Source: Basidiobolus meristosporus CBS 931.73 (taxonomy: Eukaryota > Fungi > Basidiobolomycota). From it: DNA of 64,000 bases. Both the position numbers and the translations under genes were made by a program. A model generated the notes under the pieces. The model was not told where the DNA came from. It saw nothing but the letters and a program-made list of their open reading frames with translations, and ran no database searches. Numbering within the stretch: the first letter of the stretch is position 1; each line of letters opens with the position of its first letter. Below are positions 1 to 64,000 of this stretch, one piece after another. The stretch covers positions 1-64,000 of the forward strand of contig MCFE01000442.1 of NCBI GenBank assembly GCA_002104905.1, written 5' to 3'.

Positions 1-2489
1 CCATAAAGAAATGATGCATATTTTCTAAAGCAAGTGCACCCACGATTGTTTAATATCCTAGAACTATTATGTAAGCATATCAGAATACTAACCCATTGTG
101 AGGATATGGATATTGAGTTGCTCTTTATCGTCGGCATTCATGGAGTCCGCCTCTTTGGCAATAGCGTCAAGACTATCGAAGACGGTCTTAACTATTCGTC
201 CGTAAGCTTGATTGACTAGCAGCCGCACATCGGTGTTGGTGGAGCCGAGAGAATGCTCCAACCTGGCTACAAAGTTCTGTTTCGAAAGAAAATTCCAGTT
301 GTGAGCAATAATTTGTAGGTATAGCAAAGCAACACCGATGTTAAGGTGTGTGTGGTTATTGTATGTACCGGAAAGATAACAACAAACGATAGCATTCCAC
401 TACGTTTTTTCGTTTGGACTTTCGTTTCTTCAATCGCGCGCAATTGCTCATCCTGTTGGTGTGGTTTAGATAAAGGGAATCTCTACTGCTGTACTTGGAT
501 AATAACCGCACCAGAAACCGCTGAAAAGTCGATATTAGGCGATCTCTCTGTAGGTTGAGTATACTTGAAAGAAAGTCTTGACTCTGGTCGCTGTGAGAGA
601 CAAGATATTGCTCTATACAAGCAAGCATCCCGGGTGCACAGCTGGGTTATAGAGGTTATGAGTATGCATACACAATTGTTACATTCCTCTTTCTCGGTGC
701 AACCAACCTGCTATCAGCTCTACTGGCATTGTCAATGATGTTTGAAATTTCCGAGGCCAAGCCATCAAATATCCCCTCCAGGATTTGCCTGTTTCCCGCT
801 ATTGAGTCATTATATCCGTCAAGGTTTGAAATCCAAAGCAGCCACCCACTTGATTTGCTTTCGCTTTCGATCCTTGGTCAATTGGCGAGGTGTGTTCAGA
901 TCTTGCATTTCTTGCTGAGTCCTCTTGGCCTCCACCCAGCTTTGGAAGTTCTCATCTTCATCCTCAAAGTGAAAGAATTCTATGAAGTAGTTTTGCTCTT
1001 GCAAAATAGTCGGCACTATGAAGCTGAGCACTTTCTTAAATGCCTGAAAACAAGAGTGAGTGGAGTGGGTTAGGTAGACGCCTCCCTGCAACTCACCTCA
1101 TCAGGCTTCATTCTGGATTCGTTACTCTCTAAGCTCATTCTCCGATGTCCTAAGGCCGACCTAGTGACTGACGACACTTGGGACTTCTCCATGGACGTAA
1201 AGACTGTTGATTCCACTTTGTCAAGAATTCGAGCAATGTAGCTAGAATGAGATCAACGCCGCTTACCGTAGTCGATATCATCAACATATCGTTTGCTAGG
1301 TTGAAAGCAGTTTCGCACAGAATTGATCACTTCTCTGAGTTCTTTTTTGTACAACTTGCTCACTGCTTCAATATAAACCTGGGTATAATTTAAGCAAGCT
1401 ATTTGTGTCAGCTTTTGTGGCTATTGCCCTACCATCTGGATGTCGTTATACTTCCGAAATTCCATTTCCTTCAGCCAAAGTGTCAATCCCCGATACCTTT
1501 GAATATGTTTCTTCATGCTATCCAACCCTCGAATCCTTAAACTTGGCAGTTTGTCCTGATTGCTACTAGATCCATCCATACAATTTTCAGCCTTGAATGG
1601 CCATCAGTGCATGTATCCAGGATGACCAGCCTTGTACATTCTTACCTGATACGTTATCATGACCCTGAGGTATTCCATGACTCTGGTAGAGAAGTTGTTG
1701 CTAGTTTGAGTAAATAACTCTGCCCGTTCAGCAAAGATGCTCAACTCCTGTGATCCTGAAATCATCCACTTTTTGTAAGATACAGACAACTATAGATAGA
1801 TACAAACTTTGCACCTTCATTATGTTGTCTCTGCATTTGCTTCTGTAAGAATGCTGCACTTTCTTCAACTTTGCAAATACCGCTAAGGTTTTCAAAGGAT
1901 TCCTCGCGCAAAGTGCCGATGCAAGAATCAGGGAGTGTCACCGAGTCCTAAGTTACGATTTCCCTCAAAGGTTAGATACTGCATAAATACTACTTGGCCT
2001 AGTATCAAGTTGGCTTTACCAAAATCTCGCTGACTTCGGCTAATAGCTTCTTTTGGTTTGTGGCTTGAAGCTGCAATCCTTTATTTAGGGACTGGATATA
2101 TTTCACGTCGTGGTCCATTGTCTACAAGGACAAAGTCTTAATGCGCAATCCCAAAAGTCTAATTGTGAGCACCAGTGGGCTCTACTAACTTACATCCAGT
2201 TCAGTGTAATACAAGGTTAGCAAGTCGTCTAAAGTGTCAAGCTCCTCAAGAGCCTTATCCAAGCCAGATATTATCTCCCCCATTCGACCGTCACCTTCGA
2301 TAAAGGACTTGACGTTAACCTTAAGTAAAATAGGTTGTCGCCTTTAGAAATTGACTTTGATCGTTGTCAAAAGCATGTTTTCTTTACTGTTTCCAAGCTT
2401 GCTAATTCATCGCTTAATCTGCTCTCCAAAGCTGCTGCATTTGTACTAGCATCCCAGTTGAATTGATCCAGTAGCTCATCAACTTCCAT
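1..2489 (-). CDS. SEC3: Exocyst complex component Sec3, multi-exon, 3' end runs off the window start; 5' end uncertain
   Basis: Spliced translation gives MEVDELLDQFNWDASTNAAALESRLSDELASLET / VNVKSFIEGDGRMGEIISGLDKALEELD / MDHDVKYIQSLNKGLQLQATNQKKLLAEV and, near the window start, KTVFDSLDAIAKE...DDKEQLNIHILTMENMHHF, all typical Sec3 blocks. Confidence 0.85.
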
Positions 2490-2900
2490 AACACTAATAC
2501 GGTGATAAAGAGTGACTTTGGTCAAGGTGGTTTGTGAATTAAAGTGCAGTTGATGGCTTAGAAGTGGGATCCGTAACCAATACCAAGGTGAGCTGGACTG
2601 TTAAAAATGTCAACAACCCTAAAGTGGATATGCTGAATGAATAAATTCATGCTAAGCTAACCGAGATTTGGGAGATTCTGGAATAGTAAAATTATTCATT
2701 ACAGTGCTAATTCCACAACGCGGTATATTTAACTCAACCAACTACCCATATGGAATATTGATAACTTTGAATAACACGAACTTACCAATAGAGACGCCAA
2801 GCTTGACTATCACACGCCTTTATCAACTATACACAGTTGGTGGGAGCCGTTAAATAAATACCGATAACACATACTAGCTACGCTAACGAAACAAAGTGTA

Positions 2901-4559
2901 ATGGAGGCCTACAAAGCGCGAAAGAACGCAGTGAGGATCAAGGTTCTAGATAAATACGAAATATTGGGATTCATTAGTTCCGGAACTTACGGAAGAGTTT
3001 ATAAAGCTAGGTCTAAAGAGAGGTAATTCTCGTCGAATAATGGATTTTTTTCCTATAACACCTGTTCACCATGGATCGTTGGCTTGCTTTGATTTAGCTT
3101 TGACTTTGGAAAAGAATACGCCATTAAGAAATTCAAACCTGAAAAAGAAGGAGAAGTATCAACATATACCGGGGTATCACAATCTGCCTGTCGAGAAATA
3201 GCGGTACGATTCGGTTATTGCATTACCGGGCTTCATCAGCATCTAACTTCGCCATCAGCTATGCAGAGAATTGGACCACGAAAACATCGTGATCTTGAAG
3301 GAGGTTATTTTAGAGGACAAGTCGATTCATATGGTACTAGGCTATGCAGAGCATGACTTCTTGGTTGGTATTTAACAGGTCCTTCTTGACCCCACACTAA
3401 CTAACGCCATGTTTGTTAGCAAATACTGCACCATCATATTCACCATGAACGCAAACCACTCCCTGAATATACCATAAAGTCTTTTCTGTGGCAGCTATTG
3501 AATGGACTATCTTATCTTCACAACAACTGGATTCTACATCGAGATCTCAAACCGGCAAATATACTAGTAACCGCTGATGGAGTAGTGAAGATTGGTGAGT
3601 AAAAACCCCTTTGAAGTCCCTTTACACCAGTATTAATCCATATCCACCCTTCAGGCGATCTCGGCTTGGCGCGACTGTTTCAGAGGCCATTGCAGCCACT
3701 CTACAATGGAGATAAAGTGGTAGTCACCATATGGTACCGTGCACCTGAACTATTACTAGGCGCTAGACATTACACAAAGGCAGTTGGTAGGTGATATCAA
3801 GTTTTGTATGCAAAGGATAGACCCCAGCTAAACCGTTCCACTCCACCACACCGTAGATATTTGGGCTGTCGGATGTATTTTTGCGGAGTTATTAACGCTG
3901 AGGCCGATTTTCAAAGGAGAAGAAGCCAAGATGGATAACAAGAAGAACATCCCGTTCCAGAAAAATCAGCTCACCAAGATTTTCGAGGTGATTGGAACGC
4001 CAACCAGTAAGTGGTCGACGAGCATAGCGAATTCTGCACAAGTGGCATTAATACATGCATCGTAGAGGAAAGGTGGCCGATGATCGACCAAATGCCAGAA
4101 TATCATAACCTTAGCTCGTTTAGAACGTAAGTATCAGTGAGCGATTTTGCACGATGCTGTGATAACTAACAACCATCAGATACCCGAATAATCTAAAGGG
4201 GATTCTTCAATCCACCTCTTCGTGCAAAAGTGAGTCAGCATTCCAATTGCTGGCCAGTATGTTTGAGTACGACCCTCTGAAAAGGATAACCGCCGAAGAA
4301 GCACTAGACCATCCGTATTTCCAGGAAGACCCCAAGCCCTCTTTAAAGTAACTTCTGCACCTCGTGTTACGTATACACCACCCCTCTGACTTGTATTCAT
4401 CTATGTAGCTCGTTTGCTGGACAACCATTTGAATATCCAACCAGAAGAGTCACCCAAGACGACATGGATATGAAAGGTCACTCCAAACCCCCTCAGAAAG
4501 ACGAAAAATCACAGTCAGCGGCCGACAAGGCCAACGTCAAAAGAAGGAAGATGGAGTGA
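2901..4559 (+). CDS. SSN3: Mediator kinase CDK8/Srb10, about 9 exons
   Basis: [95 protein letters not shown]; all introns GT-AG with consistent phases. Confidence 0.95.
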
Positions 4560-4701
4560 TCCGCCTATGCATTACCCATCGACTTTAGAAAGCAGGGATT
4601 TTGATATGATCAGTTCAATATACCTTGAGGAAACGCCACGAATTTTTATTGTATAATAAACCCGAATCAAGGCTACTTATCTATGCAAACACCAACGATG
4701 G

Positions 4702-4790
4702 TTCAAATCAAATCAAATCAATTCAATTCAATTCAATTCAATTCAAATCAAATCAAATCAATTCAATTCAATTCAATTCAATTCAATTCG
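4702..4790. repeat. Compound pentanucleotide microsatellite TTCAA(ATCAA)3(TTCAA)5(ATCAA)3(TTCAA)5TTCG
   Basis: Read directly; 17 pentamer units between the CDK8 stop and the CHY gene start. Confidence 0.95.
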
Positions 4791-4917
4791 ATGTTGTGTT
4801 GGGATTCTGAAAAAAAGGGTTCGACTCAGGGTCACTTTCTTCTAGCCAGCTAAACACTGTATAACTGAGCTTTTTCGATACGAAAGATACCGCTTTCTTG
4901 TTCCCCCTCGAAGAAAT

Positions 4918-5505
4918 ATGTGCAAGCACATCCTCAACGTGCAAGTGAGTAAACTTTGTGAAGCGCGATCTGCATTCACCAGAGAAGAGATCCGATTTTA
5001 GTCAACCTGAGACAATACTCAAACCACCGTCTGTTTAGGCTTCCATCCGTGCGCCTTGTTGCAAACGCTGGTTCGATTGCGCCGAATGTCACGCCGAACA
5101 TTCCGACCATCCACTTCGTAAGAGTACCGAGATGGTCTTCGGTTGCAAGAAGTGCAAAAAGGTCTTCCGTAAAGACATGAGGTATGTGAATGGTGGTGGG
5201 GTTTTTTACGGGCACCTGGTATTCACCTAGTTCAACCAACGCTCGCTATAGCAATTTCGAAGAAGAGGATGAATACTGTCCAAACTGCGATAACCGTTAC
5301 ATCCTCGACGCCAAGACTCCACAGATGGGTATTGGCATAGAAGGTGAAGATCCTAGAGTGCAGAATCGGTAATCCCTAGTTTACTTGCTATTCCTTCCAA
5401 ACTTCAGCTTCTGACAACCTTTTTAGCCTATTCAAGGATGAAAGAATGAAGCAAGATCAATACGACTTCTCGGATTTAGACTGGAGCACCAATGTAGACA
5501 TTTAA
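4918..5505 (+). CDS. Small fungal CHY-type zinc finger protein, 4 exons
   Basis: MCKHILNVQVSIRAPCCKRWFDCAECHAEHSDHPLRKSTEMVFGCKKCKKVFRKDMSNFEEEDEYCPNCDNRYILDAKTP...; Cys/His spacing of the conserved fungal CHY family. Confidence 0.85.
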
Positions 5506-5825
5506 TGTATTAAACTTCTTGCTGTATTTTCTGTTCTCGTTTCCTTCAAATACACTTCATTTTCCAAACTTTCAAATAATGGTCTAAGTTGAATATTTAT
5601 TCAAGAAATCAAATGCTAAGGTCAATCTTACAGGGTGTTAAGAACGTAGCGAGAAAGATGGCCTTACAATGTGTGACGGTAGAATTATACAACGGTAGAT
5701 ATCCCCTTCGCAAGTTATTGACCATGCGTTTTTGACGTACAAATCAAATCTACTAGCTAAGGGAATAAAGGTTTATAATATAATATAAACAAAAAGACTA
5801 AGGTCTACGTGTTGGTAAATTAGAT

Positions 5826-7091
5826 TTAGATCAAGTCAGCGACGTTCATGGGCATCTCATCGATTTGAGTGTTGTAGAACTTCTCGATGTCACGGAGCAT
5901 GACAACATCGTCGTTGGTGACGAAGTTGATGGCAACACCCTTACGACCGAAACGACCACCACGACCAATACGATGGATGTAGTTCTCACGGTTGCTGGGG
6001 ATGTCGTAGTTGATGACCAAGGACACTTGTTGCACATCGATACCACGAGCCAAAAGATCGGTGGTGATCAACACACGGGAGGATCCGGAACGGAACTCCT
6101 TCATGATGACCTCACGCTGCTCTTGCTCCATATCTCCGTGCATGGCGGAGACAGTGAACTCGCGCTCGTGGAGCTTCTCAGTGAGCCAGTCGACCTTTCT
6201 TCTGGTGTTACAGAAGATGACGGCCTGGGTGATGGTGACAGTCTCGTACAAATCGCAGAGGGTGTCGAGCTTCCAGTCTTCCTTCTCAACGGCAACGTAG
6301 AATTGCTTGATACCTTCGAGGGTAAGCTCATCACGCTTGACCAAAATACGGATGGGGTCACGCATGAACTTGGAGGTAACCTCAAGGACATCAGCGGGCA
6401 TGGTGGCGGAAAGAAGGACAACTTGGACCTCGGTGGGGAGAAGTTGGAAGACTTCGTAGATTTGGTCCTTGAAACCACGAGAAAGCATCTCATCGGCTTC
6501 ATCAAGAACGAACATCTTGAGGTGGTCGGTCTTGAGGGCACCACGGTTGATCATATCGTAGACACGACCGGGGGTACCGACAACAACGTGAACACCAGCC
6601 TCCAACTTCTGGATATCCTCGCGGACAGTTCTACCACCGATACAGGCGTGACTCTCAATGTTCATGAAGTCACCAATGGCCATAAGGACCTTTTGGATCT
6701 GTTGGGCCAACTCACGAGTGGGGGCAAGAACGAGAGCTTGGCATTGCTTGATGGAAACATCAAGAGATTGGAGGATGGAGATGGAGAAGGTGGCGGTTTT
6801 ACCGGTACCGGATTGGGCCTGAGCGATAACATCGTGACGCTTCAAGACAGGGAGAATAGCACGCTGCTGAATAGCAGATGGGCGTTCGAAACCGTAGGCG
6901 TAGATACCACGGAGCAACTCGTCACGAAGGTTCATGTTATCGAAGTTGTCAACAACTTCATCCCAGTTGGTTTGGATCTCACCACCAACATCATCCAAAG
7001 AAAGAGCTCCACTAAAAACAAACGGTACATCAATAAAGAAGCGCCTAAAGCAAAGGTATAGTTAAAGTATGATTTACCTGTTATCAGCCAT
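5826..7091 (-). CDS. TIF1: Translation initiation factor eIF4A, copy 1 (exons 7091-7078, 7011-5826; 399 aa)
   Basis: DEAD-box motifs [59 protein letters not shown]; N-terminus [23 protein letters not shown]. Confidence 0.97.
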
Positions 7092-7625
7092 GTTGTTACG
7101 AATAAAGAATATCTAGCAAAAAGCCAAAGTGAGGAAAGGGTTGTAGGGTACGAAGTATTATTAACCTTACCACTCCCCAGCCAGGCCCAGATGATTGGCC
7201 AATCCTACAAATTGGGAGTGAAAAAAAACCGAAAAAAAGAAAGGATTTTTTTCCATAGCCATTAACCTCCTTAATCTCATTACACTATGACGAAGATCTG
7301 CATATATCAGCAGCAGCAGAGTGCGTATCAAATCAGCTACCCATCTCACATGTTTGAAGTGTTTATGTAGTGTTTATAATAGCCGAATCGTGCATCGAAC
7401 ATTGATCTCGGATTAGCCCAATCATGCCTTAATCCTGCGTATTTATTAGCCCAACCATGCTTAAGTTAAGCGTAGTTAAGTCGGTAGAAAAAAAAGTAGA
7501 AAATTTTTGATTCATGATTAGCAGAGTCCCCAAAGTGGAAAGGTGAGACCCCCAATTCCACAAGCACAAAATCCGACTCTCCTGCTCCCGTAACGTCCCT
7601 TTTTTCCCCTCTCTAGCATATCAAC
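7092..7625. promoter_or_regulatory. Shared divergent promoter of eIF4A-1 and RPL23 with CCAAT boxes and a tandem ~21-bp element
   Basis: 534 bp between head-to-head starts; TGATTGGCCAAT at 7192-7203; ATTAGCCCAATCATGCCTTAA (7412-7432) repeated as ATTAGCCCAACCATGCTTAA (7445-7464). Confidence 0.55.
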
Positions 7626-8231
7626 ATGTCTAAGCGTGGTATGTATCCACTTGATTTCTGGAAGTAATTATGGCCACAAGTGTAGTGAACGTTAGAGTAG
7701 ATACGAAAAGAGTAGATGGATGATCGAGTTTTCGATTTGATACTGTAGTGGTCATATGTTGCTTCGACTTGGGTGCCGATATGGATCTAGTTACTTACTC
7801 ATGTCTTTCGAACCTTGTTAGGACGCGGAGGAGCTGCTGGTAATAAATTTCGCATGAGTCTCGGTCTCCCAGTCGGTGCCGTTATCAACTGCGCTGACAA
7901 CTCCGGTGCCAAGAACCTTTACATCATTGCCGTCACTGGCATCAAGGGTCGCTTGAACCGTCTCCCCGCCGCTGGTGTCGGAGATATGGTCATGGCCACT
8001 GTCAAGAAGGGTAAGCCCGATCTTCGTAAGAAAGTTATGCCCGCTGTTGTCATCCGTCAACGTAAGGCCTGGCGTAGACGTGATGGTGTCTTCCTTTACT
8101 TCGAAGACAACGCCGGTGTCATCGTTAACCCTAAGGGTGAAATGAAGGGTTCCGCTATCACTGGTCCTGTTGGTAAGGAATGTGCCGATCTCTGGCCCAG
8201 AATTGCCTCCAGCTCCGGTACCGTTGTTTAA
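7626..8231 (+). CDS. RPL23: 60S ribosomal protein uL14 (L23), exons 7626-7638 and 7822-8231
   Basis: [42 protein letters not shown]...[38 protein letters not shown]. Confidence 0.97.
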
Positions 8232-8461
8232 ACATCTGGTCTTCACTTAGGAGGCAGTCGGTTTTTGGCTAGTTCACAGAAATTGTCTAGGATTGATTTG
8301 CTTCTGGAAATAAATGCCTTCTCTCATGAGCATATACACTCTCTATGTGATATTTTTTGGTCCTTGCGACCAGGTTTCGGCACAATAAAATTAGTAATTG
8401 CAAGACCAGTATTAATGTTTTTGAATTTATTATAAATATATAATTGGCTCCAAAAGTAAAT

Positions 8462-9084
8462 TTAGTTTTCCTAAAAGATGGAATGAGTGGGTGTCTGGAC
8501 AACAGAATTAGCTTGCAAATACTTACGGGGATTTCAACTTCACCAGCATCAATGGCGTCGGTGAGATCCTTGGGGTTTTGACCATCAACGGTACAACCGA
8601 CAGAGAAGCAAGTTCCCAAGATTTCCTTGACAGTACCACTCAACTCACGAGCCAATGACTTGTAGCGCATGGTTCTGGCGATCTCGATAACGTCGTCCAA
8701 GGTGATGTTACCGCTGTGCTTGATGTTCTTCTCCTTCTTACGGTCACGAATAGGCTCCTTAAGAGCTCTGATAACCAAGGAGGAAGCAGAGGGAACAACA
8801 GACACGGCAGCTTGACGGTTTTGAATGGTCAATTGAACGGTGATACGAAGACCCTTCCATTCTTGGGTGGCCTTGGCAATGTCTTCACCAACCTTCTTGG
8901 GGGAAAGACCAAGAGGACCAATCTTAGGAGCGAGGGCGGAGGAGGCACCTACTTCACCACCAGTGGCTCTCAAGTAGACTGTTTGGGTGGAGTCGGTTAA
9001 CACTTGTCTCTCTGTGATGGATGTATGCAACCGTCATGGATACTTACTAATCTTGACTTCATTGGGATCGGCCTTAGGGGGCAT
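8462..9084 (-). CDS. RPL12: 60S ribosomal protein uL11 (L12), exons 9084-9048, 8978-8527, 8470-8462
   Basis: [50 protein letters not shown]...[22 protein letters not shown]...EVEIPEN. Confidence 0.96.
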
Positions 9085-9279
9085 GTTTGCTTATTTCGAT
9101 TATAGATGGATGACCAAAGGGTGAGCCGATGCAATATCCAACACCAAAAGTTTGGTAACAGGGGAAAAGAGGGAAATCAATCCATTCTCAACCACTTTTA
9201 AAAAACCTCGGTCGAATAAATTTATTTCTCCCTTAATTCAGATTCCGTCCTGCGGTGCCAATCACGTGATATACCAGCT

Positions 9280-9885
9280 CTACGCACCAAAGTTGAATTT
9301 CTTCATGTTCCTCCTGTCTGGTTCGGTATGGTGTTTGTATTCCACTTCGACTTTATCTTGGGCGCTTTTCAAGCTGGCCATGACGGACTTGAGGAAATCC
9401 TCCAGCTCGACCTCTAATGCGTGTACTTCGCCTTGGCTCTGATTTTTTTGTTTGGCATCGTTGGCAATCCTGACCTTTGCCTCTTTTGCCAACCCCTCGA
9501 TGTTTCTGGTTGTGGCGTTGGCAAGTCCCTGCAGTTTCTTCAGACCAATCTTGTCTTTCATTTGGCTAAGGGTGAATGATGCAACTTCCTTGTAGGATTG
9601 TAAAATAGCGACCATCTTCGATTTGATGTCAGCCACGGTGCTAAGGGCAGCCCCTTGCAAATGATCGACTGTACCGCTTGATAACTTGGTCAATAAATCC
9701 TCTGGTTTGGTTCGATCCAGTTTTACCATTAAACTGGCCAAGCCCTTTAGAAAATAATCGGCTGGCCCATTATCGTCTCGTTTGCCTAGGACATATGGTG
9801 GCTCGTTTCGCACCATAGGCGAGCATGTGGCTACACCCAAGATGCCGATGCTGAGAATCCCTGATTTCATCAATTTCATTGTCAC
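9280..9885 (-). CDS. Intronless ~200 aa predicted secreted helical protein, family not recognised
   Basis: 201-codon ORF with hydrophobic N-terminus (KSGILSIGILGVATCS), short pro-segment ending LGKR, then Lys/Leu/Ala-rich amphipathic helices. Confidence 0.65.
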   Translation of the reverse strand: MTMKLMKSGILSIGILGVATCSPMVRNEPPYVLGKRDDNGPADYFLKGLASLMVKLDRTKPEDLLTKLSSGTVDHLQGAALSTVADIKSKMVAILQSYKEVASFTLSQMKDKIGLKKLQGLANATTRNIEGLAKEAKVRIANDAKQKNQSQGEVHALEVELEDFLKSVMASLKSAQDKVEVEYKHHTEPDRRNMKKFNFGA

Positions 9886-10430
9886 GACGAATCAACCGAA
9901 GTCCACGTATCTTATAAACGAAGTGGGTCTGATACGGTTTGTCAAGAACTAGCTGATGTGACTGCCCAAACCGTATCTGTTTGAAATCCATCAGCGGTTC
10001 CATCATTAACGCACGAATGTTTCACCAATGAAATCAGGACCAATCACCGTGACCAGTCAAGGTGACCATTGTGGTGAGCGAGTTTCTCAAAAGTAGGTCC
10101 ATGGTGATCAGAAGTACGGCATCGATGCTACAGGGCATGGTTGATTTTTTAGGTGTGGCTCGAAAATGTGAAAAAAAAAATTCTCAGAACCCCAGAGGAA
10201 ATTCACTTTTGACAGAATCCAATGTGTGTTTCAATTTGCGATGGGGAAAATTTCCGATCCCCGTTTCAAACTAAAAAAAACCTTTTACGTGTAACAATAT
10301 GCATTCCAAATCCAGTGTAGCGGCAAGGGAATGGTTCGTGTGTATATTTGGATGAAAGTTGAAGAGATGCATCATTATATTTACAGAAGGTTTAGGGAAA
10401 GCATGCTGGGTTATGGCTAACTCTATGCGC

Positions 10431-13400
10431 TCATTCACCATGAACTGAGGCTTTTCTCGACGCGTTACGTCCTTGGAAATGGGTCCCAAACTCTCGAATC
10501 AATCTTCGTCGGTTGTGGGAATTCCATATCCAGTCAAATAATATCTTTGCAGTCCAGCGTTCCTCTGGGTTAACTGCCAGACATCCTAGCAGAAGTTCTC
10601 TACATTTCATACCCTTGATTGATCTGCATATTTCCTTGTGCATTCTTTCTTCGTTTCCAACTATTTCTCGCAGCCCACGGATATCCTCATCAAAAACCCC
10701 CGGCCAAGGGTTCTGTTGAGACAACGTCCGCCAAATCAGAATTCCTAGCGAGTAGACATCTTCGGCAAGGGGGTCGACAGGGTAGGGAAGCACGTCGTGG
10801 TCCTGCTTATGCTTGGGTAGAGTACAAATGGATCTTTTATGAACGTGGTTAGCGCAGCATGCTAGGGGTCATGGGTAGAATAAAGGCCTACCTATATCTC
10901 TTGTAGCCGTGATCAGGCGCAGTGTAGATTTTTGGTAGCAGTTTCAGCTCCTCCAGGCCGTATTTCCGCGTGCTCCATTTGGAAACATCTTCCGCTCTAA
11001 CAAACAAAGCTCTCCCAAAATCAATGATCACTGCTTTGGGTCTAAGGCTGTTGTCTTTCAGCAATGACCCAGGATTCACATTGACCATAACGTTGATCTC
11101 CGAAAGATCTCGATGGGCAATTCCATTCTCGTGCATTACCTTCACTGCAACGATCATGTCTCTTATGAGCTTGTATTTTTGTTGAGGTGTAACCTTATGT
11201 CTAGTATGTAGGTAGTCTTTTAAGGTTTGCTGGCATCTGCATGAAGCACGTCAGGAAAGTTCAAACTGCCAGCATGGGTTAAATGAGGAGCTCGTACCTG
11301 AGCATGGTTAACCCACCAAGCTGGTTGGATTCATCCTCCAAGATAGACATGATCTCGCCAATTCGCTTAGTGCCTTTGAGCTTGCTGGATGGTTGTTCAG
11401 CTGGTGTGTGTTTAATTCAAGGTGGCTGCTGGAGATTTACTTACGTTAGACATAGGACCTCCATCAAGCATGCTTGGAACGATGCTTCATTTATCTCCTT
11501 GTAAAGCTGAATCACCACATCTGGATTGTGGATATGCCCATGCACAGCCTTGAAGAATCCATTCACCGCGTCAGAAGACAACACGCTTCTGTAATTAGAA
11601 TCTAGTTTTTCCACCTTAACTCCATGGTTATAGGCGACTTCAAATATGTGGTAAGTAAGCCTGATCACTGAAGAGAGCAACGACATTTGATTTACATATT
11701 TTAAAATGCTGATAAATTTCCGCAGCTGATCGAGGTTGCGAGATGTCCAGGTTGTATTCTTTAGAAGCGAGCGTAAAGGAGTAAGCGGCACGCCTTGATT
11801 CCACATTATATTCATTCGACACTTACTGTATGTGGGCCTTTCGTCCGCTTCTTCAATCGGTCTGTCCAGTTCCGTGCTAAATTTGGCTGATGCGATAGGG
11901 ATAACTCTTTTATCGTTGTTGCTTCTGTCAACGTTTTCGGTGCGGCCTGTCGCATGAGGGTTTTTGGGTGATGTTTCTTGATTCACAAGGTCGGTTGTCT
12001 CGATCTGTACCATGTTTTCATCATCAGGTCGTGAGTCAGGTCGTGAACTTTCCCCAGTCTCGTGGGACATCGAGTCTAGGACAAGAGCTTCTTCCAGGTT
12101 CACCAGCGGATTGTCGCTACTCAAAAACAAAACGGGCGTGATGGATCTTGAGAGCTTAACCGGGACAATTTCTTCGTCAAGCCCCGTGTCGCTCACTATA
12201 GGCGAGGTCAATCGAACCAGAGGGCTATTCATTTCCCTCTTGGGTATTGGTGATTCTGGGGTTGGAGTTGAAGTCCCAGGCGAGTTAACAACAACTGGTG
12301 GTGTGTGTTGGGCATCCACCATGTTTTCTTCCGAATTCGACATCTCCTTCGCCTTCTCCGATACGGATTGTTGAGATGAAGCTTCAGTTTGTTGTTCAGC
12401 TGTTATATTCGATGGAGGGGTTGAGCTGGGAAGCGTACTCTCAATGTCCTCGCTTGTCTCAGATGTATGATGCGGATCGGGATTGTCAAGCTGTGCTGGT
12501 GCAAAACGTAACAGCTCTTTAGCAAAATATTCTCGGAGTATATCGGATTTAAGGGGAAATGGCTTGAATGGCTTGTTCAACTGCGTTCGAGTGGAGTTTG
12601 TAATTTCTATTTCAAGCTTGACAATCTTGATTACCAGTACCTTTATCCAGGTTTTGGTAGAATCCAAGCTCTGCAAAACCTCCACTTCATCAAGGTCATG
12701 CCTTTCCCCAAAAGGCTTACAAACGAAGCAATCCCCCTTCAGTATAACCGATTTCTTATTTCCTGGGATCTTTTCGTACTGAATGCTTGACATCACGAGT
12801 AACAGTCCATTGGGATCATCTCTGCACGTTTCAAGTATCGTTCGATTCTGAGCGACAAAGAGTCGCACTATCTGGGGTCTGAAGGGATAGTTGGGTAGTT
12901 CCAGCAAGGGGGAATGGATGGACTCGGTAATTTCTTTAGCCAACAGCCCCATGTGGCTTTTTTCGGCCTCCTCTTGGTTGAGTACTTTTACAGCGTAGAG
13001 ATTCTCAACGTTACCGAAAATCAATGTTTCCCAGTGTTGTTGGAATTCCATTTGCAGCTCATCGATGGAGGTCCTTGTATTCATTTCGCTGATTATATCT
13101 GCCAATGCCTGTGTATAATCCTTAGCCACGAAGAATACCACATCCGTATCGTCGTACGTTTCTTGCACAATTGAGGCTACTCTGGCTAGTTCATCAGTAA
13201 ACTCCTCCAAGCTTGTATACTTCCCTTCCCATAGCCCTCTCTCTATCCTCGCCAGGTTGAGGGCGGGCTCACGTGGGGTGTACAGCCTGCTGGTCCCGCG
13301 AGAAGAAATGAAAGCGCGACTACAGGATAAAGGAAATAATCGATCTAAAATGTGTGCGGCCTGAAAGAATACATCCCCCATAGCAAGGGCCGAACTAAGA

Positions 13401-15226
13401 ATTTTTCGGTGGATGCTAATAAAGTTGTCTTCACTTGAAGGTAATAGCACCCTGTTTGGTTGCGATATTGTTGGAGACACGGGTACTTCTCTAATGGGAA
13501 CATCATCCTGCGGTGACTTTGTTTGAAGGGTTGGTTGTGTGGGCTGGATCGAATCAGTGGTCAAAATCGGTTGCAAGGAAGTTTCATCGCTCATTTCTGC
13601 TCCCTGAGATATTGGCGAAGCAACAGGTGAGTCCATCAAGGGTGATGGGCTTGGGATGTTATCGGGAAATGTATTCAGGAATTGTGAAGCTTGCTCACTT
13701 CCAGAAGTCTCGATGGGAGGCTTTGAGGTGTTCTGCAGCCCTGTAGCTTTGCGAGCTGATTTGTCTTTTGTTTTGACTGAAAATACATCTCTTTGATCTT
13801 GCGAATTTTGCAGGCCATAATTCAATGAAGTGGTTGCGGTGGGCCTCTTGAAACTGCTAATAACCGGACCAAGAGAAGATGCTCTCTCGTGAGTTGTATC
13901 GGTATGAGGTGGTTGTTTGACCAGTGGATATCGTGACACCGCTTTCGAAGGAGTGGCTGAATGGGATGGAGTAAGAGGGTCTTCATGGGAGATATCCATT
14001 TGGACTCTTGGACTTTCGTAGCATCTCGGACTCATCTCTGTCGGTTCAAAAAAAGTTGTGAGCTCGTATGGCGTAGAAGTTGGTCTTTGCGCTATATTCT
14101 TTAAAGCGCTTCTAGAAACAGCTCCTGAAGAAACGGATTCAATATATTGACAAAGGTACAGATTGCAAAGAGAGCTTACCCTGATTGAATAAACCCTTGC
14201 CTGTCGTGTTTTCGGATAAGGTGCCGGAGACGCTGGGGCGCTCAACTCCCTTTCCTTTACGAGCATTCAACGGATTACTGTTACTTGGTAAGCTAGTAGT
14301 AGGTCGCGGAGGAGTGTACAAGTTGTTTGGAGATGGAGCTAGTTCTTTCTTGGCTGTCGGGTTTAGTGACCGTTTGTCTAGCCGCAATTTAGGTATATGT
14401 GTTTTGGGCTGGTTGAGGTTTGTCGCTGACACTAAAAATCCCCGGGATATATATGGTTATTAAATTACGCTACTGGTATGTAAGAATGGATGAGTTTGTG
14501 CGTACCATTTTTCGAGCATTCATAAGAATCCCCACTTCCTTCTTTGCCCTTTTTGCTCAGACGCGACTTTTTTAGTGGAGGACTCGAGGTCTCATTCACC
14601 TCGGGGGATGTAGCTTCTTCGAGAGGTAGATGGGATTTGTCCTTTCTTGAATTGGAAGGGGGTGTTTCTTGCAAAAGAGATTTTTTTTCCGGCGAAATGT
14701 ACACCGGCAGATTCAACTCGTGTGAGTGGGTGATTTTCGTCAAATTTTGCAACACGCTATGCTGGCTCAGGGAGGGGCTAAAATTGGAAAGCTTAGCTCC
14801 TTGAATGTAGGGGTTGACTTTTTGTGTGGTGCCATAATCCATAACAAAGGAGCGTTGACGCTTTGAAGAAAAAGTTGGTGAAGGTTTCGGGTGACCTTTG
14901 AACAGACTGCGGGCGTCTTGGCTGATGTTTCTGGCGTAATGCTAACTTGTTGCGATCTGAAAGTAGAAAATCCAAATGAGAACGCGAGGATTCCTCGAGT
15001 AAAACTAACGTCCAAAGCAACAAGGTGAAAATACTTACGGGTTCCCCAAGTCCGACACCCCATTATGTACGTGTATAGATCGTTTTGCGGGTGTGATTGT
15101 CTGGTTGTGGGGTGAGTGTATAAATTCCTTTGGGGACTTTTTAGAATAAATTGGGGATTTGAGTTTTGACACGTACAAAACGGACAAGTCGGAGGGCTTT
15201 TGCGCCCTGTTGGTTTCCTCCATCAT
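10431..15226 (-). CDS. Large multi-exon protein: low-complexity N-terminus, bromodomain-like region, C-terminal atypical protein kinase domain; 5' exons uncertain
   Basis: Spliced C-terminus: AVNGFFKAVHG...VVIQLYK...LMEVLCLTKL...GLTMLRCQQTLKDYL...MHENGIAHRDLSEINVMV...AVIIDFGRA...EDVYSLGILIW...CLAVNPEERWTA. ORF 11441-14266 provides most of the body; upstream exons have GT-AG signals but their phases were not fully resolved. Confidence 0.8.
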
Positions 15227-15689
15227 GCTGCCTAGTCAACTTTCGTGGAAAAACTTCAAAAGTTGTTGGTAAAGCGTACTTCGAAAGTGATTGTTACTAC
15301 GGCTGATTCATCGATTTTTTTGATTGCTCACTTAAAATGTGTTCTTTGATGTTTGGTTAAGTAAGCTATTAATCAGGGCGTTGTTTCATTTCAAAATTGT
15401 GTTCTATTTTAGCTGGCTCCTAGTCCATAGTGGTTTTCTAAAGTGATACACATAGCCTTACCTTCCTTCAGCATTGAATTAATAAATGTGACCGAGGTAC
15501 TCTGTTTTAGGATAATTCATTTCTGAATATTTAGAAAACATCTATTTTTCTGGAAATTTCCACTGTTTCCACAATACGATAAATATTACAATGATGTCAC
15601 GTAGCAAATTTACTCCACGAAGTTCTGAATTTAGTACGATATATCAACGTACCTCTATCAAGTTCTAGGTATTCCTTATTCTCAAAAGT

Positions 15690-16356
15690 ATGTTTGGCTG
15701 TATAGTAGCTGGTAGACTTGTAGGTATTGCTTCAGAAGGCCCATTGATTCTAAGAAATAGATGCTAACTTTCAGCGCGCATAAGGTTCAAACCAACCTTC
15801 AACAAGTTGATGTGAACAAATACGTGTTCGAGCTAACAGATGCTCACAACATCAATCATGTGATTGTCTTCTTGTTAGGGACTATTCCTTTTGAGCCAGG
15901 TTTTGCTGCTACCGTGCACTTTTTGTGGCCCAACAAAAATTGGCAGATGTTGGGGGTGTAAGTATTTTGTGCTGCCTCTCGTTCTTCTCCTTGAACTCAC
16001 CCGAAAACTATAGATTATCCAATGACAAGCCTTCAGCGGTATTTCGACTTCAACCTGGAGCGAACAACCAACCAGTGCCCGGGGTAACCGCCACTCTCGG
16101 AATATCAATCGAGCCCATCAATCTAGTGGAGCAGCAATATCAGGCTCATTTACAGACCGCCTCAAATAACAAGACGGTGCCCTCACCCATCGTCATCGCG
16201 GAAAGGATTCTCAACCAAGTTTACAATTTTGTGACGTCCTATGTTAGCGGAGGCAGTAATGACATGATTCCATTGAAGGCGTTTGAGAATTGGTACCAGA
16301 CAACTCAGCGGAAAGTGAAAGCCGACCCCAGCTTTTTACTTAAGAATTCTGAATAA
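15690..16356 (+). CDS. OPI10: Hikeshi/Opi10 family Hsp70 nuclear import carrier, 3 exons
   Basis: MFGCIVAGRLVQTNLQQVD...INHVIVFLLGTIPFEPGFAATVHFLWP...W..LGVLSNDKPSAVFRL...ATLGISIEP...PLKAFENWY. Confidence 0.88.
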
Positions 16357-17771
16357 GGGGTGTGTTGTTGTATATTCTTGCCATTCCCAATAAATCATTG
16401 CCACATTACTATGGTTGATAGTTCACTACAATACATATGTACTATTCTACCAACTTCAGGGTGTTTACACCAGCTAGATTGGCGGTAAAGGTTATGTCTA
16501 GTGCCAATATGGCCAGATTTGCATCAAATGGTATGTTCACTAGCATAGTGATTTGAGCAGTTCACCATATCTTGGAGTTCCAGGATCCATTCACATGGCT
16601 CAGGCATTTGCCCTAATCCCAACCAACCTACCCTAGCAAGTAATATTCTACTATGCCAGCGACTGTTCAGGCCAATGCCCACCTTTCACCTACATTTCGG
16701 ATACCTCCCAGCATCTTTTTGGCTTTAGTAGAATACATATATGTAGATTCGGTATCAAGGTTTACTCCAACCTCTACAGAGCCAAGTGTGGGTAAGATTA
16801 GTAGAGAAATTGGCAACCTGATAATGGGGCATTGACTAATGGTCATATTAATAATGCAACCATTTTTCACTATCACTATTTATGTATAGCAAACACTCCC
16901 ATAGCAAACTAAATGACTTTATCTACTTGCTGATTGAAGCTAATTGGAAGTGAGGAGATATCCACAACAAGGAAGAGTATTTACTCTGGCAACAAATCCT
17001 TCGTTAACCAATCTCATACCCATTTAATGTGCAGATTGACCATTTCTGATGATCCAGCGCCAATTTAACCATGTTGAGCCTCCATAAAAGCAGAGAATAT
17101 CGGCAGAACGCTATATTTAATTACCATATTAATCTTGATGGAGTGGGTGAGGTTAGTGGGAAGGGATGTTCAGAACAGGTAGTCCAGAATGCATCGAAGA
17201 GAACCTTCCAAACAGGACCCATTATCGGCAGATCCATATTCAGCAATGCAGGTGAGAATTTTATGGGGCACGTAGCGCACTGCCGATGAGCTGAGACATC
17301 AGTTATTACGTACCACACCGCTTCGACGCTCATGTGGCGGGAGCATGGTAAATTAGCGACTCCATCCAATATCAACAACAGTGAGGGATTGTCATGATTA
17401 GAATACTTGTCTGGGTGGTGATCGCATTGTGGATTGGATCTCATGTGTTTGGGTGGAAGGTAATCCTAGATATGTCTCAAACTAGGAACAAGCCTAGTCC
17501 AATTGGAGGTACGAGAGACCTTAATGTGTTGTGTTAAAGGAGAAAACAAACGCACTGAATCATTTTGCCAGGTCAATTTAACTTGGCAAATTCTCCAAAA
17601 ATGGTTTTGATAGATCATACTGGGTAAATGTGATCAATCCTGTCCGATTGAAAATTCCCTCCTGATATTGATTATACTTATGGACGCGCCACACACCTTC
17701 CCATCCTTTTAAAAAGCCGCGCCATGCCGCCGAGATTCATAGCCTCGTTTCATTGATAGCATACTATACTT

Positions 17772-18257
17772 ATGTCATCTCTTGTATTAGACATGATACA
17801 ACCTATCTCTCGTCGAAAACAACGCCGCGATAACATTTGCGATATTTGTCAGAAATCTTTTGGCCGCCTTGATAACCTCAAGCGCCACTATCGGACACAT
17901 ACAGGAGAGAAGCCACATCGTTGCACATACCCTGGGTGCACCCAGAGCTTCCCAAGAAGCGATCAGCTGAACCGCCACTTCAGCATGCACTCTGCCAGCC
18001 CCACCCTCAAGAAGAGGAAGCTAAGCATCGATAGCGATCATGGTCCCTTCTCCCACTACCAACAACAGCCAACCTACAGCTCATCCATCCCTTCCACGCC
18101 AGACTCCATATCATGGACCCTTTCCAGTAACAAAAAGTTCACGCCTATGGGCATAGACCAAATCCAGACCATTCTCAACCTCACACCAGTACATTTAGTC
18201 GTTGCTCCAGAGGAGCCCAAACCATCCCGCATGGAGCTCGCCTACCTCTTGAATTAG
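17772..18257 (+). CDS. Intronless two-finger C2H2 zinc-finger transcription factor
   Basis: [51 protein letters not shown] with canonical TGEKP linker. Confidence 0.9.
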
Positions 18258-21200
18258 TTCCCACTATCACCTGTTATCTCTGTGTACGTCGCTTTCCCTA
18301 TGTATATTTCCAGTGTGTTCCTTTGTTTCAACGGAGTGATCATCGAAATGGCCATCCACCAGCCAACCTGTACATACTACCTAGTACCAAATAGAAATCT
18401 CGATCACTTGAAATGATGTTTAACCCGTACGAGATCAAATTAATTTAATCACAACTATAAAGGACCATTCGGCCAAACTGATCCCATTAGGCTGTATTCG
18501 GGATTTCTTTCAGTTTACTATCAATCGATCCGTAGGCCTATTCCACGTAGCCACATGGAAGTGAGTGTTGTTAGCGGCACGGGAAATGTTCAAATTACAA
18601 GCCAAATAATATATATTAGCGTCCAAAGTACATGGCCAACTGAGTGATGGTATACCCAGCACACCCTGGGTCGATGAAAATGTCAATGAGGGGAACGAAC
18701 CATGATCCTGTAGATAACTAGCTGACGGGTTCGGCAAATCTCATTTCTATGGAACACCTGGTACGAACTGTATACGGGTTGGAGTCAATGAGTGTAATTA
18801 TAGCAATCACCTGCGATGGGAAATTTCCGTTTATGTATGTAAGTACTCCCTGTTTTCAATCGAAGGATAATTTATCCAGCAATGGCTAAAGTCCAGCATA
18901 AAAGGCATCTCACTCCAATTGGCAAAAAGTTCTTCCTGGGATGCGAGTGTCCAGGAGACGTCCAGTATACCCTAAGGCCTAGACTCGCAATGCCAAGTCC
19001 CGCTTCGAATCAAAGGAGGCCAATTTGTCTGTTTTGACCCGATGGTAAAGTCGACGTGTCACGAGTATCTGTCAAACGTCTTAAGCTTAGGCCAGGGGTT
19101 GTCTCACATGCTATCGCGCGGCGCTAGTCAGCATGATGTATTTCCCGCTGCTGGCATTTATTTGTATTGGGATACCTAATATAAGGTTGGGGATCAATAT
19201 TCCAATCTAAGGAAATCAAACCTTGCTTTAAATGGCAGACGACCTAGCAAATAATCGGGCCTTACCAAGGGCACAGATACTACGAGAATAGTCAGCACTA
19301 GCACGTTTTCTAAATTGATTCCTAGGTGAGGTCGGCCAATGAACAGGCTCCAACACTCGGTCAATGTTTTTCAATATTTTGGAGGGTTTGCAAACATTAC
19401 CTACATCTGAATCAGCTCATTGAGTGCTCGTCACCGCCATGTTGCAAATTGGAGGTTTGTCCGTTTGTACGTTTGTACGCCATACGCTAGGATTGGATCG
19501 TCAAGCGGTTGCGTAGATATGGTTGTGCTGATCGTTCAGGTGGTTGGGTACATGGAGATAGGTGGCATATGCCATCACAATTGTCCACCATCTGATTGGT
19601 GATCGCGGGCTGGGTTAGCGCTCTCGGGACAGAGGGCAGCGTTCTAGACTACGGGAGGTACATTCAAGTGAGGTTCCTGTCTTGCGGGCCAAAACCCGGC
19701 CTAGCACGGTATGTGGAATGATATCATTGTGCATGAGTGCGAAATGGTCTGTGACTCCATCGGTAGTTTGATCTTCAATGGCTGTTGCTTTCGCTCATTA
19801 GAAATCCGACTCAATGTTTATTCCGTGGTGGTAAGTGATATCATGTTTGACGAGAAACAGTTTTATCCCACATGGTGCCTCGTGGTGAGTGGTTAATCTA
19901 TGCAGAGTGGGATGTTTTGTACTAAGCCAGCAGGTAAATGATGTTCTACTGCCCAGCTGCCAAACCAGGCAACAATTAATGGCTCGGTAGATCCCATTTC
20001 TAGGTGATACATATCTGCATGAAAGATCAACCTATCGGTACCACTGATCTTTGAGGGATCCTTCGCGAAGTACGTCATAGCGTAGTCGAATATTTCATTT
20101 TGGATGATTCACACTTGCACCTCTGACATAATTGTTTCGCCAGGTATTCTCAACTCAGTCACCCACTGTGTGTTGCATGACCCGCTGAGCTGAAACCATC
20201 GACGACTAGCTCTTACCTCTCCCCTCATTCCCCTCGATCTCCAAGAAACATTCTCGTTGGAGTTCACCTAGTGGCAGTCTGAAGATGTCTGCGATTGGAT
20301 TCACGGCATTTGAATTCGTTCTGAACAATATGGGTGCTTTTTTAGTACTTGCCTTCATCCTGATACGTGCCTCGGATATTCTGTGGAGTGCGATGAAATC
20401 CGAGTTTCCCATTATTGTTGTGTGGAAGTCTATTACTATTTGGAGGTTATCTCGAGATTTTGGGAGTGACCTTCATGATGCGGTCGAATGGGTAATCTTT
20501 TGAAACAAGCGGAAAGCACACTTCCAAACCGGCCCAGGTGCCATTTAAGTATGCCGAACAACGGTTAAGTGATGATAGGCCCATTTCATTTGGATTTCCT
20601 TTACCTGGGGTTGATTGCAGTCGATTTTTGGTTCAATCTAGCTTTGGAATTGGTTTGTCGGTTCGAAATATCTGTGTTACCGGATTTCACCAACGACTCC
20701 ATGATTGTATCATCCAGCCCTAACCCCATATATCCCTTCGTTTCCAAGCCTGCTACAGTCCAGAGTTTCTTGGATTGGTATCGAAGTCATAGATACATAT
20801 TGGCAGTCTCATGAACCCTTTTTGAGGAAACCATGGCTGACAAATACGCATTTCCCAATACGAAAAGAAATACTTAGCGGCGTTGTTGCTGAGGGTTTTA
20901 CACTGGTGGTGCCTCGATGTCCAATAGTGACTATTTGTTGGAAATACTAGGTATTGGTGGCAATTCTCTTGGTTATTTTTGACCAATCATTGGATACGTC
21001 TTGAAACTTCATGATGAGATGAGATCGAAACACTTGTCCTTGAAAAGTGGATCCCCTTCAGTGCGTGGTTGGCCCACGAGCAGCGTTCAAGTGACCACGC
21101 AGCGACTCACAAATCGAATGTCTGGTATATTGGCAAATATCCCTTTGGTAAAATCTCAAACATGGATGTTTGCTGGTTTTCCGCTGGTGTTTCTACCATC

Positions 21201-22113
21201 GTTACATGACATCATAATGGTATTTTACCACGCTGATTGAAATGTATGCCGGATTACTTAAGGAATGCGAGGAAACCAGTGGCTAGATTTCTAGTTTTGC
21301 ACCTGAGGATGGATGGAGGTTCGCATATCACTTTGAGTATTGTACCTGGAGTTAGATTTTTGCGGATATCCAAATGGTATCCTGATGGCATCCTTCGGAA
21401 ATTCCTACTGGGGTTAGTAAATCCATATGGGAGCAGCACTTATGCTTCAACATTCCAAAGTCATTCTAAATTCCCTACTACTATTAGCACCATACTATGT
21501 ATCCCAAGCTGGTAGCTTAAATTATGCTGCTAAATAACCCCTAGTAAATATTTGCAACTTACATTCTTGTTAGGTTTTTGGTTGGTATTCACATCCTTTC
21601 ACTATGGGCTTGTGAGCACACTTCACTCCACTAATAATCAATCACTCCCTCATACCCATAGCCTGCGAGAAAGTCAAAGACTAGGTTCTTTAAATTGCAC
21701 ATGGAGATGGTATTTAACGGCCTAGATATAGTTGCAGATATCTTATTTATACCTAAATATCTACCTTAACTTGGTTGCTTACACCAGAGTTTTGGTCATG
21801 CCAGAAGTTGCTGGGGGAACTAATAGATTATGCAGCTCTCACTTTACTGTTTGTTGGATGTAAAAGTGGTAGTGATACTTGTAAATTTTGTGATTACACC
21901 TAAATATTCACTTGACTTGGTCACTTAGATCATAGTCTGCTAAACTTAGAGAACTCTGCTCAAATCCCTTGTTGGGATTTACTTATCAATTTTTTATGTT
22001 CTGGATACCTGGTATTTTGGTGAAAAGATTCTAAGTTATGCAAACAGCCCTAAGACTTTGAATACATGCTGTTGAGACCTTCTGTAACATATTCTGCGTG
22101 TTTGATTTGCCAG

Positions 22114-22786
22114 TGTAGTAAGAGTTTTGGGGATATTGAAGTGATTGGGAGAACAAGTAGATTATGTGGTTTGCACTTATGATATATTAGCTGTAGAAGT
22201 TAACCTTATACTTTTACATGGTATTGGCATAGAAAACATGTAGAATATGTCCCAAGTGTTGTAAAAATTTGTAATTCTACCTAAATATTCACCTAACTTA
22301 GTCACTTAGATCATTACCTCCAAATCCTAGAGAATACTGATCAATCTCCTTGTTGGGATTTACTTAGAATATTTACCCAGAACATGAAAATTAGATAAGT
22401 TGTCCAAACAGCCCTAAACCTTGCACACATGTTCTTGGGATCTTTTTAAACCTATTCTATGCGTTTGTTATGCCAAGGCCATGTAAAAGTATAAATACTA
22501 CTTTTGCAATCAATAAATCATTAAGTGAAAACCACACAATCTACTTGTCCTCCCAAATCACTTCCAGTATCTCCAAGACTCTTACAACACCAAGAACATG
22601 TGTGTGGAGTCTGGGGCTGTTTGGACAACTTTAAGATTTCTAATATTCTGGGCATCTGATATTTGGTGAAAATAGTCTAGGTAATTCCCAACAAGGAATT
22701 TGGACAGAATTCTCTAAGATTTGTAGCTAATGATCTAAGCAACCCATTTAGGTGAATATTTTGGTGTAATCACAAAACTTACAACA
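22114..22786 (-). mobile_element. Solo LTR (about 335 bp once the nested copy is removed), TSD GCCAG/GCCAA
   Basis: Ends TGTAGTAA (22114) and TTACAACA (22786); flanked by GCCAG (22109-22113) and GCCAA (22787-22791); reverse complement matches the 22257 and 23533 copies. Confidence 0.8.
22257..22589 (+). mobile_element. Solo LTR, 333 bp, TSD CCAAG
   Basis: TGTTGTAA...TTACAACA termini; perfect 5-bp duplication CCAAG at 22252-22256 and 22590-22594; TATAAATA inside. Confidence 0.9.
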
Positions 22787-23095
22787 GCCAAGACTATGTA
22801 AAAGTGGTATTTATAATTTTACACAGTATTGACAAAAAACCACATCAGATATGCTCAGGAAGGTCTCAAAAACATGTGGACAAAGTTTGTGGCTGCTTAG
22901 ACAACTAATTGACTTTCATGTTCTGGGTGCCTGATGTTTTGGAAAAAATATTTCAAGTAAATCATGACAAGTGATTTGATCAGTGTTCTCTATGAATTAT
23001 GGACTGTAACTTAGGTGATTAATTTAAGGGAATATTTAGGTGTAATTACAAACCTTACAACACAAGCCATGTTGCATAATTCTTGCTGATGTAAA

Positions 23096-23190
23096 TGTTG
23101 TAAGTGTTTTGGACATATTGGAAGTGATTGGGAGTACAAACAGATTATGCGGTTTTCACTTGATGATTTATTGAATGTAAAAGTAGTATA
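23096..23190 (-). mobile_element. Truncated LTR fragment (3' end only)
   Basis: TGTTGTAAGTGTTTTGGACATATTGGAAGTGATTGGG... is the reverse complement of the last ~95 bp of the LTR. Confidence 0.7.
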
Positions 23191-23217
23191 TATTATTATT
23201 TAGGCTTTTATCAAAAT

Positions 23218-23456
23218 GCTCCTACTACATTTTTCAAAATAATCAAGGATGTATATAATTAGGTGTAAATCCAACTCTTCATGCTAGGACTAAATACATA
23301 ATGATTAGACATCATTTCATACAGGACGCTAAATAGATTAACTTAGTTCACTGTCTTTCAGATGAAATGATTGCAGATATGTTCACCAAACCATTAGCTA
23401 GAGGCAAACTTGAATATATTAGATCACAGTTGGGCCTAGCTAATACAAATATTTAG
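23218..23456 (+). pseudogene. Ty1/copia RNase H C-terminal relic
   Basis: NQGCI*LGVNPTLHARTKYIMIRHHFIQDAK*INLVHCLSDEMIADMFTKPLARGKLEYIRSQLGL; matches the copia DNQ..HARTKHIDIRYHF..ADxFTKPL pattern; in-frame stops at 23256 and 23334. Confidence 0.85.
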
Positions 23457-23532
23457 CTGTATTTACAAAATTTACATCAGAAGGTACCACCAGAATAGCA
23501 CTTCAATTCCAGCAAGATTTCATACAAGTTAC

Positions 23533-23864
23533 TGTTGTAAAAATTCGGAATTCCACCTAAATATTCACCTAACTTAGTCACTTAGATCATTGCCTTCAAA
23601 TCCTAGAGAATACTGACCAAATTCCTTGTTGGGATTTACTTAGAATATTTACCCAGAACATGAAGGTTTGATAAGTTGTCCAAACAGCCCCAAACTTTGC
23701 ACACATGTTCTTGGGACCTTCCTTAACCTATTCTACGTGTTTGTTATGCCAAGACCATGTAAAAGTATAAATACTACTTTTACAATCAATAAATCATTAA
23801 GTGAAAACCACATAATCTACTTGTCCTCCCAGTCACTTCCAATATCTCCAAGACTCTTGCAACA
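23533..23864 (+). mobile_element. Solo LTR, 332 bp, TSD GTTAC
   Basis: TGTTGTAA...TTGCAACA termini; GTTAC at 23528-23532 and 23865-23869; about 26 differences from the 22257 copy by manual alignment. Confidence 0.9.
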
Positions 23865-23869
23865 GTTAC

Positions 23870-24060
23870 AAGATTGAGATCTTTCACAGTGATATAGTAG
23901 CTTTGCAAAGTTAGTGGTCTGTTGCCTTTGTAGAGATCTTAAGAGTTAAAAGTGGTATTCTCCAAATGGTGTTGGTCTTTATCTCTAAATGTAGTGCCCA
24001 ACTTCAAGTAAATAGCAACTCCTAAGTATTTAGAAGTATTTTGGATATCCATGGGAAATT
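23870..24060 (-). mobile_element. Possible non-LTR retrotransposon RT relic
   Basis: Minus strand reads NTSKYLGVAIYLKL; KYLGV resembles the end of LINE RT domains, but only this one motif supports the call. Confidence 0.2.
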
Positions 24061-25248
24061 TGCTGTATAATGAGGTAAGTGAGGCTCAAAAGTGATCCAT
24101 AATATTAGAGCAAGTTGAGTAGAGATATTGTATTTATTCCTTGTGAAAAACAGATAATAGTTATGTATTTGAAAAAACCCAAAGCCCAACAAGGATGCAT
24201 GCTAAGTATGATATCACGTCTAAAATTCAGAATATTGGGTGAGAGTTCCACCAGAATTGATATTTAAGTATATATCTAGCACGCCGTACCTCACAAATCT
24301 TATTACAAGAAGCCCGTCCGCACTCAAGGATTAAATATTTATTCACACCACAACGTTGAGGAAGGACTAATGCAAATATTTGATTGTGAATCAACCACAT
24401 TTCCTACTACAATATAGCATGGTACACTGACCACCAAGCCAGTAATTTATGTGCTCATATGTCTTTGTATGAAAACGAGTGATTAGTATGGCCTTGGAAG
24501 TGATTTGACGCGCATTTCTACAATTGCTACAAGATCTTTGAAATAATATTGGTATTGACCATGCGCGAAATCTTGGAATCACTAGGAACACTACACATTG
24601 TTTGTAACATTACATACCTATTCAGTGTTTGTAGATATCCGAAGTGCTGGCCCATAAAGCAGCAATTTGACGTGAATTGAAATGGCCTCGTAGAATCGAC
24701 GTTTAAAAGGATATGTGCAACGTCTAGAGGCAACACAATCCCAAAACACATTGATTAAATATGAACAAATAATAGTTATACAACAGCTCAAGGCAGATAA
24801 ACACTTGCTTCCTGTATAATATTCCCACCAGCAATGACACCAACTGAATAAATAACCCGATGTTGCAGATTAATAACTACACCTTGTTGAAACACGTGTT
24901 TTATTTAACTGATTTGACTGTTCAAGAATATTCACTAATCGGTTGGAAATTTCCCGATCCTGGAACCATCGTCTTTTAGTCTAGATTGCATAATTTCGTC
25001 GTATCATCATTCTGATTCCTTGGTTTGACTCCTTTATCATCTAAAATCCCATCGAACTGTGTCACATCCTTGTCATTCACGTAACATTTCCCTCTTCCAG
25101 CCTGGTTTCAAGTTCTTCATTTCCAAGAACATTGAACATCAAAGTGTATTCTTGCATTTAGATATCGGCTGACTCTTTCAGCTGCTGCATTTTTTCGCAC
25201 TAGTCCCCTATTCTCCTACATATCCCTTTTGTGAATATCATCGAGCAC

Positions 25249-28113
<2,865 letters not shown>

Positions 28114-28559
28114 AGCACATTATTTACCCACTGCACACATTTACCCCCCCCCCGCACTCGCCTCCGTCATCAGCATGCTTGGTCTAATGGGGACTTCTCG
28201 ATTTTTGAAACGGCTTCTTTATTGATTTTATCTTTTGAATCACCGCGCCTCCCACAGCCTCTGGGACAAGCGACGATGTCTGTGTACATTCAATAAACTA
28301 TAATGAAAAGTCCGCCTCATTCTGCACGGTCTAGTCTATCAGCATCAAAGGCCCACCTCATTTACACGGTCTAACCCATCAGCTTTATATCCATCAAGTT
28401 AAAGGTAAAGGGTGGTGAAGATTATACACAAAAGGGACTATGGTCAGGTGCGGGTGCTCTGTAAGGTGGCCATTAGTGTGACGCTTGGGGACATGAGTGA
28501 TAAAAATATTCGTAATATGTATATATATATATTGATCTATCATTGAATGGAATTTCATA

Positions 28560-30179
28560 TTAATCACAGCAGGCCCGACACGTAAAGACGTCCATGACAG
28601 TCGACCAAAAGTCTTTTCTCGGCTCAACATTTGGGGGGTTGTGAGGCGGTGGAATATTTGGTGTTTCGTGCTGTCGTGGTGGAGTTTGGATATTTGCGCT
28701 GGTATTGTGAGAGTATCCTCGAGGCGTGCGCGATTCCTTTGTCTAACAAGATTAATTAATGGTGTGTCAAGCATTACGTGAACGCTCAAAGTGTACATAC
28801 CAAGCCGTGGTCTTGTGATACCCAGTCATACATCCCATCATTACGCTGCCCCATTTTCTCCAAAACCTGTTCGAATAGACCCCGGAGGCGTTTGTAGTCG
28901 GGTTTATCCTCGAAGCCAAGGGTACGAACATAGTTCATATACTGTGCAAACTCCTCTGCATTAAATGAAATGATTTGAGTTGAACGTCATCGGAAACCCA
29001 CCGACCCAACCGGTTCAATACCTGGAAACCCGCCACATAGTTCTTTTATGGATGTTGTTTGCTTTTTCTCACCAATCTTCGAGTATTTCTGCTTGGCGTT
29101 GGCGGCCTTCAATCCTTGCCACGGAAGTGACCCACGAAGGAAGTACATGAACACGTGTCCAAGCGATTCAAGATCATCTCTTCGAGATTGCTCTAAGATG
29201 CAACGTTAATGACGGGTTTCGAAATGTCCGGGAAATAGCGCGTCACTTACCTCTGCCGAGATGTGTATTGATACTCATATAGCGAGCGGTTCCGGTGAGG
29301 CTTTTCCGCTCTCTGAATGGGATGTGCTGTTTGGTTTTGGGGTTGATGTAGTACTTTGCCATTCCAAAGTCAACCATGTAAACCGATGTTTCATGGGAGG
29401 AGTTGGGGCGGCCGAGTAAAAAATTATCTGGTTTGATGTCTCGATAAATAAGCCCATGTTCGTGGACAGACTGAATACGCAAAATCTAAGGTTTCACAGG
29501 AGTTAATCCAGGAGAAACATGGTGATACCATGGCGTTGCTTCCGTACCATCTGAATAGCCAACATAGCCACTGTCTTGACGCTGAATTTACGATGGGATT
29601 TTTCAAACACATCCTCCAGGCTGGGCCCCAGTATGTCAATCACTAGCACATTGTAGGCGCCCTCTTGGCCAAAGTAGTAGGCAGAAGGTATGCATGCTTG
29701 ATGGAGGTAAACTAGTTTAATCTGGAGCACCGTGAGCAATAAACAACCAATTGACTTACAAACACCACTGAGTATTTTGTAAACTTTATATTCATCCCGG
29801 AGTTGAGGGACTGAAGCTTTTCGATTTTCCTAAGGCTGTGATCAAGGGTAATAACCATCCAGGGGGATGCGGGAAGGAGGCAAGAAAAGTGAGGCATGTT
29901 AAGGATACGAATTTGAGTGCGACGGCCTTTTTTCGGTTGAGATCGGTGCCTGATGTTCAACGTCAAGGGTTGTGAGACGATGAGTATGGGGTTCAGTACA
30001 ACCTCAGTCACCTACTGGAGGTATACGTCAAGTGTGGCTATAGGAAGAGAAGTACCTTCAAAAATAACACCAAAACTTCCTTCACCAATTCTACGACCGA
30101 CACGATATTGATTCCCTACCACACCGGGGATCTCTCTGTCATTGGAGGAATCGGGGATGCGCGGGTTTCTAGGAGACAT
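28560..30179 (-). CDS. Casein kinase I, Yck1/Yck2/Cki (gamma-like) type with C-terminal Cys motif
   Basis: [74 protein letters not shown]; ends [16 protein letters not shown]. Confidence 0.93.
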
Positions 30180-30785
30180 CTACCAACAGAAGTGAACTAA
30201 GACGAGGGGAAAAGAAAGAGGACCGAACACACCCAGGCGTCTAATAGTGTATTCAATTTAACCAAGATAAAAAGCTACGAAAGTACCGCGGAATTGGCAA
30301 TGTATAGGACTATTAAATAATCAGCACTGAATCAAAATCAGCAAAGATAAGGGAACTGCACAAACTGATCTAGAAATTGCATTGAAAATAAGTTGCTCTC
30401 AGAAGCAACCTAAAAAGGGGATTGCTTCTCTTTGTTCCTTTTTTGAGGGAGTCGTGCTCCTTGACCTGTCCCCTTTATGTATCCATATGTTAGGTGTACA
30501 AAACAGAATTGCTTCCTAGATACAACCCAATCAAGTGCGTATTGCTTTTTTGGGATTCTCAATATGGTGCGCGAGTCGATGTCGCGTAGTAAGGACAGTT
30601 GGAGGTAAACAACCTGGCGTGGATGTGGTGTGGATGGGCTGTGAGTATTGGGGGTAAACCAAGTGTGCCAAGTTCCTCTGCACACACATGCAGTCGCTTT
30701 ATTCCAAGGATCAGTGTTGCATATTATATTATATAGATTAGGCGTTTGTTAAGGCGGTGAGCTAGACTACTGAGATTGGTTTCGG

Positions 30786-32586
30786 CTAATCCACAAGATC
30801 AGCGTCTTCGATTTCCTTCCTATTCAGATTCCCATCAACACACCACGCCAGCACGACTCCCGCCACAGTGAACCCAATTAGAATCCAGTTGGCTGCCTTC
30901 ATCGGATAGCTTTGCTTCTCGTTCTGGAGGAAATCCATGCCCACGATAAACAGGATCCCAAATATCTGCGCCGCCGAATTTAGCAGCCCGGCCGAGGTGG
31001 TCTCGCTGAGCGGATAGTAGAGCTCTCCTGCGTATTGAAAAAACCCAGATATGATGGCTGTGGTTGAAGGATGTGAGTTGCTATCGGTCAGAACCATTGC
31101 TCAATAACCAGGTACCTGATGAGAAGAAGCCATACGCCAAGCTGCGGTCGAAAGGGGTGGTTAGCAATCGGCCAGTCAAGAGAATAGAACTCGTCCGGCA
31201 CTCCACCTGGAACCGAACACAAGCGCGAAGCTGCCCAACTCCACGATCAGATGGAAGCCAAGTAAGGACAGTAGTGTCCCGACAAACAAAAACCTACACA
31301 TCTCCCTGTATCTGTAGGTTTGATCCAGATACAGTCCACACAGAATACTACTGACGACTCCAGCAATGATGAACCAAAACCCTATCTGTCCTATCGCTGA
31401 CTTGAAGTGGGCTTATATTAGCTGCAGGCCTTAGACGTGAGTGTGTGCGTGAGTGGGTGTTCTACTACCTCTGTGTACGTAGGATGCATAGGCAGAATAA
31501 TCTGAGCCAGCAATGTACTGACGGCATACTGTCCACCTACAACAATGCCATATGCCATAAATAACAGAATAAAGCTCCATTGACCCAGAAGGATCTTTAT
31601 CGACTGGATTACTGCATGTGGATTCTCAAGAACAACGGAACAGCTACCTCTGCATTAGATTTCCCGGTTTTCGCGAGCCTGCAATCGAGACATACCTTGG
31701 TGGAACCTTCGGCCTGGAATCGAACGTGAGGACAACGAATATCAAGATCAGCCCACAGAATAGGAACTGCCGTGAAAACATCATTAGCAAGATCAGTGCT
31801 ACGACCATAGACCGTGGATACCGATTACTTGATACAACAGGTATTTTGGGATATCATCGAATGCCGTTCCATCGCGAATAAATACCGGTGAAAGCAGAAA
31901 ACTGGAATGATCAGGTCGAATTACTAAACGCTGCTACATGCAAAAATGGTGAGATATAAACCCTAGAGCAACACCAAGATTGTTTGCGGTGACCCCTATA
32001 GCGCTAGCTGTGTTCCGTTCATGAGAGCCGAACCATACACTTGCAAGTCTTGGTGGGATACCTAAAGGGGAGAGAGGTTATGGTTTGTGCAGAGCGTATG
32101 CGGCTTGTCAGTTTTACCTAGTATAAATACTTGGCCCGCGGCCGCTAAAAACTGTCCAAAAAACAGAACCCAGAAATTGACAGCCCAACCTCCGAAGAAG
32201 CGAAACAAAGCACCTAGACAGTTGAGGAATGCGCCCACCAAAATCACTTGCCTAAGACCACCACCGTGGCTAACATCAGCAGATTTCCCTAATTCAAACA
32301 CCCATAAGGAGGGTAAAAAAAGAATCGGGTACACCACCAAGTAAATGGTGGACAACGAGTTGATGTAGAACGTGGACGACTGGCCAAAATACTCCATGAA
32401 TACGCCTTGACAGGGAGCGAACGTTATCCACATGGCCGCCGACGAAAAGGACAGGATAGAAAAACCGAATAAAATTATCCAGCGTTTAGGCTCTAGGGCA
32501 TATTGAGGCCTCTGCCCTTTTAAGAGTGGCTGTTGTTGGGCATTTTGTACTTGCGATGTTGACTCTACAGCAGCTTCGATCATCAA
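30786..32586 (-). CDS. MFS transporter, SLC49/FLVCR-like, multi-exon
   Basis: KRWIILFGFSILSFSSAAMWITFAP, GQFLAAAGQVFILGIPPRLASVWFGSHERNTASAIGV, ELYYPLSETTSAGLLNSAAQIFG. Confidence 0.82.
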
Positions 32587-32812
32587 GTTCTTGGCTTGAG
32601 AAATTACAAGGACAAAGAGCCTTGTGAGACTTTTACCCCATATATCATCTAAATGTGAACACTCTGCATTTAGACTGCTATTAAGCGTGAATTAAGCAGT
32701 AACCACTCAGTATTGAAACTATAGAAGATTTATTTGGATAAAGAATTACTACTACATTGAATTTTGAAATAGATGATTGTAAAGGTAATCCAGTCTATTT
32801 GATTCACTGATC

Positions 32813-33606
32813 CTAATTTGCTTTCTTCGATGGGGCATCAGTAACAGCAGCTGTTTGATTATCAGCGGCAGCGGGTGCGGCCTCATTGGTGGGTGCTGCT
32901 AAATTGCTGTTTTGATTCAAATATTAAGATAAATCCTTCGGATATGATGGCATCATAGCACTTACCCGAATGGGGATTCGACCTTCCAAGGGCGCTGCAA
33001 ATCGCCCTCAGCGGGCTTGTTGAGAATGTGAACCTTGAACAACTTGGTCTCACAAGCGCTCTTAAGGGGCAAGATGGATTGAAGGAACAAAGGTTGGATA
33101 TAGCCCCACTTGTAGTGAATGAAGCCCAGGATGGCAACAGAGATGAGGGTTTGTTTGACTTGCTTTTGGAGCTCGCCAAGATCGTAGTCACGAACAGTGG
33201 TGGTAATCTCGGTTTGTCTAGAAATCGACGTTAGTATTGCCACATTGATGAAATTGCAGCTGTATACATACTCTTGAGCCATAGGTTTAGGTTCGGTGTA
33301 TGTTAATGGAGTGGTATCTATCGTTCAAACACATTAGGGAATTGTCAAAGCAAAAGTGGCTAGATGATCTTACCATTCTTGGCCTTGATGCGAGTCATAA
33401 TAAAGAAGCTCAGTGCAAGAATGAGGGCGTTCGAGGTGACATAAGCCATTTGAACATATTGCTTATTGCCTTCATCCTCCAGGTTGAGCTTTCTGGACAC
33501 TTGTACAAGTACAAGCACCAAACCCATGTTCAGTAACTAAAAGAAGAATCCATAAGTATCACGCTAGCGGAATTTCAAGGCATCACAAGCATACTTGAGA
33601 GTTCAT
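32813..33606 (-). CDS. PHO88: Pho88/Snd3 ER membrane protein, 4 exons
   Basis: MNSQLLNMGLVLVLVQVSRKL...TTVRDYDLGELQKQ...YIQPLFLQSILPLK...LFKVHILNKPAEGDLQRPWK. Confidence 0.85.
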
Positions 33607-34172
33607 ATTGGGCAACACGATAGAATGAACGTTAAGAAAGAAACGACTCAAAGATACAGGTAATCATCCACTTCAATTTAAAGCAACATCAAATCCTTCT
33701 ACCATGGAAAAAACCATGGAATCCCTATCGTGTGGTAAGTTGATTGGAGCTAACCAAAGAATTGTGTAAATGATGCAAATTGTCCCACTAGAATCCAAGA
33801 TGCTCTCATACAATAAGCATGCTAACGTATCATCAATTATTGGACAGAAATATGGCAATTACGCGACACTGTGAAGAGTGGTTGGATGGTCTCCATAGTA
33901 TCGGCACACAGTGCAATGGAGACTGATATCATTACCCATCAGCATTGGAGCATCCAATCATTGTGAGCCTGAAAAAAAAACCCTTTTTTTTCATATTGGG
34001 ATTCGAAGGAATTGAATAAATTCCCGGAAGATGGAATCGATGTCCTTACTACACTCTCCCACCTACTGTGTACGTATTTACTTGCCTGTATGACTTTCGT
34101 TGACCAAGTGCTAATCGACTGAACTTCATTTTAATGAATTAAATGTAGTGAGGACGTCTGTTGGCAATTACC

Positions 34173-34604
34173 ATGTCCGCCGAAAACCAAGAAATCCCCC
34201 AAGAAGTCGAAGTCGCCCCTGAGGCCGCTCCTCGCGGACAAATGTCTGTTGAAGAGGCTCTCCAAGAAGTCCTCAAGAAGGCTTTGGTCCATGATGGCCT
34301 TGCCCGCGGTTTGAGAGAGTGTGCCAAGGCCCTCGACAAGCGTCAAGCCCACTTGTGCGTCCTTGTCGAAACCTGTACCGAGAAGGAGTACATCAGACTC
34401 GTTGAGGCTCTCTGCGCTGAGCACAACATCAACCTCATCAAGGTTTCTGATGCCAAGAAGCTTGGTGAATGGGCCGGTCTTTGCAAGATCGATCGTGAAG
34501 GTAGCGCTCGCAAGGTCGTTGGCTGCTCTTGCGTTGTCGTCAAGGACTACGGAGAGGAATCCGAGGCCTTGAACGTCCTTCTCGAATACTTCAAGTCTCA
34601 TTAA
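34173..34604 (+). CDS. RPS12: 40S ribosomal protein eS12, no coding introns
   Basis: [32 protein letters not shown]...[36 protein letters not shown]; ATG at 34173. Confidence 0.97.
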
Positions 34605-35575
34605 ATACTATGGTAAGTAGCTTTGAAATATTGAAATCATATTCGGCGATGATGATTTTGGTCTCCCTCTTCTGAATCTTGTTGAGGAAAATTTACCAAT
34701 CCGGAATCATATTATACGTCTGAGCCTACACATGAATATGAAAATTACTTCTCTTGATAAGTCAGAATCTAACCAACTTTCACAGGACTTGTCCGTCGTA
34801 TTTTATGTACATTAATAAATTCTTTTGAAATCAATTCCTCGTCTACTTTGTTGCTCTCCACAGGATCTACCTACAGAGTACAGTAACCGACTGTATCATT
34901 GCATATCTATATTTAGCACGTCGAACAACGACTAATGCTTGAACCGTTAATGCATGGACATTCATTAATTTGCATAACACACATCTCTATGAATGCGAGA
35001 TCGCTCTGATCTTCAAGCTCGTTCATGTGGCAGTCGAGTGATTTTATTTCACTTGTCACATGCACAAGTCAGCCATGTATATAGTTGATCAGATTGAATA
35101 TCTCAGAATATGTACTGTTTCCCTGCATTTATTAGCTGCAAGAGCCACAGAGCAAACCCAGAGTACAACTCCTAGCTTTGGTCCCCTTGCTTGGTGATTG
35201 GTGCCTCATCGGTCACTCGGATCGTCTATGAAATTCGTGCTAGGAGTATGCCTTTTGATTATATATTGGCGTGACTATTCTGAATATAGTATGTAAACGC
35301 ATAGTCGTCTAGCAGATATTGTGCATGCTCATGGGCACTTAGTGTACTCTTATAAAGCGCTCAATGTCGGTTGAATTATTTGTCAAGATATCTTCAACGA
35401 GCTTCAGTACGTTAAACCTCTTCCAGGCCCTTGTATCAATCCCATTGTGCTGCCATAGACCGTTTACAACCCAGATATTGAAGAGCCTATTTCCGGCCGA
35501 AGAATCATTGCATTTGTAGATTAATTTCTCGCTTCAGAACTCATTCCTCCAACTCAAAAGCATCAATTGCCAGCC

Positions 35576-37235
35576 ATGCTCGTCAAGTCATTCATAAAAT
35601 TGTTTTCTATTCTTCAGTTTTGCGGTTTGTTGTTCCTGGTCAACGGTCAGGCATGCACAAATCCTAGGGTTCGCAAAGAGATCCGGGAGTTGACTGCCGA
35701 AGAATGGAACACCTACATCGACGCCGTCAACAAATTGCACTCAGGTCCTCCGCCCACCATTTACGATAGAATTGTAGCTGTTCACCTGAAGTACGTTGTG
35801 GAAGCGCATAATGTCCCATGCTTCTTCCCATGGCACAGAAAATACATCCGAGAATTCGAGTTGGCTCTGCAAAGCATCAACAACACCATCACTTTGCCCT
35901 ACTGGGATTGGAGCATCGATTCCCAGGCTCCTGAGACTAGTGCGATCTTCAAGCCTGAATACTTTGGCGCCAGCGGAGAGTCGGAATGCATTACTGAGGG
36001 GCCTTTCAAGGATTGGAAAATGTATGTCCCTACCCCCCATTGTTTGAAGCGACAGTGGAGCAAAGGTGATAAGATCAGCGCATTATATCCCCCCGAGTTG
36101 CTAGCAAAAATCGTCACTGGCGCCAAGTCCTACAACGAATTTCGCACGGCGATTGAAGCAGCCCCTCACGCACTTGTTCATGTCAACATTGGTGGTAAGA
36201 CGGGGGATGTGGGAACCATGTGGAGCCCGAATGAGTAAGTTGTCTTAAATGTACGTATCGGTGGTTTTGCATACTAATTTATTTCTTGATAGCCCACTCT
36301 TCTGGTCTCATCACGCATTTGTTGATAAAATTTGGGCCGATTTCCAGCTTCTAAACCCGCATTTGGCAACCGATTACCAAGGGTTGGATTCCAACAATGC
36401 CACTGTTTCCGCAGAAGACGAGATCCCTCCATTCAGTGCCACTGTAGCCAGCACCTTTAACATCGCCGATCCGTCCCTTTGCTATGCCTATTCCAATGCC
36501 GGATTTTTGGCGAAAAAACCGCTAGCTCATCCCGCCAAACCCGCCGCAGCGAATAATCACCCTCCGGTCCCTCGAGCTGTTCGTCGTAGCAATGTACGCC
36601 GCGGCAACAGCTTCTATTCCGTCAAGCCCCACCCCCTGCCGGCTCCAATGAATCATACCAAGGCAATCAGGAAGGATTGCTATTTGGACGCCGATGATCG
36701 CGAGAATATGAAGGAGCTACGTATCCCACCCCCGATTCCTGAGGCTTGGGCGAAAATGAACGGATATAGCGTCAACCAGATCCGCTCCTACGAGCATGAG
36801 TACTCCAACTTCATCGCCGACATCAACAAGGACCCCAACTATGTCTCCCCGGCATCCTTGGAGCGACACGGAGACATCGTTCGAAACTTGGTCGAAGGGA
36901 CTTTGGATTCCCTGGGGCTGTTCGATGGACTAGATCAAGTGCCGTTGTTGAATTTAGAAGCGCCGCTGAAAGTTGTCGATAATCTGGTCAACACCGTTGC
37001 TGATGTCATCGACGATGCGCTGTCACCCATCCTCGGAAAGAACAATAATCTTATCCACAATACTGTAGATGGGTTATTGGAACCCATAGTGGGGCCGAAT
37101 AAAGACGGAAAAGGAGGGCTATTGGGTGGTGTGGCCAAAACGGTCGGCGGGATACTGAGCCCTTTGACTGGAAAAAAGATCACCAACAATGAACCGAAAC
37201 AACGAGTAAGAATAGGTGGTGTTGGATTACTTTAG
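35576..37235 (+). CDS. Secreted tyrosinase (type-3 di-copper protein), 2 exons
   Basis: Signal peptide, VRKEIREL, CuA region VHL..VVEAHNVPCFFPWHR, LPYWDWS, CuB region PHALVHVNIGG...SPNDPLFWSHHAFVDKIW. Confidence 0.9.
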
Positions 37236-37728
37236 TATACCTCGGGAAAATCAGTGCAGAGCAGATCCGCTGCTACTCTCCATTAGCATTGTCCATTCAT
37301 TCATTGATTCTATTATTGGGAAATAAATAATACATTTACAAGCGAGACATCCACACTACACGGCTTATGACTAATAGAAGATCGATCTAGAGTGGTTACC
37401 AGGTTTGGATAAATTCCGTCAAAATCCAAATGCCGGATCCAGTGACCGCACTTTGATCCAGATGCCATCTATTTTTGCCACTCTCGACCCATTATTAATC
37501 GGCCACGATAGCAGTCAGCGATAAGCGCCATTATTTTAGGAAAATGAGGTTTATTATGGTTGCCGGGATGGCCAAGGTTCCGTATTATGATTGATATATG
37601 TACACGTTGCAAACTTTTCAGGGAGAATGCCTGGTATTAAGGAATGCTGACTACGCAGATGTTAAATTAGTGGATGTGGCGGAGTTTCTTGACACTGCCA
37701 ATGTATGCTTCTAATGATAATGCTGCAC

Positions 37729-38292
37729 CTAAAGGCGACGATATCTACCGATAGGATATTGACAGTTCGGACACACGTGGACAACATCTATTTTTTTTGT
37801 GAGCAACTTGCCCAGAAACATCGAAACCTTTCTTTTGGAGCTTACCTTTGCACATGTGGGTGATGAACGGGACCCAAAAGAAAATACCAGTGAGCATGAA
37901 TCTAATCAAAGTTGGTAAGCCATTGTACCGATCGTACGAATCTCTGGAGGTATCACTTACAGTCCTAGCGAACTCAACCACACAGCTGAGCCATTCTTGA
38001 ATTTCAGATTGGTGGTGCAATAGTTGTGGCAACCGGGGCATTGAATCCGTAAGGGTGAGTCGCGAAGCCGAGTCTTACACAGACTGTGAAAACGACGCAG
38101 GCTTGGCGGGAGATCAGTTTCCAGAGAAGGGCGTGGTGGGGAGATAGTCTCGTAGTGATGTTTGAAGCTGGACAATCTTGAGTCAGATATTCCTTGTTCG
38201 TAGAACATTGATTGGGGAGGGATTGGTTGTGCTGGAAGGCTAGCGGAGGATACTGATCTCATGAGTGGATCCTTGTAGTAGGTGCTAGGCAT
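37729..38292 (-). CDS. LITAF zinc-ribbon membrane-associated protein, 3 exons
   Basis: IQCPGC..CTT....NGSAVWL...LFMLTGIFFWVPFITHMCKDVVHVCPNCQYPIGRY; two CxxC knuckles around a hydrophobic segment. Confidence 0.85.
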
Positions 38293-39467
38293 TATTCAAT
38301 GGAGGTAAGTGCGAAATCGCTAGCTTGGAGTTGGAGCAATATTGGGTTGGTGGTGTTGAGCTACTAGATGATGGTCAGGAGAGTGAAGGAACTGGGAGGT
38401 TATTTATATGGAACCGACGACTTCAACAGGTACGTAATGTTTCAAATTGAGCTTATTCCTAATTAATATTGATCTCTGCTTCCATTAAAAATCCAATGAT
38501 GCCGGTAATACATTTTTCGCATTGTGAACTGAAAATCTCCGATATGTGTTTCTGCGAAACACTGATCTGACTTCACCCAAATAGGCACGCCCTACGTATA
38601 AATAGAATAGCAGGGGGAAAACGATAATTTCATCTGTTGAAAATAGAAGAAATCTTCTGATCGATACGAAAAAATCCCCATTCCCAGTCCCACTCCCCAA
38701 GTCTTGTACAATTCAGCATGTTCTAATATTGTACTACATATATTTGATGGTGTTCCAGCGACCTAATCCTGGAAATGAATCATTAGGATGGGGAAAATAC
38801 CTTGGTGTGCAACGAAAAACTTTTTTCCTTTTTTGCTGGAAGAACATGATCGCGCTAAACCTTATAGTTGGAAGCCTAGAGGGATTGCTCATCAATTCCA
38901 GTAATGGCCAGTTTTTTTCCAATCACGAACGCTTGTCCAATAGATGGATGCTAGAGCCTTCTCGACAGCAATTCCATTCCTATAATGAGGAGGAGTGCCG
39001 GAGACTTGTCATGAGACTTATGCAAACGCAACCATTGCGAAGTCAATTTTAACATTGAAAATAATGGATCCCATCAGAAATATTTGGAAGAATATTCTTT
39101 CTAAATTGGTTTTGGGATGGATTCATTATCTAAAGATCCAATCACATCGAATGCTTGGCCAACCTGAGCCAATAGTAAGGCTCATTCCAACATTATACTG
39201 GAGAGGTGGCTTTAAGGTGAAGCGCGATCCTTCATTTATCCATCTATGGTATTGGCACTTACGCAGCCTAAAGGTAGCTCGATGCTTGCCTACTCGGCCA
39301 CTCGGGATGGAGTGTTGATCGGATTTTCATCCAACAATCCTAACCGGATGTATACAAGCTCGCAGGATCAGTTTTATAGGACAGTGTTGAGTAAAATGTA
39401 CACGGAATAGAACATGAAAAGTGAGGAAAATGCATACAGAAAAACGAAGTATGCCCACAGTATCTAT

Positions 39468-40799
39468 CTATACGGATTCCAACTGATTCGAATAATTGTT
39501 GGACCAGCCTTTGTGATGAAGGAATCTTGGGAAAGTTTGCTGGAACATCATATCGGTCACTTCTGAGAGTGCCCGATCGAACAGCGTGCTCTCGACCTTT
39601 TCCTGCGTAAGATCATGGCTGATTCTTTGATATGTCTCGCCACGAATATTGATTTCGAAGTCAGCATTTCGGGCTATGAAGGTTTGAAATATTTCGTACG
39701 CCTCCTTGTGGAGCTTGGTACGCATAAGAGGTGTGCATTCGCTGCTTTCAAGGTCCTTCATATCATGGATCCATTGATTCACTCGGCGATAAAACAGCGG
39801 GTTCTCTACGCTGAAGTCGCGAACGCTAAATGCATGGAACTCTTGAAACAGAGAGGAATCCTTCAGGATGTCTTCAAACAAGGGCTGTGCTCCATCTCGC
39901 GTCGGATATGATGCCAAAAAACGGCGTTTCTCGCAAAAAGGAATGGCTACCGCAATGCAGTACATAGACATACACATTAAGGCGTTCCACATTTGGTTTG
40001 GAAACAATCGAAGGAGCGTTTCATTGTGGTTCAATTCGGTGGACAACAGGCATGCAATAGTGCTGACAGCTCCGATGCAGATGTCCCAGAGAACTTCTAC
40101 CTTTATATCGTAGGCGTCCCTAACGCCTCTCAAATAGTATAGCATGACAGGCAGGAGACCCAATGTATAGAGGATGAAGATACCTAGGACAGGGGACCAA
40201 TACCAACCATTAATGCATTCAGCAATAACGATGGTATATTGAGCGCTTTCTTCCGCGTTAAGCAATTGATAATGTATGGCAACAGTCAGGATGACGTGTG
40301 GTACCATCCATAAAAGAATGCATATAACATGGGCCTTGGAAGTGAGCAGGCAGCGTAACCAGCTTCCTTTGGGGAATAGGCTGCGATTCAGGGCTTCTGT
40401 AGTTGTGTTCAAGTATGAGTTTTTCTTGTGTTTTGACTCCTCTCCCAGCACCATACACTCGGGCGAGTATGCGAAGAGGATTTTTTCGGCCCCAAAGCGG
40501 TACAGAATGATTAGTCGAATGTGCTTCACAAGAGTAGTAATAATCCATAAGGGAAGAAAGAGGTACAGCTTCCAAAGGTAAGCAACACACGAGTAATGAG
40601 AGGATAAGGGGCCAGACAGTAAAACGTTAAGAGTCACTATAAGGTTCGATGCCGCATTAACACAGAACAGGGGAACACTGCGATATCGAATGCTCGGGTA
40701 GTTGCGATTTTTTATGAACACACAGGCAGTGGTAAGGACAAATAGAGTCCATACGCATGCTATAATGAGGTATACTATTTGCACCACATCAAAGTTCAT
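39468..40799 (-). CDS. Seven-transmembrane protein fused to a C-terminal RGS domain, intronless
   Basis: Seven hydrophobic segments, then LFEDIL...FQEFHAFSVRDFSVENPLFY...EIFQTFIARNADFEINI...LFDRALSEVTDMM.QQTFPRFL. An upstream in-frame ATG exists at 40853. Confidence 0.85.
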   Translation of the reverse strand: MNFDVVQIVYLIIACVWTLFVLTTACVFIKNRNYPSIRYRSVPLFCVNAASNLIVTLNVLLSGPLSSHYSCVAYLWKLYLFLPLWIITTLVKHIRLIILYRFGAEKILFAYSPECMVLGEESKHKKNSYLNTTTEALNRSLFPKGSWLRCLLTSKAHVICILLWMVPHVILTVAIHYQLLNAEESAQYTIVIAECINGWYWSPVLGIFILYTLGLLPVMLYYLRGVRDAYDIKVEVLWDICIGAVSTIACLLSTELNHNETLLRLFPNQMWNALMCMSMYCIAVAIPFCEKRRFLASYPTRDGAQPLFEDILKDSSLFQEFHAFSVRDFSVENPLFYRRVNQWIHDMKDLESSECTPLMRTKLHKEAYEIFQTFIARNADFEINIRGETYQRISHDLTQEKVESTLFDRALSEVTDMMFQQTFPRFLHHKGWSNNYSNQLESV

Positions 40800-41619
40800 T
40801 GAATGAAAGAAATTGTGGTAGTGTAGAGAACGGGGGTGTAATATGTCACGCATGCCGTCATTCTTTATATAGCCTAGTTATGTTGCAGATCAACCAGTAG
40901 CCGTATTTGAATGTAGAATGATGCAATACAAAAAGTTAAATTGTTGGCACCGCTTTCTCCGTCAATAAGCACTTTGCTGAACCACATGGCGATCGAGTAC
41001 AAGCAGCACAGCTGGAATTGGAAGAAATTAAAATCTTCACCTAGGAATGGAAATACGAGAAATAGATTTCCTGAGTAAAGTGGGATATAACGTGTAAAGT
41101 TTCCGACTGTATCACTAGTCATGAGTGAGGATGTATAGACGACATCTGATAGCCCAAGTGGTGTTAAAAATCACGAATGAGATCATACGAGTCCATCAGT
41201 GGAATATAGCCACAATTTGAGGCCTAGAATCAGTGCCACCCTATATCTCTAGACACTTGGAAACATCGATATTTTCCCCCAATCCACTAGGATTCAACCG
41301 AGTCAGCCGGGGAGAATCCTCGGGGTTTTTACTAGGTTACACACAAGAGAAAGCACTTCAATATATCTATTTGCACCCAGTCTAGTATTCTTGATTACTA
41401 TACTAAGCTTCGCTAACTTTATACAAAATTGGGATGTGGTCGCTTAGAGTAATGCTGGTTTCTTGCTCAGAATTCGACATATCGTAAGCAATTTACCCAC
41501 AATTCGTTTATTCGCGAATATCTTTTCTTTTTACCCAAAATAGATGAATGCTACCCTATGTTTATTAAGCCGAATTTTCTACCCGTTGCCTTTTCATATT
41601 GTCCAACTTCTACAGCTAC

Positions 41620-44600
41620 ATGGAAGGCTCACATCCAGAAAAAATTGCTGATCGTGAGATAGAAACCCCACCAGTGGGTGTCATTCCTCCACCTGAAAAC
41701 AGCAATTTGGATGGCCAACAGGCAGCTTCACACACTGAAGGCGATTCAAATCAAGCTGTGGATGAGGAAACACTCAGACATTTGGAGCGCATAAAGAATG
41801 GAAGAGTTCTCTCCTTGGAAAAGAAGATTGCTGCAAATTCTTTTGACACTGAAGCGTGGCAATCATTGTTGGCTGAGGCCCACTTAATTGGCGATATTAA
41901 ACTGATCAGAGATTGTTACGAACGTTTCCTGAAGCAATTTCCAACTTCGGTAAGTCAAGCGCTCACTTTGGTGAGAGTCATAACGTGTATTTCTCGAAAA
42001 AAAATAAATCACTGTTGGCTCCCTACGGCTGAAACAGTAGGCGGTTTAAACCCAGACTTGTCTAGTTGGTACACTTTAAAATACTACACAATTGTTTTAC
42101 CACATTTCCGAGAGTAGACGCTTATTAGCACATGCAGACTTGAGCTTTTTTTAGTAGAGATACACTTGCACGTTATGATTCTTACCTGCCTTTCTTACAC
42201 TCTCCAGCTTTCCACCGGGACCTTTTTCTAATCCGTGAATTTTATTCTTTCCTAGTCTCGCCACTGGATCACCTATGCCGAATTTGAACTTAACCACAAC
42301 AACTATGCCAACGTGGAATCCATCTTCACACGCTGTCTTAGATCGGTCCCTTCGCTTGACTTGTGGAGGTTTTACCTGAATTATATACGTCGCATGAATA
42401 GTGGAGAAAACGGCTCCGCAGCTGGGCCTGATGTCAGAGCTGTAGTGGGGAAAGCTTATGAGTTTGTTTTGCAGCATATCGGGATAGACAAAGAAGCAGG
42501 CCCTATCTGGAGTGATTATATTTTTTTCCTGCGCACTGGAGAGGTATATTCTCTTGTGTCGGACCCAGTGAACTTCTTCGTATCAACTCTATTCTTTCTA
42601 GACACACAACACTTGGGAGGAGCAGCAAAAGATGGATCTTATGCGTAAAACCTACCAAAAAGCCATTGCGATCCCGTTGGTCAATGTTGAACACATTTGG
42701 AAGGAGTACGACTCGTTTGAAAACGGACTTAACAAACTTACGGTAATGTCATAATCAGTGAGGATCGGTGGGACTCTTTACTCATTGATCTATATCACGA
42801 TCGTAGGCCAAAAAATTCCTTGCCGAAAGATCTCCGTCATATATGACTGCGAGAACTGCGTTGCGAGAAATGCGCACCATCACCGACACGTTTGCTAAGA
42901 ACGTTCTTCCCCAACCTCCTCAATGGACCGACAGAGAAATCCAACAGGTAGTCTTGGAATATTGGCGGAACAAGCACTCTTTACTGAAAACCCTTTAGTT
43001 AGAAGCATGGAAACATTACTTGACTTGGGAGCGATCGAATCCACTACAGTTGGAAGACAAGGGTGCCTTGAGTGCCCGTGTCATATATGCCTACAAACAA
43101 GCACTCATAGCATTGCGGTTTTATCCCGAGATATGGTAATATCCATTCACTCCTAATTGGGTATGCCACTTTGATCGGTAACATTAAGATTCCTCGTACC
43201 CCAGGTATGATTTGGCCATTTACTGTGCTGAGAATGGGAAAACCGAAGAGGCGATAACGCATCTAAAAGCCAGTATCGAGGTTATACCCACTAGGTAATG
43301 CGAATATGTAGAAGCGTTTGAGCGCAATGTTATTGATAAGCTCCTTTTAGCTTGCTGCTACACTTCGCGTATTGCGAGCTAGAAGAGTCCAGGAAAAACA
43401 ACGCGCGAGCTCGGGAACTTTACGAGGCGCTATTGAAGAACATTGAAAAGCATATGGAGGAGATTCGTGCTTCTGGAGCACAGGAAATCAATGCACTGGT
43501 TCAAACACTTGCCTCTCAGGGTAATGAGATTGAAGAAGATACCGAAAGAGAGCGGGATGGTGAAGATAGGGAGCGGTTAAGAGTAAAGGAGCGTAACACC
43601 GAGAAACAAAAGGCAAAAGTAGAAGCCCGGGTAGAGAAGGCTCTGCTAAGTGTGAAGAAAGCCTATACACTAGTGTGGATCATGTTCATGAAATACGCTC
43701 GTCGTGCGGAGGTACCTATCTTTGATAAAGTATGCTATGACCTAAGTAGTCTAAACAACCGGCTGCCTTCCAGGGGATCAAAGCAGCCAGACAAATCTTC
43801 AGCCGAGCCAGAAAGGCAGCCGATACCACATACCATTTATTCATCAGTTCCGGTATGTTGAGCCTATGGTGATGTTTGGAAGTCTGATGAATTGACTCGA
43901 TTCATATAGCACTTATGGAGTATTACTGCAGTAAGGATCAAAATATTGCAGGCAAGATCTTTGAGCTTGGGCTCAAAACTTATGCCGTTGAACCGGGCTA
44001 CGTACTTCAGTACTTGGAATACTTGATACAAATGAATGATGATAACAGTAGGTCACCTTCATGACAAACCATCCACCACACCCTACTGATCGATGCAGAT
44101 ATTCGGGCTTTATTTGAGAGAGCGCTTACATCATTGTCTTCCGAACAAGCTGTGGACATCTGGAAAAAATTCACCGACTATGAAAACAAATATGGCGATT
44201 TAACCTCGGTGCAAAAGATCGAGCGGCGTATGACTGAAACGTATACTTCTGGTATGAGTCCAGTGCGACCTTAGTTCGATACTCCCCATCATTGATGTTT
44301 GCGATAATTCAGAAACTGCGCTCGGGAGGTTTGTTGATAGATATAGTTACTTGGATATCAATTACATAACCGAGAGTGAACTGGGAATCAGTAAGTGAAG
44401 CACTATCTACTTCTCCCGTCATCCACAGTATTTATCAGTTACTTTTAGTGCCCGGCGATGACAAGAAGAGCAAATCACGAAGCCTCTTGTTGAAAAACAT
44501 TGAGCCTATGATGGTCGAGCGATCAAAGGACCTCAATGCACGACAGCATGGTAGAAGGGCATTGCTAGATCCTATCCATCCAGAAAGGTACCCACGTCCG

Positions 44601-45319
44601 GACTTCAATCAGTGGACATCATACAAGCCACCTGTGGATTCGCTACGCCGTGGACAGTCTGGAGCCAGGGGTCAATCGCCACTACCCACTGCCCCTAGTG
44701 GCGCGTCAGCACCTGCGGGCAATTCTGCTCGTGCAGTTATTCCACCAGGCGTACCTGATGCCGTTGGGTATTTTATGGCCCAACTCCCACCTGCTCAAAC
44801 TTACAACGGTATGATTGCAAGGGTCGGTCGGTGATGGAATTTGTGCTTACTAATATGTTCAAATAGGGCCCATAATCAATGTTGATGATCTAATGAATTT
44901 AATTCTCAACACTGTTATTCCTGGTCAATTAAATCCACCCACTGCACCAGCCCATATGAGAGGCGCAACACCTCCAACCGGACCCGCTGGACCACCAACT
45001 GGGCCAATGTATGCTGGCAGAGGTGGACGTGGTGGCAACTTTTCCAAAAGAGTAATAGGTTCTATGCTATGGGATGTCAGCATTGCTAGATCACTCACCT
45101 GTTACATCTAGGGCCGTGGTGCCGGACCAGCCTCAGGTGGCATGAAACGAAAGCCATTAAGAGAACCGGAAAGTAATTATGACGGACCGGACATGTATGG
45201 TGGTAAGTACACTAATTTGCAATTAGATTTATGGCCCCGCTGACATACCTCCACTATTAGGAAAAGGACCGCGTCAACCCCCAACGAAGCGTCACCGTGA
45301 TGGACCAGATATGATATAA
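41620..45319 (+). CDS. RNA14: mRNA 3'-end processing factor Rna14/CstF-77 (HAT repeats, Suf domain), multi-exon
   Basis: [93 protein letters not shown]. Confidence 0.92.
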
Positions 45320-47000
45320 AATGTACACAAAACAAACCTTCCAACATAGCTGATTCACATGCTTTGATAGAGTTAGAGTCTACCGACACTCACTTTACAA
45401 AATAAACCAATCGGTTGAAAAAAGCCAGCAGCCAATTTAGCTCAGATAAGCAGAGAATGAAAGGATCTAAAGAAACCACAAACAAACTTAAAAATATCAA
45501 TCAATCAATCAATAAGGAAAAAAAAGATTGGATGTCAACTAAAATTAAGACTACCGTGAATATGAATGGTCTCCTTTCCCAATGTAAACGAAAATACTCC
45601 GACTGATTGGTGAGTTGGAATGAATTCAAAACATATAAATAATAGCCAATTAGTAAAGATTCTACCGTTTGATTCTAATTCTAGACTCTCCATCAGAAAC
45701 TTCATACTCTTTATAGAAGAGCGTGGATTGATCGAAAGATTTGCGATGTTCGGCAAGCTTACATCTGATGCACTTGGTCAAGTTTGTTTAGTGCCTTCCC
45801 AATCAGGTCCAGTGGTAAGTATAAGCCACGTTGGGCGAGACGCAGAGAAACGTTCATTCATGGATTTCCATTTCGTGTTACATACTGCATATTTCTCGTA
45901 TTCATTTCCAGTATTCAATGGAATGTATGTTGTATGGTATCTTCAGAAGATCGTGTGTAATTTGTTAACTAACCAAAGATGGTTGAGTTGTTCAAAATTA
46001 GCTGTCCTTGTGCACGGGATCTTCGATTAGATTTGCCTAGTATGGATGGAGGCTTTAAGCTATGTTGACAGCAAAATTCCTTGGAATCCATGATATTTGC
46101 GCTGATTACTTACTACTTCGATCAGGAGTGTACCACCGGCCCTACTCTGTCCTACGCACAAATAATGTGACAATCTATCCAAACACAATGTGGTTTGTTT
46201 CCTATAACATTTCAGGCGACTGATAACAAATAGCACTCCAATTGACAATGAGTTATTTATTTATGCTTTTCGTTTGTTTGTGGTGATATCAAGTTTATCT
46301 TACTTCTTTAGTAGGAAGTCCACCCGCGATTTTTGGGTAATCTATTGGGGGTTGAGATTCATTGGAAAAACCAATGTCACAATGAATAAAAACATCGATT
46401 TCCAGGAATTTTTTGGCCTTTCTGGATACTTCAACTGGCCCGATTAGAGCAAAACCTTGGCGTCCTACATGTATTTCCGGGGAAAGTCTTGAGCCAGACA
46501 GACTTAGGCCTCCCTGTTCACTGCATCAAAGAGCCTGTCGTTATCTACAGACCTGGGGTATGCAGCGTGAGGGCACGTCGACAGTTCAAGCATGTAGATA
46601 ATACAAAGTACAGTGCTTCGTAATTGTTTCTGACGAATGGTCAGAGATCACCATACGAGGAATTGGATCCATCATCATTGGTAAGGAACAATCACGTAGC
46701 GTTCGAGTGCCATCGTTAACATCGCATTTTTTCCTTTTCCATCGACCATTTCTTTTTATGTCCATATTCGTACAAGAAGTTGTTTCTAGCAAGATTTATA
46801 TCAGAGCTAGTAGATGACCCGACATATAAAAGGGCAGACATCCGTTTCTCAATGTTTGGAGTAGGCCGTCATAGACTCAGTATATTTTCCTTCATATAGA
46901 CCCTCTGTTCGACACATCAGTATATTTGTTATCAGCATTGCTTACCTAATTCACCGCCATTATACCCTTTAATAAGTAACTCTCCCACTTTCATACAATC

Positions 47001-50000
47001 ATGGCTGCTGACGAAAGCTCCACACCAAATGGTTCGTCCAGGCCTCCATACCAAGAGTCGTATCATATGCACAATTTCTCTACCGCCGAGGATGGCCATG
47101 GAAGCTATCACGAAGAGCACTCGTATAGAACTCCAGAGCCCAATTACTTGACATACCTATCGGATGATTCGGACTCTGATTATTCCTCAAGTCACATTGC
47201 CCCTGTTGATGGCGAGAGCTCCGTAGTAGGAGCGCTACTGGATTCCCATGAACATCATGTACCTAAGATACCCGCACACATGTCCTATGTAAATAGCGGT
47301 AGCAGCAGTAAAGCTGCTAGCAAAGAGAAGCTCTCGTATCATAGCGATTATGATTCGAATTCTGCCTACAGCGATAGCCTCTATAATGCTAGATCTAATG
47401 GCCCAGGTGCCCGCATGCAAGGCACAAGTATAGACTCGTATAGTGCACCTAGACACGGCACTCTCGGAGATAGTAGATACGCCAAGTACGCACCCTCTTG
47501 TGATTCTCTCGTTGCTCTGCTGGAGACCAAGAAGAACAACCGAAATGAATCCTCTACTAGTATCAATAATTCCCGGAGTTCTTCACGCAACATGTCTCGA
47601 AGCAACTCCTGGTTCTCTGGTGACGGCACGCCTCCACCTGCATTTGATTACAACAACAACTCCCTACCCAGACCTTTCTTTAAGGACGATCCTTACCCAT
47701 CATGGGCCGTCAACCGACACTTGCCAGTGTCCCGCGAGGAAATCAAAGAGATCTTCGCCAGAATGCAAGAATGCTTCGGCTTCCAGGTGGACAATATGCG
47801 GAATCAGTATGATGCCTTAATGGTAATGCTGGATTCTCGCGCATCTCGAATGGCTCCTTATCAGGCGTTGGCTACTGTCCACGCCGACTATATCGGTGGT
47901 GAGAATGCCAATTACAAGAAATGGTATTTCTGCGCACATCTGAACAGGGATAACCCAGAGGAGCGGTCCAAGAGACCCCAGGAGACGAAGAAGAAGAAGA
48001 AAATGGCTTTCAAAAAGCGGGCGGAAGTCTTTGATGGAGATGACATTGAGGCTCAGGATTCCCACGAGTGTGCCGAAGAATCTTGGCGCATTAAGATGGC
48101 CGAGATGTCGCAGCATGATCGTGTTGGCCAGCTTGCTTTGTACCTGATGATCTGGGGTGAAGCGGCCAACATTCGTTTCGTGCCTGAGGCGATCTGCTTT
48201 ATTTTCAAGATTTGCTGGGATTATTACAGCAATCTACAACTCCAGGGCCTAACAACCACACTCCCGGAGGGACATTTCCTTCAGGAAGTCATCACTCCCT
48301 TGTACACATTCATCCGGGACCAATCTTACGACGTTATCCATGGTAAATTGGTCAAGAAAGACAAGGACCACTCCACCACCATCGGCTACGATGATGTGAA
48401 TGAGTTTTTCTGGACGTCCGAGGCGCTCGAGCGGATTGTTCTTGACGACAAGAAGACCGTCCGACTAATGGATTTCTCTCCCACCGAACGTTTCATGAAG
48501 CTGGGTGAGGTCAAATGGGAGCTTGTCTTCCGCAAAACGTACAAGGAGCGTCGAAGCTGGAGTCATTTGTTGGTCAACTTCTCCCGTTTCTGGATTCTCC
48601 ATATCGTCATGTTCTACTTCTACACCATGGGCAATGCTACCTGGCTATACACTAAACATGATGAGAAATCCACTCCTGTTGGTGTTCATCTAGGCATTGT
48701 TGCATTTGGTGGTGCTCTTGCAAGTTTCATTCAGCTTTTGGCCGCCATTTGCGAATATTTCTTCATCCCCCTTCAATGGGTCAGCTCGAAAATCCTGCTC
48801 AGACGAATCGGATTGATTCTTGCTATTCTCATTTTGAATTGTATTGCTGGGGCATACACCGTGATTGTCGACCGCGCTTCACCGATTGCTACCGCCGTTG
48901 GCGTGGTAGGCCTCATCATCGCTGTTTTTACCTTTTGCTACTTTGCCATTGTCCCCAGTAGCCAACTTTTCGCTCGTTTCAACGACAAGGGAAACACCAA
49001 GAACTTCACCAACCGCACCTTTACTAGCAACTTCCCTCGACTCAAAGATGTGGATCGCATGATGTCGATTGGATTGTGGGCCTGTGTGTTCGGATGTAAA
49101 TACATCGAAAGTTACTTCTACTTGGCCCTTTCCTTCAAGGACCCTCTCAAGCATACTGGCCAATATGCTATGGCCCAATGTGCCAAGACCGATACCATGC
49201 TTGTTTGTCAGATTATGAACGGGATCACCCTCTTCTTCATGGTGTTTTTGGATTTGATCCTTTTCTTCTTGGATACTTATCTGTGGTACATTATCATCAA
49301 CTCGCTCTTCAGTGTGGCCCGCTCCTTCTATCTTGGCGTTTCCATCTGGTCGCCATGGAGAAACGTTTTCTCTCGTCTCCCGAAGCGTATCTACACCAAG
49401 ATTTTGTCCATTGATGATATGGAGTTGAAATACCAACCCAAGGTGCTCTGCTCTCAGATCTGGAATGCCATCGTCATCTCGATGTACAGAGATCACTTGC
49501 TCTCGGTTGAACACGTACAGAAGCTCCTCTACCAACAAGTAACCAGCAGTGAAGGCGGCCGTTCCACTCTGAAGGCGCCTAGCTTCTTCATCTCCCACGA
49601 AGACACCTCCTTCAAGACTGAATACTTCCCCAAGGGTAGTGATGCCGAGCGCCGTGTGAGCTTCTTCGCCCAGAGTTTGTCGACTCCACTACCAGAGACC
49701 ATCCCAGTCGAGAACATGCCCACCTTTACTGTGTTTACTCCTCACTACAGCGAAAAGATCATTCTTTCCCTGCGTGAGGTAATTCGTGAGGAAGACAGAA
49801 ACTCCAAGATCACCCTGTTGGAATACCTGAAAAAGCTTTACCCTGCCGAATGGGAAAACTTCGTCAACGACACCAAGGTGCTTGCCGAAGAAAATAACAT
49901 GTACCCCTCTGATAACGAAGCATCCTTCCAAACCAACAAGAGCACGAGCAAGCGAAGACTTGAGGAATTGCCACTGCATTGTGTTGGATTCAAGACCTCT

Positions 50001-52679
50001 GCCCCCGAATACACTCTGCGTACTCGTATCTGGTCTTCCCTTCGCTCACAAACCTTGTACCGTACAGTCAGTGGCTTTATGAACTACCATAAGGCTCTCA
50101 AGCTGTTGTACCGTGTAGAGCATCCTGAGTTGGTCCAAGGGTACGGAGGCTTTACCGAGGGGCTCGAACGGGAGTTGGACTCCATGGCCCGCCGCAAATT
50201 CCGATTTGTCGTGAGTATGCAGAGATACTCGTCGTTCAGTCAGGAGGAGATGGAGAATGTCGACTTCCTTCTTGAGGCATACCCCGACCTTCAGATTGCC
50301 TATCTTGAGGAGGTGGCCAGTGAAGCCGAAAACGGCGATTCCAAGAAAATCTACAGTTGCCTGATCGACGGAAAATGCGAATTCGACGAAAATGGCAAGC
50401 GCATTCCCAAATTCAGAATCCAGCTTCCAGGGAACCCGATTCTGGGTGATGGTAAATCCGATAACCAGAACCACTCGGTAATCTTCACCCGTGGCGAGTA
50501 TCTGCAGTTGGTCGATGCCAATCAGGACAATTACCTGGAAGAGGCACTGAAGATCAGAAATGTGTTGGCAGAATTCGAACAATATAACGTGGATGAGGTG
50601 TCTCCATATTCAGAGTATCCCAACCCATCCCCTCCTCCAGTAGCCATTGTCGGTGCCCGTGAATACATTTTCTCTGAAAGTGTCGGTATTCTTGGTGACG
50701 TTGCTGCCGGAAAAGAAGCCACCTTTGGTACTCTCACTCAGCGTATCATGGCCAAGGTTGGAGGTAAACTCCATTACGGACATCCGGATTTCCTCAACTC
50801 CATCTACATCAACACCCGTGGTGGTGTCAGTAAGGCCCAGAAAGGACTCCATCTGAATGAAGATATTTACGCTGGTATGAACGCTTTTGAGCGTGGTGGT
50901 CGCATCAAGCACACTGAGTACTTCCAATGCGGCAAGGGTCGTGATCTTGGTTTCTGCAGTGTACTCAACTTCGTCACCAAGATCGGAACTGGTATGGGCG
51001 AACAGATGCTGTCGAGAGAACAGTACTACATTGGAACTCAGCTTCCCTTGGATCGCTTCCTCACATTCTTCTACGCCCATCCCGGTTTCCATATCAACAA
51101 CATCATGATCATGTTGGCTGTTCAGCTGTTCATGGTTATGGCCATTTGCGTTGCCTCACTCACCAAGATTCTTACCACATGTAAATATGTTGAATTCCCC
51201 GCCCCGCACGCACCACCCACCCCCGCCGGCTGCTACGACATCTGGTCGGTCCACGGATGGATCCACCGCACAGTCCTCTCGATTCTTATTGTGTTCGGTA
51301 TTGCCTTCATTCCTCTGTTCCTGCAAATTCTGACCGAGCAAGGAGTTAGCCGCAGTTTCACTCGTCTTGCCAAACAATTTGGCTCCATGTCTCCATTGTT
51401 TGAGGTGTTCCTTACCCAGATCTATGCCAACAGTTTGATTCAGAACATGAGCTTCGGTGGGGCCCGTTACATTGCCACTGGCCGTGGCTTTGCTATCACC
51501 CGCGTCTCCTTCCCTGAGCTCTATTCGCGATTCGCCACGTCCAGCATCTATCTGGGAGCCCGAATCATGATTATGCTTATCTACGTTTGCATCAGTGCTT
51601 ATCTGTCGGACTACATCTACTTCTACTTCACTGCGTTGGCGCTGACCATCTCGCCGTTCCTGTTTAACCCACACCAGTTCAAACTGCAGGACTTCCTCGT
51701 CGACTACTATCAGCTTCTCCGCTGGTTCTCCATTGGTAACAGCTCCTCCGAACCCAAATCATGGATCACCTTCCGTCGTATGGATCGTATCAGAGTTGTT
51801 GGTTCTAAGCGCAAGAGAATGCAAGATCCCGAAAACAAAACTGCCAACTACGTTCCTCGTCCGCATGTTCTCGGAATGCTCTTCTCCGAAGTGTTTGTGC
51901 CTGTCATCATGGCAGCGGTGATGGCCTGTATTTTCGCCTTCAACAGCACCCACACCAAGGGGTTGATCAAGAACCTTATCCATCTTGCCATCATCTCTTT
52001 GGCGCCTATCATCCTCAATGCCGGCTTCCTAATGGGCTTCTTCTTCGTCTCTCTATGTATGGGACCAATGTTCTCCTCATGCGGTAGGAGATTCGGAGAT
52101 GTCATTGCTGGTATTGCGCACGGGTGGGCTGTGATCAACTACATCCTCTTTTATATCGTGGCTGCACTGATTGAGGACTGGAACATTGCCAACGCCATTC
52201 TGGCCATGATCGCCACCAGCTATATCCACCAAGCGATCTTCTCGGTGATATTGATCTCCACTAGTCGCGAATACGGCGGAGATGAAGCTAACTTAGCCTG
52301 GTGGACTGGCAGGTGGTACAGCCACAACCTCGGCTACATGGCCTTCACCCTGCCTCTTCGTGAGTTCCTATGCAAACTTCAGGAGATGTCCCAGTTTGCG
52401 ACCGACTTCATCATCAGTCATTGTATTTTATTCCTTCTGTTCATATTCTGCTTGATCCCATACTCCGACAAAATCCACTCCACCATGCTGTTCTGGTTCC
52501 GCATTGACGACCACATCCGCCCATCCATCTACAGCCCCAAGGAAATCAAGCAGCGCAAGCTGCAATCAATTCTCTATGGAATTCTCCTGGGTGTGATTTT
52601 CATCATCTTCCTGGTGGTCTTTATCTTCCCAACCTTCGGGCACACCTTTATTTCTTACACTCCCTCTGGCTTCCTTTAA
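47001..52679 (+). CDS. FKS1: 1,3-beta-glucan synthase catalytic subunit, 1892 aa, single exon
   Basis: GGENANYKKWYF, LYLMIWGEAANIRFVPE, TIGYDDVNEFFW, EAERRVSFFAQSL-like block, RTRIWSSLRSQTLYRT, LGDGKSDNQNH, DANQDNYLEE, HYGHPDF, LHLNEDIY, QCGKGRDLG, KIGTGMGEQMLSRE. Confidence 0.97.
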   Translation: MAADESSTPNGSSRPPYQESYHMHNFSTAEDGHGSYHEEHSYRTPEPNYLTYLSDDSDSDYSSSHIAPVDGESSVVGALLDSHEHHVPKIPAHMSYVNSGSSSKAASKEKLSYHSDYDSNSAYSDSLYNARSNGPGARMQGTSIDSYSAPRHGTLGDSRYAKYAPSCDSLVALLETKKNNRNESSTSINNSRSSSRNMSRSNSWFSGDGTPPPAFDYNNNSLPRPFFKDDPYPSWAVNRHLPVSREEIKEIFARMQECFGFQVDNMRNQYDALMVMLDSRASRMAPYQALATVHADYIGGENANYKKWYFCAHLNRDNPEERSKRPQETKKKKKMAFKKRAEVFDGDDIEAQDSHECAEESWRIKMAEMSQHDRVGQLALYLMIWGEAANIRFVPEAICFIFKICWDYYSNLQLQGLTTTLPEGHFLQEVITPLYTFIRDQSYDVIHGKLVKKDKDHSTTIGYDDVNEFFWTSEALERIVLDDKKTVRLMDFSPTERFMKLGEVKWELVFRKTYKERRSWSHLLVNFSRFWILHIVMFYFYTMGNATWLYTKHDEKSTPVGVHLGIVAFGGALASFIQLLAAICEYFFIPLQWVSSKILLRRIGLILAILILNCIAGAYTVIVDRASPIATAVGVVGLIIAVFTFCYFAIVPSSQLFARFNDKGNTKNFTNRTFTSNFPRLKDVDRMMSIGLWACVFGCKYIESYFYLALSFKDPLKHTGQYAMAQCAKTDTMLVCQIMNGITLFFMVFLDLILFFLDTYLWYIIINSLFSVARSFYLGVSIWSPWRNVFSRLPKRIYTKILSIDDMELKYQPKVLCSQIWNAIVISMYRDHLLSVEHVQKLLYQQVTSSEGGRSTLKAPSFFISHEDTSFKTEYFPKGSDAERRVSFFAQSLSTPLPETIPVENMPTFTVFTPHYSEKIILSLREVIREEDRNSKITLLEYLKKLYPAEWENFVNDTKVLAEENNMYPSDNEASFQTNKSTSKRRLEELPLHCVGFKTSAPEYTLRTRIWSSLRSQTLYRTVSGFMNYHKALKLLYRVEHPELVQGYGGFTEGLERELDSMARRKFRFVVSMQRYSSFSQEEMENVDFLLEAYPDLQIAYLEEVASEAENGDSKKIYSCLIDGKCEFDENGKRIPKFRIQLPGNPILGDGKSDNQNHSVIFTRGEYLQLVDANQDNYLEEALKIRNVLAEFEQYNVDEVSPYSEYPNPSPPPVAIVGAREYIFSESVGILGDVAAGKEATFGTLTQRIMAKVGGKLHYGHPDFLNSIYINTRGGVSKAQKGLHLNEDIYAGMNAFERGGRIKHTEYFQCGKGRDLGFCSVLNFVTKIGTGMGEQMLSREQYYIGTQLPLDRFLTFFYAHPGFHINNIMIMLAVQLFMVMAICVASLTKILTTCKYVEFPAPHAPPTPAGCYDIWSVHGWIHRTVLSILIVFGIAFIPLFLQILTEQGVSRSFTRLAKQFGSMSPLFEVFLTQIYANSLIQNMSFGGARYIATGRGFAITRVSFPELYSRFATSSIYLGARIMIMLIYVCISAYLSDYIYFYFTALALTISPFLFNPHQFKLQDFLVDYYQLLRWFSIGNSSSEPKSWITFRRMDRIRVVGSKRKRMQDPENKTANYVPRPHVLGMLFSEVFVPVIMAAVMACIFAFNSTHTKGLIKNLIHLAIISLAPIILNAGFLMGFFFVSLCMGPMFSSCGRRFGDVIAGIAHGWAVINYILFYIVAALIEDWNIANAILAMIATSYIHQAIFSVILISTSREYGGDEANLAWWTGRWYSHNLGYMAFTLPLREFLCKLQEMSQFATDFIISHCILFLLFIFCLIPYSDKIHSTMLFWFRIDDHIRPSIYSPKEIKQRKLQSILYGILLGVIFIIFLVVFIFPTFGHTFISYTPSGFL

Positions 52680-53125
52680 TTCAATCTTGTTCTTTGCTCC
52701 TCATTGTTCATTGTTGTTAATAAATAATAAATCCTTAGATAACCTACCCTAACCCTACCGAATGATGTAGTTGCTGAAAAAAGATTAATATGAATGGAGA
52801 ATGCGTTTTAAAATTAATTCATTAGTTTGTGGCAGAATTTGTTGCCAATCATGTATGCATTTTCTTATGAATTCGTTCACACAGACATAGATAAATGAGA
52901 AGATATTTTTGGATCTGAGTGTGGGATGATAATGGCACATAATATGTCATCTAAGAGATAATGGGATCAGACGTTTTTTTGTCGGCTGAGCATATGGTTA
53001 TCAGGTGATCATCGAATGTTTTATGGTTTATTTCGTGTAGCGATTAATTGTCATGAAAACTGCAAAATGTCGAGGAGGTCTAGTTGGCCAACAAAACAAC
53101 CTGAATCTACTTTAATTAAATTAAA

Positions 53126-54451
53126 TTAAATCAAATCAGCGACGTTCATGGGCATCTCATCGATTTGAGTGTTGTAGAACTTCTCGATGTCACGGAGCAT
53201 GACAACATCGTCGTTGGTGACGAAGTTGATGGCAACACCCTTACGACCGAAACGACCACCACGACCAATACGATGGATGTAGTTCTCACGGTTGCTGGGG
53301 ATGTCGTAGTTGATGACCAAGGACACTTGTTGCACATCGATACCACGAGCCAAAAGATCGGTGGTGATCAACACACGGGAGGATCCGGAACGGAACTCCT
53401 TCATGATGACCTCACGCTGCTCTTGCTCCATATCTCCGTGCATGGCAGAGACAGTGAACTCGCGCTCGTGGAGCTTCTCAGTGAGCCAGTCGACCTTTCT
53501 TCTGGTGTTACAGAAGATGACGGCCTGGGTGATGGTGACAGTCTCGTACAAATCGCAGAGGGTGTCGAGCTTCCAGTCTTCCTTCTCAACGGCAACGTAG
53601 AATTGCTTGATACCTTCGAGGGTAAGCTCATCACGCTTGACCAAAATACGGATGGGGTCACGCATGAACTTGGAGGTAACCTCAAGGACGTCAGCGGGCA
53701 TGGTGGCGGAAAGAAGGACAACTTGGACCTCGGTGGGGAGAAGTTGGAAGACTTCGTAGATTTGGTCCTTGAAACCACGAGAAAGCATCTCATCGGCTTC
53801 ATCAAGAACGAACATCTTGAGGTGGTCGGTCTTGAGGGCACCACGGTTGATCATATCGTAGACACGACCGGGGGTACCGACAACAACGTGAACACCAGCC
53901 TCCAACTTCTGGATATCCTCGCGGACAGTTCTACCACCGATACAGGCGTGACTCTCAATGTTCATGAAGTCACCAATGGCCATAAGGACCTTTTGGATCT
54001 GTTGGGCCAACTCACGAGTGGGGGCAAGAACGAGAGCTTGGCATTGCTTGATGGAAACATCAAGAGATTGGAGGATGGAGATGGAGAAGGTGGCGGTTTT
54101 ACCGGTACCGGATTGGGCCTGAGCGATAACATCGTGACGCTTCAAGACAGGGAGAATAGCACGCTGCTGAATAGCAGATGGGCGTTCGAAACCGTAGGCG
54201 TAGATACCACGGAGCAACTCGTCACGAAGGTTCATGTTATCGAAGTTGTCGACAACCTCATCCCAGTTGGTCTACATGAGGGCAGAGTTGAATACTTGGT
54301 CCAGGAAAGCATGATGTTTGAAAGAAATATACCTCAATCTCACCACCAACGTCGTTCAAAATCTCAGAGTCTCTGTAGAAGGAAAACACAGTTCAATAAA
54401 ATGATCACAGATCGGCTAACCAGCGAGAAACACCTACCTGTTGTCAGCCAT
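53126..54451 (-). CDS. TIF2: Translation initiation factor eIF4A, copy 2 (exons 54451-54438, 54372-54333, 54271-53126; 399 aa)
   Basis: Same DEAD-box protein as copy 1 apart from the N-terminus [23 protein letters not shown]; one extra intron at 54332-54272. Confidence 0.97.
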
Positions 54452-55228
54452 GATGACCAATATGTAAGCAAACTAGATAAGCTGTGCTTTGAGAAAAGAA
54501 GGTATAACAAAGAAAAGTCGGCTAGTTTTGGGCATATCGGTGAAATTTTGTGATTGGACCGTAGGAGTTCCAACTTGGGTGGGCATACAAAAAAATGAAT
54601 TTTTTGGGGATAGCCCAGGTCATATATGGGCGAATCATGGGCGATTCGATGGTGACCAAAGCAATCCACTAATTTTTTTTATTGGGAAAAAAAGCCAAAA
54701 ATCCGAGAAGTGCGTCGAATGGTCAACAAAGAGGATAAAACAAACAGCAACTTGGCCAAATAAATGCAATGAGCTATTCAAATCACTGGGAAATTGACTA
54801 TGGAATAGATCAATCTGAAGTCAGATAATTGGTTTTGATGTGGAAAATTTACCAAGTCTTGTTACGAAGCAAGGTTATATCAGTCCCTTGTTTCAATCGG
54901 CATTGTACTAAAGCGTACAAGTGCTCTTTAGTTTAGGTCTTTTTGGTTCAAAAGTTCCCAGACCGTTCAGCGTTGATATCCTTGGCGATTCGCTTTTGTC
55001 GAGTTTTCCTGCGTTGAATTTTTCAGAATTAACTCCCAGCTCAAGTTCAGTGGATGCTTCGATTACTCCTATCTTTTCCTTAGCCAATCTATCCAGCCAC
55101 CCATTTAAACAGTAGTTTTTTATTCGATCGGCCAGTCACGCTTCTCCCTTCAGTAATCCCTTATTTCTTGCGATCACTTTTGTGCATTCTTTTCCCAAAT
55201 CTTTCTCTAGCCGTTTCTCCATTTCTGA

Positions 55229-57990
55229 ATGGGGGTAAGTTCTCCTCGCAAGTTCTCCTTTGAAGCATTGACCAATTCTTCCCTTCCCTTCCAGCCCTCC
55301 ACTATGATCAATAGCTCTAATGAAGATCAAATATCGAATGCTCCAGCGAGTACTCAAATCCTCACCGAGGAAAACCCCACGACTGTTTCCAAAGATAGAA
55401 ACCCGGCAATTCAGGAGGGCAGAAAGATGATTCTTCTAAAACGACCTGAGCCGATTGTTCCTGCGGCCGAACCAGATCCCATAGAGGCTCAGCCAACTGA
55501 GGAGAGTTCAAGCGTCGAGTTGGAGGAAGATAATGAACTCGACGAAAATGAAGTTCCGAGTAACAACGAGTTGGACGGGTTTCTGCTGGCTGCCCTGAAG
55601 AGCCCCAAAGATAGACTTTTGCTGTTGAAGCTGGATCAGGAGATGGAGAGGTTCATCAACGATCCAAGGTAACTATCGTGTTGTTGCGATCAGCACTGCT
55701 GCTCGGTTCTAAATGGCGTTTTTTCTCTTTGGAATAGTCGTAATCGCTTGGAGTTCCCCCAGATGAATGCTTACCAGCGATTGATCGTTCATCGTGTGGC
55801 ACAGTACTTCAAACTCTCCCATGTCGTGGATTCGTCCAAGAAGGCGGTCATCCTTTACAAATCTCCAGAAACTGAGATGTAATTAACACTACAGCAAAGT
55901 GATCAATCAAACCGTGTTGCTGATTTTTCTTGACTTGATTTAGACCTATACTTCGGTTTATGGACTTGCTTGAGCAGGAGGAGGAGCCCGCACCGCAATC
56001 ATTGAAGATTATGCGTAGATCAAGCAACACCAAATCTGTACAGAAACAAGGATCTAATGACGGCAATGGAAGTGGATCGGACGTGGACAAACGGATGATG
56101 AGCATCGAAGAGCGCGAAGCAGCTTACCAGAGGGCCAGAGCCAGGATCTTCCAGGAGTCCGAGGAGAAGAAGCCTACCGTTTCACAGAGCTCAGAGGCTA
56201 GCAACGAACCAGTCACACAAGAGCCAATTGACTCCCAGCAATCCCCAATCCATAGCGACTCCGAGTCGAGTAAAGGTAGAAGCTCCACTGCAAATAAACC
56301 TAATAGCGGGACCTTCGTTAAAGGGGGGAAGAGCAGCCAGATTCGTGGAAATAATGTCAACATCAAAGCAGGCTCGCCTAGACCTGGGAATCAGAACCAA
56401 CGCTATCCTCGGAATACATTCAACCCCCCTACTCCTGTGAATAATTTCAACAACGAATGGACACGAAACGCCGCGTTCCCTTATAACAATGGTCTTTCCG
56501 GAGGCAATGCATATTCCTCCAATGCTCATATGTATCAAGCTAACCCTGGATTCATGAATCCCTATGAGCTCCCTGCTGCCTCATCTCAAGGCCGCATGAA
56601 CGACAGAGCCACGGGTAATATCTCCAACATGAATTACAATATCCCTTCCAGGGAGTGGAACCCTAACATGGGCCCCTACCAGAGCGCGCCTGGTCTTTGG
56701 AATACGCCAGACGAGGCACCCAACGGATTCTTCTATAACCCACAGCAAGGCCCTCAATATCCAAACCTTGCCAATGCCAATGCCAACTCCAATCCCAACA
56801 TGCCTCGAGATGACCCCTCGTTTTCAGCTCAGGGCCGACAAGCTGGTACGTACGCGCATCCTGGGCGTCCGGGCCCTGGGTACAAGGAATTCCCTCCACA
56901 CAACCCGATGTATGCGGACAAAAACAGAGACAATTCGCACCAGCAGCTCTGGGGGAACAAATGGAATGATTACGGCGGCAAAGAGGCCGGAATCCAGAGC
57001 CGTCAAGAGTACCAGTCTGGTGGATTTATGGCCAAGAACACGCTTGACAATAATATGATGAATACTCCACCAACAGAAAACCCCGAAAAGCCCTCTTCGA
57101 ACGTCAAGCCCCCTACAGGGCAGCCAAGTATCCCTGGCCACCCGTTCAACCACAACTGGGTAGGCCCAGAAATGATGGGTTATGTTCCTCCTCAGGGCCC
57201 TGGCTCAGAATATCCTATACATCCGCAGCTTGCCGGAAACTCGGCACCACAAGGGAATCCTGCACTTGGTCCTCCGATTGGATTCCAGCGACAGAAGTCG
57301 CCGGAATATATGCATATGTCAAGGATGAACATGAGGGGGCCCATGATAGGCAATCAATTCATAAGCCCGCACGTATCTTCTGTATATGACGTTGAACGTC
57401 GTCCGCCTAAAACCAAGGAGCTTTTTGATCCCAACAATCCGGCGGCGTCATCTACGAATCCGCAGAACAAGTCACTGGGGGTTAAGGGTTATGGAAATGC
57501 GCCATTCCGAGGCCCTCGTCGAGGCCCAAACGCCGAGGTGGCTTCCTTGGAGGCGGGCATGAAATCGATATCTATCGCGCCTTCTCGGAGTAATTTCCAA
57601 GGATCTCGGAATAGGAAAGAAAACCAACTACTGTTTGATTATACCATTCAGCCTTACGAAGGTGTCAAGCCAACAGACCAGCCACACAAGCCAACCCATA
57701 TCCTAGAGATTCACGATATCGTTGGAGAGCCTAACTGGAGTGAGCTACTTCCAAGCGCTACCATCAAGTTCATTGCCAAGGAAAACGTTACTTTGGCTAT
57801 ATTCAAGAACTCGCAGGTCGCCAGAGAAGTGCTGGAATCCACGGAGAATGGTGACTTCAAGTTGAAGCCATGGTCCCCGGTTGTGCTCAAGATCAACGCA
57901 GCCAGTAATTCCAGCTCCCCCAAATCCGAGAATTCCTCTGAGGAACCAACAGCGCCTCAACTTGATTCAAGTGACATTGAAAACGCATAG
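55229..57990 (+). CDS. R3H-SUZ domain RNA-binding protein (Rbs1/R3HDM/encore-like), multi-exon
   Basis: LDGFLLAALKSPKDRLLLLKLDQEMERFI, FPQMNAYQRLIVHRVAQYFKLSH (R3H), LKIMRR...SIEEREAAYQRARARIF (SUZ), long N/P/G/Q-rich region, PPKTKELFDPN, C-terminal RRM-like block. Confidence 0.85.
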
Positions 57991-58031
57991 AGTTTATTTT
58001 TGAACCATCATCTTCTCCCTGTGTACTTTTC

Positions 58032-58055
58032 TACCCTTACCCTTACCCTTACCCT
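58032..58055. repeat. (TACCCT)4 hexamer run, equal to (TAAGGG)n on the minus strand
   Basis: Read directly, 42 bp after the R3H gene stop. Confidence 0.8.
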
Positions 58056-58474
58056 TCACCATCACTTACACTTTATGTCGTCTACCAACTATAGTTTATT
58101 TTGTTAAGTTATACGAGACCTGATGTATGCTTGTGAGTCGGTCATGTTATCGTGGATGTTTCAACTCACACTTAGGCTTTCTTTCCCCTGGATTCTCTCT
58201 ACCAAGTATTTCTCATCGTGTACCTGTATGTGTATGTTCCGCAACATCAATGCTAAATCTCTACCTTGTTACCCATCGATTAAGCTAATAACAAATAAGC
58301 AAAAGACTATCATTCCTCCCTTTGAGAATGCTGAAGTGTAGGTGGTGTGGCCGCAAGATTCGGATGTTGATGAATAATCATTCGAAATCTTGGTGCCCAT
58401 ATCACGTGATGCATCACCATTGAAAGCCTTACACAAAACAGTTCCGGCTAGCCAACATTGTTATCCGCGGCAGA

Positions 58475-59868
58475 ATGTCAGCCGTCACAATGAGAAGGAA
58501 TGGTGCCAAACCTGGCAAGACCACTTTCACGGACAGCAATCATTTCCAGGAAGAGAATGCCGTGTGCCCTGTGTGTAAGAGTGATCGTTACCTGAATCCA
58601 AACATGAAACTGCTTGTCAGCACATGTTTCCACAAAATGTATGTGCGTTACTGGCGATGCATTCTTTTCAAGCAACCAGCGGTTAAAAGTTTTCGCTTTC
58701 CTACTTCCCATCGGTTCTCTGTGGGGGTATATTAGGTGTGAATCATGCATAGATCGACTCTTTACCCAAGGGCCGGCTCCTTGTCCCATTTGCCAACAAG
58801 TATTAAGGAAAACGAACTTTGCCTCGCAGACGTTTGAGGACTTGCATGTTGAAAAGGAGGTCAGAGTGCGTAAGAGAGTTGCCAAATTGTAAGTATCCGG
58901 AGAATAGCTCTCGATTGTCCGTGCTTACTGACTGCGTGGTTCGTAGCTTCAACAAGCGACAAGAGGATTTTCCAACGCTGCGGGCATACAATGACTATCT
59001 AGAGGAGCTTGAAGAAATCAGTGAGTCTTTTTGACCTCCTCAACAGGTTCTTTATCAGATAGTAATGCGAGTCCCGAATTTTCGTAGTCTTCAACCTGAT
59101 CAACGAGGTCGATGTGCAGGAAACGGAAGAGAAAATCCAGCGATTTGCTGATGAAAACAAAGAAAGCATCTCCCTGAATGCTGCTCGACAGTTGAACGAA
59201 GAAAGATTGGCTCAGTACAAGATGACCCAGGAGAAGAAGGAAAAGCAACTCCAACGTGAGGCGTATCTCCAGGAAATGACGGAGGAGGAGAAGTTGAAGA
59301 AGATCGAGAAAGAGGAAGTACTCAACCAATTGGTATCTCTCCCCTGACAAATTACCATTGTATGAGGGACGTACTGAATTCAATTCTACCCGATGTGTAG
59401 GCTTCATCCGACAAGTCTGCCCAGGATATTCTTGCTAGCAGAGCAGCGTTAGCGCTCAAGAAGTCCTCTATGCGTAGACAAGATTTCACCAACTCGCGAG
59501 CCATGCCCAATCAACAGAATTGGTTTCTCTTTCATAACGAGGATTTGGCTGATGAAGTGCTAGATGATTTCGATTCAGTGGACACCGAGTACGCCGACGT
59601 TACCAACTTTACGCTGCAGGAGCAGTACTACGACCCGTATCCTTTATTTTCTATATTCCAATGCCAAGTCACCCTTTCCATGATGGCCCATTGTTCTTAA
59701 CTCTATACTAGCCTGGTGCAACCAGCGCAGAAGGAAAAGATCGCCAAGGCTGGTGGCTTTTTAGTGAAATTCTCGTACCATCGAGACGTCGAATCCGCTT
59801 TCAACGGACTTCTACTTGAGCCGGTTCCTAATGAGGAGCCCGTGGATACGCCGATGGACCAATCTTAG
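58475..59868 (+). CDS. TFB3: CDK-activating kinase assembly factor MAT1/Tfb3 (TFIIH), multi-exon
   Basis: [90 protein letters not shown]. Confidence 0.93.
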
Positions 59869-60009
59869 GTTTAGACTTCAACCCACGTTTCTCTTATTTG
59901 CCTATTGAGAGGCACACGGACCTTCCATGATGCTACACAGGCAGCCTTACCATTATATTTATTATTATAATTCTTAGTGGATTCTAAAATATACATGAAG
60001 GACGCTTCT

Positions 60010-61466
60010 TCAACTTCTAGATTGTTGAAGCTTTGGTCTGGCTTCATCCCAGGGGCCATGGATCTCGCTGTAATAATAAAAAGCAATCGAACATTAGATC
60101 GGGTTAGATGGAAGCGAGTCCCGCAAATGCACATACTTCTTGTATTTCTGAATCCAAATCAGCCAAAACGGGCACCCGAAAGTGATGAATCCCATGGCTA
60201 TGATGTAGAAGGTGGCCAGGGCTTTCGAGATGAAGTAAAAGAGCCCAGCTGCCGAGCAGAACAGCACGCACGATAGGATGATGTTGGAATGGCTAGAGAG
60301 ACTCTGAGAAATGGGTTAGCACAATGCTTGGATCCGCCCTACAGATCGGCTTACCTTGATATGGCGTCTAAAGATCGGGAACAAAGCGAACCATTCTACG
60401 GCAAATGACATCAGCCCAAAGACCTCCATATTCGATGGTAGACGAGAAGCTAGCAAGACTGACGCGAATATGGCCGCGTTTGTTGATAAAGAGCTGGGAA
60501 ACCTGCACAATAAGTCATGTCAGTTAGTTCTGCTCTCGAAGGGCTCACTGGAGAAATTCGGGGACACTTGCTTGATATTGGTTCGGTTTCCGGACCCGTA
60601 ATCGTGCAAAAGCATATTTACCAAGAACAAGCAGACCGTTACTGCCCATATCGTGTCACTGCTGGTATCCTTGGTCAGCGTTTTCAAAATTGGCGAGAAT
60701 CCTAGCAAAGCAACAAACAGAAGTACTGCACTCTTGGTGGTCTTCAGCCCTGGGAAGGACGCATCTATTTAGCGATACTTCATCAATACCCGAGATACAC
60801 ACTTGATATTTACTTTTGTGCTGGTAAAGCGGGTCGGTTTTGCTAATGCTATAGTCCCAGTATATATACCCAACTCCCGTAGATAAAGTACCGCTCCAGA
60901 TCAACGTTTGTGCTGATAATACTTTATGATATAGCCAAATAAACACCGCGACAAAGATAATGATACTGCTGATGTGTTGCGTTATCACCGTAGATTCACG
61001 AACCACTGTCCAGTAATCGTAAGATCGCACATTGGCTGCATCGATGGTTGATTAGAGGGTGCCAATCTGTATGGTCTGCAGAAAAATATGTACCGTTCTT
61101 CTGCATCTCTTCAAGAAAAGAACTGTCAACATAATTGTCGGGGTACTCTTGCTTGACATACAAAAGCTTTTGCCATTTCTGTTTGGGTGTAACCGGAAGT
61201 TGTTGACCCCTGGCTCTTTGTTTTATCTAAAGTCGTGGATGAAGAGGTAAGCCCGTTTCAGTATTGAATGTCGACAAGCCTATTTCAAAGATTCGGTATA
61301 TACCTTAGTTGGGTCCCTTTTGTAGGGTGGATTCAAGTTGGTGTCAAGGAAATGGTGAGACTAGGGCTAAGTTCGCGTTCACGCAAGAAGGTGGTAATTC
61401 CTATTTACCTTTCGACTTGAAACACACCGCAAAATGACTCTTCTTGAATATACTGCTTTCCGTCAT
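60010..61466 (-). CDS. GPI2: GPI-GlcNAc transferase subunit PIG-C/Gpi2; exons upstream of 61226 uncertain
   Basis: KWQKLLYVKQEYPDNYVDSSFLEEM, VITQHISSIIIF, LGFSPILKTLTKDTSSDTIWA, STNAAIFASVLLASRL, KYKNEIHGPWDEA. Confidence 0.88.
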
Positions 61467-61788
61467 TAGGGGAATACGTCAAGGTCATTTATATGGTAGA
61501 TGTGGGCTAGAAGAAAGGCTAACGAGCTCTTCCCAGGAGTTATAAAATACAATAATAATTGTGGAGTGTCCACTGGGTAACTTATTGTTGGGCGAAATAT
61601 ATATTCTGGAATTAAGGTTTCCGGAATCAGCTAGCTTGATGCTCATGGCGGTCCGAAAAATTTTGTTTTTGAATATGATTGCCTGTATCAGATTTATTTG
61701 ACGAGCTGAGCCTGATTCTTCCAACTCTTAGAGCGTGTGGTCTTAAGTGTCTCAACTACGACCTATATACCAATTCGAAGCTACTGAA

Positions 61789-62593
61789 ATGAACGTTTTA
61801 CTCAGAACTCAAGCTCCTCGTGCCTTCTCTTTGGCCAAAGCAGCCCAAGGTATGTCTCACCAGCCGCTATAAATCCCAGTTTTGCCCACTTTTGTAACCG
61901 TTGATACTATCCATCTAGCCAATTCACGAGTCTCTTCCGCTCTTTTCCACACAACCACCTCTCGCTGGGCTCAGGAGGATGGAAAAACCATTTACGGAAA
62001 GGATTTGACCCCCAGCTCACCCCAACTCAAAAAGTTCAGCGACAGAATCAGCGTCAAGTTGGACGACAGCGAACTCTTGTTGCAATCCATGACCCACAAG
62101 TCTTTTGATCACGCCAGAGTCCCCACTAACGAGCGTCTGGAATTTGTTGGTACGTACTTTCCGGACTAGAAAGTAACAACCATGCCTGTTCTCACCCGCC
62201 AGTTTTGTATAGGTGAAAAGGTGCTGAACATGTATGCCGCTCAACACATTTTTGAGAAGTTCGCCGATATCGATGCCCAGCAATACGAGGATCTCTTGGA
62301 GCAATACATCGGCAAGGATGCGCTTGCCCAATTCGGTCTTGATAATGGAATCGAGGAAGTTATGAGATGGAAGCCTGCATCCAACCAGAAGGACAGCAAG
62401 ATTGGCTTGAACACCGTATCCGCCAAGGCCGTGAGTGCCTTGGTTGGGGCCGTGTTCCATGCGCAGGTAAGGGGAATTTTTGTGGAGCCCATCCCAACCC
62501 ACACTAACCCTTGGTCCATCCCAGGGTGCCAAAAACGCCAAAGAAATCATCCAAAAGCATTTATTAGCCAAGAACGTAGAGCTATCTCAATAG
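61789..62593 (+). CDS. MRPL15: Mitochondrial large-subunit ribosomal protein mL57-like (RNase III-like fold), 4 exons
   Basis: Presequence-like N-terminus, LLLQSMTHKSFDHARVPTNERLEFVGEKVL, MRWKP, SAKAVSALVGAVFHAQG. Confidence 0.75.
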
Positions 62594-62930
62594 ATAATTC
62601 TCGCACATTTCCCACATCTCTACATTTCTCGACTTGGCCATCTCTAATTGCATTTTATAAACTGAAAAATAAATTTCCTTGTCATATGAACCTGGACCAA
62701 TCAGTGGTGGTGGAAATTGCTAGTGCCTGCTCTAACTATTCTCTGAGCACCGGCATGGAATATTTACGTACCAGGAAATTTGGTTTGCCGTGTCCCTCAT
62801 TGGTGGAAATTGCTTTGCTGGTAGGAAATGCTCAATAGAATTTGGCCTCAATAAAACCCACCTGGAAACTGGTCTTTTCGTTTCCCTATCTTGTTCAATT
62901 GCTTCGGTGTCCGCCTTAGCTTAATATAGT

Positions 62931-64000
62931 ATGTCAACTAGACCAGCAGCTCCTTCATCGCTCGTTGAGCGCCTCAAGCCATTGGCCCTCGTAAGTGACC
63001 CATCGTGTATGTTTGTTCGAGTGCAGGGTTGATTTACCGTGTCTTTAGTCTCCTAGATTTGCTTGGTGGGTTGGTCACTGCATCATCACTCTCGGCTCCT
63101 TCTTCTACTTCTTCAACAAGCTCTTTGGATCCGCCGCTTCTGCCCAGAGCTGGTACTATAGAGTGTATGTCGGTGTACTGCTCAGTTACGGTATCACCGT
63201 ATGGAAGACTTACGGTGTAGGTTTTCTACAGTAACGCCTTAGTTTCGTAGTCCTTTCACTCAACCCGCTTCCCTTTCGTTAGATGCCCCAATTCAACTCT
63301 GCCTTCTTGCAGCGTATCTTCATGGACGACAACGTCCACTATCTGCTGATGGGTCTCCTGTGGTACGTCTCTCCCCCACTCTTCGGTAAGTGCTTCAGCA
63401 CCTGAGCTCGCATAACGCTTTCGCATAACACGTGATTCTTCTCAGTTACCATTATTCCCTTCGCCGTCTATTCTCTCTTCCATGTGATCGATTTCGCTCG
63501 TGCTACCCTCCTCCCAGCCATCTTCCCTGACTTGAACTCTGCCACCCGCTCCCCTGGAGCCACCCAAGCTGCCAACATCGCTAAGGGTATCAAGCGCTTC
63601 AAGGACACCTACTATGATGCTGGTATGAAGAGTGTCGCCAAAGTTGAGGTTATTGGAGTAATGGGACTTCAATTGCTCGGTGCTATCACGTCAGTATCAA
63701 TCCATGAACTGTGTCGAACCCCTTGTCCAACCAACATGGCTTATTAACCCGCATCCAACCTCTTCTAGATTCCAATTGTCCCCCCTCGGTACCCTCTTCT
63801 ACGCCAACTTCCTCCGCATCCGCTACCACCTTTCCCCTCACATCCGTCAAACCTTTACCGAGGTTCGCACCTTCTTCGATAACCACCTTGTCTCCCCCAA
63901 CGCCAACCCTAAGATCCCCGCCATCGTCGGCAAGGGTTACGTCATGATCCGGGATGGCATTATCTCCTACGGACAGTCCATCGTCCGTCAACCCACTGCT
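62931..64000 (+). CDS. POM33: Pom33/TMEM33 ER and nuclear-pore membrane protein, stop not reached in the window
   Basis: FAWWVGH, YRVYVGVLLSYGITVWK, IFMDDNVHYLLMGLLW, IIPFAVYSLFHVIDFAR, YANFLRIRYHLSPHIRQTF. Confidence 0.85.

Follow-up and report, generated by a model that had tools for sequence, protein, structure and literature searches.

The kinase encoded on the minus strand of the window (the whole 64,000-nucleotide stretch of Basidiobolus meristosporus DNA that was analysed) carries a glutamine in place of the beta-3 VAIK lysine and a lysine in its glycine loop, and the pair is kept almost without exception in its fungal homologues. The most likely reading is that this is a third independent case of relocation of the catalytic lysine to beta-2, in an active atypical kinase whose activity is inferred. 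The sequence-only reading had suggested an independent, WNK-style relocation in an uncharacterised fungal kinase family, and this is supported by the conservation of the pair, by profile alignment, by the structural model and by the lack of kinship with WNK; catalytic use of the lysine remains an inference. The family is undescribed and, as far as seen, is confined to early-diverging ('zygomycete') fungi.

Gene structure and domain order

The annotation of the gene is corrected here: the deposited B. meristosporus model has 249 aa and represents only a fragment, whereas the B. ranarum orthologue (KAK9702223.1) is 1452 aa long. When the orthologue was searched against the window by tblastn, the gene was placed on the minus strand at 15226-10431 (about 4.8 kb), with an ATG at 15226 that starts a peptide resembling the N-terminus of the orthologue. 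The N-terminal exons (about 14100-15226) are included in this extent without detailed resolution. The gene is therefore far larger than the 10431-11640 first assigned to it, and the kinase-bearing exon starts at 11637 rather than 11640. A 941-aa open reading frame was considered as exon 1 and rejected because, judged against the B. ranarum protein, it runs by chance through two introns (68 + 58 = 126 nt). Word-index homologue searches with residues 290-941 and 795-941 of this frame gave no match, the window's own protein included, as the 249-aa deposited model fell outside the permitted lengths and the first search was swamped by low-complexity words.

These two introns, at 11826-11759 (68 nt, GTAAGT..AG, from comparison with the orthologue) and 11695-11638 (58 nt, from the sequence and the same comparison), flank a 63-nt exon at 11758-11696 that encodes part of the helix preceding the kinase N-lobe, as indicated by its translation, by BLASTP to the orthologue and by helix 10-23 of the structural model. 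The kinase exon at 11637-11445 covers beta-1 to alpha-C and holds the loop lysine, the beta-3 glutamine and the alpha-C Glu, all placed from the sequence, the alignments and the model. It is followed by a 60-nt intron (11444-11385, GTAAGT..CTGAAC..AG), an exon for the beta-4/beta-5 region (11384-11298), a 61-nt intron (11297-11237), the exon with the catalytic loop and DFG (11236-10892, called exon 3 below), a 58-nt intron (10891-10834, GTAGGC..GCTAAC..AG) and a last exon (10833-10431) encoding alpha-F to alpha-I and the tail, with its TGA stop at 10433-10431. The three splice junctions of the kinase region implied by the sequence-only reading (introns 11444-11385, 11297-11237 and 10891-10834) hold up, having GT..AG ends and branch-like sites, and the database protein ORX89464.1 uses the same junction between exons 3 and 4. 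All kinase exon borders also fall where nucleotide similarity to the B. ranarum gene begins or stops. Family members were found on Logan contigs, but poly(A) was absent from those contigs and they were therefore not counted as transcripts.

From N- to C-terminus, this large, nuclear-type protein comprises a bromodomain, which is degenerate in Basidiobolus, then a conserved middle domain, a disordered linker and finally the kinase, which is C-terminal in family proteins. The bromodomain (PF00439) is significant in the Ambispora, Mortierella, Cunninghamella and Pilobolus members (E 1e-12 to 6e-18). The window's copy (13381-13067, minus strand) has no Pfam match, yet it aligns with these Pfam-significant family bromodomains and weakly matches the MLL1 bromodomain. 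The position of the acetyl-lysine-binding Asn is Tyr in the three Basidiobolus sequences and His in the Glomeromycotina and Mucorales members, and the Asn is retained only in the two aligned members from Mortierellomycotina. The middle domain (13021-12467, minus strand) was delimited by phmmer against family proteins, by alignment and by an AF2 model with pLDDT 87.5. It has no Pfam match and carries the motifs R.Y..KNR and KP.GERHD. Its resemblance to PUA-like domains is weak, with VIA Z of 6.2-7.4 to YTH, EVE and ASCH domains over 117-137 residues in the top rows (the tool's caution line is 8) and Foldseek E of about 0.01 with TM 0.3-0.4.

Kinase residues and their conservation

Every codon named in the sequence-only reading was found as described on the minus strand. 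The loop lysine (AAG, 11551-11549, in VNGFFKAVH) and the beta-3 glutamine (CAG, 11509-11507, in DVVIQLYK) are present, HRDLSEIN (11115-11092) has Ser in place of the catalytic-loop lysine, and DFG is intact and followed by Arg (11022-11011). The alpha-C Glu codon is GAG at 11461-11459. The absence of an APE motif that had been claimed is only half right, as an invariant PDHG(Y) (10917-10903) stands where APE and a short alpha-EF turn would be; profile alignment leaves the PDHGY segment unaligned. The beta-3 and catalytic-loop lysines are both missing, which is more loss than in WNK, and the glycine loop is down to its second glycine; both observations count against reading the protein as an active kinase.

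Searches of the window were run exon by exon, and the fold was taken from the natural B. ranarum orthologue rather than from joined window exons. Membership of the kinase superfamily is borne out, as the general Pkinase model (PF00069) matched all 31 members, with 70 bits for the orthologue against a cut-off of 31.7 bits and 36.9 bits for exon 3 of the window, and the fold gave VIA Z of 23-26 to many kinases. Among the features of eukaryotic protein kinases (ePKs), the HRD Asp, the catalytic Asn, the DFG Asp and the alpha-C Glu are met, and the beta-3 VAIK lysine is not. ESM Atlas features returned generic kinases only. Of the 781 PDB sequences that the family profile matched, the best were ULK1, TTK, MSK1, CDPK and MARK, and the nearest solved kinases were ULK1, TTK and those of CAMK type.

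The placement of the loop lysine rests on the alignment of the family profile with 35 canonical kinases (hhalign, probability 99.9), in which AeGxFKxVy falls on GxGgfGxVy and VVQ on vAvK, so that the loop lysine maps to the third Gly of GxGxxG and the glutamine to the VAIK lysine. The AF2 model of the B. ranarum orthologue kinase (pLDDT 93, pTM 0.91) has beta-1 at 39-45, a turn at G46-F48, beta-2 from K49, beta-3 at 60-65 with Q63 and alpha-C at 70-85 with E79, which makes the loop lysine the first residue of beta-2. The beta-2/beta-3 hairpin is shortened. HMMER paired the family FK with VFKG, which comes later in ULK1, but this register was rejected and that of hhalign was preferred because it fits the second Gly, Phe and Val of the loop and the strands of the AF2 model. 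The lysine three residues after the glutamine (LYK) was rejected as the real beta-3 lysine, since that position is K29/R15/Q9 in 53 sequences and the alpha-C Glu comes 13 residues after it.

A search with exon 3 found 51 proteins at E<=1e-10, and a scan with the same exon of a prokaryotic contig collection returned just four bacterial kinases. Family members come from Basidiobolus, Ambispora, Entrophospora, Rhizophagus, Mortierella, Actinomortierella and Linnemannia, and from Mucorales that include Cunninghamella, Pilobolus, Parasitella, Rhizopus, Absidia, Gongronella, Mucor and Benjaminiella. Conservation was scored in 66 homologues from Basidiobolus, Glomeromycotina, Mortierellomycotina and Mucoromycotina, which were picked by C-lobe motifs only. 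The loop lysine is kept in 52/53 of these and the beta-3 glutamine in 51/53, the two being conserved together, and because the homologues were chosen without regard to the N-lobe the pair is not a product of chance. The arrangement is a family trait and not the quirk of a single gene. The catalytic Asn, the DFG Asp and the Ser two residues after HRD are present in all 66 homologues, the HRD Asp in 65, Lys or Arg after DFG also in 65, and the Phe of DFG in 63; in alpha-C the Glu is found in 53/54 and an Arg three residues ahead of it in 50/53. The family tree mirrors taxonomy, its four clades being supported at 99-100%, and the Lys/Gln arrangement is therefore ancient and stable. Between the two Basidiobolus species (window and B. 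ranarum) dN/dS is 0.04-0.05, with dS saturated, which shows purifying selection on the kinase. A B. ranarum paralogue, P0002, has HRN and DYG and retains the loop lysine, so retention of the lysine may also have a reason other than catalysis.

Probable activity of the kinase and alternative readings

An active, atypical Ser/Thr kinase with a beta-2-lysine relocation that arose independently of WNK is considered reasonably probable, though the activity is inferred and has no biochemistry behind it. The proposed mechanism is modelled on WNK1 and POMK, in which the beta-2 lysine is catalytic (PMC10211241; PMC5346417). By this analogy the invariant loop lysine, as the first residue of beta-2, would most likely reach the ATP phosphates and pair with the alpha-C Glu, and the basic residue (Lys or Arg) that immediately follows DFG may replace the catalytic-loop lysine; both roles are inferred. 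Another possibility is a pseudokinase that binds nucleotide or a partner without phosphotransfer, serving as a scaffold or switch on the reader domains, with the loop lysine needed for nucleotide binding or loop conformation only. The loss of both lysines and of two of the three loop glycines fits such a protein, as does the tolerance of HRN and DYG in P0002, and the Pfam kinase models skip the glycine-loop region in every member tested, with matches beginning at profile positions 26-62. However, little or no variation is seen in the equivalents of Asp166, Asn171 and Asp184 or in the alpha-C Glu over four deeply separated fungal lineages, whereas several such residues are usually eroded in pseudokinases, and WNK1 and POMK were formerly called pseudokinases on the same grounds, yet are active (PMC10211241). 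A pseudokinase is on balance unlikely, but it has to be kept in mind.

Two further readings carry less weight. The enzyme could be active with its phosphate anchor elsewhere, in the Lys/Arg after DFG or the alpha-C Arg, and the loop lysine could then contact, for example, a substrate or regulator. Both proposed anchors are unusual and conserved, but the loop lysine is at least equally conserved and sits exactly at the WNK1/POMK position, and the residue behind DFG points towards the phospho-acceptor in canonical kinases and not to the alpha/beta phosphates, which leaves this reading improbable. Alternatively, zygomycete fungi could have a true, if divergent, WNK orthologue in this protein, whose relocated lysine would then be inherited and not convergent. 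The GxFKxV loop of the family is shaped like GSFKTVY, the WNK glycine-loop motif quoted in the sequence-only reading. Three WNK-like sequences have been reported in Phycomyces, with identity unchecked (PMC10301571). Against this, no WNK is among the best 60 of the 781 PDB matches to the family profile, two methods of structural comparison list none in their top 50 neighbours, and the N-lobe profile alone matched no kinase in the PDB, only ribosomal protein S8 by chance. The family also has DFG rather than DLG and an HRDLSExN loop, and Pfam scans of 8 full-length members gave only bromodomain and kinase models, with nothing like OSR1_C/CCT. This comparison was made without a WNK tree. The earlier view that the rest of the protein does not look like a WNK is borne out by these points and by the lack of a CCT/PF2 domain, and a true WNK is highly improbable.

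Comparison with known kinases

Relocation of the lysine to beta-2 is the textbook proof that a 'pseudokinase' sequence can conceal an active enzyme, and the only cases cited for it in the review consulted are WNK and POMK. If the preferred reading of an active, independently derived kinase is true, the present family would be a third deeply conserved independent case, which would mean that the beta-2 solution is evolutionarily accessible, and it would offer a natural experiment on the accompanying changes: the beta-3 Gln, the shorter beta-2/beta-3 hairpin, the lost catalytic-loop Lys and the basic post-DFG residue. The family has no human counterpart, and the fungal groups that carry it contain arbuscular mycorrhizal species as well as agents of mucormycosis.

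In WNK (WNK1 Lys233), as in the family, there is no beta-3 lysine, a lysine occupies the third-glycine position at the start of beta-2, and the alpha-C Glu, the HRD Asp, the Asn and the Asp at the DFG position are retained. The WNK catalytic loop is of the HRDLKCDN type, whereas the HRDLSExN loop of the family lacks the lysine. The beta-3 residue is Gln in the family and Cys in WNK, and the long activation segment with PDHGY is unlike that of WNK. The family has DFG where WNK has DLG, which binds chloride and acts as a chloride sensor (PMC5346417). Where WNK has autoinhibitory and CCT-like domains, the family has a bromodomain and a middle domain, and it differs further in its restriction, as far as seen, to early-diverging fungi. 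POMK (SGK196) likewise has its catalytic lysine moved to beta-2 and is active despite a pseudokinase-like sequence (PMC10211241). However, POMK is a secretory-pathway sugar kinase without canonical HRD and DFG, whereas the family keeps both motifs and looks nuclear or cytosolic.

The likeness to FunK1 kinases that had been pointed out holds for the catalytic loop only. FunK1 is a Dikarya expansion, and it shares with the family a fungal origin and the Ser that replaces the catalytic-loop lysine (HRD[IL]S..N). Beyond this loop the resemblance fails, as the best match to Pkinase_fungal (PF17667) covers 55 of 387 profile positions (291-345). With a cut-off of 24.1 bits, the score is 24.5 bits for the excised orthologue domain, just enough, and 22.2 bits for the full-length protein, and Pkinase_fungal matches 16/31 members at E<=0.01, compared with 31/31 for the general Pkinase model.

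The fusion of a bromodomain and a second reader-like domain to the kinase suggests signalling linked to chromatin or RNA, by a route that only Mucoromycota, Glomeromycotina, Mortierellomycotina and Basidiobolus would have. A broader proposal, which is tentative and rather doubtful, is that the family forms a class of reader-coupled kinases, in which the bromodomain and the YTH/EVE-like domain would target an ePK with two relocated lysines (from beta-3 to the glycine loop and from the catalytic loop to the position after DFG), as a third, independent origin of the beta-2 lysine. Such a class would be directed by chromatin or RNA marks and have no counterpart in Dikarya or animals. TAF1 and BRD4 also combine an acetyl-lysine reader and a reported kinase function in a single polypeptide. 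However, they lack a canonical ePK domain, whereas the family fuses a bona fide ePK fold to a bromodomain.

Probable relocation of the catalytic lysine to the glycine loop

The C-terminal kinase domain is encoded on the minus strand and contains the glycine loop VNGFFKAVH, whose Lys codon AAG was read from the sequence at 11551-11549, the beta-3 strand DVVIQLYK with a Gln codon (CAG, 11509-11507) at the VAIK lysine position, the catalytic loop HRDLSEIN (11115-11092), and DFG followed by Arg (11022-11011). Direct reading of the window confirmed the minus-strand position of every motif and codon named in the sequence-only reading, which had proposed a WNK-style relocated lysine and left its conservation in homologues to be checked. 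For that comparison 66 sequences were chosen by the C-lobe motifs HRDxSxxN and PDHG, with a few rows admitted by the loop motif itself. Both residues proved to be conserved together: where the N-lobe column was present the loop Lys was found in 52/53 sequences and the Gln in 51/53, the exceptions to the Gln being Val in an Absidia protein and Ala in a distant Logan protein. The alpha-C Glu (53/54), the HRD Asp (65/66), the catalytic Asn (66/66) and the DFG Asp (66/66) were retained as well.

When the family profile was aligned by hhalign with 35 canonical kinases taken from weaker search matches (probability 99.9), AeGxFKxVy fell on GxGgfGxVy, putting the loop Lys at the third glycine, and VVQ fell on vAvK, putting the Gln at the invariant lysine and, one residue before it, Val at the adenine-contacting Ala. 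The family Glu aligned with the canonical alpha-C Glu, and the beta-2/beta-3 hairpin was three residues shorter than usual. The window was searched exon by exon without joining the exons into one protein, and the fold was modelled on a natural orthologue with 79-89% identity to the window in the kinase exons. The AlphaFold2 model of this kinase domain, computed from the family alignment (pLDDT 93, pTM 0.91), has beta-1 at residues 39-45, a three-residue turn (G46-F47-F48), beta-2 starting at K49, beta-3 at 60-65 including Q63, and alpha-C at 70-85 including E79. Conservation, profile alignment and structure model are three independent lines that agree in predicting that the lysine has truly been relocated to the glycine loop.

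Two other placements were rejected. The HMMER register against ULK1, with FK on the later VFKG, loses the matches to the Gly, Phe and Val of the loop. The Lys at the third position past the Gln, considered as the beta-3 lysine, falls in a variable column (K29/R15/Q9). A 3133-nt Logan contig (L005, SRR29032805) encodes a distant 967-aa member that keeps ASGFFK and HRDLSEVN with Ala at the Gln position, which suggests that the Gln is less essential than the Lys.

Gene model and upstream domains

Translation of window pieces resolved the kinase part into four coding segments and three introns of 58-61 nt, all bounded by GT..AG and containing branch sites that resemble CTAAC or CTGAC. A Pfam scan of single exons assigned exon 3 (E 3e-9) and exon 4 (E 2e-6) to a protein kinase domain and gave no match for the N-lobe exon. 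The exhaustive HMMER search with exon 3 recovered the window's own product, P0001 (ORX89464.1, "kinase-like protein, partial", B. meristosporus CBS 931.73), which is exon 3 plus exon 4 with exactly the predicted junction. This public model is 249 aa long and holds the last two exons only; the full-length B. ranarum orthologue P0151 has 1452 aa and belongs to the same 90% cluster. Comparison of P0151 with the window placed the gene start at the ATG at 15226 (minus strand) and ruled out a 941-aa ORF (14266-11441, minus) as a single exon, as it reads by chance through introns 11826-11759 and 11695-11638 (68 + 58 = 126 nt, frame kept), which flank a 63-nt exon. At the nucleotide level, similarity to the B. 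ranarum locus starts and stops at the kinase exon borders, and exons 2 and 3 are identical in length at both loci. Strong purifying selection is inferred from a dN/dS of 0.04-0.05 per exon against B. ranarum, with dS saturated. Just downstream of the gene lies a 201-aa ORF (9280-9885, minus) whose N-terminus is hydrophobic and whose remaining part is rich in Lys and Glu and looks helical. In B. ranarum a gene for a Hikeshi-like protein lies upstream of the orthologue (L007, 398-1070).

Full-length members have a bromodomain upstream of the kinase (Pfam E 1e-12 to 6e-18). The Basidiobolus copies (in the window at 13067-13381, minus) can be aligned with it but are degenerate. When the window was compared with members P0003, P0007, P0010, P0023 and P0028, the acetyl-lysine-binding Asn was retained in none of the aligned sequences but the two from Mortierellomycotina; the position is Tyr in Basidiobolus and His in Mucorales and Glomeromycotina members. 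These differences suggest that reader function may differ between lineages. Between bromodomain and kinase lies a conserved middle domain of ~140 aa (window 12467-13021, minus) with the motifs R.Y..KNR, KP.GERHD and LD.P.AW. Its model is confident (pLDDT 87.5), and in structure searches the top matches are without exception PUA-like domains of YTH, EVE or ASCH type, which are readers of modified bases. The scores are weak (Z 6.2-7.4, Foldseek E ~0.01), and this predicted identity is a lead only.

Spread of the family and further changes in the kinase domain

The exon 3 search gave 186 matches at E<=1e-3, 51 of them at E<=1e-10. Named members come from Basidiobolus, Glomeromycotina (Ambispora, Entrophospora, Rhizophagus), Mortierellomycotina (Mortierella, Actinomortierella, Linnemannia) and Mucoromycotina (Cunninghamella, Pilobolus, Parasitella, Rhizopus, Absidia, Gongronella, Mucor, Benjaminiella), with no Dikarya or chytrids among them. 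In a maximum-likelihood tree built from 31 kinase domains the four groups were recovered with 99-100% support, from which the family is inferred to be old and vertically inherited; Mucorales contain several paralogous lines. Database names are generic, and one, "Receptor-interacting serine/threonine-protein kinase 1", is wrong. Full-text literature searches turned up no paper that describes this kinase family, reports bromodomain-ePK fusions from these fungi or deals with lysine relocation in a fungal kinase.

The catalytic-loop Lys is replaced by Ser in 66/66 sequences, usually with Glu after it, and DFG is followed by Lys in 62/66 and Arg in 3/66 (Arg in the window, 11011-11013, minus); together these may amount to a second relocated charge. 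N-terminal to beta-1 the domain has a helix and an additional strand, and the DFG-to-alpha-F segment is ~25 residues longer than usual. The reported lack of an APE motif held for APE itself, but an invariant PDHG(Y) and a short helical turn stand in its place. PDHG(Y) fits an APE equivalent paired with the conserved Arg in the alpha-H/alpha-I region (60/60 sequences covering that column), although the pairing is an inference and hhalign left the segment unaligned. The B. ranarum paralogue P0002 (KAK9727673.1) has HRN for HRD and DYG for DFG, keeps the loop Lys and Gln, and is possibly a pseudokinase offshoot inside the family.

Mechanism and relation to WNK and FunK1

The catalytic residue set is intact across very deep divergence, and the reading favoured here, with moderate confidence, is an atypical kinase that is active and uses the loop Lys. 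A pseudokinase or nucleotide-binding scaffold, which the invariant loss of the catalytic-loop Lys would favour and the intact residue set speaks against, cannot be dismissed and would account for a real minority of the likelihood. An active kinase that depends on a different basic residue, such as the one after DFG, seems improbable beside the near-invariance of the loop Lys. A divergent true WNK, which would share the lysine position, is the most doubtful of all: the best PDB matches of the family profile were ULK1, TTK, the MSK1 C-terminal domain, CDPKs and MARKs, WNK was absent from the best 60 of 781, Foldseek and exhaustive VIA-align returned generic kinases with no WNK in the top 50 of either, and an N-lobe-only profile matched no kinase.

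The view that the protein is not otherwise a WNK is thus supported, without a joint tree with WNK sequences. The chloride sensor of WNK is its DLG motif (PMC5346417), whereas the family has DFG; its catalytic loop also differs from that of WNK in having no Lys, and Pfam found no CCT-like domain in the eight full-length members scanned. The suggested likeness to FunK1 stands around the catalytic loop, over ~55 profile positions, but not elsewhere. With WNK1 and POMK the family shares the placement of the loop Lys, which lies at exactly their lysine position.
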